This document shows, piece by piece, positions 1 through 32,000 of a DNA stretch of 32,000 bases. Numbering within the stretch: position 1 is the stretch's first letter; each line of letters begins with the position of its first letter. This DNA is from Candidatus Saccharimonadota bacterium (GTDB lineage: Archaea > Micrarchaeota > Micrarchaeia > Micrarchaeales > Micrarchaeaceae). Made by a program: the position numbers and the translations under genes. Location of the stretch: contig AP024486.1 of the NCBI GenBank assembly GCA_021654395.1, positions 120,001 to 152,000 of the forward strand, in the 5' to 3' direction. A model generated the notes under the pieces. That model had not been told where the DNA came from, searched no databases, and saw nothing but the letters and a program-made list of their open reading frames with translations.

Positions 1-208
1 TTGGTGTTGCATCTATAGCATAAGATATCTTCTTTATAGAATCTGCCTCATCTATCTTTATTGAATCTATATTATCAACTAGCTTTATTAGTAGCGTCTG
101 GGCACCATCTTTTGCTATGTATGTAAAGCATGCATGCAATCCACTTACATCTATAACTGTATCGAAGCGATCCTCTAATATCACCTTTAACTTATCCAAG
201 TGCATCAT
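1..208 (-). CDS. hypothetical protein, N-terminal part only (continues beyond left edge)
   Basis: Not in the ORF track. The reverse strand from 208 reads MMHLDKLKVILEDRFDTVIDVSGLHACFTYIAKDGAQTLLIKLVDNIDSIKIDEADSIKKISYAIDATP with no stop up to position 1. Its ATG (208-206) overlaps the TGA (207-205) of the upstream radical-SAM gene (ATGA coupling). No family recognised. Confidence 0.4.
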   Translation of the reverse strand, partial: MMHLDKLKVILEDRFDTVIDVSGLHACFTYIAKDGAQTLLIKLVDNIDSIKIDEADSIKKISYAIDATP

Positions 209-1272
209 ATAACACTCTTTATTATATTATCTATTATTGATTGATATGCTTCGCATGCAGTCCAGCTCTTTGGCTCTTTTCCATTATCAATCATTCTTAA
301 TGCTTCTTTGGCCTTATCTGATCTTAGTATACTCAGTAAAGAGTAGTTACTATCTCTTAGATTGCCTAAGACGAGACCCCACATTATAGATGGATATACA
401 TTTCCATAGCTATCTATAAAGATAGAGGATCTTATGCTTCTAGCAGGTAATGGTGGCCTTCCAGTCCTTACAAAATCTATTAGCTTTCTAGTAAATATAG
501 AATCTATATACACAACTGGATCTAGTCTACTCTTTCTACTTCTTATAAACTTAGAGATCTGATCTATAACAACAGGATCATTTACAGGAATAGATACATT
601 ATCATCATTATTTCTATAATAATGCTCCGATATCTGCGCAACATTTATATGAAATCTATCATAGTCTACCCATGGGAGCTCCCTCTTAACCTCTTCTATG
701 GTCTTGATAAGCTCTGACTTATTTAGACTGCTTATTGTATATCCAAAAACAAATGAGAATCTATTATCGCTATCTTCTATAGACTTTAACTCTCTTGCTA
801 ACTCTATAACTCTATCATAATTACCTTTTATACCCCTTATCTTATCATGAAGATCTCTATAGCCATCTAAGCTTAATGTTATTACTACCTTTGGTATCTT
901 GAGCTCTAAGAACTGCTTTACAGATTTTACTATGAAGTTCTTATTAACTAGAGAGTTTGTAGGCATATTTATTAGAAATAGCTTGCTCTGTGTCTCTTTT
1001 ATTGATTTAACTATATCTACTATATCGCTTCTTAGAAATGGCTCGCCACCAGTAATCTCTACCCATCTAAAGAATCTATTACGCTCAAAGATCTCTCTAA
1101 TCTCTTCAGTAGAGAGCTCATTCTTAGGCTTTAGCTGCCATATATTACATGTCAAGCATCTTGATTGACATCTATAAGTTACTGCAAAGTTTAGCTTGTA
1201 TGGTAAAGAATTAAATCTGAGATTAGTCTTTATTAGTAATGGCAAGCCGTTCTTAAGCATAACACTATTCAT
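205..1272 (-). CDS. radical SAM domain protein (function unassigned)
   Basis: 355 aa with an ATG start. Has the N-terminal CxxxCxxC cluster motif 'YRCQSRCLTCNIW' and the 'ITGGEPFL' SAM-binding motif. The C-terminus is Cys-poor ('WTACEAY'), so at most a degenerate twitch/SPASM-like extension. Confidence 0.8.
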   Translation of the reverse strand: MNSVMLKNGLPLLIKTNLRFNSLPYKLNFAVTYRCQSRCLTCNIWQLKPKNELSTEEIREIFERNRFFRWVEITGGEPFLRSDIVDIVKSIKETQSKLFLINMPTNSLVNKNFIVKSVKQFLELKIPKVVITLSLDGYRDLHDKIRGIKGNYDRVIELARELKSIEDSDNRFSFVFGYTISSLNKSELIKTIEEVKRELPWVDYDRFHINVAQISEHYYRNNDDNVSIPVNDPVVIDQISKFIRSRKSRLDPVVYIDSIFTRKLIDFVRTGRPPLPARSIRSSIFIDSYGNVYPSIMWGLVLGNLRDSNYSLLSILRSDKAKEALRMIDNGKEPKSWTACEAYQSIIDNIIKSVI

Positions 1273-1400
1273 CTTAAGCTCATCCGAATCTCTATCACTA
1301 TTTACTATTATTAGATATTTAAATCTTTTTTATATATCTGATTTAGCTTATAAAAAGCAGATATTTAAAATAATCATAACTAATTTATCTACTGATATAC

Positions 1401-2543
1401 ATGAATCTATTAGGCGACTCTATTAACTTAAATGCAGGATTAATAAAAGAGGTGCCAATAGTCGATTACGAAGAGCCACTTGTTAGATATACAGAAAAGC
1501 TATTTAATCAAAAGGCATTGATTGTTACTGATTCTAAAGGCTATTATGGAATTGTTGACTCTAGAAGTATAATAAGAAGAGGCCTCAAGCTTAAGATAAA
1601 TGAAAAGTCTAGAATAGGTAAGTTTGCGATTAACGCACCGCTCTTATCTGAGTTCTCAACTGTTAATAATCTGTTAAACTACTTTTATAAATATAAGCTA
1701 AATGCATTTGCATATAGCGATAACAATAAGATACTTGGCGTTGTAGATAAGTATATAGCAATGAGAGTAATGCTATCTCTAAAGCTACTAAGCGGCTTAA
1801 AAGTAAAGGATATTATGAGCTCCCCAGTAGTAGCCATAACAGAGAATGAAACATTAGGCTTCGCTATAAAAACAATGAATGAAAGAGCCATTCATAGATT
1901 AATAGTATATGTAGATAATTCTAGCAGATATGGATTAATAACTTATACTGATATAATAAGAAGCTTCCTGAATATTACATCAAGGGCTGTTGAGATCAGA
2001 TCATCAACTAGAAATATAAAGAATGAGAAGGTTGGGAGATTTGCAGTTACAAGTGTATATACGATAAGCTCTAATAGTGATATCGATACTGCTATTAGAG
2101 AGATGGTAGAGAAGAATATATCTTCGTTAGTAGTAGATGATGGTAAAGGCCCGATAGGAATTATCTCGTTTACAGATCTGGTGAAAGCATATATAAATAG
2201 CAAGAATGAAGAGAATAACAATATAATAGTATCTGGCTTAGATAAGCTAACGTATGATTACGAAGATTATATTAAAGAAGAGCTCGGTAGATTTAAGCTT
2301 AAGATAGAGAGATTAGAGAAAGTGAAAGTTAAAGAGATAAACTTACATATAAAGGCAAATAAGAGAAAGCTTTATGAGATAGTACTAAGGGCTAAACTGG
2401 AGAATGGTAGGGTAGAGAGCGTTTATAAGACAGGATATCTGCTAGAGAATCTGCTCAATCAAGCATTAGATACATTAAAGAATAAGATACTTAAGAATGA
2501 AGATAGGCTTGTTGAGATTGTAAGAAGTGATAGATCTGAGTAA
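1401..2543 (+). CDS. four-CBS-domain protein with C-terminal HPF/RaiA-like (beta-alpha-beta-beta-beta-alpha) domain
   Basis: 380 aa with an ATG start. Four CBS-like repeats, e.g. 'VKDIMSSPVVAITENETLGFAIKTMNERAIHRLIVY..GLITYTDIIRSF' and 'VGRFAVTSVYTISSNSDIDTAIREMVEKNISSLVVDDGKGPIGIISFTDLVKAY'. Residues ~274-366 resemble bacterial HPF by eye (see findings). Confidence 0.75.
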   Translation: MNLLGDSINLNAGLIKEVPIVDYEEPLVRYTEKLFNQKALIVTDSKGYYGIVDSRSIIRRGLKLKINEKSRIGKFAINAPLLSEFSTVNNLLNYFYKYKLNAFAYSDNNKILGVVDKYIAMRVMLSLKLLSGLKVKDIMSSPVVAITENETLGFAIKTMNERAIHRLIVYVDNSSRYGLITYTDIIRSFLNITSRAVEIRSSTRNIKNEKVGRFAVTSVYTISSNSDIDTAIREMVEKNISSLVVDDGKGPIGIISFTDLVKAYINSKNEENNNIIVSGLDKLTYDYEDYIKEELGRFKLKIERLEKVKVKEINLHIKANKRKLYEIVLRAKLENGRVESVYKTGYLLENLLNQALDTLKNKILKNEDRLVEIVRSDRSE

Positions 2544-2997
2544 CTTAAGGCTTCAAGCAAGCTTAGAGCTATTAATAACATTAAGCTTTGGTTTAGTTAT
2601 ACTCATACCAATTATAGGCTTTGCCTTAGTGCAAGTTGCAAATGCTAATTATAATCTAGAGGCCTTAGAAGCGCAGCAAGCAGCGCAAGCGATTGCAAAT
2701 ACGGCAACTCTCGTATATCAAGAGGGATATCCTGCTAAGAGCGTAGTAGAGATATATGTACCTCCAGGTGTAGAGAATATATATGTAGGCAGTACAAATG
2801 GTAACTATGGCCACTTTATAATCTTTCAGCTCTACTCAATCTTAGGGCCAGACTATGTTAGCGCTTATACAACAGCAAATATAACAGGATATCTAGGAAA
2901 TATAGTTCAGCAGGGCTCATATCTGGTTAGTATAGAAGCAAATAGCAGCTGCTCTTTCACTCAGAATAAGCTCTGTGTAGTTATAAGCTCTTCTTAG
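2527..2997 (+). CDS. type IV pilin-like protein with class III (DUF361-like) signal peptide
   Basis: 156 aa. The only upstream in-frame start is GTG at 2527, 17 nt inside the preceding gene. The N-terminus 'MIDLSNLRL/QASLELLITLSFGLVILIPIIGFALV' matches the archaeal prepilin QxSxE + hydrophobic helix pattern. The rest is a Ser/Asn/Tyr-rich extracellular domain with 2 Cys near the C-terminus. Confidence 0.55.
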   Translation: MIDLSNLRLQASLELLITLSFGLVILIPIIGFALVQVANANYNLEALEAQQAAQAIANTATLVYQEGYPAKSVVEIYVPPGVENIYVGSTNGNYGHFIIFQLYSILGPDYVSAYTTANITGYLGNIVQQGSYLVSIEANSSCSFTQNKLCVVISSS

Positions 2998-3003
2998 ATT
3001 TTT

Positions 3004-3020
3004 AGAAAGCTTAATATATT
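3004..3020 (+). promoter_or_regulatory. BRE/TATA-like box upstream of the small helical protein/KaiC-like cluster
   Basis: 'AGAAAGCTTAATATATT' matches the window's recurrent RAAAG(C/T)TTAA(A/T) pattern. It lies ~25-30 nt upstream of ATG 3042, which would imply a near-leaderless transcript. Confidence 0.3.
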
Positions 3021-3041
3021 TGATATATGTAATTTAAATTG

Positions 3042-3308
3042 ATGCAGATGAAAGATAGTAACTTTATAGATAAGTTAGTTAGTGAGGGTAAGATACATAC
3101 TGCTGCATGGATATGTAAAACAAGAGGAGAGCTATTTAATGATCCAGAATACTACAATAAGGCAGGAGAGATCTTTGAAAGCATATACAAGAATTTGATA
3201 GAGTCTAAAAATGAGGAGGCTATACATTATCTAGAGCATGCCATTGAATGCTATATTAATGCAAATAACAAAGAGAAGGCCGAGTCATTGAGACTATATA
3301 GGAGATGA
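3042..3308 (+). CDS. small all-helical protein, TPR/MIT-like hairpin
   Basis: The track ORF starts at TTG 3039; ATGs follow at 3042 and 3048. The segment 'KNEEAIHYLEHAIECYINANNKEKAESLRLY' resembles TPR/MIT helical-hairpin signatures (compare Vps4 MIT 'YEEALQLYQHAVQYFL'). No specific family assigned. Confidence 0.45.
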   Translation: MQMKDSNFIDKLVSEGKIHTAAWICKTRGELFNDPEYYNKAGEIFESIYKNLIESKNEEAIHYLEHAIECYINANNKEKAESLRLYRR

Positions 3309-3314
3309 TACTAG

Positions 3315-4028
3315 ATGATATCTACAGGAATTGAGGGTCTGGATCGCCTACTCGGAGGTGGAATACCAGAGAATAACCAGGTCCTTCTAAGTGGAGGTCC
3401 TGGAGCTGGTAAGACATTGCTTGCATTCAATATAGCGTATAACTTATCAAAGAAAGGAATAAACTCTGGTTTTATATGCTTAGATGAAGAGTCTAGCATG
3501 CTTCTGAGAAATGTTAAAGCAACTTTTACTAATATAAAAGATATAGACGATTTAATAAATAGCAAGAAGCTCGCTGTTATAAAGTCAGATATCTACTCTA
3601 AAGCCATACAGAATACTGAGCATATATATAAGATAAATGATATAATAGGAGAGTTAACATCTATAATATCTTCTAATAGAGATATAAGATTTCTAGTTAT
3701 AGACTCTCTAACTACATTAAGATTTATATTTGCAGAAGATAGAGAGTTTAGGAAGGCGTTAGTGACAATACTGTCATTCATAAGAAGAAATAATATAATT
3801 GGTCTGTTTACCTCTGAGATGTACACCTCTGAAAGAAAAGATCTAAGATTTAACGAAGAGTTCTTTATATTTGACGATATATTAACAATGTATCTTAATA
3901 CTGAAAGCAATAGAAGAATGCCATTGATAGAGGTTATTAAGAGCAGAGGTACAAGGCATCAGTGGGTAGCTGTACCTTATGAGATAACCCCATTTGGTGT
4001 AAATGTAATTGCAGAGCAAGAGGATTAG
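3315..4028 (+). CDS. KaiC-like / RecA-superfamily ATPase (COG0467-type, single domain)
   Basis: 237 aa. 'GIEGLDRLLGGGIPENNQVLLSGGPGAGKTLLAFNIA' carries Walker A, 'ICLDEESSMLL' is KaiC-type, and 'RFLVIDSLTTL' is Walker B. GGAG lies 11 nt upstream of the ATG. Confidence 0.8.
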   Translation: MISTGIEGLDRLLGGGIPENNQVLLSGGPGAGKTLLAFNIAYNLSKKGINSGFICLDEESSMLLRNVKATFTNIKDIDDLINSKKLAVIKSDIYSKAIQNTEHIYKINDIIGELTSIISSNRDIRFLVIDSLTTLRFIFAEDREFRKALVTILSFIRRNNIIGLFTSEMYTSERKDLRFNEEFFIFDDILTMYLNTESNRRMPLIEVIKSRGTRHQWVAVPYEITPFGVNVIAEQED

Positions 4029-5004
4029 AGAGAGTCGCTTACTATCAAACAAGGTAGCTATATCTGCTATAATATTATTAGTAGTAATAGCATTACTGCT
4101 TAATCTATTTATAACGTCAGGAAGTATCGCTCAGCAGTGTCAGCACAAGATAGGCTCTGCTACGTACTTATGCTTTGAGAATGCTGCAGAGTATAACTCT
4201 AACGCTTCTTATTGCTTATATATAAAAAATTCTAGCTACTTTTATAACTGCATATACGGAGCCGCCTCAAATATAGATAGCTGTTACCATCTAAATGGCT
4301 CTCTAAGAGATATATGCATATATGATAACTTCAATCAGAGCTATAATGTATCTGACTGTTCATTACTAGGTAATAACTCTGCAGGATGCTACTATAGATA
4401 TATGCTGTTAAGTGGGGATACTAGCTACTGTAAGTATATAGAGAATAGTAACTACTCATACTTATGCAACTCTATAACTTATTATAAGGATGCCATATTA
4501 TATAGAAACTCTAGCTACTGTAGCTTAATAAACAACTCTGCAGTAATAAGGTATCTTATACTAAGGCAGGGCTACGGCTCTTACTTATCTCCATATCTCA
4601 TATATAATATATCAAACAGAGATGCTTGTCTTATATCTATTGGTTATACCTATCATAATTCTAGCTACTGCTCTTATATAAGCAATCAGTACGCAGCACT
4701 TTACTGTAAAGATTATTTGAATAGTAGTATACAGAATCTCTCTTTAAGCAATTTGAGTAGAGAGATATCGCAGTGCCAATCTAGTCTTTCAAGCTATGGA
4801 ATATCAGATACCACACTTTACTGTAGCTATCCTATATATACTGATTATGCAATAAAGGAGAAGAATATAACGGCATGTAACGACATAAGTAATGCAACTC
4901 TAGTAGACCTATGCGTATACTTTTATAGCTACTATTATAAGAATACTAGCTACTGTAGCTTAATAAAGAATAGCAGTTTATATTCTAATTGTACTAATAT
5001 ATAG
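4009..5004 (+). CDS. membrane-anchored Cys-rich repeat glycoprotein (unknown function)
   Basis: 331 aa. TTG start at 4009 overlaps the KaiC-like gene by 20 nt. N-terminal 'KRIRESRLLSNK' is followed by the TM helix 'VAISAIILLVVIALLLNLFI'. My count gives 20 Cys and 19 N-x-S/T sequons. Four copies of 'SYC-xx-I-x-N-x6-C', with matching DNA repeats of 'CTAGCTACTG'. Confidence 0.65.
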   Translation: MQSKRIRESRLLSNKVAISAIILLVVIALLLNLFITSGSIAQQCQHKIGSATYLCFENAAEYNSNASYCLYIKNSSYFYNCIYGAASNIDSCYHLNGSLRDICIYDNFNQSYNVSDCSLLGNNSAGCYYRYMLLSGDTSYCKYIENSNYSYLCNSITYYKDAILYRNSSYCSLINNSAVIRYLILRQGYGSYLSPYLIYNISNRDACLISIGYTYHNSSYCSYISNQYAALYCKDYLNSSIQNLSLSNLSREISQCQSSLSSYGISDTTLYCSYPIYTDYAIKEKNITACNDISNATLVDLCVYFYSYYYKNTSYCSLIKNSSLYSNCTNI

Positions 5005-5006
5005 CT

Positions 5007-6305
5007 ATGACTGAGCTTATATTAAATATAAATACAAGCAATGGATTAGCCTTAAAGGTCGATGAAAGATTAAGATATACCTATTCTAATGAGATATTAA
5101 CATATAATCAAGATTATATTAATATTAGCAGTATTATAGATAACAAGATTAATAAATTAGTTATTAGCGAGCGTATCGGGCTGTTACTAAGACGTTTTGG
5201 TATTAGACTAGAGAATAACTTTATTAATGCTCTATTAGATGCCTCTAAGCTTATAGCTAGAAAGCTTCTCTATGGCGCCCCAATAGTAGTTAGAATGCAT
5301 AATGACTGCGATGGCTTCTCTGGTGCATTTGCAATATTTAAACTAGCAGAGAAGATCTTCAATACCGATAAGATAAGGCACATAAGCTTTAGAGCGAATA
5401 GCTCAATAAGCTATAGTCTAGAGAGCTTTAACTATGATAAAAGCTTCTTGCAGCTATTTAGATCTATTGAGAAACCGCTTATAATTCTTATAGACTTTGG
5501 TAGCACTAAAGAGACGATAGACATAATTAGAGGTAATACAAGCATAGATTTTATTATTATAGATCATCATCCTTACGATATTGATATAGAAGGTATAAGA
5601 ATTATAAATAGCTACACTGCAATTAATGATAATAGCATAACGGCCGGCTTTATGACGGCACTAATAGCCTATATTATAGAGGAGCTTGACGTATATGATA
5701 TAATAAATTCCTCATTTATAAGTGATCATAGCAGATATGCGCTATATAACGATCATTCAGAGAAGTTAGCTTATGTTATTGATTATATGATGAATAACAA
5801 GTCAATAGATTACAGCTTTTATAAGATAGCTGATACTATTCAGAGTAATGAGACGACTGAAAGCCTTTATAAGGATATAATAAGAAAGGTTAATGAGGTA
5901 GTGACACTTGCTGAGAAAGAGGGCAGCTTAATTCAGCTTAGAAATCTTAGTATATTTATATTAGATTTAAATAGATTCGATTCTAAGCATAGATATGATT
6001 ATCCCAAGCTTGGAAAGCTAACATCTTATCTATCTATAGACCTAGAGAAGAAGTATAGTAGCGTATTGACAATAGCGTATAAGAGGAAGAGTATAAGTAT
6101 CAGAATCTCTGAATCTGCTGGAAGGGTTGTAGATCTTAGATATATAAAAGATAAGCTAAAACATAGTGATATCGTTAGTATTGGAGGACATATGCAAGCA
6201 GGCAGTATAATATGTAGATCTGATGAAGCTACTGAAGAGGTAGTAGATTCTCTAGTAGATCTTATATCACAGAGGGATCTCTCTATTAGTATGTATAATA
6301 GTTAA
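5007..6305 (+). CDS. DHH/DHHA1 phosphoesterase, archaeal RecJ/Cdc45(GAN)-like
   Basis: 432 aa. Motif I 'HNDCDGFSGAFAI', motif II 'LIILIDFGS', motif III 'IIIDHHPY', motif IV-like 'ITAGFMTALIAY', and DHHA1 'IGGHMQAGSI'. Confidence 0.75.
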   Translation: MTELILNINTSNGLALKVDERLRYTYSNEILTYNQDYINISSIIDNKINKLVISERIGLLLRRFGIRLENNFINALLDASKLIARKLLYGAPIVVRMHNDCDGFSGAFAIFKLAEKIFNTDKIRHISFRANSSISYSLESFNYDKSFLQLFRSIEKPLIILIDFGSTKETIDIIRGNTSIDFIIIDHHPYDIDIEGIRIINSYTAINDNSITAGFMTALIAYIIEELDVYDIINSSFISDHSRYALYNDHSEKLAYVIDYMMNNKSIDYSFYKIADTIQSNETTESLYKDIIRKVNEVVTLAEKEGSLIQLRNLSIFILDLNRFDSKHRYDYPKLGKLTSYLSIDLEKKYSSVLTIAYKRKSISIRISESAGRVVDLRYIKDKLKHSDIVSIGGHMQAGSIICRSDEATEEVVDSLVDLISQRDLSISMYNS

Positions 6306-7503
6306 GTAGATAGTCTATATTCTTCTCATCCATACCGAACTGCTGCTTTAACTGATTCATATCAATCTTGGAGTACTTTATAGCCTTTATATATATAGGT
6401 ATTATCTGTCTCTCTATATCCTCTATACTCATATGTATCTTATCCTTAAGCCTTGCAGCTATGGCGTCTAAGGCCTCTTTAGATGCCCTATTCGCAGATA
6501 TACTGCTTATTATCTTAGGGTATCTATATAAGCTACTACTTATCTCTGAGGAGCTCTCTAATCTTGCTCTAAGTATGCTACTGAAGATAAATATAGAGGC
6601 GTATCTGTAAAGGTAGAAGTACTGTCTCTTCGCTGTGCTGCTTATATATGCGGTGCCTTCAGCTAATGTCTGATAGGCAGTATATATTGCATTAATATTA
6701 TGTAGCTTTACTGGTATGTTTTCAGCGATCCAGTTAATTAAAGGTGTGTAATCGCTATCGTTGTATAGATTTATAGCATTAATTGCACTGCTTAGTGTAT
6801 TACTATAGAATATTCTGTCTAGTAGCTTAAATATCTCTATATCTCTATTTCTATATCCTATAGAATCTAGCTCCTCCTTACTAGAGGCATTTAAGCTAAA
6901 TAGATCTATTATCGCTGCCCTTAGATCTCCACCAGACTGCATAGCTATGCTCTCTATTATATCGTTATCAGCATTAAGCTTAAATCTATCTTTTAGATAG
7001 TATAATCTTTGCTTCACATCTTCTATGCTTAGCCTCTTGAACTCTACAGCTTCAACTTTAGATCTTAATATATATATGCTCTTATCCCATAGATCATTGG
7101 CTGTCATTATTACTGGAAGCTTTCTCTCTTCTATTAGATCTATTATGGCTTGTTGTGCTGCTCTATCTATACTGCCTACTAACTCATCTATCTCATCAAA
7201 TAGTGCTATATTCTTACTTTTGAATATACCCTTCGGGGATGCATTTGCTATAAATCTCTCTATCGCGTCTCTGCTTCTATTATCAGAAGAGCTCATCTCT
7301 AATATATTAAAGCCATAATCTTTTGCCATAGCGTATACTGATGCCGTCTTTCCAGTTCCGGGAGGACCATATAGTAGCAAAGGCTTTGGAATCTTATCTT
7401 TACTTACATCCTCCGCAAATCTTCTAAGTGCGTATACTGCTGCTTTCTGACCTACTAGCTCATTAAGACTTGATAGCTCAAGCATCTTATTTAATAGATC
7501 CAT
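6286..7503 (-). CDS. rfcL: replication factor C large subunit
   Basis: 405 aa. 'LLLYGPPGTGKTASVYAMAKDYGFNILEMSSSDNRS' (Walker A), 'ALFDEIDEL' (Walker B), 'SGGDLRAAI' (RFC sensor-2 box). The 3' end overlaps the convergent DHH gene by 20 nt. Confidence 0.82.
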   Translation of the reverse strand: MDLLNKMLELSSLNELVGQKAAVYALRRFAEDVSKDKIPKPLLLYGPPGTGKTASVYAMAKDYGFNILEMSSSDNRSRDAIERFIANASPKGIFKSKNIALFDEIDELVGSIDRAAQQAIIDLIEERKLPVIMTANDLWDKSIYILRSKVEAVEFKRLSIEDVKQRLYYLKDRFKLNADNDIIESIAMQSGGDLRAAIIDLFSLNASSKEELDSIGYRNRDIEIFKLLDRIFYSNTLSSAINAINLYNDSDYTPLINWIAENIPVKLHNINAIYTAYQTLAEGTAYISSTAKRQYFYLYRYASIFIFSSILRARLESSSEISSSLYRYPKIISSISANRASKEALDAIAARLKDKIHMSIEDIERQIIPIYIKAIKYSKIDMNQLKQQFGMDEKNIDYLLNYYTY

Positions 7504-7567
7504 ACTATCATCTATAAGCTAAATATTAAATTTTTTAATACTATTATTATTAACATTTAATGATTTA

Positions 7568-8317
7568 ATGAACAAAAAGATTTCATTAATAGGTCTTGCA
7601 ATAATAATAATATCGTTATTAATAGGTGGCTTAGAGTTTAATAGCGCCTTTAGTAACATACAGAGCAGCCTTATATCAAACAGTACAACTATTCTAAGTA
7701 AGTTCAGTTTAATAAATGGAATGCATTACTATATTATAAATATAACTGCTCCTTCTAATGTTACTGCTTATAGCTTATTTATAGCTGGAAATCATCCATA
7801 TACATATTACATCTCTGATATACCAAATAGTACAGTAAGCTCTATAATCTCTCAACCGCTTAAAGCAGGTAACTTGAGCTATCTTGGTACAAGTAATATA
7901 ACCTATATAGAAAAGCTTGCAGCCAACTCAAGCTTAAGCGGCATAATAAGCAGATATATAAACAGCAGCGCAGTAAATAGCTCTAATGTGTATTATACTC
8001 TAGCTGTATTAACAAATGTGGTACAAGGATACCGTATACTAATAGTAAACAATTATACTGGTCTATCTATATTATATATAAATGCCAAGAGGATTAACGT
8101 AAGCAGCTCTGCAGCTACAGGTATGCTAATATCTGGAGCAGGATTCTTCATAGGCATTATAGTTGCTGTAGCAGGAATATTTGTAAAGGGAGATAATAAA
8201 GATGAGGATAAGATAAATAAAAATATAAAGAGCAGTAATAAGAGTATAGATGAGCTATATAAAAGATACTCAACAGGTAGCAGGAGTAAGAAGTCTAACA
8301 AATCCAAAAAGGGCTAA
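7568..8317 (+). CDS. type-I-like membrane glycoprotein, unknown function
   Basis: 249 aa. N-terminal signal/TM 'ISLIGLAIIIISLLIGG', an ectodomain with 11 N-x-S/T sequons (my count), C-terminal TM 'GAGFFIGIIVAVAGIFV', and a Lys/Ser-rich tail. Confidence 0.6.
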   Translation: MNKKISLIGLAIIIISLLIGGLEFNSAFSNIQSSLISNSTTILSKFSLINGMHYYIINITAPSNVTAYSLFIAGNHPYTYYISDIPNSTVSSIISQPLKAGNLSYLGTSNITYIEKLAANSSLSGIISRYINSSAVNSSNVYYTLAVLTNVVQGYRILIVNNYTGLSILYINAKRINVSSSAATGMLISGAGFFIGIIVAVAGIFVKGDNKDEDKINKNIKSSNKSIDELYKRYSTGSRSKKSNKSKKG

Positions 8318-8332
8318 AGACTCTGTGGGATT

Positions 8333-9055
8333 ATGAATGATAATACAATAAATCAGAGTTATATTGATGAGCTAAAAGAGAGAATAGCTGGAGAGATAAC
8401 ATTATCAGAGAATCCAGGTAGTGTAATGAAGAAATGGAGAGAGTTCTATGGTATAACGCAGATAGACTTAGCAAAGTTTATGAAAGTCTCTCCTTCTACA
8501 ATAAGCGACTATGAAAGCAATCGAAGAAGAAGTCCTGGTGCGCTTGTAATAAAGAGATTTGTTGACTCTCTTATAGAGATTGATAAGAAGAGGAACTATG
8601 AGATATCTAAATCCTTAATAAAGCTGACTTACGGTAATAATGAAGATCAGAACTACTATATTATAAAAGATTTCTCAGAACCTTTACTTGGATCTGACTT
8701 CGTTAGGCTTATAGATGGTAAGGTTATAGTAAATCCCAGCTATCTAGATACAATAAAGATATACGGCTATACATTCTTAGATAGCTTAAAGGTTATTATA
8801 AATATAGATCCACCTAACTATATGAAGCTCTTTGGCTCTACCACAGAAAGAGCATTTATATTTGAGAATGTATCTACTGGTAGATCTCCGCTAGTTGTTA
8901 TAAGAGTAGCCCCAATAAAGCCCAGAATAGTAGTTTTATATAAGCTTAAGGAGATAGATAAGCTTGCTCTGAAGCTAGCACAGCTAGAGAGAATACCATT
9001 AATTACAACAAGTATAAGCAAGGAGCTACTATTCGAAAGGCTTAATAGGCTCTAA
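8333..9055 (+). CDS. archaeal XRE-family HTH transcriptional regulator (COG1395-like)
   Basis: 240 aa. Has a Cro/C1-type HTH, 'GITQIDLAKFMKVSPSTISDYESNRRRSPG', followed by a ~150-aa conserved-looking C-terminal domain. Confidence 0.72.
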   Translation: MNDNTINQSYIDELKERIAGEITLSENPGSVMKKWREFYGITQIDLAKFMKVSPSTISDYESNRRRSPGALVIKRFVDSLIEIDKKRNYEISKSLIKLTYGNNEDQNYYIIKDFSEPLLGSDFVRLIDGKVIVNPSYLDTIKIYGYTFLDSLKVIINIDPPNYMKLFGSTTERAFIFENVSTGRSPLVVIRVAPIKPRIVVLYKLKEIDKLALKLAQLERIPLITTSISKELLFERLNRL

Positions 9056-10135
9056 TTAATCTTTTTTACTATAGAACTCTTCATCGATCTTCTTTATAAG
9101 CTCTAACTCTGCCCTTGATGGCCTCTTTGGTATATCTATGTTTAGAATAATGTGCAGATCTCCTGAATGACCATATCTATTCTTTAATCCGTATCCTTTT
9201 ATTAAGATCTCGTCATTCTGCTGCGATCCCTTAGGTATAGATATCTCTTTAATCCCATAAGGTGTTTCTATCTTTAGAGTAGAACCTAGTATTGCCTTTG
9301 TATAAGGTATATTTATCTTCATATAAACATCGTTGCCTTCTATATGTAGATTCTCATTCTGCTTAAGATGAACTCTTAATATAAGATCTCCAGCCCCTCC
9401 AGTATCATAATCGCCTTGATTGCTTAATCTAAGCATATCTCCATCTCTAACATCTAGGGGTATCTCTATCTCTATATCCTCCTCTTTAAGCAGCTTACCC
9501 TTACCTTTACAGAGCACACACTTGTTCTTATATACTCTTCCAGAGCCGTTGCACATATCGCATATAGTAACTGTCTCAATCATACCGAATATTCCACTTC
9601 TTCTAGATACTATTCTGCCTCTACCATTGCATTTTGGACAGACCTCTGCAACTGAGCCGGGCTCTGCACCACTGCCATTACATCTGGAGCATCTTACAAA
9701 ATGCTTTACTTTTATTACTTTCTTTGATTGATTTATTATATCGCTTATATCTAGATATAGATCGTATACTATATCTCTACCCCTCTTAGCAGAGCTTCTT
9801 GAAAAGCCGAAGAAGTCATCAAATAGATTATCTGAGATGTCAAAGCCAAACTGTCTAAATATAGACTCTATATCAAAGTCTTTGAATATATCCTCCTTTG
9901 AGAATCTCTGTGAGAAGCCCGCCTTACCATACTTGTCATAAGCTGCTCTCTTCTCTGGATCACTTAGTACAGCGTATGCCTCATTTATCTTCTTAAATAT
10001 CTCCTCTGCCTTTGGATCCTTATTTCTGTCTGGATGATACTGTAGAGCGAGCCTTCTATAGGCTCGCTTTATCTCATCTTGAGTTGCATCTCTACTTACT
10101 CCAAGAATCTTATAGTAATCCTCCTCGTCATCCAT
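9056..10135 (-). CDS. dnaJ: chaperone DnaJ (type I, J-domain + Zn finger)
   Basis: '[33 protein letters not shown]' (J domain with HPD). Four CxxCxGxG repeats: [32 protein letters not shown]. Confidence 0.96.
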
Positions 10136-10137
10136 TG

Positions 10138-11982
10138 CTATCCTACAACCTTATAGTTAGCGTCCTTAAAATTATTATTATCTCCTTGATTTCCGCTACT
10201 ATCGCCTGGTCCACTATTACTATTAGAGCCGCTGAAGCTACCGTAAAGGTTCTGTCCTATCTTCTTTAGCTCTTCAGATAGCTCATTGTACTTCTGCTTT
10301 ATGCTTTCTATATCTGATCTTGATATTGCATCCTTGAGCTCGTCCTTTAGCTTGGATAATCTACTCTCTAGATCTGAAGGTATCTTACCTTTATACTCTT
10401 TGAGCATATTCTCTGTTGCATATACTAATGACTCTGCATTATTCTTAGTCTCTATCTCCTCTTTTATCTTTTTATCCCTTTCTGCAAACTCTTGTGCTGC
10501 TTTTAATGCTTGATCTATCTCCTCTTTGCTCATCTTTAGCGGTGCTGTAATATCCATCTTCTGCTCTTTACCTGTTGCCATATCCTTCGCTGTAACATGC
10601 AGTATTCCGTTAGCATCTATATCGAAAGTAACCTCTATCTTTGGAACTCCTCTAGGCGCTGGGGGTATTCCTGTTAGTGTAAATCTACCTAATTGTATAT
10701 TATCCTTTGCTAAAGGCCTTTCTCCCTGAACAACAACTATATCCACGCTAGTCTGATTATCCTCTACTGTTGTAAATATCTCAGACTTCTTTACTGGTAT
10801 TGTTGTATTCCTAGGTATTATAGGAGTTGCTATTCCTCCGTATGTCTCAATAGATAACGTTAATGGTGTTACATCCAGTAATAGTATGTCCTTAACCTCT
10901 CCAGCTATCACACCTGCCTCTATAGCTGCGCCCATAGCTACTGCCTCCATTGGATCTACTCCTCTTTCTATCTTCTTTCCTAGGAGCTGCTCTACATATC
11001 TCTGAACTATAGGCATTCTTGTAGGACCACCTATCAGTATAATCTTATCTATCTGCTCTGGCTCTAGCTTTGCATCTTTTAAGGCTTGCTTGACTGGAAT
11101 AGCAGATCTCTCTATTATAGGCATTACTAGCTGCTCTAGCTTTGCTCTAGTTAATGTATAGCTAAAGTTTATAGGATTATTTGATCTATCGACAGCCAGG
11201 AATGGTAGATTTATATCGGTCTGCAGCACTGTTGATAGCTCTATCTTTGCTCTCTCTGCTGCTTCATAGAGTCTCTGCATTGCCTGCTTATTCTGTGTTA
11301 CATCTATAGAGTACTTACTTTTTATCTCTTCTACTAAGAAGTTAACTATCGCATTATCCATATCAGTACCTCCCAGCTGAGTATCTCCTGCTGTTGCCTT
11401 TACCTCAAACACGCCATTTCCAAACTCCATTATTGTTACATCTAATGTTCCTCCGCCCAGATCATATACTAAGATCTTCATCTCCTTATCTGACTTGTCT
11501 AGACCGTATGCTAAGCAAGCGGCAGTAGGCTCGTTTAGCAGTCTTACAACCTCCAAGCCAGCTATCTCTCCCGCGTCCTTTGTCGCTTGCCTCTGGTTAT
11601 CATTAAAGTATGCTGGGACTGTTATAACTGCCTTTGTTACTGGCTCTCCTAAGAAGGCCTCTGCATCTCTCTTTATCTTTTGTAGTAAGAACGCTGCTAT
11701 CTGCTGCGGCTTATATGTCTTTCCATATATATTGTATACATGATCTGATCCCATGTATCTCTTAAATCTTGATATTGTGCCTTCGGGATTAGCTACCGCC
11801 TGTCTTCTTGCTGGTTCTCCAACTAGCACTTGTCCGTCTTTTGTAAATGCAACATAGCTTGGGAATGATTTACCATAAGGCGTCATTCCTTCTGCACTGG
11901 GTATTATCACTGGCCTTCCTCCTTGTAGAACTGCTGCTGCTGAGTTAGAAGTTCCCAAATCTATTCCTATAATCTTACTCAT
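10138..11982 (-). CDS. dnaK: chaperone DnaK (Hsp70)
   Basis: '[11 protein letters not shown]', 'DLGGGTLDV', '[11 protein letters not shown]'. The track ORF starts at 12009, but GAGGTG lies 6 nt upstream of the ATG at 11982, which gives the canonical '[11 protein letters not shown]'. Confidence 0.96.
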
Positions 11983-12532
11983 TACCATCACCTCTTTTAG
12001 CATTACCATTTGATATTATAACTAAAGATGGCCTTATAACGATATTATCGTATATATAGCCTTTCTTTATAATCTCTAAGATCTCACCCTCTGGCTTGTC
12101 GCTATCCTTAGATAGTATAACCTCATGAAAGTTTGGATCGTATCTGCCTTTTGCCTCTATCTCTCTAAGACCCATCTTCTTTAAGTAATCATAAAGATTT
12201 GAATAGACCATTGCTATACCTTTTACAATCTCGTTATCTGCCATTGTTTTCAATGCAATCATTGCAATATCGAACTCATCTAGTATAGGCAGCATATCTG
12301 TAAAGAACTTAACAGTAGCTGTCCTCTCAGCATTCTTATAGTTCTCTTCTGCTCTCTTCTTGAAGTTATCAAACTCTGCTGCTAGTCTTATTAGATTCTC
12401 TTTCAAGCGTTTACATTCATCTATAAGCTTATTATACTCATTCTCATCTATCTCTACTTTCTTCTGCTCTTTCTGCTCATTATTAGATTCTTTCTTATCT
12501 TTATCTGATCTGCTTTCAGCATTATCTGCCAT
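11975..12532 (-). CDS. grpE: nucleotide exchange factor GrpE
   Basis: '[12 protein letters not shown]', '[18 protein letters not shown]'. Candidate ATGs are at 12538 and 12532. GAGGTG (12545-12540) is 7 nt from 12532 and 1 nt from 12538, so 12532 is preferred. The stop overlaps the dnaK start. Confidence 0.9.
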
Positions 12533-12917
12533 TACCATTCACCTCTAATAGCTTAAGCATCTCCTTCATATCATTAAGTATACCTTTAACATCATTACTA
12601 AGTTGGTCTATTGCATTTATTAGATTCATACCCCTTATATAGTAGCTTCTGCCGTTCTTTACTATCATGCCTGCCTCCATAAGCTTATTTATGTGATATA
12701 GAACTGTTGTCCTTGGTAGCTCCCTGCCTATTAGCCTGTTTATCTCTTTGCTTATCTCTAAGCTAGTCATTCCTTTGTCGCTTCTTGCTGCCTTTATCAA
12801 TGATCTTAAGATTAAGGCTTCCATAGCGTCAAATTCAAATGTCTGACATAGCCAGGCCATTACCGATTCTATGTCATTGTTTAATGGCTTATCGATCTTT
12901 CTTATTATTACTCTCAT
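12522..12917 (-). CDS. winged-helix (ArsR/TrmB-like) transcriptional regulator, first gene of the grpE-dnaK-dnaJ operon
   Basis: ~131 aa. The ATG at 12917 is one codon inside the TTG at 12920. 'MTSLEISKEINRLIGRELPRTTVLYHINKLMEAGMIVKNGRSYYIRG' fits an HTH + wing pattern. The 3' end overlaps the grpE start. Confidence 0.65.
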   Translation of the reverse strand: MRVIIRKIDKPLNNDIESVMAWLCQTFEFDAMEALILRSLIKAARSDKGMTSLEISKEINRLIGRELPRTTVLYHINKLMEAGMIVKNGRSYYIRGMNLINAIDQLSNDVKGILNDMKEMLKLLEVNGNGR

Positions 12918-12937
12918 CAATTAAGATATTAAGTAGC

Positions 12938-12957
12938 GAAAGTTTTAAATATTTTTC
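12938..12957. promoter_or_regulatory. quasi-symmetric bidirectional BRE-TATA-BRE promoter (hsp20 / wHTH-grpE-dnaK-dnaJ)
   Basis: The + strand reads 'GAAAGTTTTAAATATTTTTC' and the - strand 'GAAAAATATTTAAAACTTTC'. A GAAA + A/T-rich TATA core is present in both orientations, ~30 nt from the regulator ATG (12917) and ~50 nt from the hsp20 ATG (13002). Confidence 0.45.
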
Positions 12958-13001
12958 TAATATTAAAAAATAAATTGAAGATTCGAAAAAAGGTGGTAAA
13001 A

Positions 13002-13433
13002 ATGGCAAGAGAAGATAGATTACCTGGTTTATTTGATGAGGAGTTTTTTGAAATTCCAAGGATAATGAGAAAGCAGATGAACAGAGCATTAAAGGAGTTC
13101 TTTGAAGAGGCAGAGTTTCCAAAGGTAGACATAATAGATAAGAAAGACTCTATAATAGTAAAAGCAGATGTTCCAGGAGTACCAAAGGACAAGCTAAATA
13201 TAAGAGTAAGAGACAATGGCATTGTAATTAAGGGAGATCTTTCAGAAGAGAAAGAGGAGAAAGATGGTAGCTACTACATGAGAGAAAGATATATCAGCTC
13301 ATTCTATAGAGACATTGAGCTACCAAGTGATGTAGATCCAAACTCAGCAAAAGCGAAGTACGAGAATGGTGTCTTAACAATAGAGCTTAAGAAGAGAAAG
13401 GAAGAGATAGGAAAAGAGATCCCAGTTGAGTGA
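13002..13433 (+). CDS. hsp20: small heat-shock protein, Hsp20/alpha-crystallin family
   Basis: Alpha-crystallin domain: 'VDIIDKKDSIIVKADVPGVPKDKLNIRVRDNGIVIKG...AKYENGVLTIELKK'. ATG 13002 is preceded by GGTGG (12992-12996); the track start at 12975 is a TTG. Confidence 0.9.
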   Translation: MAREDRLPGLFDEEFFEIPRIMRKQMNRALKEFFEEAEFPKVDIIDKKDSIIVKADVPGVPKDKLNIRVRDNGIVIKGDLSEEKEEKDGSYYMRERYISSFYRDIELPSDVDPNSAKAKYENGVLTIELKKRKEEIGKEIPVE

Positions 13434-13438
13434 TTTTT
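13434..13438 (+). terminator. oligo-T tract after hsp20
   Basis: A T5 run immediately follows the hsp20 TGA (13431-13433). Archaeal terminators are oligo-T tracts. It overlaps the stop of the convergent GT2 gene. Confidence 0.25.
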
Positions 13439-14510
13439 ATTCTTTTATCTTATATATGCTCCCTCTCCACATTATCTCTTTTTTATTATATGCTACTAAT
13501 AGATCATAGATATATATTAGATTTATAAATAGCATGATATATGCAGTCTTTATCTTACTGATCCTTGTTATACGCTCTGCTCTTAATATGCTTAATATCT
13601 TTGGTGTTAAGAGCAGTAAACCAATAGGATTAGCTATTAATAGCAAGTATAACGAGTAGATAAAGATTCCTTCAAAAATTACATAGTAGATTATACCATA
13701 GTAAAATATATATCTATTTGCGTAGATTGTCCAGACTGTCTGTCTAATAGACCATTCAATAAAGCTGCCAAAGCTTTCACTTATATAGACATAGCTTATA
13801 TCAGCTATATAATTTATCTTCATTCCTTTACTCTTATAGAACTTAGTTATTGTAATATCATCAGATTTCTTATGGTAAAGCTGATCTATAAGCTCTTCTA
13901 TATAAAGGTTAGGGAATGCTAGAGAGCCGCCCCAGCCGAATCTTGTCTTATCAGAAGACATTAATGAGAAGCCTATAAAGTTCCAGACGTGCTTTACATC
14001 AGACCAGAAGCCTCTTAAAGGCATAAAGTATGGATATGTAGTAGATATATGCTTACTCTCTAAGCTATTAACTAGGCTCTCTAACCAGTTCTTCTTAGGA
14101 TATACATCTGAATCTGCTATAACAAACGCGTAATATCTACTACTTTTATACTTTTTTAAAGCATATATTAAGGCATTAACCTTTCCGCTAGTATCTTCTA
14201 TCTTATTCTTAGCTATTAGATACTTTAAACCATATCTCCTAATGTAGCTTAAGGCAGGATCATTCTTAGAATCAACGACCGCAACAATATCGTAATTCTT
14301 GTAGCTCTGACTCTTAAGCGCAATAATGTTATCTTCCATCTTTCTATCTATGCCCTTATAAGGAACTATAACAAGCACTCTTTTATCTTTATCTACTTTT
14401 CTGAGATTATCTCTATTATACCTATCTGAGTAGATTATGTCTCTTAATAAAGATAGATCAAAGAGTATAGATATTAAAAGTATCAGCGCTTTTATATATG
14501 ATCCTATCAT
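13437..14510 (-). CDS. membrane-bound family 2 glycosyltransferase
   Basis: 357 aa. N-terminal TM, then 'RVLVIVPYKGID', 'DIVAVVDSKND', DxD 'IADSDVYP', 'GGSLAF', a (Q/R)xxRW-like 'IRQTVW', and C-terminal TM helices. Confidence 0.75.
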   Translation of the reverse strand: MIGSYIKALILLISILFDLSLLRDIIYSDRYNRDNLRKVDKDKRVLVIVPYKGIDRKMEDNIIALKSQSYKNYDIVAVVDSKNDPALSYIRRYGLKYLIAKNKIEDTSGKVNALIYALKKYKSSRYYAFVIADSDVYPKKNWLESLVNSLESKHISTTYPYFMPLRGFWSDVKHVWNFIGFSLMSSDKTRFGWGGSLAFPNLYIEELIDQLYHKKSDDITITKFYKSKGMKINYIADISYVYISESFGSFIEWSIRQTVWTIYANRYIFYYGIIYYVIFEGIFIYSLYLLLIANPIGLLLLTPKILSILRAERITRISKIKTAYIMLFINLIYIYDLLVAYNKKEIMWRGSIYKIKE

Positions 14511-14899
14511 TTGAATATACCTATAAAGCTCTCTACATCTAAGCCTTTCTCTATCATATGATCCTTGCTTATAGCGAAGCTATCGTTTAGCTCTTTGAGA
14601 TCCTTTATCTCTATGAAGCGCCAACCTACTCTGTTTATCCTCCATGCTAAGTAGGATCTTATACTACTCTCACTGCTCCACCTCTTAAGAGTCTCTATCT
14701 GCTCTTTTCTTATATAAAGTATCTTCTTGCTTACTGCTTTGCACTCTATTATAGCACCAATCTTATTCTTAAAGACTATCAGATCCGGACTTAATGAGTT
14801 TACACCACTACCTGCTGCTCTAATTGCAACGAATCCATTATCTATAAATAGGTTAAGTAGCTCTCTTTCTCTATCTGCTCCTTTTCTATAGTGGCTCAT
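14507..14899 (-). CDS. hjc: Holliday junction resolvase Hjc
   Basis: 'YRKGADRERELLNLFIDNGFVAIRAAGSG...PDLIVFKN...IIECKA...VGWRFIEI' aligns closely with the Pyrococcus Hjc pattern. The stop overlaps the GT2 start (ATGA). Confidence 0.9.
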   Translation of the reverse strand: MSHYRKGADRERELLNLFIDNGFVAIRAAGSGVNSLSPDLIVFKNKIGAIIECKAVSKKILYIRKEQIETLKRWSSESSIRSYLAWRINRVGWRFIEIKDLKELNDSFAISKDHMIEKGLDVESFIGIFK

Positions 14900-14901
14900 A
14901 G

Positions 14902-16476
14902 CTATCTCATAAAGTCCTTAAGCGTTCTCTGCCTATCTCCGTTAAGTAGAATTCTTTTTATACTTTTAATATCGTATCCGCTCTCTAGCATATTCTTTAT
15001 CTTATAAATTAGCTCGTGCATCCTTCTCTCTTTTAATGATACTACTCTTAGATTATACTCATCTCTAGAGTCGCGGGTAACGAGTATGTATATCTCGCCT
15101 GCCTTTATTCTACCTGCCCTGCCTTTTCTTTGAATACTTCTTATCTCACTAGGTATCGCTTCATAAAATATAACAGCATCTACAGCAGGTATATCTAAGC
15201 CCTCTTCTCCTATAGAGGTAGACACTAGAACTTGGTAATCTTCTGTCCTAAATCTTTCTATAAACTCCTCTTGCAATCTTTGAGACATACCTTTGTTCTT
15301 ACCCATAAATGGTAGTACTTTTATATTATTAGATCTTAGATAGTCATTTAGTACATTAATAGTTGATTTGTACTGTGCAAATATTATCACTTTCCTATCC
15401 TTTAGTACTGTATTTAAAAGATCCAAGACCCTATCGACCTTTGGATGCCTATAACCGTTACTTTTGAGTAGTTCAGCCTCTTTTACGGCTTCTTGCAGAT
15501 TACTATTGTTTAGGATTGCCCTTATATTTCTGCTCTTTGAAGCCTTTGAGCGCAGATCATATATATAGCTCAAGAACTGATCTAATCCTTCTACAGTCAA
15601 TAGCTCATGAGCATGCATAAGATGTAAAACATATGAGTAATCTAGAAATGAGATATATCTAGAAGTGCTATCCTCTATCTTCCTTATACTATCTGCCATG
15701 CTCAATATATAGCTTTTCGGAGCTGTTCTAAAGTTTCTAAATGCTGACAGATTCCTTTCATAAAGCCTTTGCATATGCTCATCTATTACTATAGCTATCT
15801 TATCTGCTATCTCTTGAAGCTCTCTATATAATGCTATCTGAAGTATCTTAACAAGCTTAGTTGGTATATAGTCTATTATGTCTTTATCCTGCTCGCTTCT
15901 TATCTCTATATGGCCTATGTTCAATAATGAAAGCAGAGAGATTATCTTGCTCTTTGAGCCACCAGGAGATGCAGTTAATGCTATTATCCTTATATTGCTC
16001 TCTAAAGCCTTCTCAGCTAATATGGCATAGGCATATCTTCCTACAGCTTTATGTGCCTCATCAAATACGATTAAGCTGAAATCCTTTAGATCTATCAATC
16101 CTCTCTCTAGATCGTTCTTTATAGTCTGTGGAGTTGCTACAACTATATAGCTATTCTTGTATATAGTTGCTCTCTCATCATAGCTCTTTGATCCTATAGC
16201 TAATGCTATCTGATTATCTGTTAGATTTGTTATAGAAAGTACTGTCTTATAATGTTGCTCTGCAAGAGGCTTAGTGGGTGCCAGAAATAAAGCCTTCTTA
16301 CCTATATTTGCATATGCCAATATTACGTATATAGCTATTATAGTCTTACCAGTTCCTGTTGGTAGAATGACTAATGAGTTGCTCTTGCTTCTTAATATAC
16401 TGCTTATTATATCCTTCTGATAGTCTCTGAGCTTAATACTCTCATTAAGCTTAAATCTTAAGAATGGTTGCTGCAT
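14902..16476 (-). CDS. hef: Hef/FANCM-type helicase, helicase module only (no ERCC4 nuclease domain)
   Basis: 524 aa. 'LRDYQKDIISSIL..NSLVILPTGTGKT', 'LAPTKPLAEQH', 'VVATPQTIKNDL', 'LIVFDEAHKAVGRYAY', 'ALTASPG', 'RKGRAGR'. The N-terminal helicase motif blocks match those of Pyrococcus Hef by eye. The ORF ends right after helicase motif VI and a short tail. Confidence 0.85.
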   Translation of the reverse strand: MQQPFLRFKLNESIKLRDYQKDIISSILRSKSNSLVILPTGTGKTIIAIYVILAYANIGKKALFLAPTKPLAEQHYKTVLSITNLTDNQIALAIGSKSYDERATIYKNSYIVVATPQTIKNDLERGLIDLKDFSLIVFDEAHKAVGRYAYAILAEKALESNIRIIALTASPGGSKSKIISLLSLLNIGHIEIRSEQDKDIIDYIPTKLVKILQIALYRELQEIADKIAIVIDEHMQRLYERNLSAFRNFRTAPKSYILSMADSIRKIEDSTSRYISFLDYSYVLHLMHAHELLTVEGLDQFLSYIYDLRSKASKSRNIRAILNNSNLQEAVKEAELLKSNGYRHPKVDRVLDLLNTVLKDRKVIIFAQYKSTINVLNDYLRSNNIKVLPFMGKNKGMSQRLQEEFIERFRTEDYQVLVSTSIGEEGLDIPAVDAVIFYEAIPSEIRSIQRKGRAGRIKAGEIYILVTRDSRDEYNLRVVSLKERRMHELIYKIKNMLESGYDIKSIKRILLNGDRQRTLKDFMR

Positions 16477-16502
16477 AAGTTTATCATTTAATATGTATCT
16501 GT

Positions 16503-16517
16503 GAAAGTTTAAAAATT
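16503..16517 (+). promoter_or_regulatory. BRE/TATA box for tRNA-Phe
   Basis: 'GAAAGTTTAAAAATT' is centred ~35 nt upstream of tRNA position 1. Same pattern as the other putative promoters in the window. Confidence 0.45.
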
Positions 16518-16545
16518 ATATAGAATTAAATAATTACTAGCAGAT

Positions 16546-16637
16546 GCCGCAGTAGCTCAGCCAGGGCAGAGCGTCCGGCTGAAGATATATATAAAGCGGA
16601 AACCGGAAAGTCGCAGGTTCAAATCCTGCCTGCGGCA
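16546..16637 (+). tRNA. tRNA-Phe (anticodon GAA) with 17-nt intron at canonical 37/38 position
   Basis: Hand-folded cloverleaf. Acceptor GCCGCAG/CTGCGGC, D stem GCTC/GAGC, anticodon stem TCCGG/CCGGA, loop CTGAAGA once 16585-16601 is removed, T arm GCAGG-TTCAAAT-CCTGC, discriminator A. No encoded CCA. This is the only GC-rich island in its intergenic region. Confidence 0.9.
16585..16601 (+). other. tRNA-Phe intron
   Basis: 'ATATATATAAAGCGGAA' interrupts the anticodon loop after G37; removing it restores a 7-nt loop and a 75-nt tRNA. The boundary could shift by 1 nt because of flanking A residues. Confidence 0.7.
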
Positions 16638-16709
16638 TTTGCACAAATAAAAAGATTATTTAAACCTATTCTCCTTAAGATTAGTAATGTGAGGCCATAG
16701 GTGTTATAT

Positions 16710-17081
16710 ATGAGCTATGTAGATAAAGAAACTCCACAAGAAGTGGCTGATAAGCTATTAGAGCTTGTAAAAGCTGTAAAAGATGGAAAAGGAGTAATAA
16801 GAAAAGGGGCCAATGAAACGACAAAGAGCATAGAGAGAGGATTATCTAAGCTAACGATAATAGCTGCTGATGTAAGCCCAGAGGAAGTTGTTATGCACAT
16901 ACCAAAGCTTTGTAAAGAGAAGAACGTTGCTTATGCTTTTGTAAAGAGTAAGGAGGAGCTAGGTAAGGCTGCAGGCTTATCAGTATCATGTGCAGCAGTA
17001 TCTATTGAGAACCCAGGATCTGCAAAGCAGCAGCTTGATGATATACTTAGTAGACTTACTGGCACAGCACAGAAGAAGTAG
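16710..17081 (+). CDS. rpl7ae: 50S ribosomal protein L7Ae
   Basis: 'GVIRKGANETTKSIERGLSKLTIIAADVSPEEVVMHIPKLCKEKNVAYAFVKSKEELGKAAG'. ATG 16710 is preferred over GTG 16701. Confidence 0.93.
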   Translation: MSYVDKETPQEVADKLLELVKAVKDGKGVIRKGANETTKSIERGLSKLTIIAADVSPEEVVMHIPKLCKEKNVAYAFVKSKEELGKAAGLSVSCAAVSIENPGSAKQQLDDILSRLTGTAQKK

Positions 17082-17089
17082 TGTCAACC

Positions 17090-17311
17090 ATGGCAGATGA
17101 GAGTAGAGGTTATCTATCTGAGGTAATTGATGTAGAGAGATCATTTAAGACAGGAGCGTACGGTGAGGTATATATAGTATCTTGCAGAGTACTAGAAGGG
17201 AGCGATAAGGGTAGAATAATAAAGGTAAATATAGTTGGACCTATAAAGAAAGGAGACTTAGTAAGACTATCAACAACAAGCAGAGAAGCAAGAGACATTA
17301 AACCAAAGTGA
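17090..17311 (+). CDS. rps28e: 30S ribosomal protein S28e
   Basis: 'GEVYIVSCRVLEGSDKGRIIKVNIVGPIKKGDLVRLSTTSREARDIK' fits the S28e pattern. ATG 17090; an alternative GTG at 17081 overlaps the L7Ae stop. Confidence 0.9.
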   Translation: MADESRGYLSEVIDVERSFKTGAYGEVYIVSCRVLEGSDKGRIIKVNIVGPIKKGDLVRLSTTSREARDIKPK

Positions 17312-17318
17312 TAGCTAT

Positions 17319-17483
17319 ATGAAGTGCAACTTCTGCAATACTGATATAAGAAAAGGCACAGGTCTGATGTATGTAGCTAGGAATGGTAAGACATTTGTAT
17401 ACTGCTCTAGCAGATGCTATAAGTACGATAGAGTATACAAAAGAAAGATAAACAAGAAGCTCCTTAATGAAAGATCTAAGTAG
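17319..17483 (+). CDS. rpl24e: 50S ribosomal protein L24e
   Basis: Not in the ORF track (54 aa): 'MKCNFCNTDIRKGTGLMYVARNGKTFVYCSSRCYKYDRVYKRKINKKLLNERSK'. It has the CxxC...CSSxC zinc-ribbon pattern of L24e and completes the conserved L7Ae-S28e-L24e cluster. Confidence 0.88.
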   Translation: MKCNFCNTDIRKGTGLMYVARNGKTFVYCSSRCYKYDRVYKRKINKKLLNERSK

Positions 17484-17787
17484 ATTCTTTAGGGATTCTT
17501 TTAATCGCTTTGCTTTTTATAGAAGAGGTATATACTGTATATAATCTTATACTATTTCCGTTTAGCTTTCTTATTAATGATGTAGCCAATATTATACTTT
17601 TTATGAACTTACTTCTAGCACTTATTATTATATAGCTCTTATCTACTCTCTGAATATTTATATATGAGTCTTTAAAGGCCATAATACCAACTAGGCACGA
17701 TATGCTCTTTGATAATGCAGATATATCCTCTTGAGATAGCTCTTTACTACAGTATACTAGTATATACTGCCTCTTCTCTCTTATCAT
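17476..17787 (-). CDS. rnp2: RNase P protein component 2 (Pop5 homologue)
   Basis: 103 aa. 'IREKRQYILVY' matches the Pop5 N-terminal 'R(D/E)KxRYIxF' pattern, and the C-terminal 'IRLYTVYTSSIKSKAIKRI' resembles 'VSGTIKxxK'. It is adjacent to and overlaps the Rpp30-like gene. Confidence 0.65.
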   Translation of the reverse strand: MIREKRQYILVYCSKELSQEDISALSKSISCLVGIMAFKDSYINIQRVDKSYIIISARSKFIKSIILATSLIRKLNGNSIRLYTVYTSSIKSKAIKRIPKEST

Positions 17788-18311
17788 ATAAAGATCTCTT
17801 TTCTTATAATCTCTCTATTTATCTCTGTTAAGCAGTATCTTGCATAGTCCTCGCTATAACCTATAAATCTTGCGATGCTTATAATCTGCTCTCTTGAAAG
17901 TAGCTTGTCTATACTACTAGCAAAGCTTGCTATACTAACATGAACTCTCTCTTTTAATGCATAGTTATATAAGACCTCATACTTTCTAGCTATTTTTATA
18001 GTATTAACTATCTTATCATCTAATATATTACTTATAGGTATAAACAGTAGTGCATCTTCCTCAAGCGCATACTTTACTATCTTTCTTGGGCTATCTGGAT
18101 TATTTATAACAAATATTCTTATACCTCTCTTGGATAAAGACTTTATCTGATGCGGCTTATCTACAAATGCTATATGGCTTTTATTATCTGGCTCAGCTTT
18201 ATTATATAGATATATGTCCTTGTTTAACCTATAGAAGCTAAGACCTAGTAGCTTAGAGATCTTATCAAAGGCCTTATCATCTATATCAAATATTATATCG
18301 AAGTAGACCAT
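17784..18311 (-). CDS. rnp3: RNase P protein component 3 (Rpp30 homologue)
   Basis: 175 aa. The alternating beta/alpha pattern and the C-terminal 'ASFASSIDKLLSREQIISIARFIGYSEDYARYCL' resemble the Rpp30 TIM-barrel C-terminus. Supported by the 4-nt overlap with the Pop5 partner gene. Shorter than typical Rpp30. Confidence 0.55.
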   Translation of the reverse strand: MVYFDIIFDIDDKAFDKISKLLGLSFYRLNKDIYLYNKAEPDNKSHIAFVDKPHQIKSLSKRGIRIFVINNPDSPRKIVKYALEEDALLFIPISNILDDKIVNTIKIARKYEVLYNYALKERVHVSIASFASSIDKLLSREQIISIARFIGYSEDYARYCLTEINREIIRKEIFI

Positions 18312-19514
18312 TTAAGCACTCGAGAAAAGTACTCTCTCTAAAGCGGACTTTACCTTATCTGAAGGATAGTTAAGCTTTACAAGCTTTGTATGCCCTCTTA
18401 TGCCTTTACTTGATTCAAATGTCTCTATAAGTCCCAGCATACTTAGATCAGATATATACTTTCTGTACCATCTCTCTGATTTATACTGTCTATTTAAGCT
18501 TCTGCATAATGAAACATACTTTTGATATATCTCTCCACTAAATACAAATGTATCATAGCCATCAGTAAGCTTCTTATAGTAGCTACCAGATAATGTAATT
18601 AGAGCTATTGCATATAGTATAATCATCTCATCTTGTGGTAGTGTCTCTATTAGATCATATACTAGATCCTCTTCAACAGACTTTATAGCCTTATCTACGT
18701 CCTCCTGCTCTATCTTGTCTTTATTGGCTGAATCTGCTATCTCTGCTGCCTTTTCTAAGATCTTTAAGGCGTATCTTGCATCTCCTTCCCTTGCTGCCTT
18801 TGCAGCTATTATTCTTAAAAGCTCGTCGCTAATAACATTATCCTTAAATGCCTCCTTTGCTCTCTCGTTTAGTATCTCATAGAGCTCTGTAGCGTCGTAT
18901 GGAGGAAATATGACTTCATTCTCATATAATGAGGATACACTTCTTGGATCTAACTGATCCTTAAAGGAGATCTTGTTTGCTATACCAACTATAGTTAAGC
19001 TACCATATCTAACCTCTGAGTTTATTCTGGTAAAAGTATATATCGTATCATCTAGATCTTTTATTAGATCTATCTCATCAAGTACAACTATAAGCTTCTT
19101 ATCTGTATCCGATATCCATGATACAAGTCTTTCATAGAACTCAGAGGAGCCGATTCCTCTCTTTGAGTAGTAAGGCATATGATCCTTTATTATCTTACTT
19201 AGTACTTTGTGCTTTGAAGAGTAGATTCTGCAGTTTATATAAGAGGTTGCTATAGAGGGATCATTTAGATCCTTAAGCTGCTTAAGCACATATAGTATAC
19301 AAGAGGTTTTACCAGTTCCTGTCTTGCCATATATAAAAACATTTCTACCTTTTTGGCCTTTTATAGCTGGAGCTAATGCATTAACGACCTGCTTTATCTG
19401 ATTATCTCTGTAAAGCAGCTTCTCTGGTATATAATGAGGAGATAAGACCTCATGATTCTTGAATATCTTAGAATCTTTAAGCAGATCTAGGAATGGGTTA
19501 CCTTTATCATTCAT
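18312..19514 (-). CDS. cdc6: Orc1/Cdc6 replication initiator
   Basis: 400 aa. 'LLYRDNQIKQVVNALAPAIKGQKGRNVFIYGKTGTGKTS' (Walker A), 'IVVLDEIDLI' (Walker B), 'GDARYALKILEKA' (sensor 2), and a C-terminal winged helix. Confidence 0.93.
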   Translation of the reverse strand: MNDKGNPFLDLLKDSKIFKNHEVLSPHYIPEKLLYRDNQIKQVVNALAPAIKGQKGRNVFIYGKTGTGKTSCILYVLKQLKDLNDPSIATSYINCRIYSSKHKVLSKIIKDHMPYYSKRGIGSSEFYERLVSWISDTDKKLIVVLDEIDLIKDLDDTIYTFTRINSEVRYGSLTIVGIANKISFKDQLDPRSVSSLYENEVIFPPYDATELYEILNERAKEAFKDNVISDELLRIIAAKAAREGDARYALKILEKAAEIADSANKDKIEQEDVDKAIKSVEEDLVYDLIETLPQDEMIILYAIALITLSGSYYKKLTDGYDTFVFSGEIYQKYVSLCRSLNRQYKSERWYRKYISDLSMLGLIETFESSKGIRGHTKLVKLNYPSDKVKSALERVLFSSA

Positions 19515-19607
19515 GAAGTATCTAAATTTATTATTTTTAGATAAACATATAAATATGCTACATTGTATTAAAAGTAAAGCTTACTAGTAAAGACCTTAAC
19601 AAATTAT

Positions 19608-20771
19608 CTAATCAGCCCCCATATCTTCATTAAGTATATTGTATCTATCTATTAAGCTTTCTATATCTACCTCTTGATTAGTCATTATAGATCTTGCCAT
19701 CTCCTTAGCAGTTATCTTATTTAATCTCTCACGCATAGGCATTATCTTCTTTACTATCTCCTCATAAAGCATCTTCTTTATATCTCCGCTCAACAGCTTT
19801 CCTGACTTGTATTCTTTATATAGCTGCTCCCCTTGCTCCTTGTCATAAAATAGATACTTAAGATATATGTATGCTATATCTATCTCTGGTACCCCGCCTA
19901 GCTTTCTATGCTCTTCTACAGTTGGTCTACCACCACTAAATGCATGCATAATCTTTCTTTTTATATCTTCTAGAGAGTCATTTAGTATGTATATTGCATT
20001 GCCTTTAGACTTAGACATCTTCTGACCATCTACACCAGGAAGAAATCTTATATGCAAAACGCTAGGCTTCTCATAACCGAACTTTTCGGCTATATCTCTA
20101 CATGCTCTTAGATGCGTATCCTCATCTAAGCCTATTGGTACTAGAACATTCTTTATGCCAATTGTCTGCGGTAATAAGACGTGTGCAGATTGAACAGCTG
20201 GATAGAATGTTAATCCGATATTGTCTGAATCCTTATAGTCGTATATAGCTTTTACTGTTGTTATATTTATTGCTCTTGATAGCTTTATCGCCATATTATA
20301 CACATTTGTATATATCTGATCTATTACGAAAAAGGTCTTATCTGGATCGAAGCCATAAGCCAAAGCCTCCTTTACTATTCTTAATGCGTTTCTTAGGCCT
20401 ATCTCTTGGCTCTCTATCTTCCTTGCTACATAGCTCTCATCATCAGATATAGGAAAGTATAGATTAAGACCATACTCTTTCTGGAAGAATAGCGCAGTAT
20501 CAAAAACTACAGTATGACCTAGATGAAAGACACCACTTGCATTTAAGCCAGTAACCAAAGCACTCTTCTCTTTATTTCTAAGTGCAGTATAGAACTTATC
20601 AAAATCTCTGTGAGATGTTAATGCGCCATTTCTGAAGAATTTAAGATCCGGCTTATCTTTAAGATCCTCTATCTTAGATGCGCCAAATGATAATATTAAT
20701 TTATCTTTATCCTCTTCAAGTCTTCTTAGCCCCTTCTCTACCTTTGATATATCCGAATCTGTATTATCCAT
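19608..20771 (-). CDS. trpS: tryptophan--tRNA ligase (archaeal/eukaryotic type)
   Basis: HIGH 'GVFHLGH' and 'KMSKSKGN'. TrpRS-specific blocks 'PISDDESYVARK', 'GFDPDKTFFVIDQIY' and 'VKAIYDYKDSDNIGLTFYPAVQSA' parallel human TrpRS 'MTDDEKYLW', 'GFDINKTFIFSDLDY' and '[24 protein letters not shown]'. Confidence 0.9.
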   Translation of the reverse strand: MDNTDSDISKVEKGLRRLEEDKDKLILSFGASKIEDLKDKPDLKFFRNGALTSHRDFDKFYTALRNKEKSALVTGLNASGVFHLGHTVVFDTALFFQKEYGLNLYFPISDDESYVARKIESQEIGLRNALRIVKEALAYGFDPDKTFFVIDQIYTNVYNMAIKLSRAINITTVKAIYDYKDSDNIGLTFYPAVQSAHVLLPQTIGIKNVLVPIGLDEDTHLRACRDIAEKFGYEKPSVLHIRFLPGVDGQKMSKSKGNAIYILNDSLEDIKRKIMHAFSGGRPTVEEHRKLGGVPEIDIAYIYLKYLFYDKEQGEQLYKEYKSGKLLSGDIKKMLYEEIVKKIMPMRERLNKITAKEMARSIMTNQEVDIESLIDRYNILNEDMGAD

Positions 20772-21109
20772 CTAGCTTCACTTTAATAAGTATACTATTA
20801 ATATTGATAAGAAAAATCTTTATTATAGATAATTCTATAGGAGATATTACCAATATATATAATATAACTTTATTATGCCTTTTGTCCGATCTGCTTATTT
20901 ATCTTTATATATCTATTTATAGGGTTTAGAAACAGCTTTATATAGAAAGGCTTAAATACATTATTAGATTAATGATAGAGTATAATATTAGAATACTTTT
21001 TAAACTTAGCTCATTTAAATTAGATTTAGCTAAATATTTTAAATAATATCTTATATTAAAGATCAATTATACAATTATCTTTAAGCTATAATGCTAAAGG
21101 TGTATAGAT

Positions 21110-22408
21110 ATGGCAGAAAAGCCACACTTAAACATAATCTTCATAGGCCATGTAGACCACGGAAAGTCAACAACAGTAGGTAGAGTACTATATGAAACAG
21201 GAAAGATAGATGATAGAGCATTACAGAAGTATAAAGAAGAAGCGCAGAAGTATAATAAGCCAACATTTGAATTTGCATTCGTAATGGATGCATTAAAAGA
21301 AGAAAGAGAAAGAGGAATAACAATAGATATTGCACATAAAGACTTTGAAACTAATAAGTATCACTTTACAGTAATTGATGCTCCGGGCCACAGAGACTTT
21401 GTCAAGAATATGATAACAGGTGCAAGCCAAGCAGATGCAGCAGTATTAGTAGTAAGCTCAGTAGATGGACCAATGGCACAGACACAGGAGCATGCAATAT
21501 TAGCAAGCGTATTAGGAATAAAGCAGATAATACTTGGATTAAACAAGGTAGATGCTATAAATTATGATAAGGCAAAGTACGAAGAGGTAAAGAACAAGGT
21601 ATTAAATCTACTTAAAACATTAGGTTATAAAGAAGCAAAGGATGCTAAGGGCAATGAACCAAGGATAGTTGCAGTCGTACCATATTCAGCCTTAAAAGGA
21701 GATAATGTAAAAACGAAGTCAAGCAATACCCCATGGTACGATGGTCCAACATTATTAGAGGCTTTGGATCTACTTAATATACCACCAAAGCCAGTAGATA
21801 AGCCATTGAGGATACCAATACAAGATGTTTACTCTATACAAGGATTTGGAACAGTACCTGTCGGTAGAGTAGAGTCCGGAGTATTAAAGCCAGGAGACAA
21901 GATAGTGATAATGCCAAGTAAGATAACAACAGAAGTTAAGAGTATAGAGATGCACCACCAGCCATTGCAGAAGGCAGAGCCAGGAGACAATATAGGATTT
22001 AATATAAAGGATGTTACTAGAGATCAGATAAAGAGAGGAGATGTTGTAGGCCCATCGAGCAACCCGCCAACAGTAGCAGAGAGCTTTACGGCACAAGTTG
22101 TAATATTACAGCATCCGAATGTTATAGCTGCAGGTTATACTCCAGTATTACATATACATACAGCACAAGTAGCATGCAAGTTTGAGCATATACTTGAAAA
22201 GAAAGATAGACAGACAGGCCAGACATTAGAGAAGGATCCACAATCAATTAAGACAGGAGATATCGCAATAGTTAAGATGAGGCCAATGAAGCCAGTAGTA
22301 GTTGAGAAGTATACAGACTTCCCAGCATTAGGTAGATTTGCAATAAGAGATATGGGTATGACAATAGGTGCAGGAATAGTTATAGATGTAACACCTCTAT
22401 CACAATGA
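21110..22408 (+). CDS. tuf: translation elongation factor EF-1 alpha
   Basis: 'KPHLNIIFIGHVDHGKST', 'DAPGHRDF', 'NKVD', 'RFAIRDMGMTIGAG'. AGGTG lies 7 nt upstream of the ATG. Confidence 0.98.
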   Translation: MAEKPHLNIIFIGHVDHGKSTTVGRVLYETGKIDDRALQKYKEEAQKYNKPTFEFAFVMDALKEERERGITIDIAHKDFETNKYHFTVIDAPGHRDFVKNMITGASQADAAVLVVSSVDGPMAQTQEHAILASVLGIKQIILGLNKVDAINYDKAKYEEVKNKVLNLLKTLGYKEAKDAKGNEPRIVAVVPYSALKGDNVKTKSSNTPWYDGPTLLEALDLLNIPPKPVDKPLRIPIQDVYSIQGFGTVPVGRVESGVLKPGDKIVIMPSKITTEVKSIEMHHQPLQKAEPGDNIGFNIKDVTRDQIKRGDVVGPSSNPPTVAESFTAQVVILQHPNVIAAGYTPVLHIHTAQVACKFEHILEKKDRQTGQTLEKDPQSIKTGDIAIVKMRPMKPVVVEKYTDFPALGRFAIRDMGMTIGAGIVIDVTPLSQ

Positions 22409-22413
22409 TGTAG

Positions 22414-22719
22414 ATGCGCGCTTTCATAAAGCTAGCTAGTACAGATTATAAGGCAATATACAGTATAGCTAACAATATAAAGAACATAGCAGCCTCATTT
22501 AAACTTAAATTTTCTGGTCCAATCCCATTTCCAACAAAAGTTATAAAACATACGACAAGGAGGGCTCCAAATGGAGATGGAAGCAAGACTTATGAGTATT
22601 GGATTATGAAGATACACAAGATAATGATAGTAATAGACGGAGATGAGCAGGCATTTAGGCAGATACTTAGAATACCAGTACCAGATAACGTGCAGATTGA
22701 GATAAATCTATCTTCTTAA
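22414..22719 (+). CDS. rps10: 30S ribosomal protein S10
   Basis: 101 aa starting 5 nt after tuf, the conserved tuf-rps10 pair. 'FSGPIPFPTK...RRAPNGDGSKTYEYWIMKIHKIMIVIDGDEQAFRQILRIPVPDNVQIEI'. Confidence 0.93.
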   Translation: MRAFIKLASTDYKAIYSIANNIKNIAASFKLKFSGPIPFPTKVIKHTTRRAPNGDGSKTYEYWIMKIHKIMIVIDGDEQAFRQILRIPVPDNVQIEINLSS

Positions 22720-22721
22720 TA

Positions 22722-22727
22722 TTTTTT
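22722..22727 (+). terminator. oligo-T tract after tuf-rps10
   Basis: A T6 run lies 3 nt after the rps10 TAA. It overlaps the stop of the convergent M20 peptidase gene. Confidence 0.3.
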
Positions 22728-23922
22728 AAGATCTTACTAGTTCTATAAATGTTTTAATATCCTCTATAAGGTTCTTTATTACTATATACTCATTTGGCTG
22801 ATGTGCTACATCTTCTCCAGTTCCATAGACAACTGCATCGAATCCTGCATTTCTCAAGAAGCCCGCACATGTTCCTCCACCTATTCCAACGAGCTTTGGC
22901 TCTATAGATCTCGTTTTCTTTATCGCCTCGGTTAAGCTCCTTACAAGCTCTGAATTCTGATTAACATACGATGCGTTAGAGTCATTTACTATCTCTAGCT
23001 CTATCTTTACTCCAATCTCATTCGCTACTTTCTTGATCTCCTCTATTATATCCTCTCTCTTGTAATCTGGTAGATATCTGCAGTCTATATAAAACACATT
23101 CTTACCGGGTATTATATTTATACTATCTGTATTCTGCTCTATCTTAGTAGGCTCAAATGTAGAGATCTCTGGATCAAACAGCTTACTCCTTTTATTAAAC
23201 CTTTCGTGTAATCTTATATATAGGCTATTTATCAGCTTTGACATTAGAAGGGTTGCATTTAAGCCTTTATCTGGAGTACTTGCATGAACCTGCTGCCCTA
23301 TAACAGATACCTTGAGCCAGAGTATGCCTTTCTCAGCAATCTCTATAATGTCTCCTCTCTCTGTCCACCAATCAGGCACTACGAATAAAGAATCCCTCTT
23401 GAATATATTATCTTGAATAAGCTTCTGTATTCCATACTTGCTGCCAAGCTCCTCATCTGCCGCAAATAGAGCCTTTACATTATATTTAGCTTCCAATGAG
23501 CTCTCCTTTAGATATCTAAGCGTATATAACGAAGCCATTACTCCATGGCCATCATCTAAGCTACCTCTACCATATAGCTTATCCTCTTTACTATCATAAA
23601 AGGCTTTGAAAGGATCTCTCTCCCAAGATTTAATGTCTCCAGGAGCTACAGTATCTATATGCCCTATTAGATACAGATCTCTCTTTTTACTATCTAAGCG
23701 ATCTCTATCATAAGCTACTATATTTACTCTATCAAAGCCCATATCATCTTTATATCTATATACGTCATAGCCTAGCTTATACTTGTCTAAGATACTCATT
23801 ATAAGCTCTGCTCTCTTTGCCTCGCCCTCGCCATTAGATAATGGAGAGATCGCCGGTACCTCTATTATAGATGAAAGATCTCTTACTATCTCTGACTTAT
23901 ATTCAATAATATCTTTAGCCAT
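22726..23922 (-). CDS. M20 family metallopeptidase/deacylase (ArgE/DapE-like)
   Basis: 398 aa. 'LIGHIDTVAPGD', 'GRGSLDDGHG', 'AADEELGSKYG' and 'AHQPNEY' are the M20 metal-ligand blocks. Confidence 0.8.
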   Translation of the reverse strand: MAKDIIEYKSEIVRDLSSIIEVPAISPLSNGEGEAKRAELIMSILDKYKLGYDVYRYKDDMGFDRVNIVAYDRDRLDSKKRDLYLIGHIDTVAPGDIKSWERDPFKAFYDSKEDKLYGRGSLDDGHGVMASLYTLRYLKESSLEAKYNVKALFAADEELGSKYGIQKLIQDNIFKRDSLFVVPDWWTERGDIIEIAEKGILWLKVSVIGQQVHASTPDKGLNATLLMSKLINSLYIRLHERFNKRSKLFDPEISTFEPTKIEQNTDSINIIPGKNVFYIDCRYLPDYKREDIIEEIKKVANEIGVKIELEIVNDSNASYVNQNSELVRSLTEAIKKTRSIEPKLVGIGGGTCAGFLRNAGFDAVVYGTGEDVAHQPNEYIVIKNLIEDIKTFIELVRS

Positions 23923-24014
23923 GATTCTATTTAAGTAAGAAAGTAATTTAATACTACTATATAAGGTTTATATCTTACTATATTTAATAGATTTGATAAT
24001 CTAAAGACAATTAG

Positions 24015-24740
24015 ATGAACGATATAGACTTAACTATAATACTCCCTGTAAAGAATCAAGAAGAGAATATTAGAAAGAATATGAATAGCATAATAGATTA
24101 TGCTAAAAGGAGAGATATAAAGCTGATAGCTGTAGAGAATGATTCCAGAGATAGATCTCTAAAGCTATTGGAGGAGTATAGAAATGCTAATGTTGAAGTC
24201 CTAGATCTAATAACTTATAAGAATGGTAAGGGCAAGGGTGAAGCAATTAAGAGAGGCATACTTGCAGCTACTACAAAGTATGCTGCTTTTATGGATATAG
24301 ATCTCTCTGTCCCTTTATCATACTCTGACGATGCAATAGCGCTTCTTGATAGGTATGATATTATTATAGGAGATAGATACTCTAATAGAGCAACAAGAAG
24401 GAAGCTGAATAGGCTTGTTGAAAGTAAAGTATATAATGGAATTGTTAGGGCTCTATTTAATACAGAGATTGATGATCATCAATGCGGCTTTAAGTTCTTT
24501 AATAGAGAGAAGATAGCTAAGCTAATAAGATATGTAAAGGATGATAGATGGTTCTTTGATACAGAGCTTTTAGTACTTGCTAGGAGATTAGATCTTAGTA
24601 TATATCAGCTGCCAGTTAGCTACTCAGATACATCAAGCTCAACTCTATCCTCTTTTGATATGGTATACTTCTTAAAGAGCATTATAGAATTTAAGATTAG
24701 ATTGGGTAAAACTTTATGTGATATAAGATCTAATGTATGA
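24015..24740 (+). CDS. family 2 glycosyltransferase, dolichyl/polyprenyl-phosphate sugar synthase-like
   Basis: 241 aa. 'LTIILPVKNQEENI', 'IAVENDSRDRS', 'KGKGEAIKRG', 'AFMDIDLS' (DxD), 'HQCGFKFF'. Confidence 0.8.
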   Translation: MNDIDLTIILPVKNQEENIRKNMNSIIDYAKRRDIKLIAVENDSRDRSLKLLEEYRNANVEVLDLITYKNGKGKGEAIKRGILAATTKYAAFMDIDLSVPLSYSDDAIALLDRYDIIIGDRYSNRATRRKLNRLVESKVYNGIVRALFNTEIDDHQCGFKFFNREKIAKLIRYVKDDRWFFDTELLVLARRLDLSIYQLPVSYSDTSSSTLSSFDMVYFLKSIIEFKIRLGKTLCDIRSNV

Positions 24741-24780
24741 TATATAAATTTCTTTATATAAATACATATCATAAATAAGT

Positions 24781-24797
24781 TATAAAAGCTTTAAACT
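24781..24797 (+). promoter_or_regulatory. BRE/TATA-like box upstream of the GGR-like gene
   Basis: 'TATAAAAGCTTTAAACT' begins 47 nt upstream of ATG 24828. The first 14 nt are identical to 27841-27854. GGTG lies 7 nt upstream of the ATG. Confidence 0.4.
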
Positions 24798-24827
24798 AAT
24801 TAAAGCATTCTATTATGGTGCAACGTT

Positions 24828-26282
24828 ATGGAGGATTATGATATAATAGTTGCTGGAGCAGGCATGGCAGGATTAACCTCTGCTATAACAGCAGCGAAGA
24901 ATGGTGCAAAGGTACTTCTATTAGATAGAAATAAAGAGGAGGAACCAGGAAAGAAAACAAACTGGGGTTGGATATGTGGAGATGCTGTTGCAAAGGTACA
25001 TCTAGAAAGACTAATGAAAGCAACAGGCATAAGTCTAGACTATCCAGAGCTAAATAATAAGATAAATGCTGTTGTAGCCTATTCGCCAGATATGGAAAAG
25101 AGCTTCGCGTTTGAAGGAGAGGGCTATGCTCTTAATAGACCGTTATTCGAAAGGAAGCTTAGAGACTATGCTATAAAGCTTGGTGTTGAGTATATACCAG
25201 AGTTTGAGGTTGAAGGGCCTATAATAGAGAATAACTATGTTGTGGGCGTATTTGGAAAGGATAAGAATAAAGAGCATAAGACATTTAGAGCAAAGATAGT
25301 AATAGATGCGCTTGGAATAGCAACAACATTAAGAAGAAGACTACCAGATAATGAATTTGTAAGCAATAAGCACGTAGATGTTGATGATCTAGAGTCCACA
25401 GGAAGATTTCTATTTAAGGCTAAGATTAAGTATAATGATGAAAGATACTATAGTAAAGATAAGGCAATAATACATCTAAATCAGCTTATAGCACCTGGAG
25501 GGTATGGTTGGGTATTTCCTAAGAGCAACAATGTTGTAAATATAGGTATAGGTGTGCAAAAGAAGAGCTTAGAGATCTATAATACAAAGCTAAATAAGAA
25601 AGAGACCTTACATAGCTTAATGAGCAAATATGCTAAAGAGCTACCAGTATTTGAAGCGTTAGAGCCTTATGATGAGGAGTTTAATAATAAAGGAGTTGGA
25701 TATTGGTCAGTAAGTGTAAAAAGACAGTTTGAGAGCCTAGTATTTAATGGATACATGTGTGTTGGAGATAGTGCTACAATGCCTAATCCTTTAAGTGCTG
25801 GTGGAATAGGACCTGCTATAACAGGCGGTGTTATATGCGGAGCTGATGCAGCAGAGGCCATAAAGAACAATGATTTCAGCGTCAAGGGCTTGTGGAAGTA
25901 TAACCTAGATTTTAATGAGGCTTATGGAAATAAGACTGCAGGCTTAGAGGCCTTCAGAATATATCTGCAATCACTTAACAATGACCTATTAAACTATGGA
26001 ATGAAAGTATTTGTTGATGCAGCTGGAGCAGAGGCATTGGCTTATGGAAATATAGACGATGAAGGAGATAGTGCAATTAAGACAGTAGTTAAGGCAGTTA
26101 TAAGCGGATCAAGCAACTTAAGGGCTTTCAAGAATCTTATATATACTGTAAGGAAGATGCGTAAGCTAAATGGCTTATATAATAGATATCCGAAAGATTA
26201 TAAGAGATTTGGGATATGGAAAGCTAAGGTAGAATACGAGATAGAGGAAGTTAAGGAGAGATTTAAGCCAAATCCTGTATAA
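24828..26282 (+). CDS. geranylgeranyl reductase family FAD-dependent oxidoreductase
   Basis: 484 aa. 'YDIIVAGAGMAGLTSA' (FAD GxGxxG), 'ICGDAV', 'GGYGWVFP', 'VGDSATMPNPLSAGGIG'. Carries a ~90-aa C-terminal extension relative to the core family. Confidence 0.8.
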   Translation: MEDYDIIVAGAGMAGLTSAITAAKNGAKVLLLDRNKEEEPGKKTNWGWICGDAVAKVHLERLMKATGISLDYPELNNKINAVVAYSPDMEKSFAFEGEGYALNRPLFERKLRDYAIKLGVEYIPEFEVEGPIIENNYVVGVFGKDKNKEHKTFRAKIVIDALGIATTLRRRLPDNEFVSNKHVDVDDLESTGRFLFKAKIKYNDERYYSKDKAIIHLNQLIAPGGYGWVFPKSNNVVNIGIGVQKKSLEIYNTKLNKKETLHSLMSKYAKELPVFEALEPYDEEFNNKGVGYWSVSVKRQFESLVFNGYMCVGDSATMPNPLSAGGIGPAITGGVICGADAAEAIKNNDFSVKGLWKYNLDFNEAYGNKTAGLEAFRIYLQSLNNDLLNYGMKVFVDAAGAEALAYGNIDDEGDSAIKTVVKAVISGSSNLRAFKNLIYTVRKMRKLNGLYNRYPKDYKRFGIWKAKVEYEIEEVKERFKPNPV

Positions 26283-26317
26283 ATCTTAATAAATTTAAAG
26301 CTATCTAAATGATATAT

Positions 26318-26482
26318 ATGGAGTACACAAAGTATGAAAAAGCAGCGATTATAGGAGCAAGAGCGATGCAGCTAGCGTATGGAGCTCCGCCTTTAGTAGA
26401 GGTAAAGGGAGTTATAGATCCATTAGATGTTGCAATCTTAGAGTTTGAGAAAGGCCTAATACCATTTTCAGTAATAAGATAA
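26318..26482 (+). CDS. rpoK: DNA-directed RNA polymerase subunit K (Rpo6)
   Basis: Not in the ORF track (54 aa): 'MEYTKYEKAAIIGARAMQLAYGAPPLVEVKGVIDPLDVAILEFEKGLIPFSVIR'. Almost motif-for-motif like M. jannaschii RpoK ('FEKARIIGARALQIAMGAP...LEFEKGVIPITVIR'). The track instead lists an antisense 65-aa ORF. Confidence 0.92.
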   Translation: MEYTKYEKAAIIGARAMQLAYGAPPLVEVKGVIDPLDVAILEFEKGLIPFSVIR

Positions 26483-26514
26483 TAATTATTATTTTTTAAC
26501 ATTTATCTATTATT

Positions 26515-27519
26515 ATGGATTTAGGGCTATCAGATATAATAGAGTTAGGCATAGCTTTACTCTTAGCTCTAGCTTTAATATTTATATCTGTATCAGTAAT
26601 ACAGGGCTTATCTTTTAGATATGGAATAGCTGCAGAAGAGGCTTATATATTAAGCAACTCTTCTATTAACAGTACTGCTTTAATGAAGGCTAATCAGAGC
26701 TATACATCTACTTTAATTACCTTAAATAGTACATTAGCAGTCACTATCACTGCATTAAGACTTGGAATAGATCTTGCATTTATAATGCTATTCTCTAGCT
26801 TAGTTATACTATTAGCTTATACATCTACTGCAATCCATATAATGTCTAATCTCTTTAAGAGAACCTCCAAGTATATACTTGTAGCTATTATCTCCTCTAT
26901 TATATATATTATGTCGTTTATATTTATCAATCTAGAGTATCAGTATACATTTACGCTATTAACTATTATAACATTAGCATCTGCCTCAATTATAATTGGA
27001 ATTAGTGTACAGCTGCTTCTATATGGCAGATCTTCTAGCAATAGATATCTTAGCAGCATAAAGATATCACCTAATGAACCATATTCAAATATCATAAAGC
27101 TTAGAGATGCTCTATTTAATAGATTTAAAGGAAGCATAAGCTTACTCGACAAGCATTTTAATAGTACTGCCCTAGAGAATCTATATAGATTGCTCTCTGA
27201 TAACGGTAATATAGGTAGTATAAGGGTAATAACGTCTAAGGAGATGCTTGATAATAGATTCTATGAGGACTATAAAGATATAAAGAGAGAGTTTGAGAAT
27301 AGAGGAATAAGCTTTAATATCTATATAATGAATGACAGAGTTGCAGAGGAGCAGCATGAGAGATTTATATTTGATTCAGAAGTAGCATATAAGATACCAC
27401 CATTAAATATAATAAATAAGAAGAGCGAGCATATAGTAAGAATGCCTCTTAGAGATGCAGAGGAGAGATTTAAAGAGGTACTAAGCACATCCACGAAGAT
27501 AGAGAATCTAAAGCAGTAG
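26515..27519 (+). CDS. polytopic membrane protein with C-terminal MIT_C/PLD-like ('HxR') domain
   Basis: 334 aa. ~4 TM helices in residues 1-170, plus sequons in the first loop. The C-terminal ~150 aa, 'ISLLDKHF...IGSIRVITS...YKDIKREFENRGISFNIYI...QHERFIFDSEVAYKIPPLNII', parallels the human MITD1 C-terminal domain block order (see findings). Confidence 0.6.
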   Translation: MDLGLSDIIELGIALLLALALIFISVSVIQGLSFRYGIAAEEAYILSNSSINSTALMKANQSYTSTLITLNSTLAVTITALRLGIDLAFIMLFSSLVILLAYTSTAIHIMSNLFKRTSKYILVAIISSIIYIMSFIFINLEYQYTFTLLTIITLASASIIIGISVQLLLYGRSSSNRYLSSIKISPNEPYSNIIKLRDALFNRFKGSISLLDKHFNSTALENLYRLLSDNGNIGSIRVITSKEMLDNRFYEDYKDIKREFENRGISFNIYIMNDRVAEEQHERFIFDSEVAYKIPPLNIINKKSEHIVRMPLRDAEERFKEVLSTSTKIENLKQ

Positions 27520-27520
27520 A

Positions 27521-27808
27521 TTATCTGCGATATCTTATCTTAGTATCTTTATTTATAGATGCATTAAGCATTCCATTGAAAGTTGTTATATAAGCATTCT
27601 CTATATCTACAGTATAGCCGATATCTATCTTAAAGGCATTCTCTCCAAACAACGGTACTCTTATCTTACCACTATCATCCTCTATTATTATCTCCGCAAA
27701 TCCTGTTCTCTTTCCAAACTTAGTAACTATCTCTCTTATAGGGCTTTTACTTATGACCTTACCGCTTATACTAGCATAGGAGTTAATAGATAGCTCAGAT
27801 ATCTTCAT
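27521..27808 (-). CDS. single OB-fold nucleic-acid-binding protein (short RPA/SSB-like)
   Basis: 95 aa. 'ISGKVISKSPIREIVTKFGKRTGFAEIIIEDDSGKIRVPLFGENAF...GYTVDIENAYITTFNG' fits the typical RPA-type OB-fold strand pattern. Confidence 0.6.
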   Translation of the reverse strand: MKISELSINSYASISGKVISKSPIREIVTKFGKRTGFAEIIIEDDSGKIRVPLFGENAFKIDIGYTVDIENAYITTFNGMLNASINKDTKIRYRR

Positions 27809-27840
27809 ATTTACACTAAATTAATTATTGAAAATAAAGA

Positions 27841-27857
27841 TATAAAAGCTTTAATTT
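27841..27857 (+). promoter_or_regulatory. BRE/TATA-like box upstream of valS
   Basis: 'TATAAAAGCTTTAATTT' begins 53 nt upstream of ATG 27894. It shares an exact 14-mer with 24781-24794. Confidence 0.4.
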
Positions 27858-27893
27858 TATCTTATCTAAATTTAATATTATCTTAGTGATATT

Positions 27894-30308
27894 ATGTATA
27901 ATATAGAGATAGATAATAAATGGAATCAGAGATGGATAAACGATAAGCGCTTTAAGTTTGATCCAGAATCAGATAAGCCCGTATTTGTAATAGATACGCC
28001 GCCACCATTCACAACTGGAGAGCTACATATGGGACATGTATACTGGGTCACTTACGCTGACTCTTTAGCAAGATATATGAGACTTAAAGGTTATAATGTT
28101 TTATATCCGCAGGGATGGGACGCAAAGGGCTTCCCGACAGAGATAGCTGTTGAGAAGAAGTATGGCAGATCCCTATCTAGAGATGAGTTCTACAAAAGAT
28201 GTGAAGAGATCTCCTCTCAGAATATAAAGCTGATGAAGGATCAGATGAGGCAGCTAGGAGCTACATTCGATGAGAGCTATGAGTATAACACACTAAGTAA
28301 GGATTACATAAGAAAGGTCCAGCTCTCATTAATATATATGTTTAATAAAGGGCTTATATATAAGGCAATGCACCCAGTAGACTGGTGCCCTCATTGTGTA
28401 TCTTCTATAGCTAAAGCAGAGGAAGAGGATCTTGAAGAAGAGACAGATCTTAACTACATATCATTCAGCCTAGAAGATAATAAAGAGCTTATTATAGCAA
28501 CAACAAGACCTGAGCTGATGCATGCATGTGTTGCTATAGCAGTAAATCCAGAGGATAGCAGATATAAGGATTATATAGGAAAGGATGTTATAATACCATT
28601 ATATAACAGAAAGGTAAAGATAATAGCCGATGAGATTGTAGATAAAGAGTTTGGAACTGGAGCGGAGATGATATGTACGTATGGAGATAAGAATGATCTT
28701 ATTATAGTTAAGAAGCATAATCTTAACTTTATAGATGCATTGACAGAGGATGGAAGGATAAAGAACTCTGGACTATATGATAACTTAACAGCTCAGGATG
28801 CAAGAAAGAAGATAATAGAGGAGTTAAAAGCAAAAGGCCTACTAAAGAAGGTAGAGAAGATAAAGCATAGCGTTAGAATACATGATAGATGTAAGACCAA
28901 GATAGAGCTATTGAATAGAGAGCAGATGTTTATAAAGATTAAAGAGTTTATACCGAAGATAAAGGAGGTTGCTGCATCTATAAGATGGATACCAGAGCAC
29001 CTTATACATAGATTAAACAACTGGGCAGATAGTCTAGAATGGGACTGGAATATATCAAGAAATAGAATATTTGGCACACCTCTACCATTCTGGATATGCA
29101 ATAACTGTAAGAACATAATACCTGCTGCTGAAGAGCAGCTTCCAGTTAACCCAATAGTTGATAAGCCGCCCGTTGAGAGATGTCCTATATGTAACTCAAA
29201 TGATATCATACCAGAGACAAGCACTGCCGATGTATGGATAGACTCATCAATTACGCCATTAATCATATCTGGATGGCCTGATTCAAAGCTATTTGATAGG
29301 CTATATCCTGCATCTATAAGAATACAAGGTACAGATATAATAAGAACATGGGCATTCTATACAATATTCAGAAGTAGCTTTATTAGCGGAGATAAACCGT
29401 TTGAAAGCCTACTTATACATGGAATGATACTTGGACCTGATGGAAGGCAGATGCATAAAAGCTGGGGCAATGGAGTCTATCCTAGTGAGCTATTACAGAA
29501 GTATCCAGTAGATGCGATAAGACTCTGGGTAGCGCTAAGTGGAAGCATAGGTAGCGATAAGATCTTCTCATATAAAGATATGGAGTATGCAAAGAGATTC
29601 TTGAATAAGTTAGAGAACTCTATAAACTTTATAAGCAGATTTATTAAAGGCTTTGATAAAGATGAGAATAGTATAAAGGATGAGTTTAATCTGTTTGATA
29701 TCGCAATACTTAGCAAGTTTAATGATATAGTTGAGATAGTTGAAAGAGCTTATGACTCTTATGATATAAATACTGCAATGACGCAGCTTGTAAACTTTTA
29801 TTGGCATGACTTCTGTGATTACTATATAGAGAATATTAAGCACAGAGTCTATAATGACTCTAGAGATAAAGATGCTGCGGTATTCACATTAAGATATATA
29901 GCAAACAACTCCCTAATACTATTCGCTCCAGTAATACCACACATAGTTGAGGAGCTATATACTACAGTTTTTGAGAGAAGCGTATTTGATCAGAGCCTAC
30001 CAAAGTTTGTTGAAAACAGAGAAGAACTAACATACGCAATAAATGGTATTGTCTTCAGAAGTGCGGAGATAGAGGTTCCTATAGAATCTATAGGAGATGC
30101 ATTAAACTCTATTATATCTGCTGTAAGGCAAGCAAAGACAAAGAATAAGATATCGCTCAACGAGCCTATTAAGTCAGTAAATATTAAGGCTAATGAGGAG
30201 CTGATTAGGTATATAGAGCTCGTAAAAGACGATATAGCAAAGATCTGCAAGAGTAATAATGTAAATATAGAAAAAGGAGAAGGACTAAATGTCTCTATAG
30301 AGCTATGA
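27894..30308 (+). CDS. valS: valine--tRNA ligase
   Basis: 804 aa. 'PPPFTTGELHMGH' (HIGH), 'VDWCPHCVSSIAKAEEE', 'ATTRPELMHACVAIAVNPED', and 'QMHKSWGN' in the KMSKS position. Length and the editing-domain blocks fit ValRS better than Leu/IleRS. Confidence 0.87.
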   Translation: MYNIEIDNKWNQRWINDKRFKFDPESDKPVFVIDTPPPFTTGELHMGHVYWVTYADSLARYMRLKGYNVLYPQGWDAKGFPTEIAVEKKYGRSLSRDEFYKRCEEISSQNIKLMKDQMRQLGATFDESYEYNTLSKDYIRKVQLSLIYMFNKGLIYKAMHPVDWCPHCVSSIAKAEEEDLEEETDLNYISFSLEDNKELIIATTRPELMHACVAIAVNPEDSRYKDYIGKDVIIPLYNRKVKIIADEIVDKEFGTGAEMICTYGDKNDLIIVKKHNLNFIDALTEDGRIKNSGLYDNLTAQDARKKIIEELKAKGLLKKVEKIKHSVRIHDRCKTKIELLNREQMFIKIKEFIPKIKEVAASIRWIPEHLIHRLNNWADSLEWDWNISRNRIFGTPLPFWICNNCKNIIPAAEEQLPVNPIVDKPPVERCPICNSNDIIPETSTADVWIDSSITPLIISGWPDSKLFDRLYPASIRIQGTDIIRTWAFYTIFRSSFISGDKPFESLLIHGMILGPDGRQMHKSWGNGVYPSELLQKYPVDAIRLWVALSGSIGSDKIFSYKDMEYAKRFLNKLENSINFISRFIKGFDKDENSIKDEFNLFDIAILSKFNDIVEIVERAYDSYDINTAMTQLVNFYWHDFCDYYIENIKHRVYNDSRDKDAAVFTLRYIANNSLILFAPVIPHIVEELYTTVFERSVFDQSLPKFVENREELTYAINGIVFRSAEIEVPIESIGDALNSIISAVRQAKTKNKISLNEPIKSVNIKANEELIRYIELVKDDIAKICKSNNVNIEKGEGLNVSIEL

Positions 30309-30311
30309 TGC

Positions 30312-31424
30312 TTATAAGACCTTCGGAGTATCATCTATTAGTATATCATCTTCTATTCTTACTCCGAATCTTCCGTTTATATATATACCTGGTTCGTTGC
30401 TAAATACGCTATTCTTCTGTAGCATTACGCTTTCTCTTGCTCTATAGTTACTTATAACTACTGTATCAGAGTCGTGAACATTTAAACCTATGCTATGTCC
30501 TAAAGAATGAATATTTGAGAAGCTATACTTGGCGAACTTTCCATCTTTATAGTTACTTATAATCTTTGCTGCTACTCCAGCTGGCTTTTTGTTGTTATAT
30601 CTTGGGGTCATATATCTTAAAGCTTCTTGCTGAGCTTTGTAAACTAGACTATGCACTTCCTCAAATAGCTTGTACTTTGATGAGCTTTTATCTGGCTTGA
30701 ATATTATAGTTCTTGTTATATCACCACAGTAGTTGTTGTACTTAGCTCCAGCGTCTATTAGTACAACGCTATTCTCTTTAAGCTTTTTATCAGAAGGCAT
30801 ATGATGTGGCATAGCAGAGTTTTCATCTATTGCTACTATTGTGTCAAAAGCAAGCTCCATTACTCCATTGTTAATAAGGTTCTTACGAAAGATAACCTCT
30901 ATATCCTTTTCAGTTAATCCAGGTCTTAACTCGTTGAAGGTCTCTTCAATTGTCTTTTTTGTTATATCTGCCGCCTTACTTATATTATCTATCTCATAAG
31001 AATCTTTTATAAGTCTAATTGAAGATAACAGATTAGTTACATCTACGATCTCTTTAACATCTAAATTATTCTTTATTGCGTCTATTGTGTACCTAGAATG
31101 CATAAAGCTTATTCCAACAGTATCCTTTTTATCTATTATAGCACTTAAAGGCTTATTTGAAAGAACCTCTAAATTATCTAATGAATAAAGCTCTTTATTG
31201 TAAATAGCTATATCTTTCTCTAGCGGGCTTGTATCGAGATATACTAACTTATTTTTTAGATCTATTATAATATAATTAAGCTCAAATACACCATCATTAA
31301 AGAGCTTCCAATACTGAAAATCTTCCTTTGTATTTGGCTCATTTCTTATTACTATCTTATCTATACTTGCTGCTTGCTCTGATAGCCTTTTAATTCTATT
31401 ATATAGTATAGATCTTAGATCCAT
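30312..31424 (-). CDS. M24B family Xaa-Pro peptidase
   Basis: 370 aa. 'VLIDAGAKYNNYCGDITRT', 'HSLGHSIGLNVHD', 'VFSNEPGIY' and 'GVRIEDDILI' are the pita-bread metal ligands. Confidence 0.88.
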   Translation of the reverse strand: MDLRSILYNRIKRLSEQAASIDKIVIRNEPNTKEDFQYWKLFNDGVFELNYIIIDLKNKLVYLDTSPLEKDIAIYNKELYSLDNLEVLSNKPLSAIIDKKDTVGISFMHSRYTIDAIKNNLDVKEIVDVTNLLSSIRLIKDSYEIDNISKAADITKKTIEETFNELRPGLTEKDIEVIFRKNLINNGVMELAFDTIVAIDENSAMPHHMPSDKKLKENSVVLIDAGAKYNNYCGDITRTIIFKPDKSSSKYKLFEEVHSLVYKAQQEALRYMTPRYNNKKPAGVAAKIISNYKDGKFAKYSFSNIHSLGHSIGLNVHDSDTVVISNYRARESVMLQKNSVFSNEPGIYINGRFGVRIEDDILIDDTPKVL

Positions 31425-31454
31425 TAATAATCATAAAGATTAAAAATTTAATAA

Positions 31455-32000
31455 TTAGCAGCTATTATTCTGACTATGTGTTAGCTTTATAGATAAGTTT
31501 GCTAATGTATCTTCTGTACCTATAACTCTTATATTATAGCAGCTATTGTTTACTGGATGTAGTATAAATGCTGGTGGTAGTCTTCTTATTATTGGTAAGC
31601 ATCTTACAACTACAGACCCATTTGCTATAGATGAATTGGCATTTAGCTTTGCGTAGCATGTTGTGATTGCGCTTCTATTTATTCCTTCTAACTCACTCTC
31701 TGGTTGGTATAAAGAGATAAAGCCTTTGAATACTAACGTAACGTTTGCACCAGGTGCTAACATATATCCTTCCTCTTCGCCTTCACCTCTATAGTCAAAT
31801 GGTAGCTGTAATGCTCCGCTACTATTTACTAAGAAGTTTATAGATCTTAATCTTTCTAGATTTAATATCGCTGTAAGATTAGACTTAACTGCTCTTGTTA
31901 CTGTAGAGTTATTAGCTAGACTTATATATGCACTGGCTTCAACGTCAAGCTCTGATTCATTAGTGGCCATCCTTGCAAGTTTTTCTATATCATCAAGCTT
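31455..32000 (-). CDS. hypothetical secreted/surface glycoprotein, possibly 5'-truncated by window edge
   Basis: The track starts at ATG 31970, but the frame stays open to 32000 (upstream codons KLDDIEKLAR). The protein has roughly ten N-x-S/T sequons and 4 Cys. No family recognised. Confidence 0.45.
   Translation of the reverse strand, partial: KLDDIEKLARMATNESELDVEASAYISLANNSTVTRAVKSNLTAILNLERLRSINFLVNSSGALQLPFDYRGEGEEEGYMLAPGANVTLVFKGFISLYQPESELEGINRSAITTCYAKLNANSSIANGSVVVRCLPIIRRLPPAFILHPVNNSCYNIRVIGTEDTLANLSIKLTHSQNNSC

Follow-up and report, generated by a model that had tools for sequence, protein, structure and literature searches.

The open reading frame at 1401..2543 of the window (the whole stretch of DNA that was analysed, 32,000 nucleotides) encodes ARM1_0125 of the DPANN archaeon ARM-1 (Micrarchaeota), with 100% identity, and this protein is very probably the Micrarchaeota ortholog of the ribosome hibernation factor HibA/AHA. 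It carries four CBS repeats followed by a C-terminal HPF/RaiA-like domain. An earlier, sequence-only reading of the same DNA had given the frame with exact coordinates and had left it open whether this architecture had already been described. It has: the architecture is not new, having been established in 2025–2026 by HibA (Madru et al., Nat Commun 2026, preprint October 2025; PMC13324472) and by AHA of Haloferax volcanii (Souza et al., bioRxiv, February 2026; PMC12934967), and ARM1_0125 is a divergent ortholog of these proteins.

HibA was studied in Pyrococcus abyssi (PAB0961; PDB entries 9SR9 to 9SRF and 9T7H) and in Thermococcus barophilus (F0LKU5) (PMC13324472), and the work on HibA and AHA comprises cryo-EM, translation inhibition and knockouts that were slow to recover and had ∼60% fewer 70S ribosomes (PMC13324472, PMC12934967). 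HibA is reported to be present in 47% of archaeal genomes (PMC13324472), and AHA to have 3,160 homologs in 2,723 species and 17 phyla (PMC12934967); the earlier premise that the HPF/S30AE family is classically bacterial or plastid is thus out of date. The main text of the AHA preprint does not mention DPANN or Micrarchaeota (PMC12934967). What ARM1_0125 provides is a full-length, divergent ortholog of the HibA type from a DPANN archaeon that is in culture and has a genome of 814 kb. Ribosomes are few in a cell of this kind, and keeping them intact is plausibly what lets it survive off the host; ARM-1 can be co-cultured and cryo-ET images of it exist, which opens an obligate ectosymbiont to direct tests of hibernation. 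Two features are specific to Micrarchaeota, namely shortened insertions in the HPF domain and an invariant pairing with a pilin-like gene, of which the pairing is a new lead. ARM1_0125 and its relatives presently bear the labels 'hypothetical' or 'CBS domain-containing' protein, and these annotations could now be corrected.

Homology to HibA and the CBS module

The gene and the region upstream of it are as follows.

1401..2543, + strand: complete HibA/AHA-type gene, 380 amino acids plus stop, ATG start (from the list of open reading frames)
1273..1400, no strand: presumed promoter region, a 128-nt AT-rich divergent intergenic region (from reading of the sequence)

On its upstream side the gene is flanked by a radical-SAM/SPASM gene that runs divergently on the other strand, and inspection of the local gene context found no translation genes in an operon with ARM1_0125. 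The intergenic region presumably holds the ARM1_0125 promoter; it contains TATA-like motifs, for example ATATTTAAAA at 1361–1370, 31–40 nt before the ATG, although we only infer the assignment, since such strings are common in a genome of ∼33% GC.

A profile built from five family sequences (A1) matches P. abyssi HibA (chain 9sr9_H) end to end with E = 1.2e-40, positions 8–374 aligning to residues 4–379; PDB entry 9SR9 is HibA–ATP according to the data availability statement (PMC13324472). The same profile also aligns through the C-terminus of the ribosome-complex chain 9l96_a (E = 1.7e-34), a protein of 406 amino acids with the same architecture as HibA; a literature search for a publication on PDB entry 9L96 found nothing relevant. 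With BLASTP, ARM1_0125 and P. abyssi HibA are 24% identical in an alignment confined to the CBS module (E = 3e-15). The two proteins have the same domain order with boundaries that almost coincide (a CBS module at 1–269 and an HPF/RaiA-like domain at 270–392 in HibA; ∼1–268 and 274–366 in ARM1_0125), and both have a long loop after CBS3 and carry ribose-phosphate motifs in no CBS repeats other than CBS3 and CBS4. They differ in that ARM1_0125 is 12 residues shorter, is ∼24% identical and has a basic rather than an acidic CBS module (pI ∼9.4–9.8 in Micrarchaeota against 5.2 in P. abyssi). AHA shares the architecture of four CBS repeats and a C-terminal HPF domain, a likeness drawn from its published description. 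A profile search of loci found full-length orthologs in 12 further Micrarchaeota genomes.

The N-terminal module is divided as follows.

1443..1586, + strand: CBS1, residues ∼15–62 (AlphaFold2 model; colinear with CBS1 of HibA)
1608..1778, + strand: CBS2, residues ∼70–126 (AlphaFold2 model and HibA alignment)
1797..1967, + strand: CBS3, residues ∼133–189 (best Pfam CBS stretch, 135–189)
1968..2045, + strand: extended basic loop after CBS3, residues ∼190–215 (AlphaFold2 model and HibA alignment)
2046..2204, + strand: CBS4, residues ∼216–268 (AlphaFold2 model)

The four CBS repeats that had been read by eye at residues ∼15–265 are borne out by both profile and model. Residues ∼15–268 match Pfam CBS with E = 2.5e-30, three stretches passing individually, and the AlphaFold2 model of the full-length protein (pLDDT 79.4, pTM 0.76) contains four β-α-β-β-α units at ∼15–62, 70–126, 133–189 and 216–268. 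The modelled elements are E20–22, H31–36, E40–44, E47–52 and H54–61 in CBS1, H88–98, E102–107, E110–116 and H117–126 in CBS2, and E221–223, H228–237, E242–246, E251–256 and H257–268 in CBS4. Residues 4–269 of HibA are colinear with the module in both the profile alignment and BLASTP. Foldseek aligns 266–312 columns to the four-CBS proteins SriA/B, Dri, MJ1225 and AMPK-γ, the best CBS-tetrad matches of the full-length model including the ribosome-bound SriA/B, SriC/D and Dri chains. Two NCBIfam matches, both well under their cutoffs, were rejected as general CBS likeness: PrdR, and HhpR (NF053603; a CM-3 CBS-tetrad transcription regulator), which scored 43.3 bits against a cutoff of 520 with partial coverage of the CBS module.

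The G-h-h-T/S-x-x-D motif of CBS domains binds the ribose and phosphate of nucleotides. A motif scan found it in neither CBS1 nor CBS2 of ARM1_0125; it is limited to CBS3 (G178) and CBS4 (G253), and P. abyssi HibA is alike in this respect. In CBS3 it reads G178-LIT-YT-D184, with G178, T181 and D184 invariant in the family and the motif found in 11 of the 13 Micrarchaeota sequences as well as in P. abyssi HibA; in CBS4 it reads G253-IIS-FT-D259, with G253 and D259 invariant and the motif found in all 13 Micrarchaeota sequences. This restriction to CBS3 and CBS4 fits HibA and AHA, in which nucleotides bind where CBS3 and CBS4 meet.

The loop after CBS3 has a net charge of +4 over residues 190–213 and shows no regular structure from 190 to ∼215 in the AlphaFold2 model, with pLDDT below 50 at 193–203. 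It aligns with residues 190–207 of P. abyssi HibA, position and length being conserved and sequence not, and is the positional equivalent of the 'PTC loop' of HibA and 'loop 3' of AHA.

The C-terminal HPF/RaiA-like domain and proposed mode of action

The remainder of the protein comprises two features.

2220..2498, + strand: HPF/RaiA-like domain, compact form, residues ∼274–366 (topology, Foldseek and tail-only profiles)
2499..2540, + strand: charged C-terminal tail, residues 367–380 (pLDDT below 50 in the AlphaFold2 model), predicted to be a disordered or helical extension

The sequence-only reading had recognised an HPF/RaiA fold at residues ∼274–366, and profile and structure comparisons of the C-terminal region with PF02482 and with HPF structures agree with it. 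As a single sequence the tail has PF02482 (S30AE) as its top Pfam match, over profile positions 11–87 of 88, at 19.5–19.6 bits (E = 0.0016–0.0017), which lies below the curated gathering cutoff of 23.7 bits. A phmmer search of the PDB with the tail as single sequence returned only noise (E of at least 0.5); profiles were needed. Two tail-only profiles match Escherichia coli HPF, with E = 8.6e-4 and 3.2e-4, and hhalign of the tail with E. coli HPF gives a probability of 88%. Profile A3, which consists of 19 tail sequences and no CBS sequence, matches residues 286–379 of HibA (E = 1.6e-5) and residues 287–392 of 9l96_a (E = 1.8e-5) in the PDB, followed by ∼20 HPF/RaiA/YfiA chains; the HPF family makes up 24 of its 25 matches. 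The tail-only profile matches include HPF of E. coli, S. aureus, Listeria and Bacillus, as well as RaiA. PF02482 is the sole Pfam family matched by the tail set, in 13 of its 19 members and with a best E of 2.1e-7. The five-sequence tail profile A2, searched against the PDB, matched bacterial HPF and did not match HibA's C-terminal domain. Partial tail matches to Dodecin, SMEK_N, DUF5646, DUF6730 and VWA_2 were weak, each below its own cutoff, and were rejected.

Foldseek with the full-length model (PDB copy up to 2026-04-08) was dominated by CBS tetrads and returned no HPF or HibA match; the PDB copy probably predates the release of the HibA entries, and the tail was therefore modelled alone. 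The tail-alone AlphaFold model folds confidently (pLDDT 84), and its 13 best Foldseek matches are all ribosome-bound chains of the HPF/pY/RaiA family (E = 1.4e-5 to 1.3e-3, TM-scores up to 0.73), the first match after these lying at E = 0.018. The evidence for an HPF-like tail is thus far beyond chance. In a wider search the tail profile found 216 cluster representatives, most of them 355–420 amino acids long with the domain C-terminal; throughout this set the domain is either C-terminal or a stand-alone protein.

In the Micrarchaeota sequences (13/13) both of the 'archaeal-specific' HPF insertions of HibA are shorter, by about 2–3 and 5 residues, and the conserved Trp with which the last helix begins is replaced in this clade by Tyr or His. 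The insertions of P. abyssi HibA, 283-SAL-285 and 324-KFRGVHL-330, are reported to touch the tail of uS19 as well as uS12 and the decoding bases, and deletion of both did not reduce translation inhibition by HibA in vitro (PMC13324472). Since the insertions are shortened in Micrarchaeota, some ribosome contacts must differ from those in P. abyssi; since they are dispensable for translation inhibition in vitro, their shortening does not exclude ARM1_0125 from the HibA/AHA family.

By homology with HibA and AHA, ARM1_0125 would bind both the ribosome and nucleotides and would act as a hibernation factor in ARM-1. The HPF/RaiA-like domain would lie over the A and P sites in the mRNA/tRNA channel of 30S, and the CBS tetrad would dock on the 50S subunit, with the long basic loop after CBS3 placed to reach the peptidyl-transferase centre; in AHA the extended CBS3 loop is described as inserted into the PTC, with AMP at the CBS3/CBS4 junction (PMC12934967). 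The CBS3/CBS4 pair of ARM1_0125, with its canonical motifs, is a probable binding site for AMP, ADP or ATP and would thereby tie the protein to energy status. AHA is reported to bind two AMP molecules (PMC12934967) and HibA one nucleotide; the CBS module of HibA prefers AMP, with ADP and ATP bound less tightly, and neither AMP nor ATP clearly changes binding of HibA to the ribosome (PMC13324472). Of the energy-charge-gated ribosome-silencing fusion that had been proposed from the sequence, the fusion of the two modules holds, its architecture being that of HibA and AHA, which experiments have shown to be hibernation factors, whereas gating by nucleotides is a hypothesis even for HibA, given the lack of a clear effect of AMP or ATP.

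The conserved downstream pilin-like gene

One further gene follows ARM1_0125 directly.

2527..2997, + strand: type-IV-pilin-like gene (class III signal peptide, 'UPF0333'), 156 amino acids, conserved downstream

Its GTG start overlaps the 3' end of the ARM1_0125 gene by 17 nt. A pilin-like gene lies directly 3' of the HibA-type gene in all 13 Micrarchaeota loci (12/12 besides this one), at a gap to the upstream stop that varies with the start codon chosen and lies between −29 and +25 nt; for a distant relative (P0005) the contig ends 46 nt past the gene. The HibA-type and pilin-like genes are the sole pair common to all 13 loci, other real neighbours being shared by at most eight of the 13, at variable distances. 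The pilin-like proteins are also the better conserved of the pair, with a mean pairwise identity of 61% against 43% for the HibA-type proteins. Their N-terminus, [KR]-x-Q-S-S-[LF]-E-L-L-[IV]-T-L-x-F-G-L, is invariant in 12–13 sequences, and a short basic leader with Q at +1, E at +5 and a hydrophobic helix is what we take to mark a prepilin. Members are named 'UPF0333 family' or 'Flp pilus...' by JGI, while profile searches of the downstream 156-residue protein against Pfam, NCBIfam and the PDB gave no significant match. The available parts of the HibA and AHA texts do not mention a pilin-like neighbour of these genes (PMC13324472, PMC12934967).

It is possible, although unlikely, that the compact, 'bacterial-length' HPF variant, having lost the insertions that touch uS19 and uS12, and the pilin-like gene form a strictly conserved unit of overlapping genes in Micrarchaeota, and possibly in other DPANN ectosymbionts, through which dormancy and a surface filament are co-expressed or co-regulated; if so, the cell would be dormant when detached from its host and active when attached. 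We consider it improbable that the role of this HibA-derived protein has shifted in Micrarchaeota, the compact HPF domain, the basic CBS module and the strictly conserved, probably co-translated pilin-like partner making up a two-gene module peculiar to the lineage. In an obligate ectosymbiont such a module might tie translational dormancy to the state of the surface filament or of attachment to the host, in place of serving as a general, free-standing hibernation factor. Such a shift would account for the constant adjacency and tight spacing of the pair in 13/13 loci, where other neighbours reach 8/13 at most, and for the better conservation of the pilin-like member; it would also fit the shortening of both HPF insertions throughout the clade, the charge of the CBS module, which is reversed relative to P. 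abyssi HibA, and the thin filaments of ARM-1 'that could represent archaeal pili'. However, adjacency alone is no proof of functional coupling, the pair may merely have a common promoter, and no mechanism is known that would link a ribosome factor in the cytoplasm to a pilin that is secreted. The pilin reading itself comes from the N-terminal motif and the source names, with no support from Pfam, NCBIfam or the PDB, and the basic pI may only mirror a Lys-rich, low-GC proteome. All of the homology evidence still favours ribosome binding.

Other HPF and CBS-tetrad proteins

The ARM1_0125 tail shares its fold with bacterial and plastid HPF, RaiA (YfiA, pY) and long HPF (PF02482, COG1544), but in ARM1_0125 the domain stands behind a CBS tetrad and the dimerisation C-terminal domain of long HPF is lacking. 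Because the archaeal insertions are short, the Micrarchaeota HPF is nearer to the bacterial domain in length. The AHA preprint regards its family as HPF's archaeal branch, and archaeal HPF domains form a clade apart from the bacterial ones in published phylogenies (PMC12934967). Judged from sequence and model, ARM1_0125 is assigned to this archaeal branch and not to bacterial HPF.

The CBS tetrad is homologous to those of SriA–D/ARC from Methanosarcina acetivorans (PDB entries 9ZNF, 9ZNG and 9ZNI) and Dri from Pyrobaculum calidifontis (9E6Q and 9E7F), with Foldseek E-values of 1.5e-17 for 9znf_4, 7.9e-15 for 9zni_6 and 7e-14 for Dri. These proteins lack an HPF domain and rely solely on CBS modules to block the ribosome, whereas ARM1_0125 has an HPF-like domain. 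That ARM1_0125 is instead a CBS-module regulator like Sri/ARC or HhpR, its HPF-like tail being vestigial or a generic dimerisation/oligomerisation module, is highly improbable: its strongest full-length single-sequence and Foldseek matches are indeed CBS tetrads (SriA/B and Dri among them), and HhpR and, in the tail, Dodecin and SMEK_N appear as weak matches, but the tail models at pLDDT 84 with matches to HPF-family structures only and is kept, C-terminal or stand-alone, in 216 cluster representatives, while HhpR reaches 43 bits of a required 520 and the Dodecin and SMEK_N matches are partial and sub-cutoff. For HibA and AHA, published trees place the CBS module beside the 50S-binding group of SriA, CM-5 and the Dri N-terminal module (PMC13324472, PMC12934967).

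The four-CBS disc of ARM1_0125 also resembles AMPK-γ, MJ1225 and SSO3205 (Foldseek E about 1e-13 to 1e-16), which are non-ribosomal and lack both an HPF domain and the long loop that follows CBS3. Sites 3 and 4 of AMPK-γ are reported to be the counterparts of the adenine-nucleotide sites at CBS3/4 (PMC12934967).

Domain architecture of the protein

The ATG-initiated ORF at 1401..2543 on the plus strand encodes a 380-residue product, the same protein that a sequence-only reading of this stretch had quoted, and is 100% identical to ARM1_0125, annotated as a 'hypothetical protein' of Candidatus Micrarchaeota archaeon. ARM-1, which is in cultivation, is a thermoacidophilic DPANN archaeon that lives as an ectosymbiont of Metallosphaera and has a complete genome of 814,439 bp (PMC8784108). 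The GC content across the window is ∼32–37%, except for one 2-kb bin at 41%. Divergent from this ORF is a radical-SAM gene (205..1272, minus strand; weak Fer4_12 and SPASM signals), which is not kept beside the corresponding gene in other Micrarchaeota.

Four CBS repeats had been proposed at residues ∼15–265, and these are borne out by Pfam, by modelling and by structural comparison. The protein matches Pfam CBS with an E value of 2.5e-30, with three stretches passing singly, and the full-length AlphaFold2 model, made from five family sequences (pLDDT 79.4, pTM 0.76), has four units, the third and fourth of which are separated by a low-confidence, unstructured loop (residues ∼190–215).

CBS units in the AlphaFold2 model
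CBS1, residues ∼15–62: beta-alpha-beta-beta-alpha unit
CBS2, residues ∼70–126: beta-alpha-beta-beta-alpha unit
CBS3, residues ∼133–189: beta-alpha-beta-beta-alpha unit
CBS4, residues ∼216–268: beta-alpha-beta-beta-alpha unit

Foldseek aligns 266–312 columns of this model with four-CBS proteins. The top matches are ribosome-bound chains of Methanosarcina (SriA/B, 9znf_4, E = 1.5e-17; SriC/D) and Pyrobaculum (Dri), and the upper part of the list further includes eukaryotic AMPK-gamma and the archaeal proteins MJ1225 and SSO3205.

PF02482 (S30AE/HPF) is the top Pfam match for residues 270–380, covering profile positions 11–87 of 88, with a score below the curated cutoff (19.5 bits versus 23.7; E = 0.0017). 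As a single sequence the tail gave no match to the PDB with phmmer. With a profile of five Micrarchaeota tails the best four PDB matches are all HPF chains, and the alignment to E. coli HPF (E = 8.6e-4) spans the domain. A larger profile comprised 19 tail sequences without CBS, extended with stand-alone proteins of ∼100–135 residues that came from a search over 1.84 billion cluster representatives. This profile matches the C-terminal domains of two ribosome-complex chains, Pyrococcus abyssi HibA (9sr9_H, residues 286–379; E = 1.6e-5) and 9l96_a (residues 287–392; E = 1.8e-5), followed by about 20 bacterial HPF/RaiA/YfiA chains; the HPF family accounts for 24 of the 25 PDB matches. PF02482 is the sole Pfam family found among its members at E ≤ 0.01 (13 of 19; best E = 2.1e-7), and hhalign gives a probability of 88% against E. 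coli HPF.

The tail-only AlphaFold model (pLDDT 84.1) has strands at residues 4–7, 39–48, 54–62 and 67–74 and helices at 14–35 and 77–107 (tail-model numbering). Its best 13 Foldseek matches are all ribosome-bound HPF/pY/RaiA-family chains (E = 1.4e-5 to 1.3e-3, TM-scores up to 0.73), from Borrelia, Listeria, spinach and Chlamydomonas chloroplasts, S. aureus, B. subtilis, A. baumannii, Coxiella and mycobacterial RafH; the next match has an E value of 0.018. The profile and structure matches are significant and identify the tail as the HPF fold that had been read from the raw sequence, rather than as a merely generic oligomerization module; this HPF-like domain is encoded at 2220..2498.

Relationship to the HibA/AHA family

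Whether this architecture had been described was a question left by the earlier reading; four CBS domains with an HPF domain are already published, by two groups. HibA (Madru et al.; bioRxiv October 2025, Nat Commun April 2026; PMC13324472) was discovered by cryo-EM of ribosomes from stressed P. abyssi, and AHA (Souza et al., bioRxiv February 2026; PMC12934967) has knockouts with phenotypes and 3,160 homologs across 17 phyla. In HibA (PMC13324472), four CBS domains occupy residues 1–269 and an HPF/RaiA-like domain occupies residues 270–392; the C-terminal domain lies in the 30S mRNA/tRNA channel. On the 50S the CBS module was seen in three positions, and in one of these a long loop (residues 190–207) wraps a universally conserved PTC adenine. 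HibA, but not its isolated N-terminal module, inhibits in vitro translation, and T. barophilus cells with the gene knocked out are slower to recover after stationary phase and contain ∼60% fewer 70S ribosomes. The CBS3/4 interface binds AMP (Kd 12 µM) more tightly than ADP or ATP (PDB entry 9SR9 is HibA–ATP), and nucleotides are described as causing no clear change in ribosome binding. Among 4,026 archaeal genomes HibA is reported in 47% and stand-alone HPF/RaiA-like proteins in 8%, 'mostly DPANN and Nitrososphaerales' (PMC13324472). The genome database of the published surveys includes many Micrarchaeota.

A full-length profile of five family sequences matches 9sr9_H with an E value of 1.2e-40 over chain residues 4 to 379, which include the HPF-like domain, while pairwise comparison of the window protein with P. 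abyssi HibA gives only ∼24% identity, detectable over the CBS module alone. On these comparisons the window protein is a divergent, uncharacterised member of the HibA/AHA family from a DPANN lineage. It shares with HibA/AHA the four-CBS module, the C-terminal HPF fold, homology from end to end and the loop after CBS3; this homology and architecture support the earlier suggestion of a ribosome-silencing factor. Before late 2025, drawing this from raw sequence would have counted as a real discovery. The relation to bacterial HPF/RaiA is at the level of fold and profile, and a bacterial-type HPF was rejected: the PF02482 score is below the cutoff, the domain is fused to CBS and published trees place such proteins in an archaeal clade. 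A Sri/Dri-type factor was rejected because Sri/Dri have no HPF domain, and HhpR was likewise rejected as the identity.

CBS G-h-h-T/S-x-x-D motifs bind ribose and phosphate. In the window protein the canonical motif is found only in CBS3 (G178-LITYTD) and CBS4 (G253-IISFTD), as is also the case in P. abyssi HibA and most Micrarchaeota orthologs, a pattern consistent with adenine-nucleotide binding at the CBS3/4 junction.

The chain 9l96_a (also in 9l98, 9l9c and 9l9v) is a 406-residue 'CBS domain-containing protein' with four CBS domains and an HPF-like domain, in ribosome-style PDB entries. The family profiles match it with E = 1.7e-34 at full length and 1.8e-5 for the tail alone. A literature search found no paper naming 9l96; this chain may give the HibA/AHA family a third independent structure.

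A compact form in Micrarchaeota

A scan of GTDB representative genomes gave 12 further full-length orthologs, all from Micrarchaeota and with 29–35% identity to the window protein, which were aligned with it and P. abyssi HibA. Two 'archaeal-specific insertions' are described in the HPF domain of HibA: 283-SAL-285 touches the tail of uS19, and 324-KFRGVHL-330 makes contact with uS12 and the decoding bases (PMC13324472). Both are shorter in 13 of 13 Micrarchaeota sequences, by about 2–3 and 5 residues, respectively; many other archaeal family members retain additional residues in the 324–330-region hairpin. Since HibA with both insertions deleted reportedly retains inhibitory activity (PMC13324472), we take the Micrarchaeota form as a compact variant and not as failed membership. 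Where the last helix begins, the Micrarchaeota sequences have Tyr or His in place of an otherwise conserved Trp. The CBS module is basic in Micrarchaeota (pI ∼9.4–9.8) versus acidic in P. abyssi (5.2), which may merely reflect a Lys-rich, low-GC proteome. The loop after CBS3 (residues ∼190–215) has a net charge of +4 and is the positional equivalent of the HibA PTC loop in the profile alignment.

By homology with HibA, the HPF-like domain would occupy the 30S A/P-site and mRNA channel and the CBS disc would dock on the 50S, with the basic loop placed like the PTC loop; a single chain would thus clamp and protect the idle 70S ribosome. The compact HPF variant and an invariant pilin-like partner are the points of remaining interest, and hibernation could be studied in ARM-1, a cultivable ectosymbiont whose genome is minimal.

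The pilin-like partner and other genes of the window

2527..2997, plus strand: pilin-like partner, 156 residues, GTG start, 17-nt overlap with the 3' end of the HibA-type gene

With tblastn, a homolog of this partner (41–52% identity) was found immediately after the HibA-type gene, in the same orientation, in 12 of the 12 other loci, overlapping or abutting (−29 to +25 nt between the upstream stop and the start, by start codon chosen). In an all-against-all comparison of flanking ORFs, only the HibA-type gene and the partner are common to 13 of 13 loci; other real neighbours occur in at most eight, at variable distances. The adjacency is thus conserved across the Micrarchaeota loci. The partner has a mean identity of 61%, versus 43% for the HibA-type gene, with two conserved cysteines near its C-terminus and an essentially invariant N-terminus, [KR]-x-Q-S-S-[LF]-E-L-L-[IV]-T-L-x-F-G-L-x-I-L-x-P, which we take to be an archaeal class III (type IV prepilin-like) signal peptide. 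No model in Pfam, NCBIfam or the PDB matches it. The family comprises 457 clusters, virtually all of which derive from Micrarchaeota-type MAGs, with many JGI names of 'UPF0333 family' and one of 'Flp pilus...'. ARM-1 cells bear thin filaments 'that could represent archaeal pili' (PMC11329633). Any functional tie of ribosome dormancy to a surface filament is speculative.

Further along, a 331-residue ORF (4009..5004, plus strand) begins within the last part of a KaiC-like ATPase gene (3315..4028). The product of this ORF has an N-terminal hydrophobic segment, a very high content of Cys, Asn, Tyr and Ser, many N-x-S/T sequons and no Pfam match; it could be a glycoprotein that is secreted or displayed on the surface. 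A heat-shock cluster spans 9056..13433, and a co-directional run of ordinary housekeeping genes occupies 13437..16476 (minus strand).

Genes of the heat-shock cluster and the housekeeping run
9056..10135, minus strand: DnaJ
10138..12009, minus strand: DnaK/Hsp70
11975..12538, minus strand: GrpE
12522..12920, minus strand: HTH regulator of the heat-shock cluster
12975..13433, plus strand: Hsp20, divergent
within 13437..16476, minus strand: family-2 glycosyltransferase
14507..14899, minus strand: archaeal Holliday-junction resolvase Hjc
14902..16476, minus strand: DEAD/ResIII helicase

The dnaK region is the GC maximum of the window (0.406 versus ∼0.33) and has a strong negative GC skew. ARAGORN found no tRNA in the whole window; Rfam gives a tRNA at 16546..16637 (plus strand; 60.3 bits, 92 nt for a 71-position model), probably an archaeal tRNA that carries an intron or is atypical in some other way.
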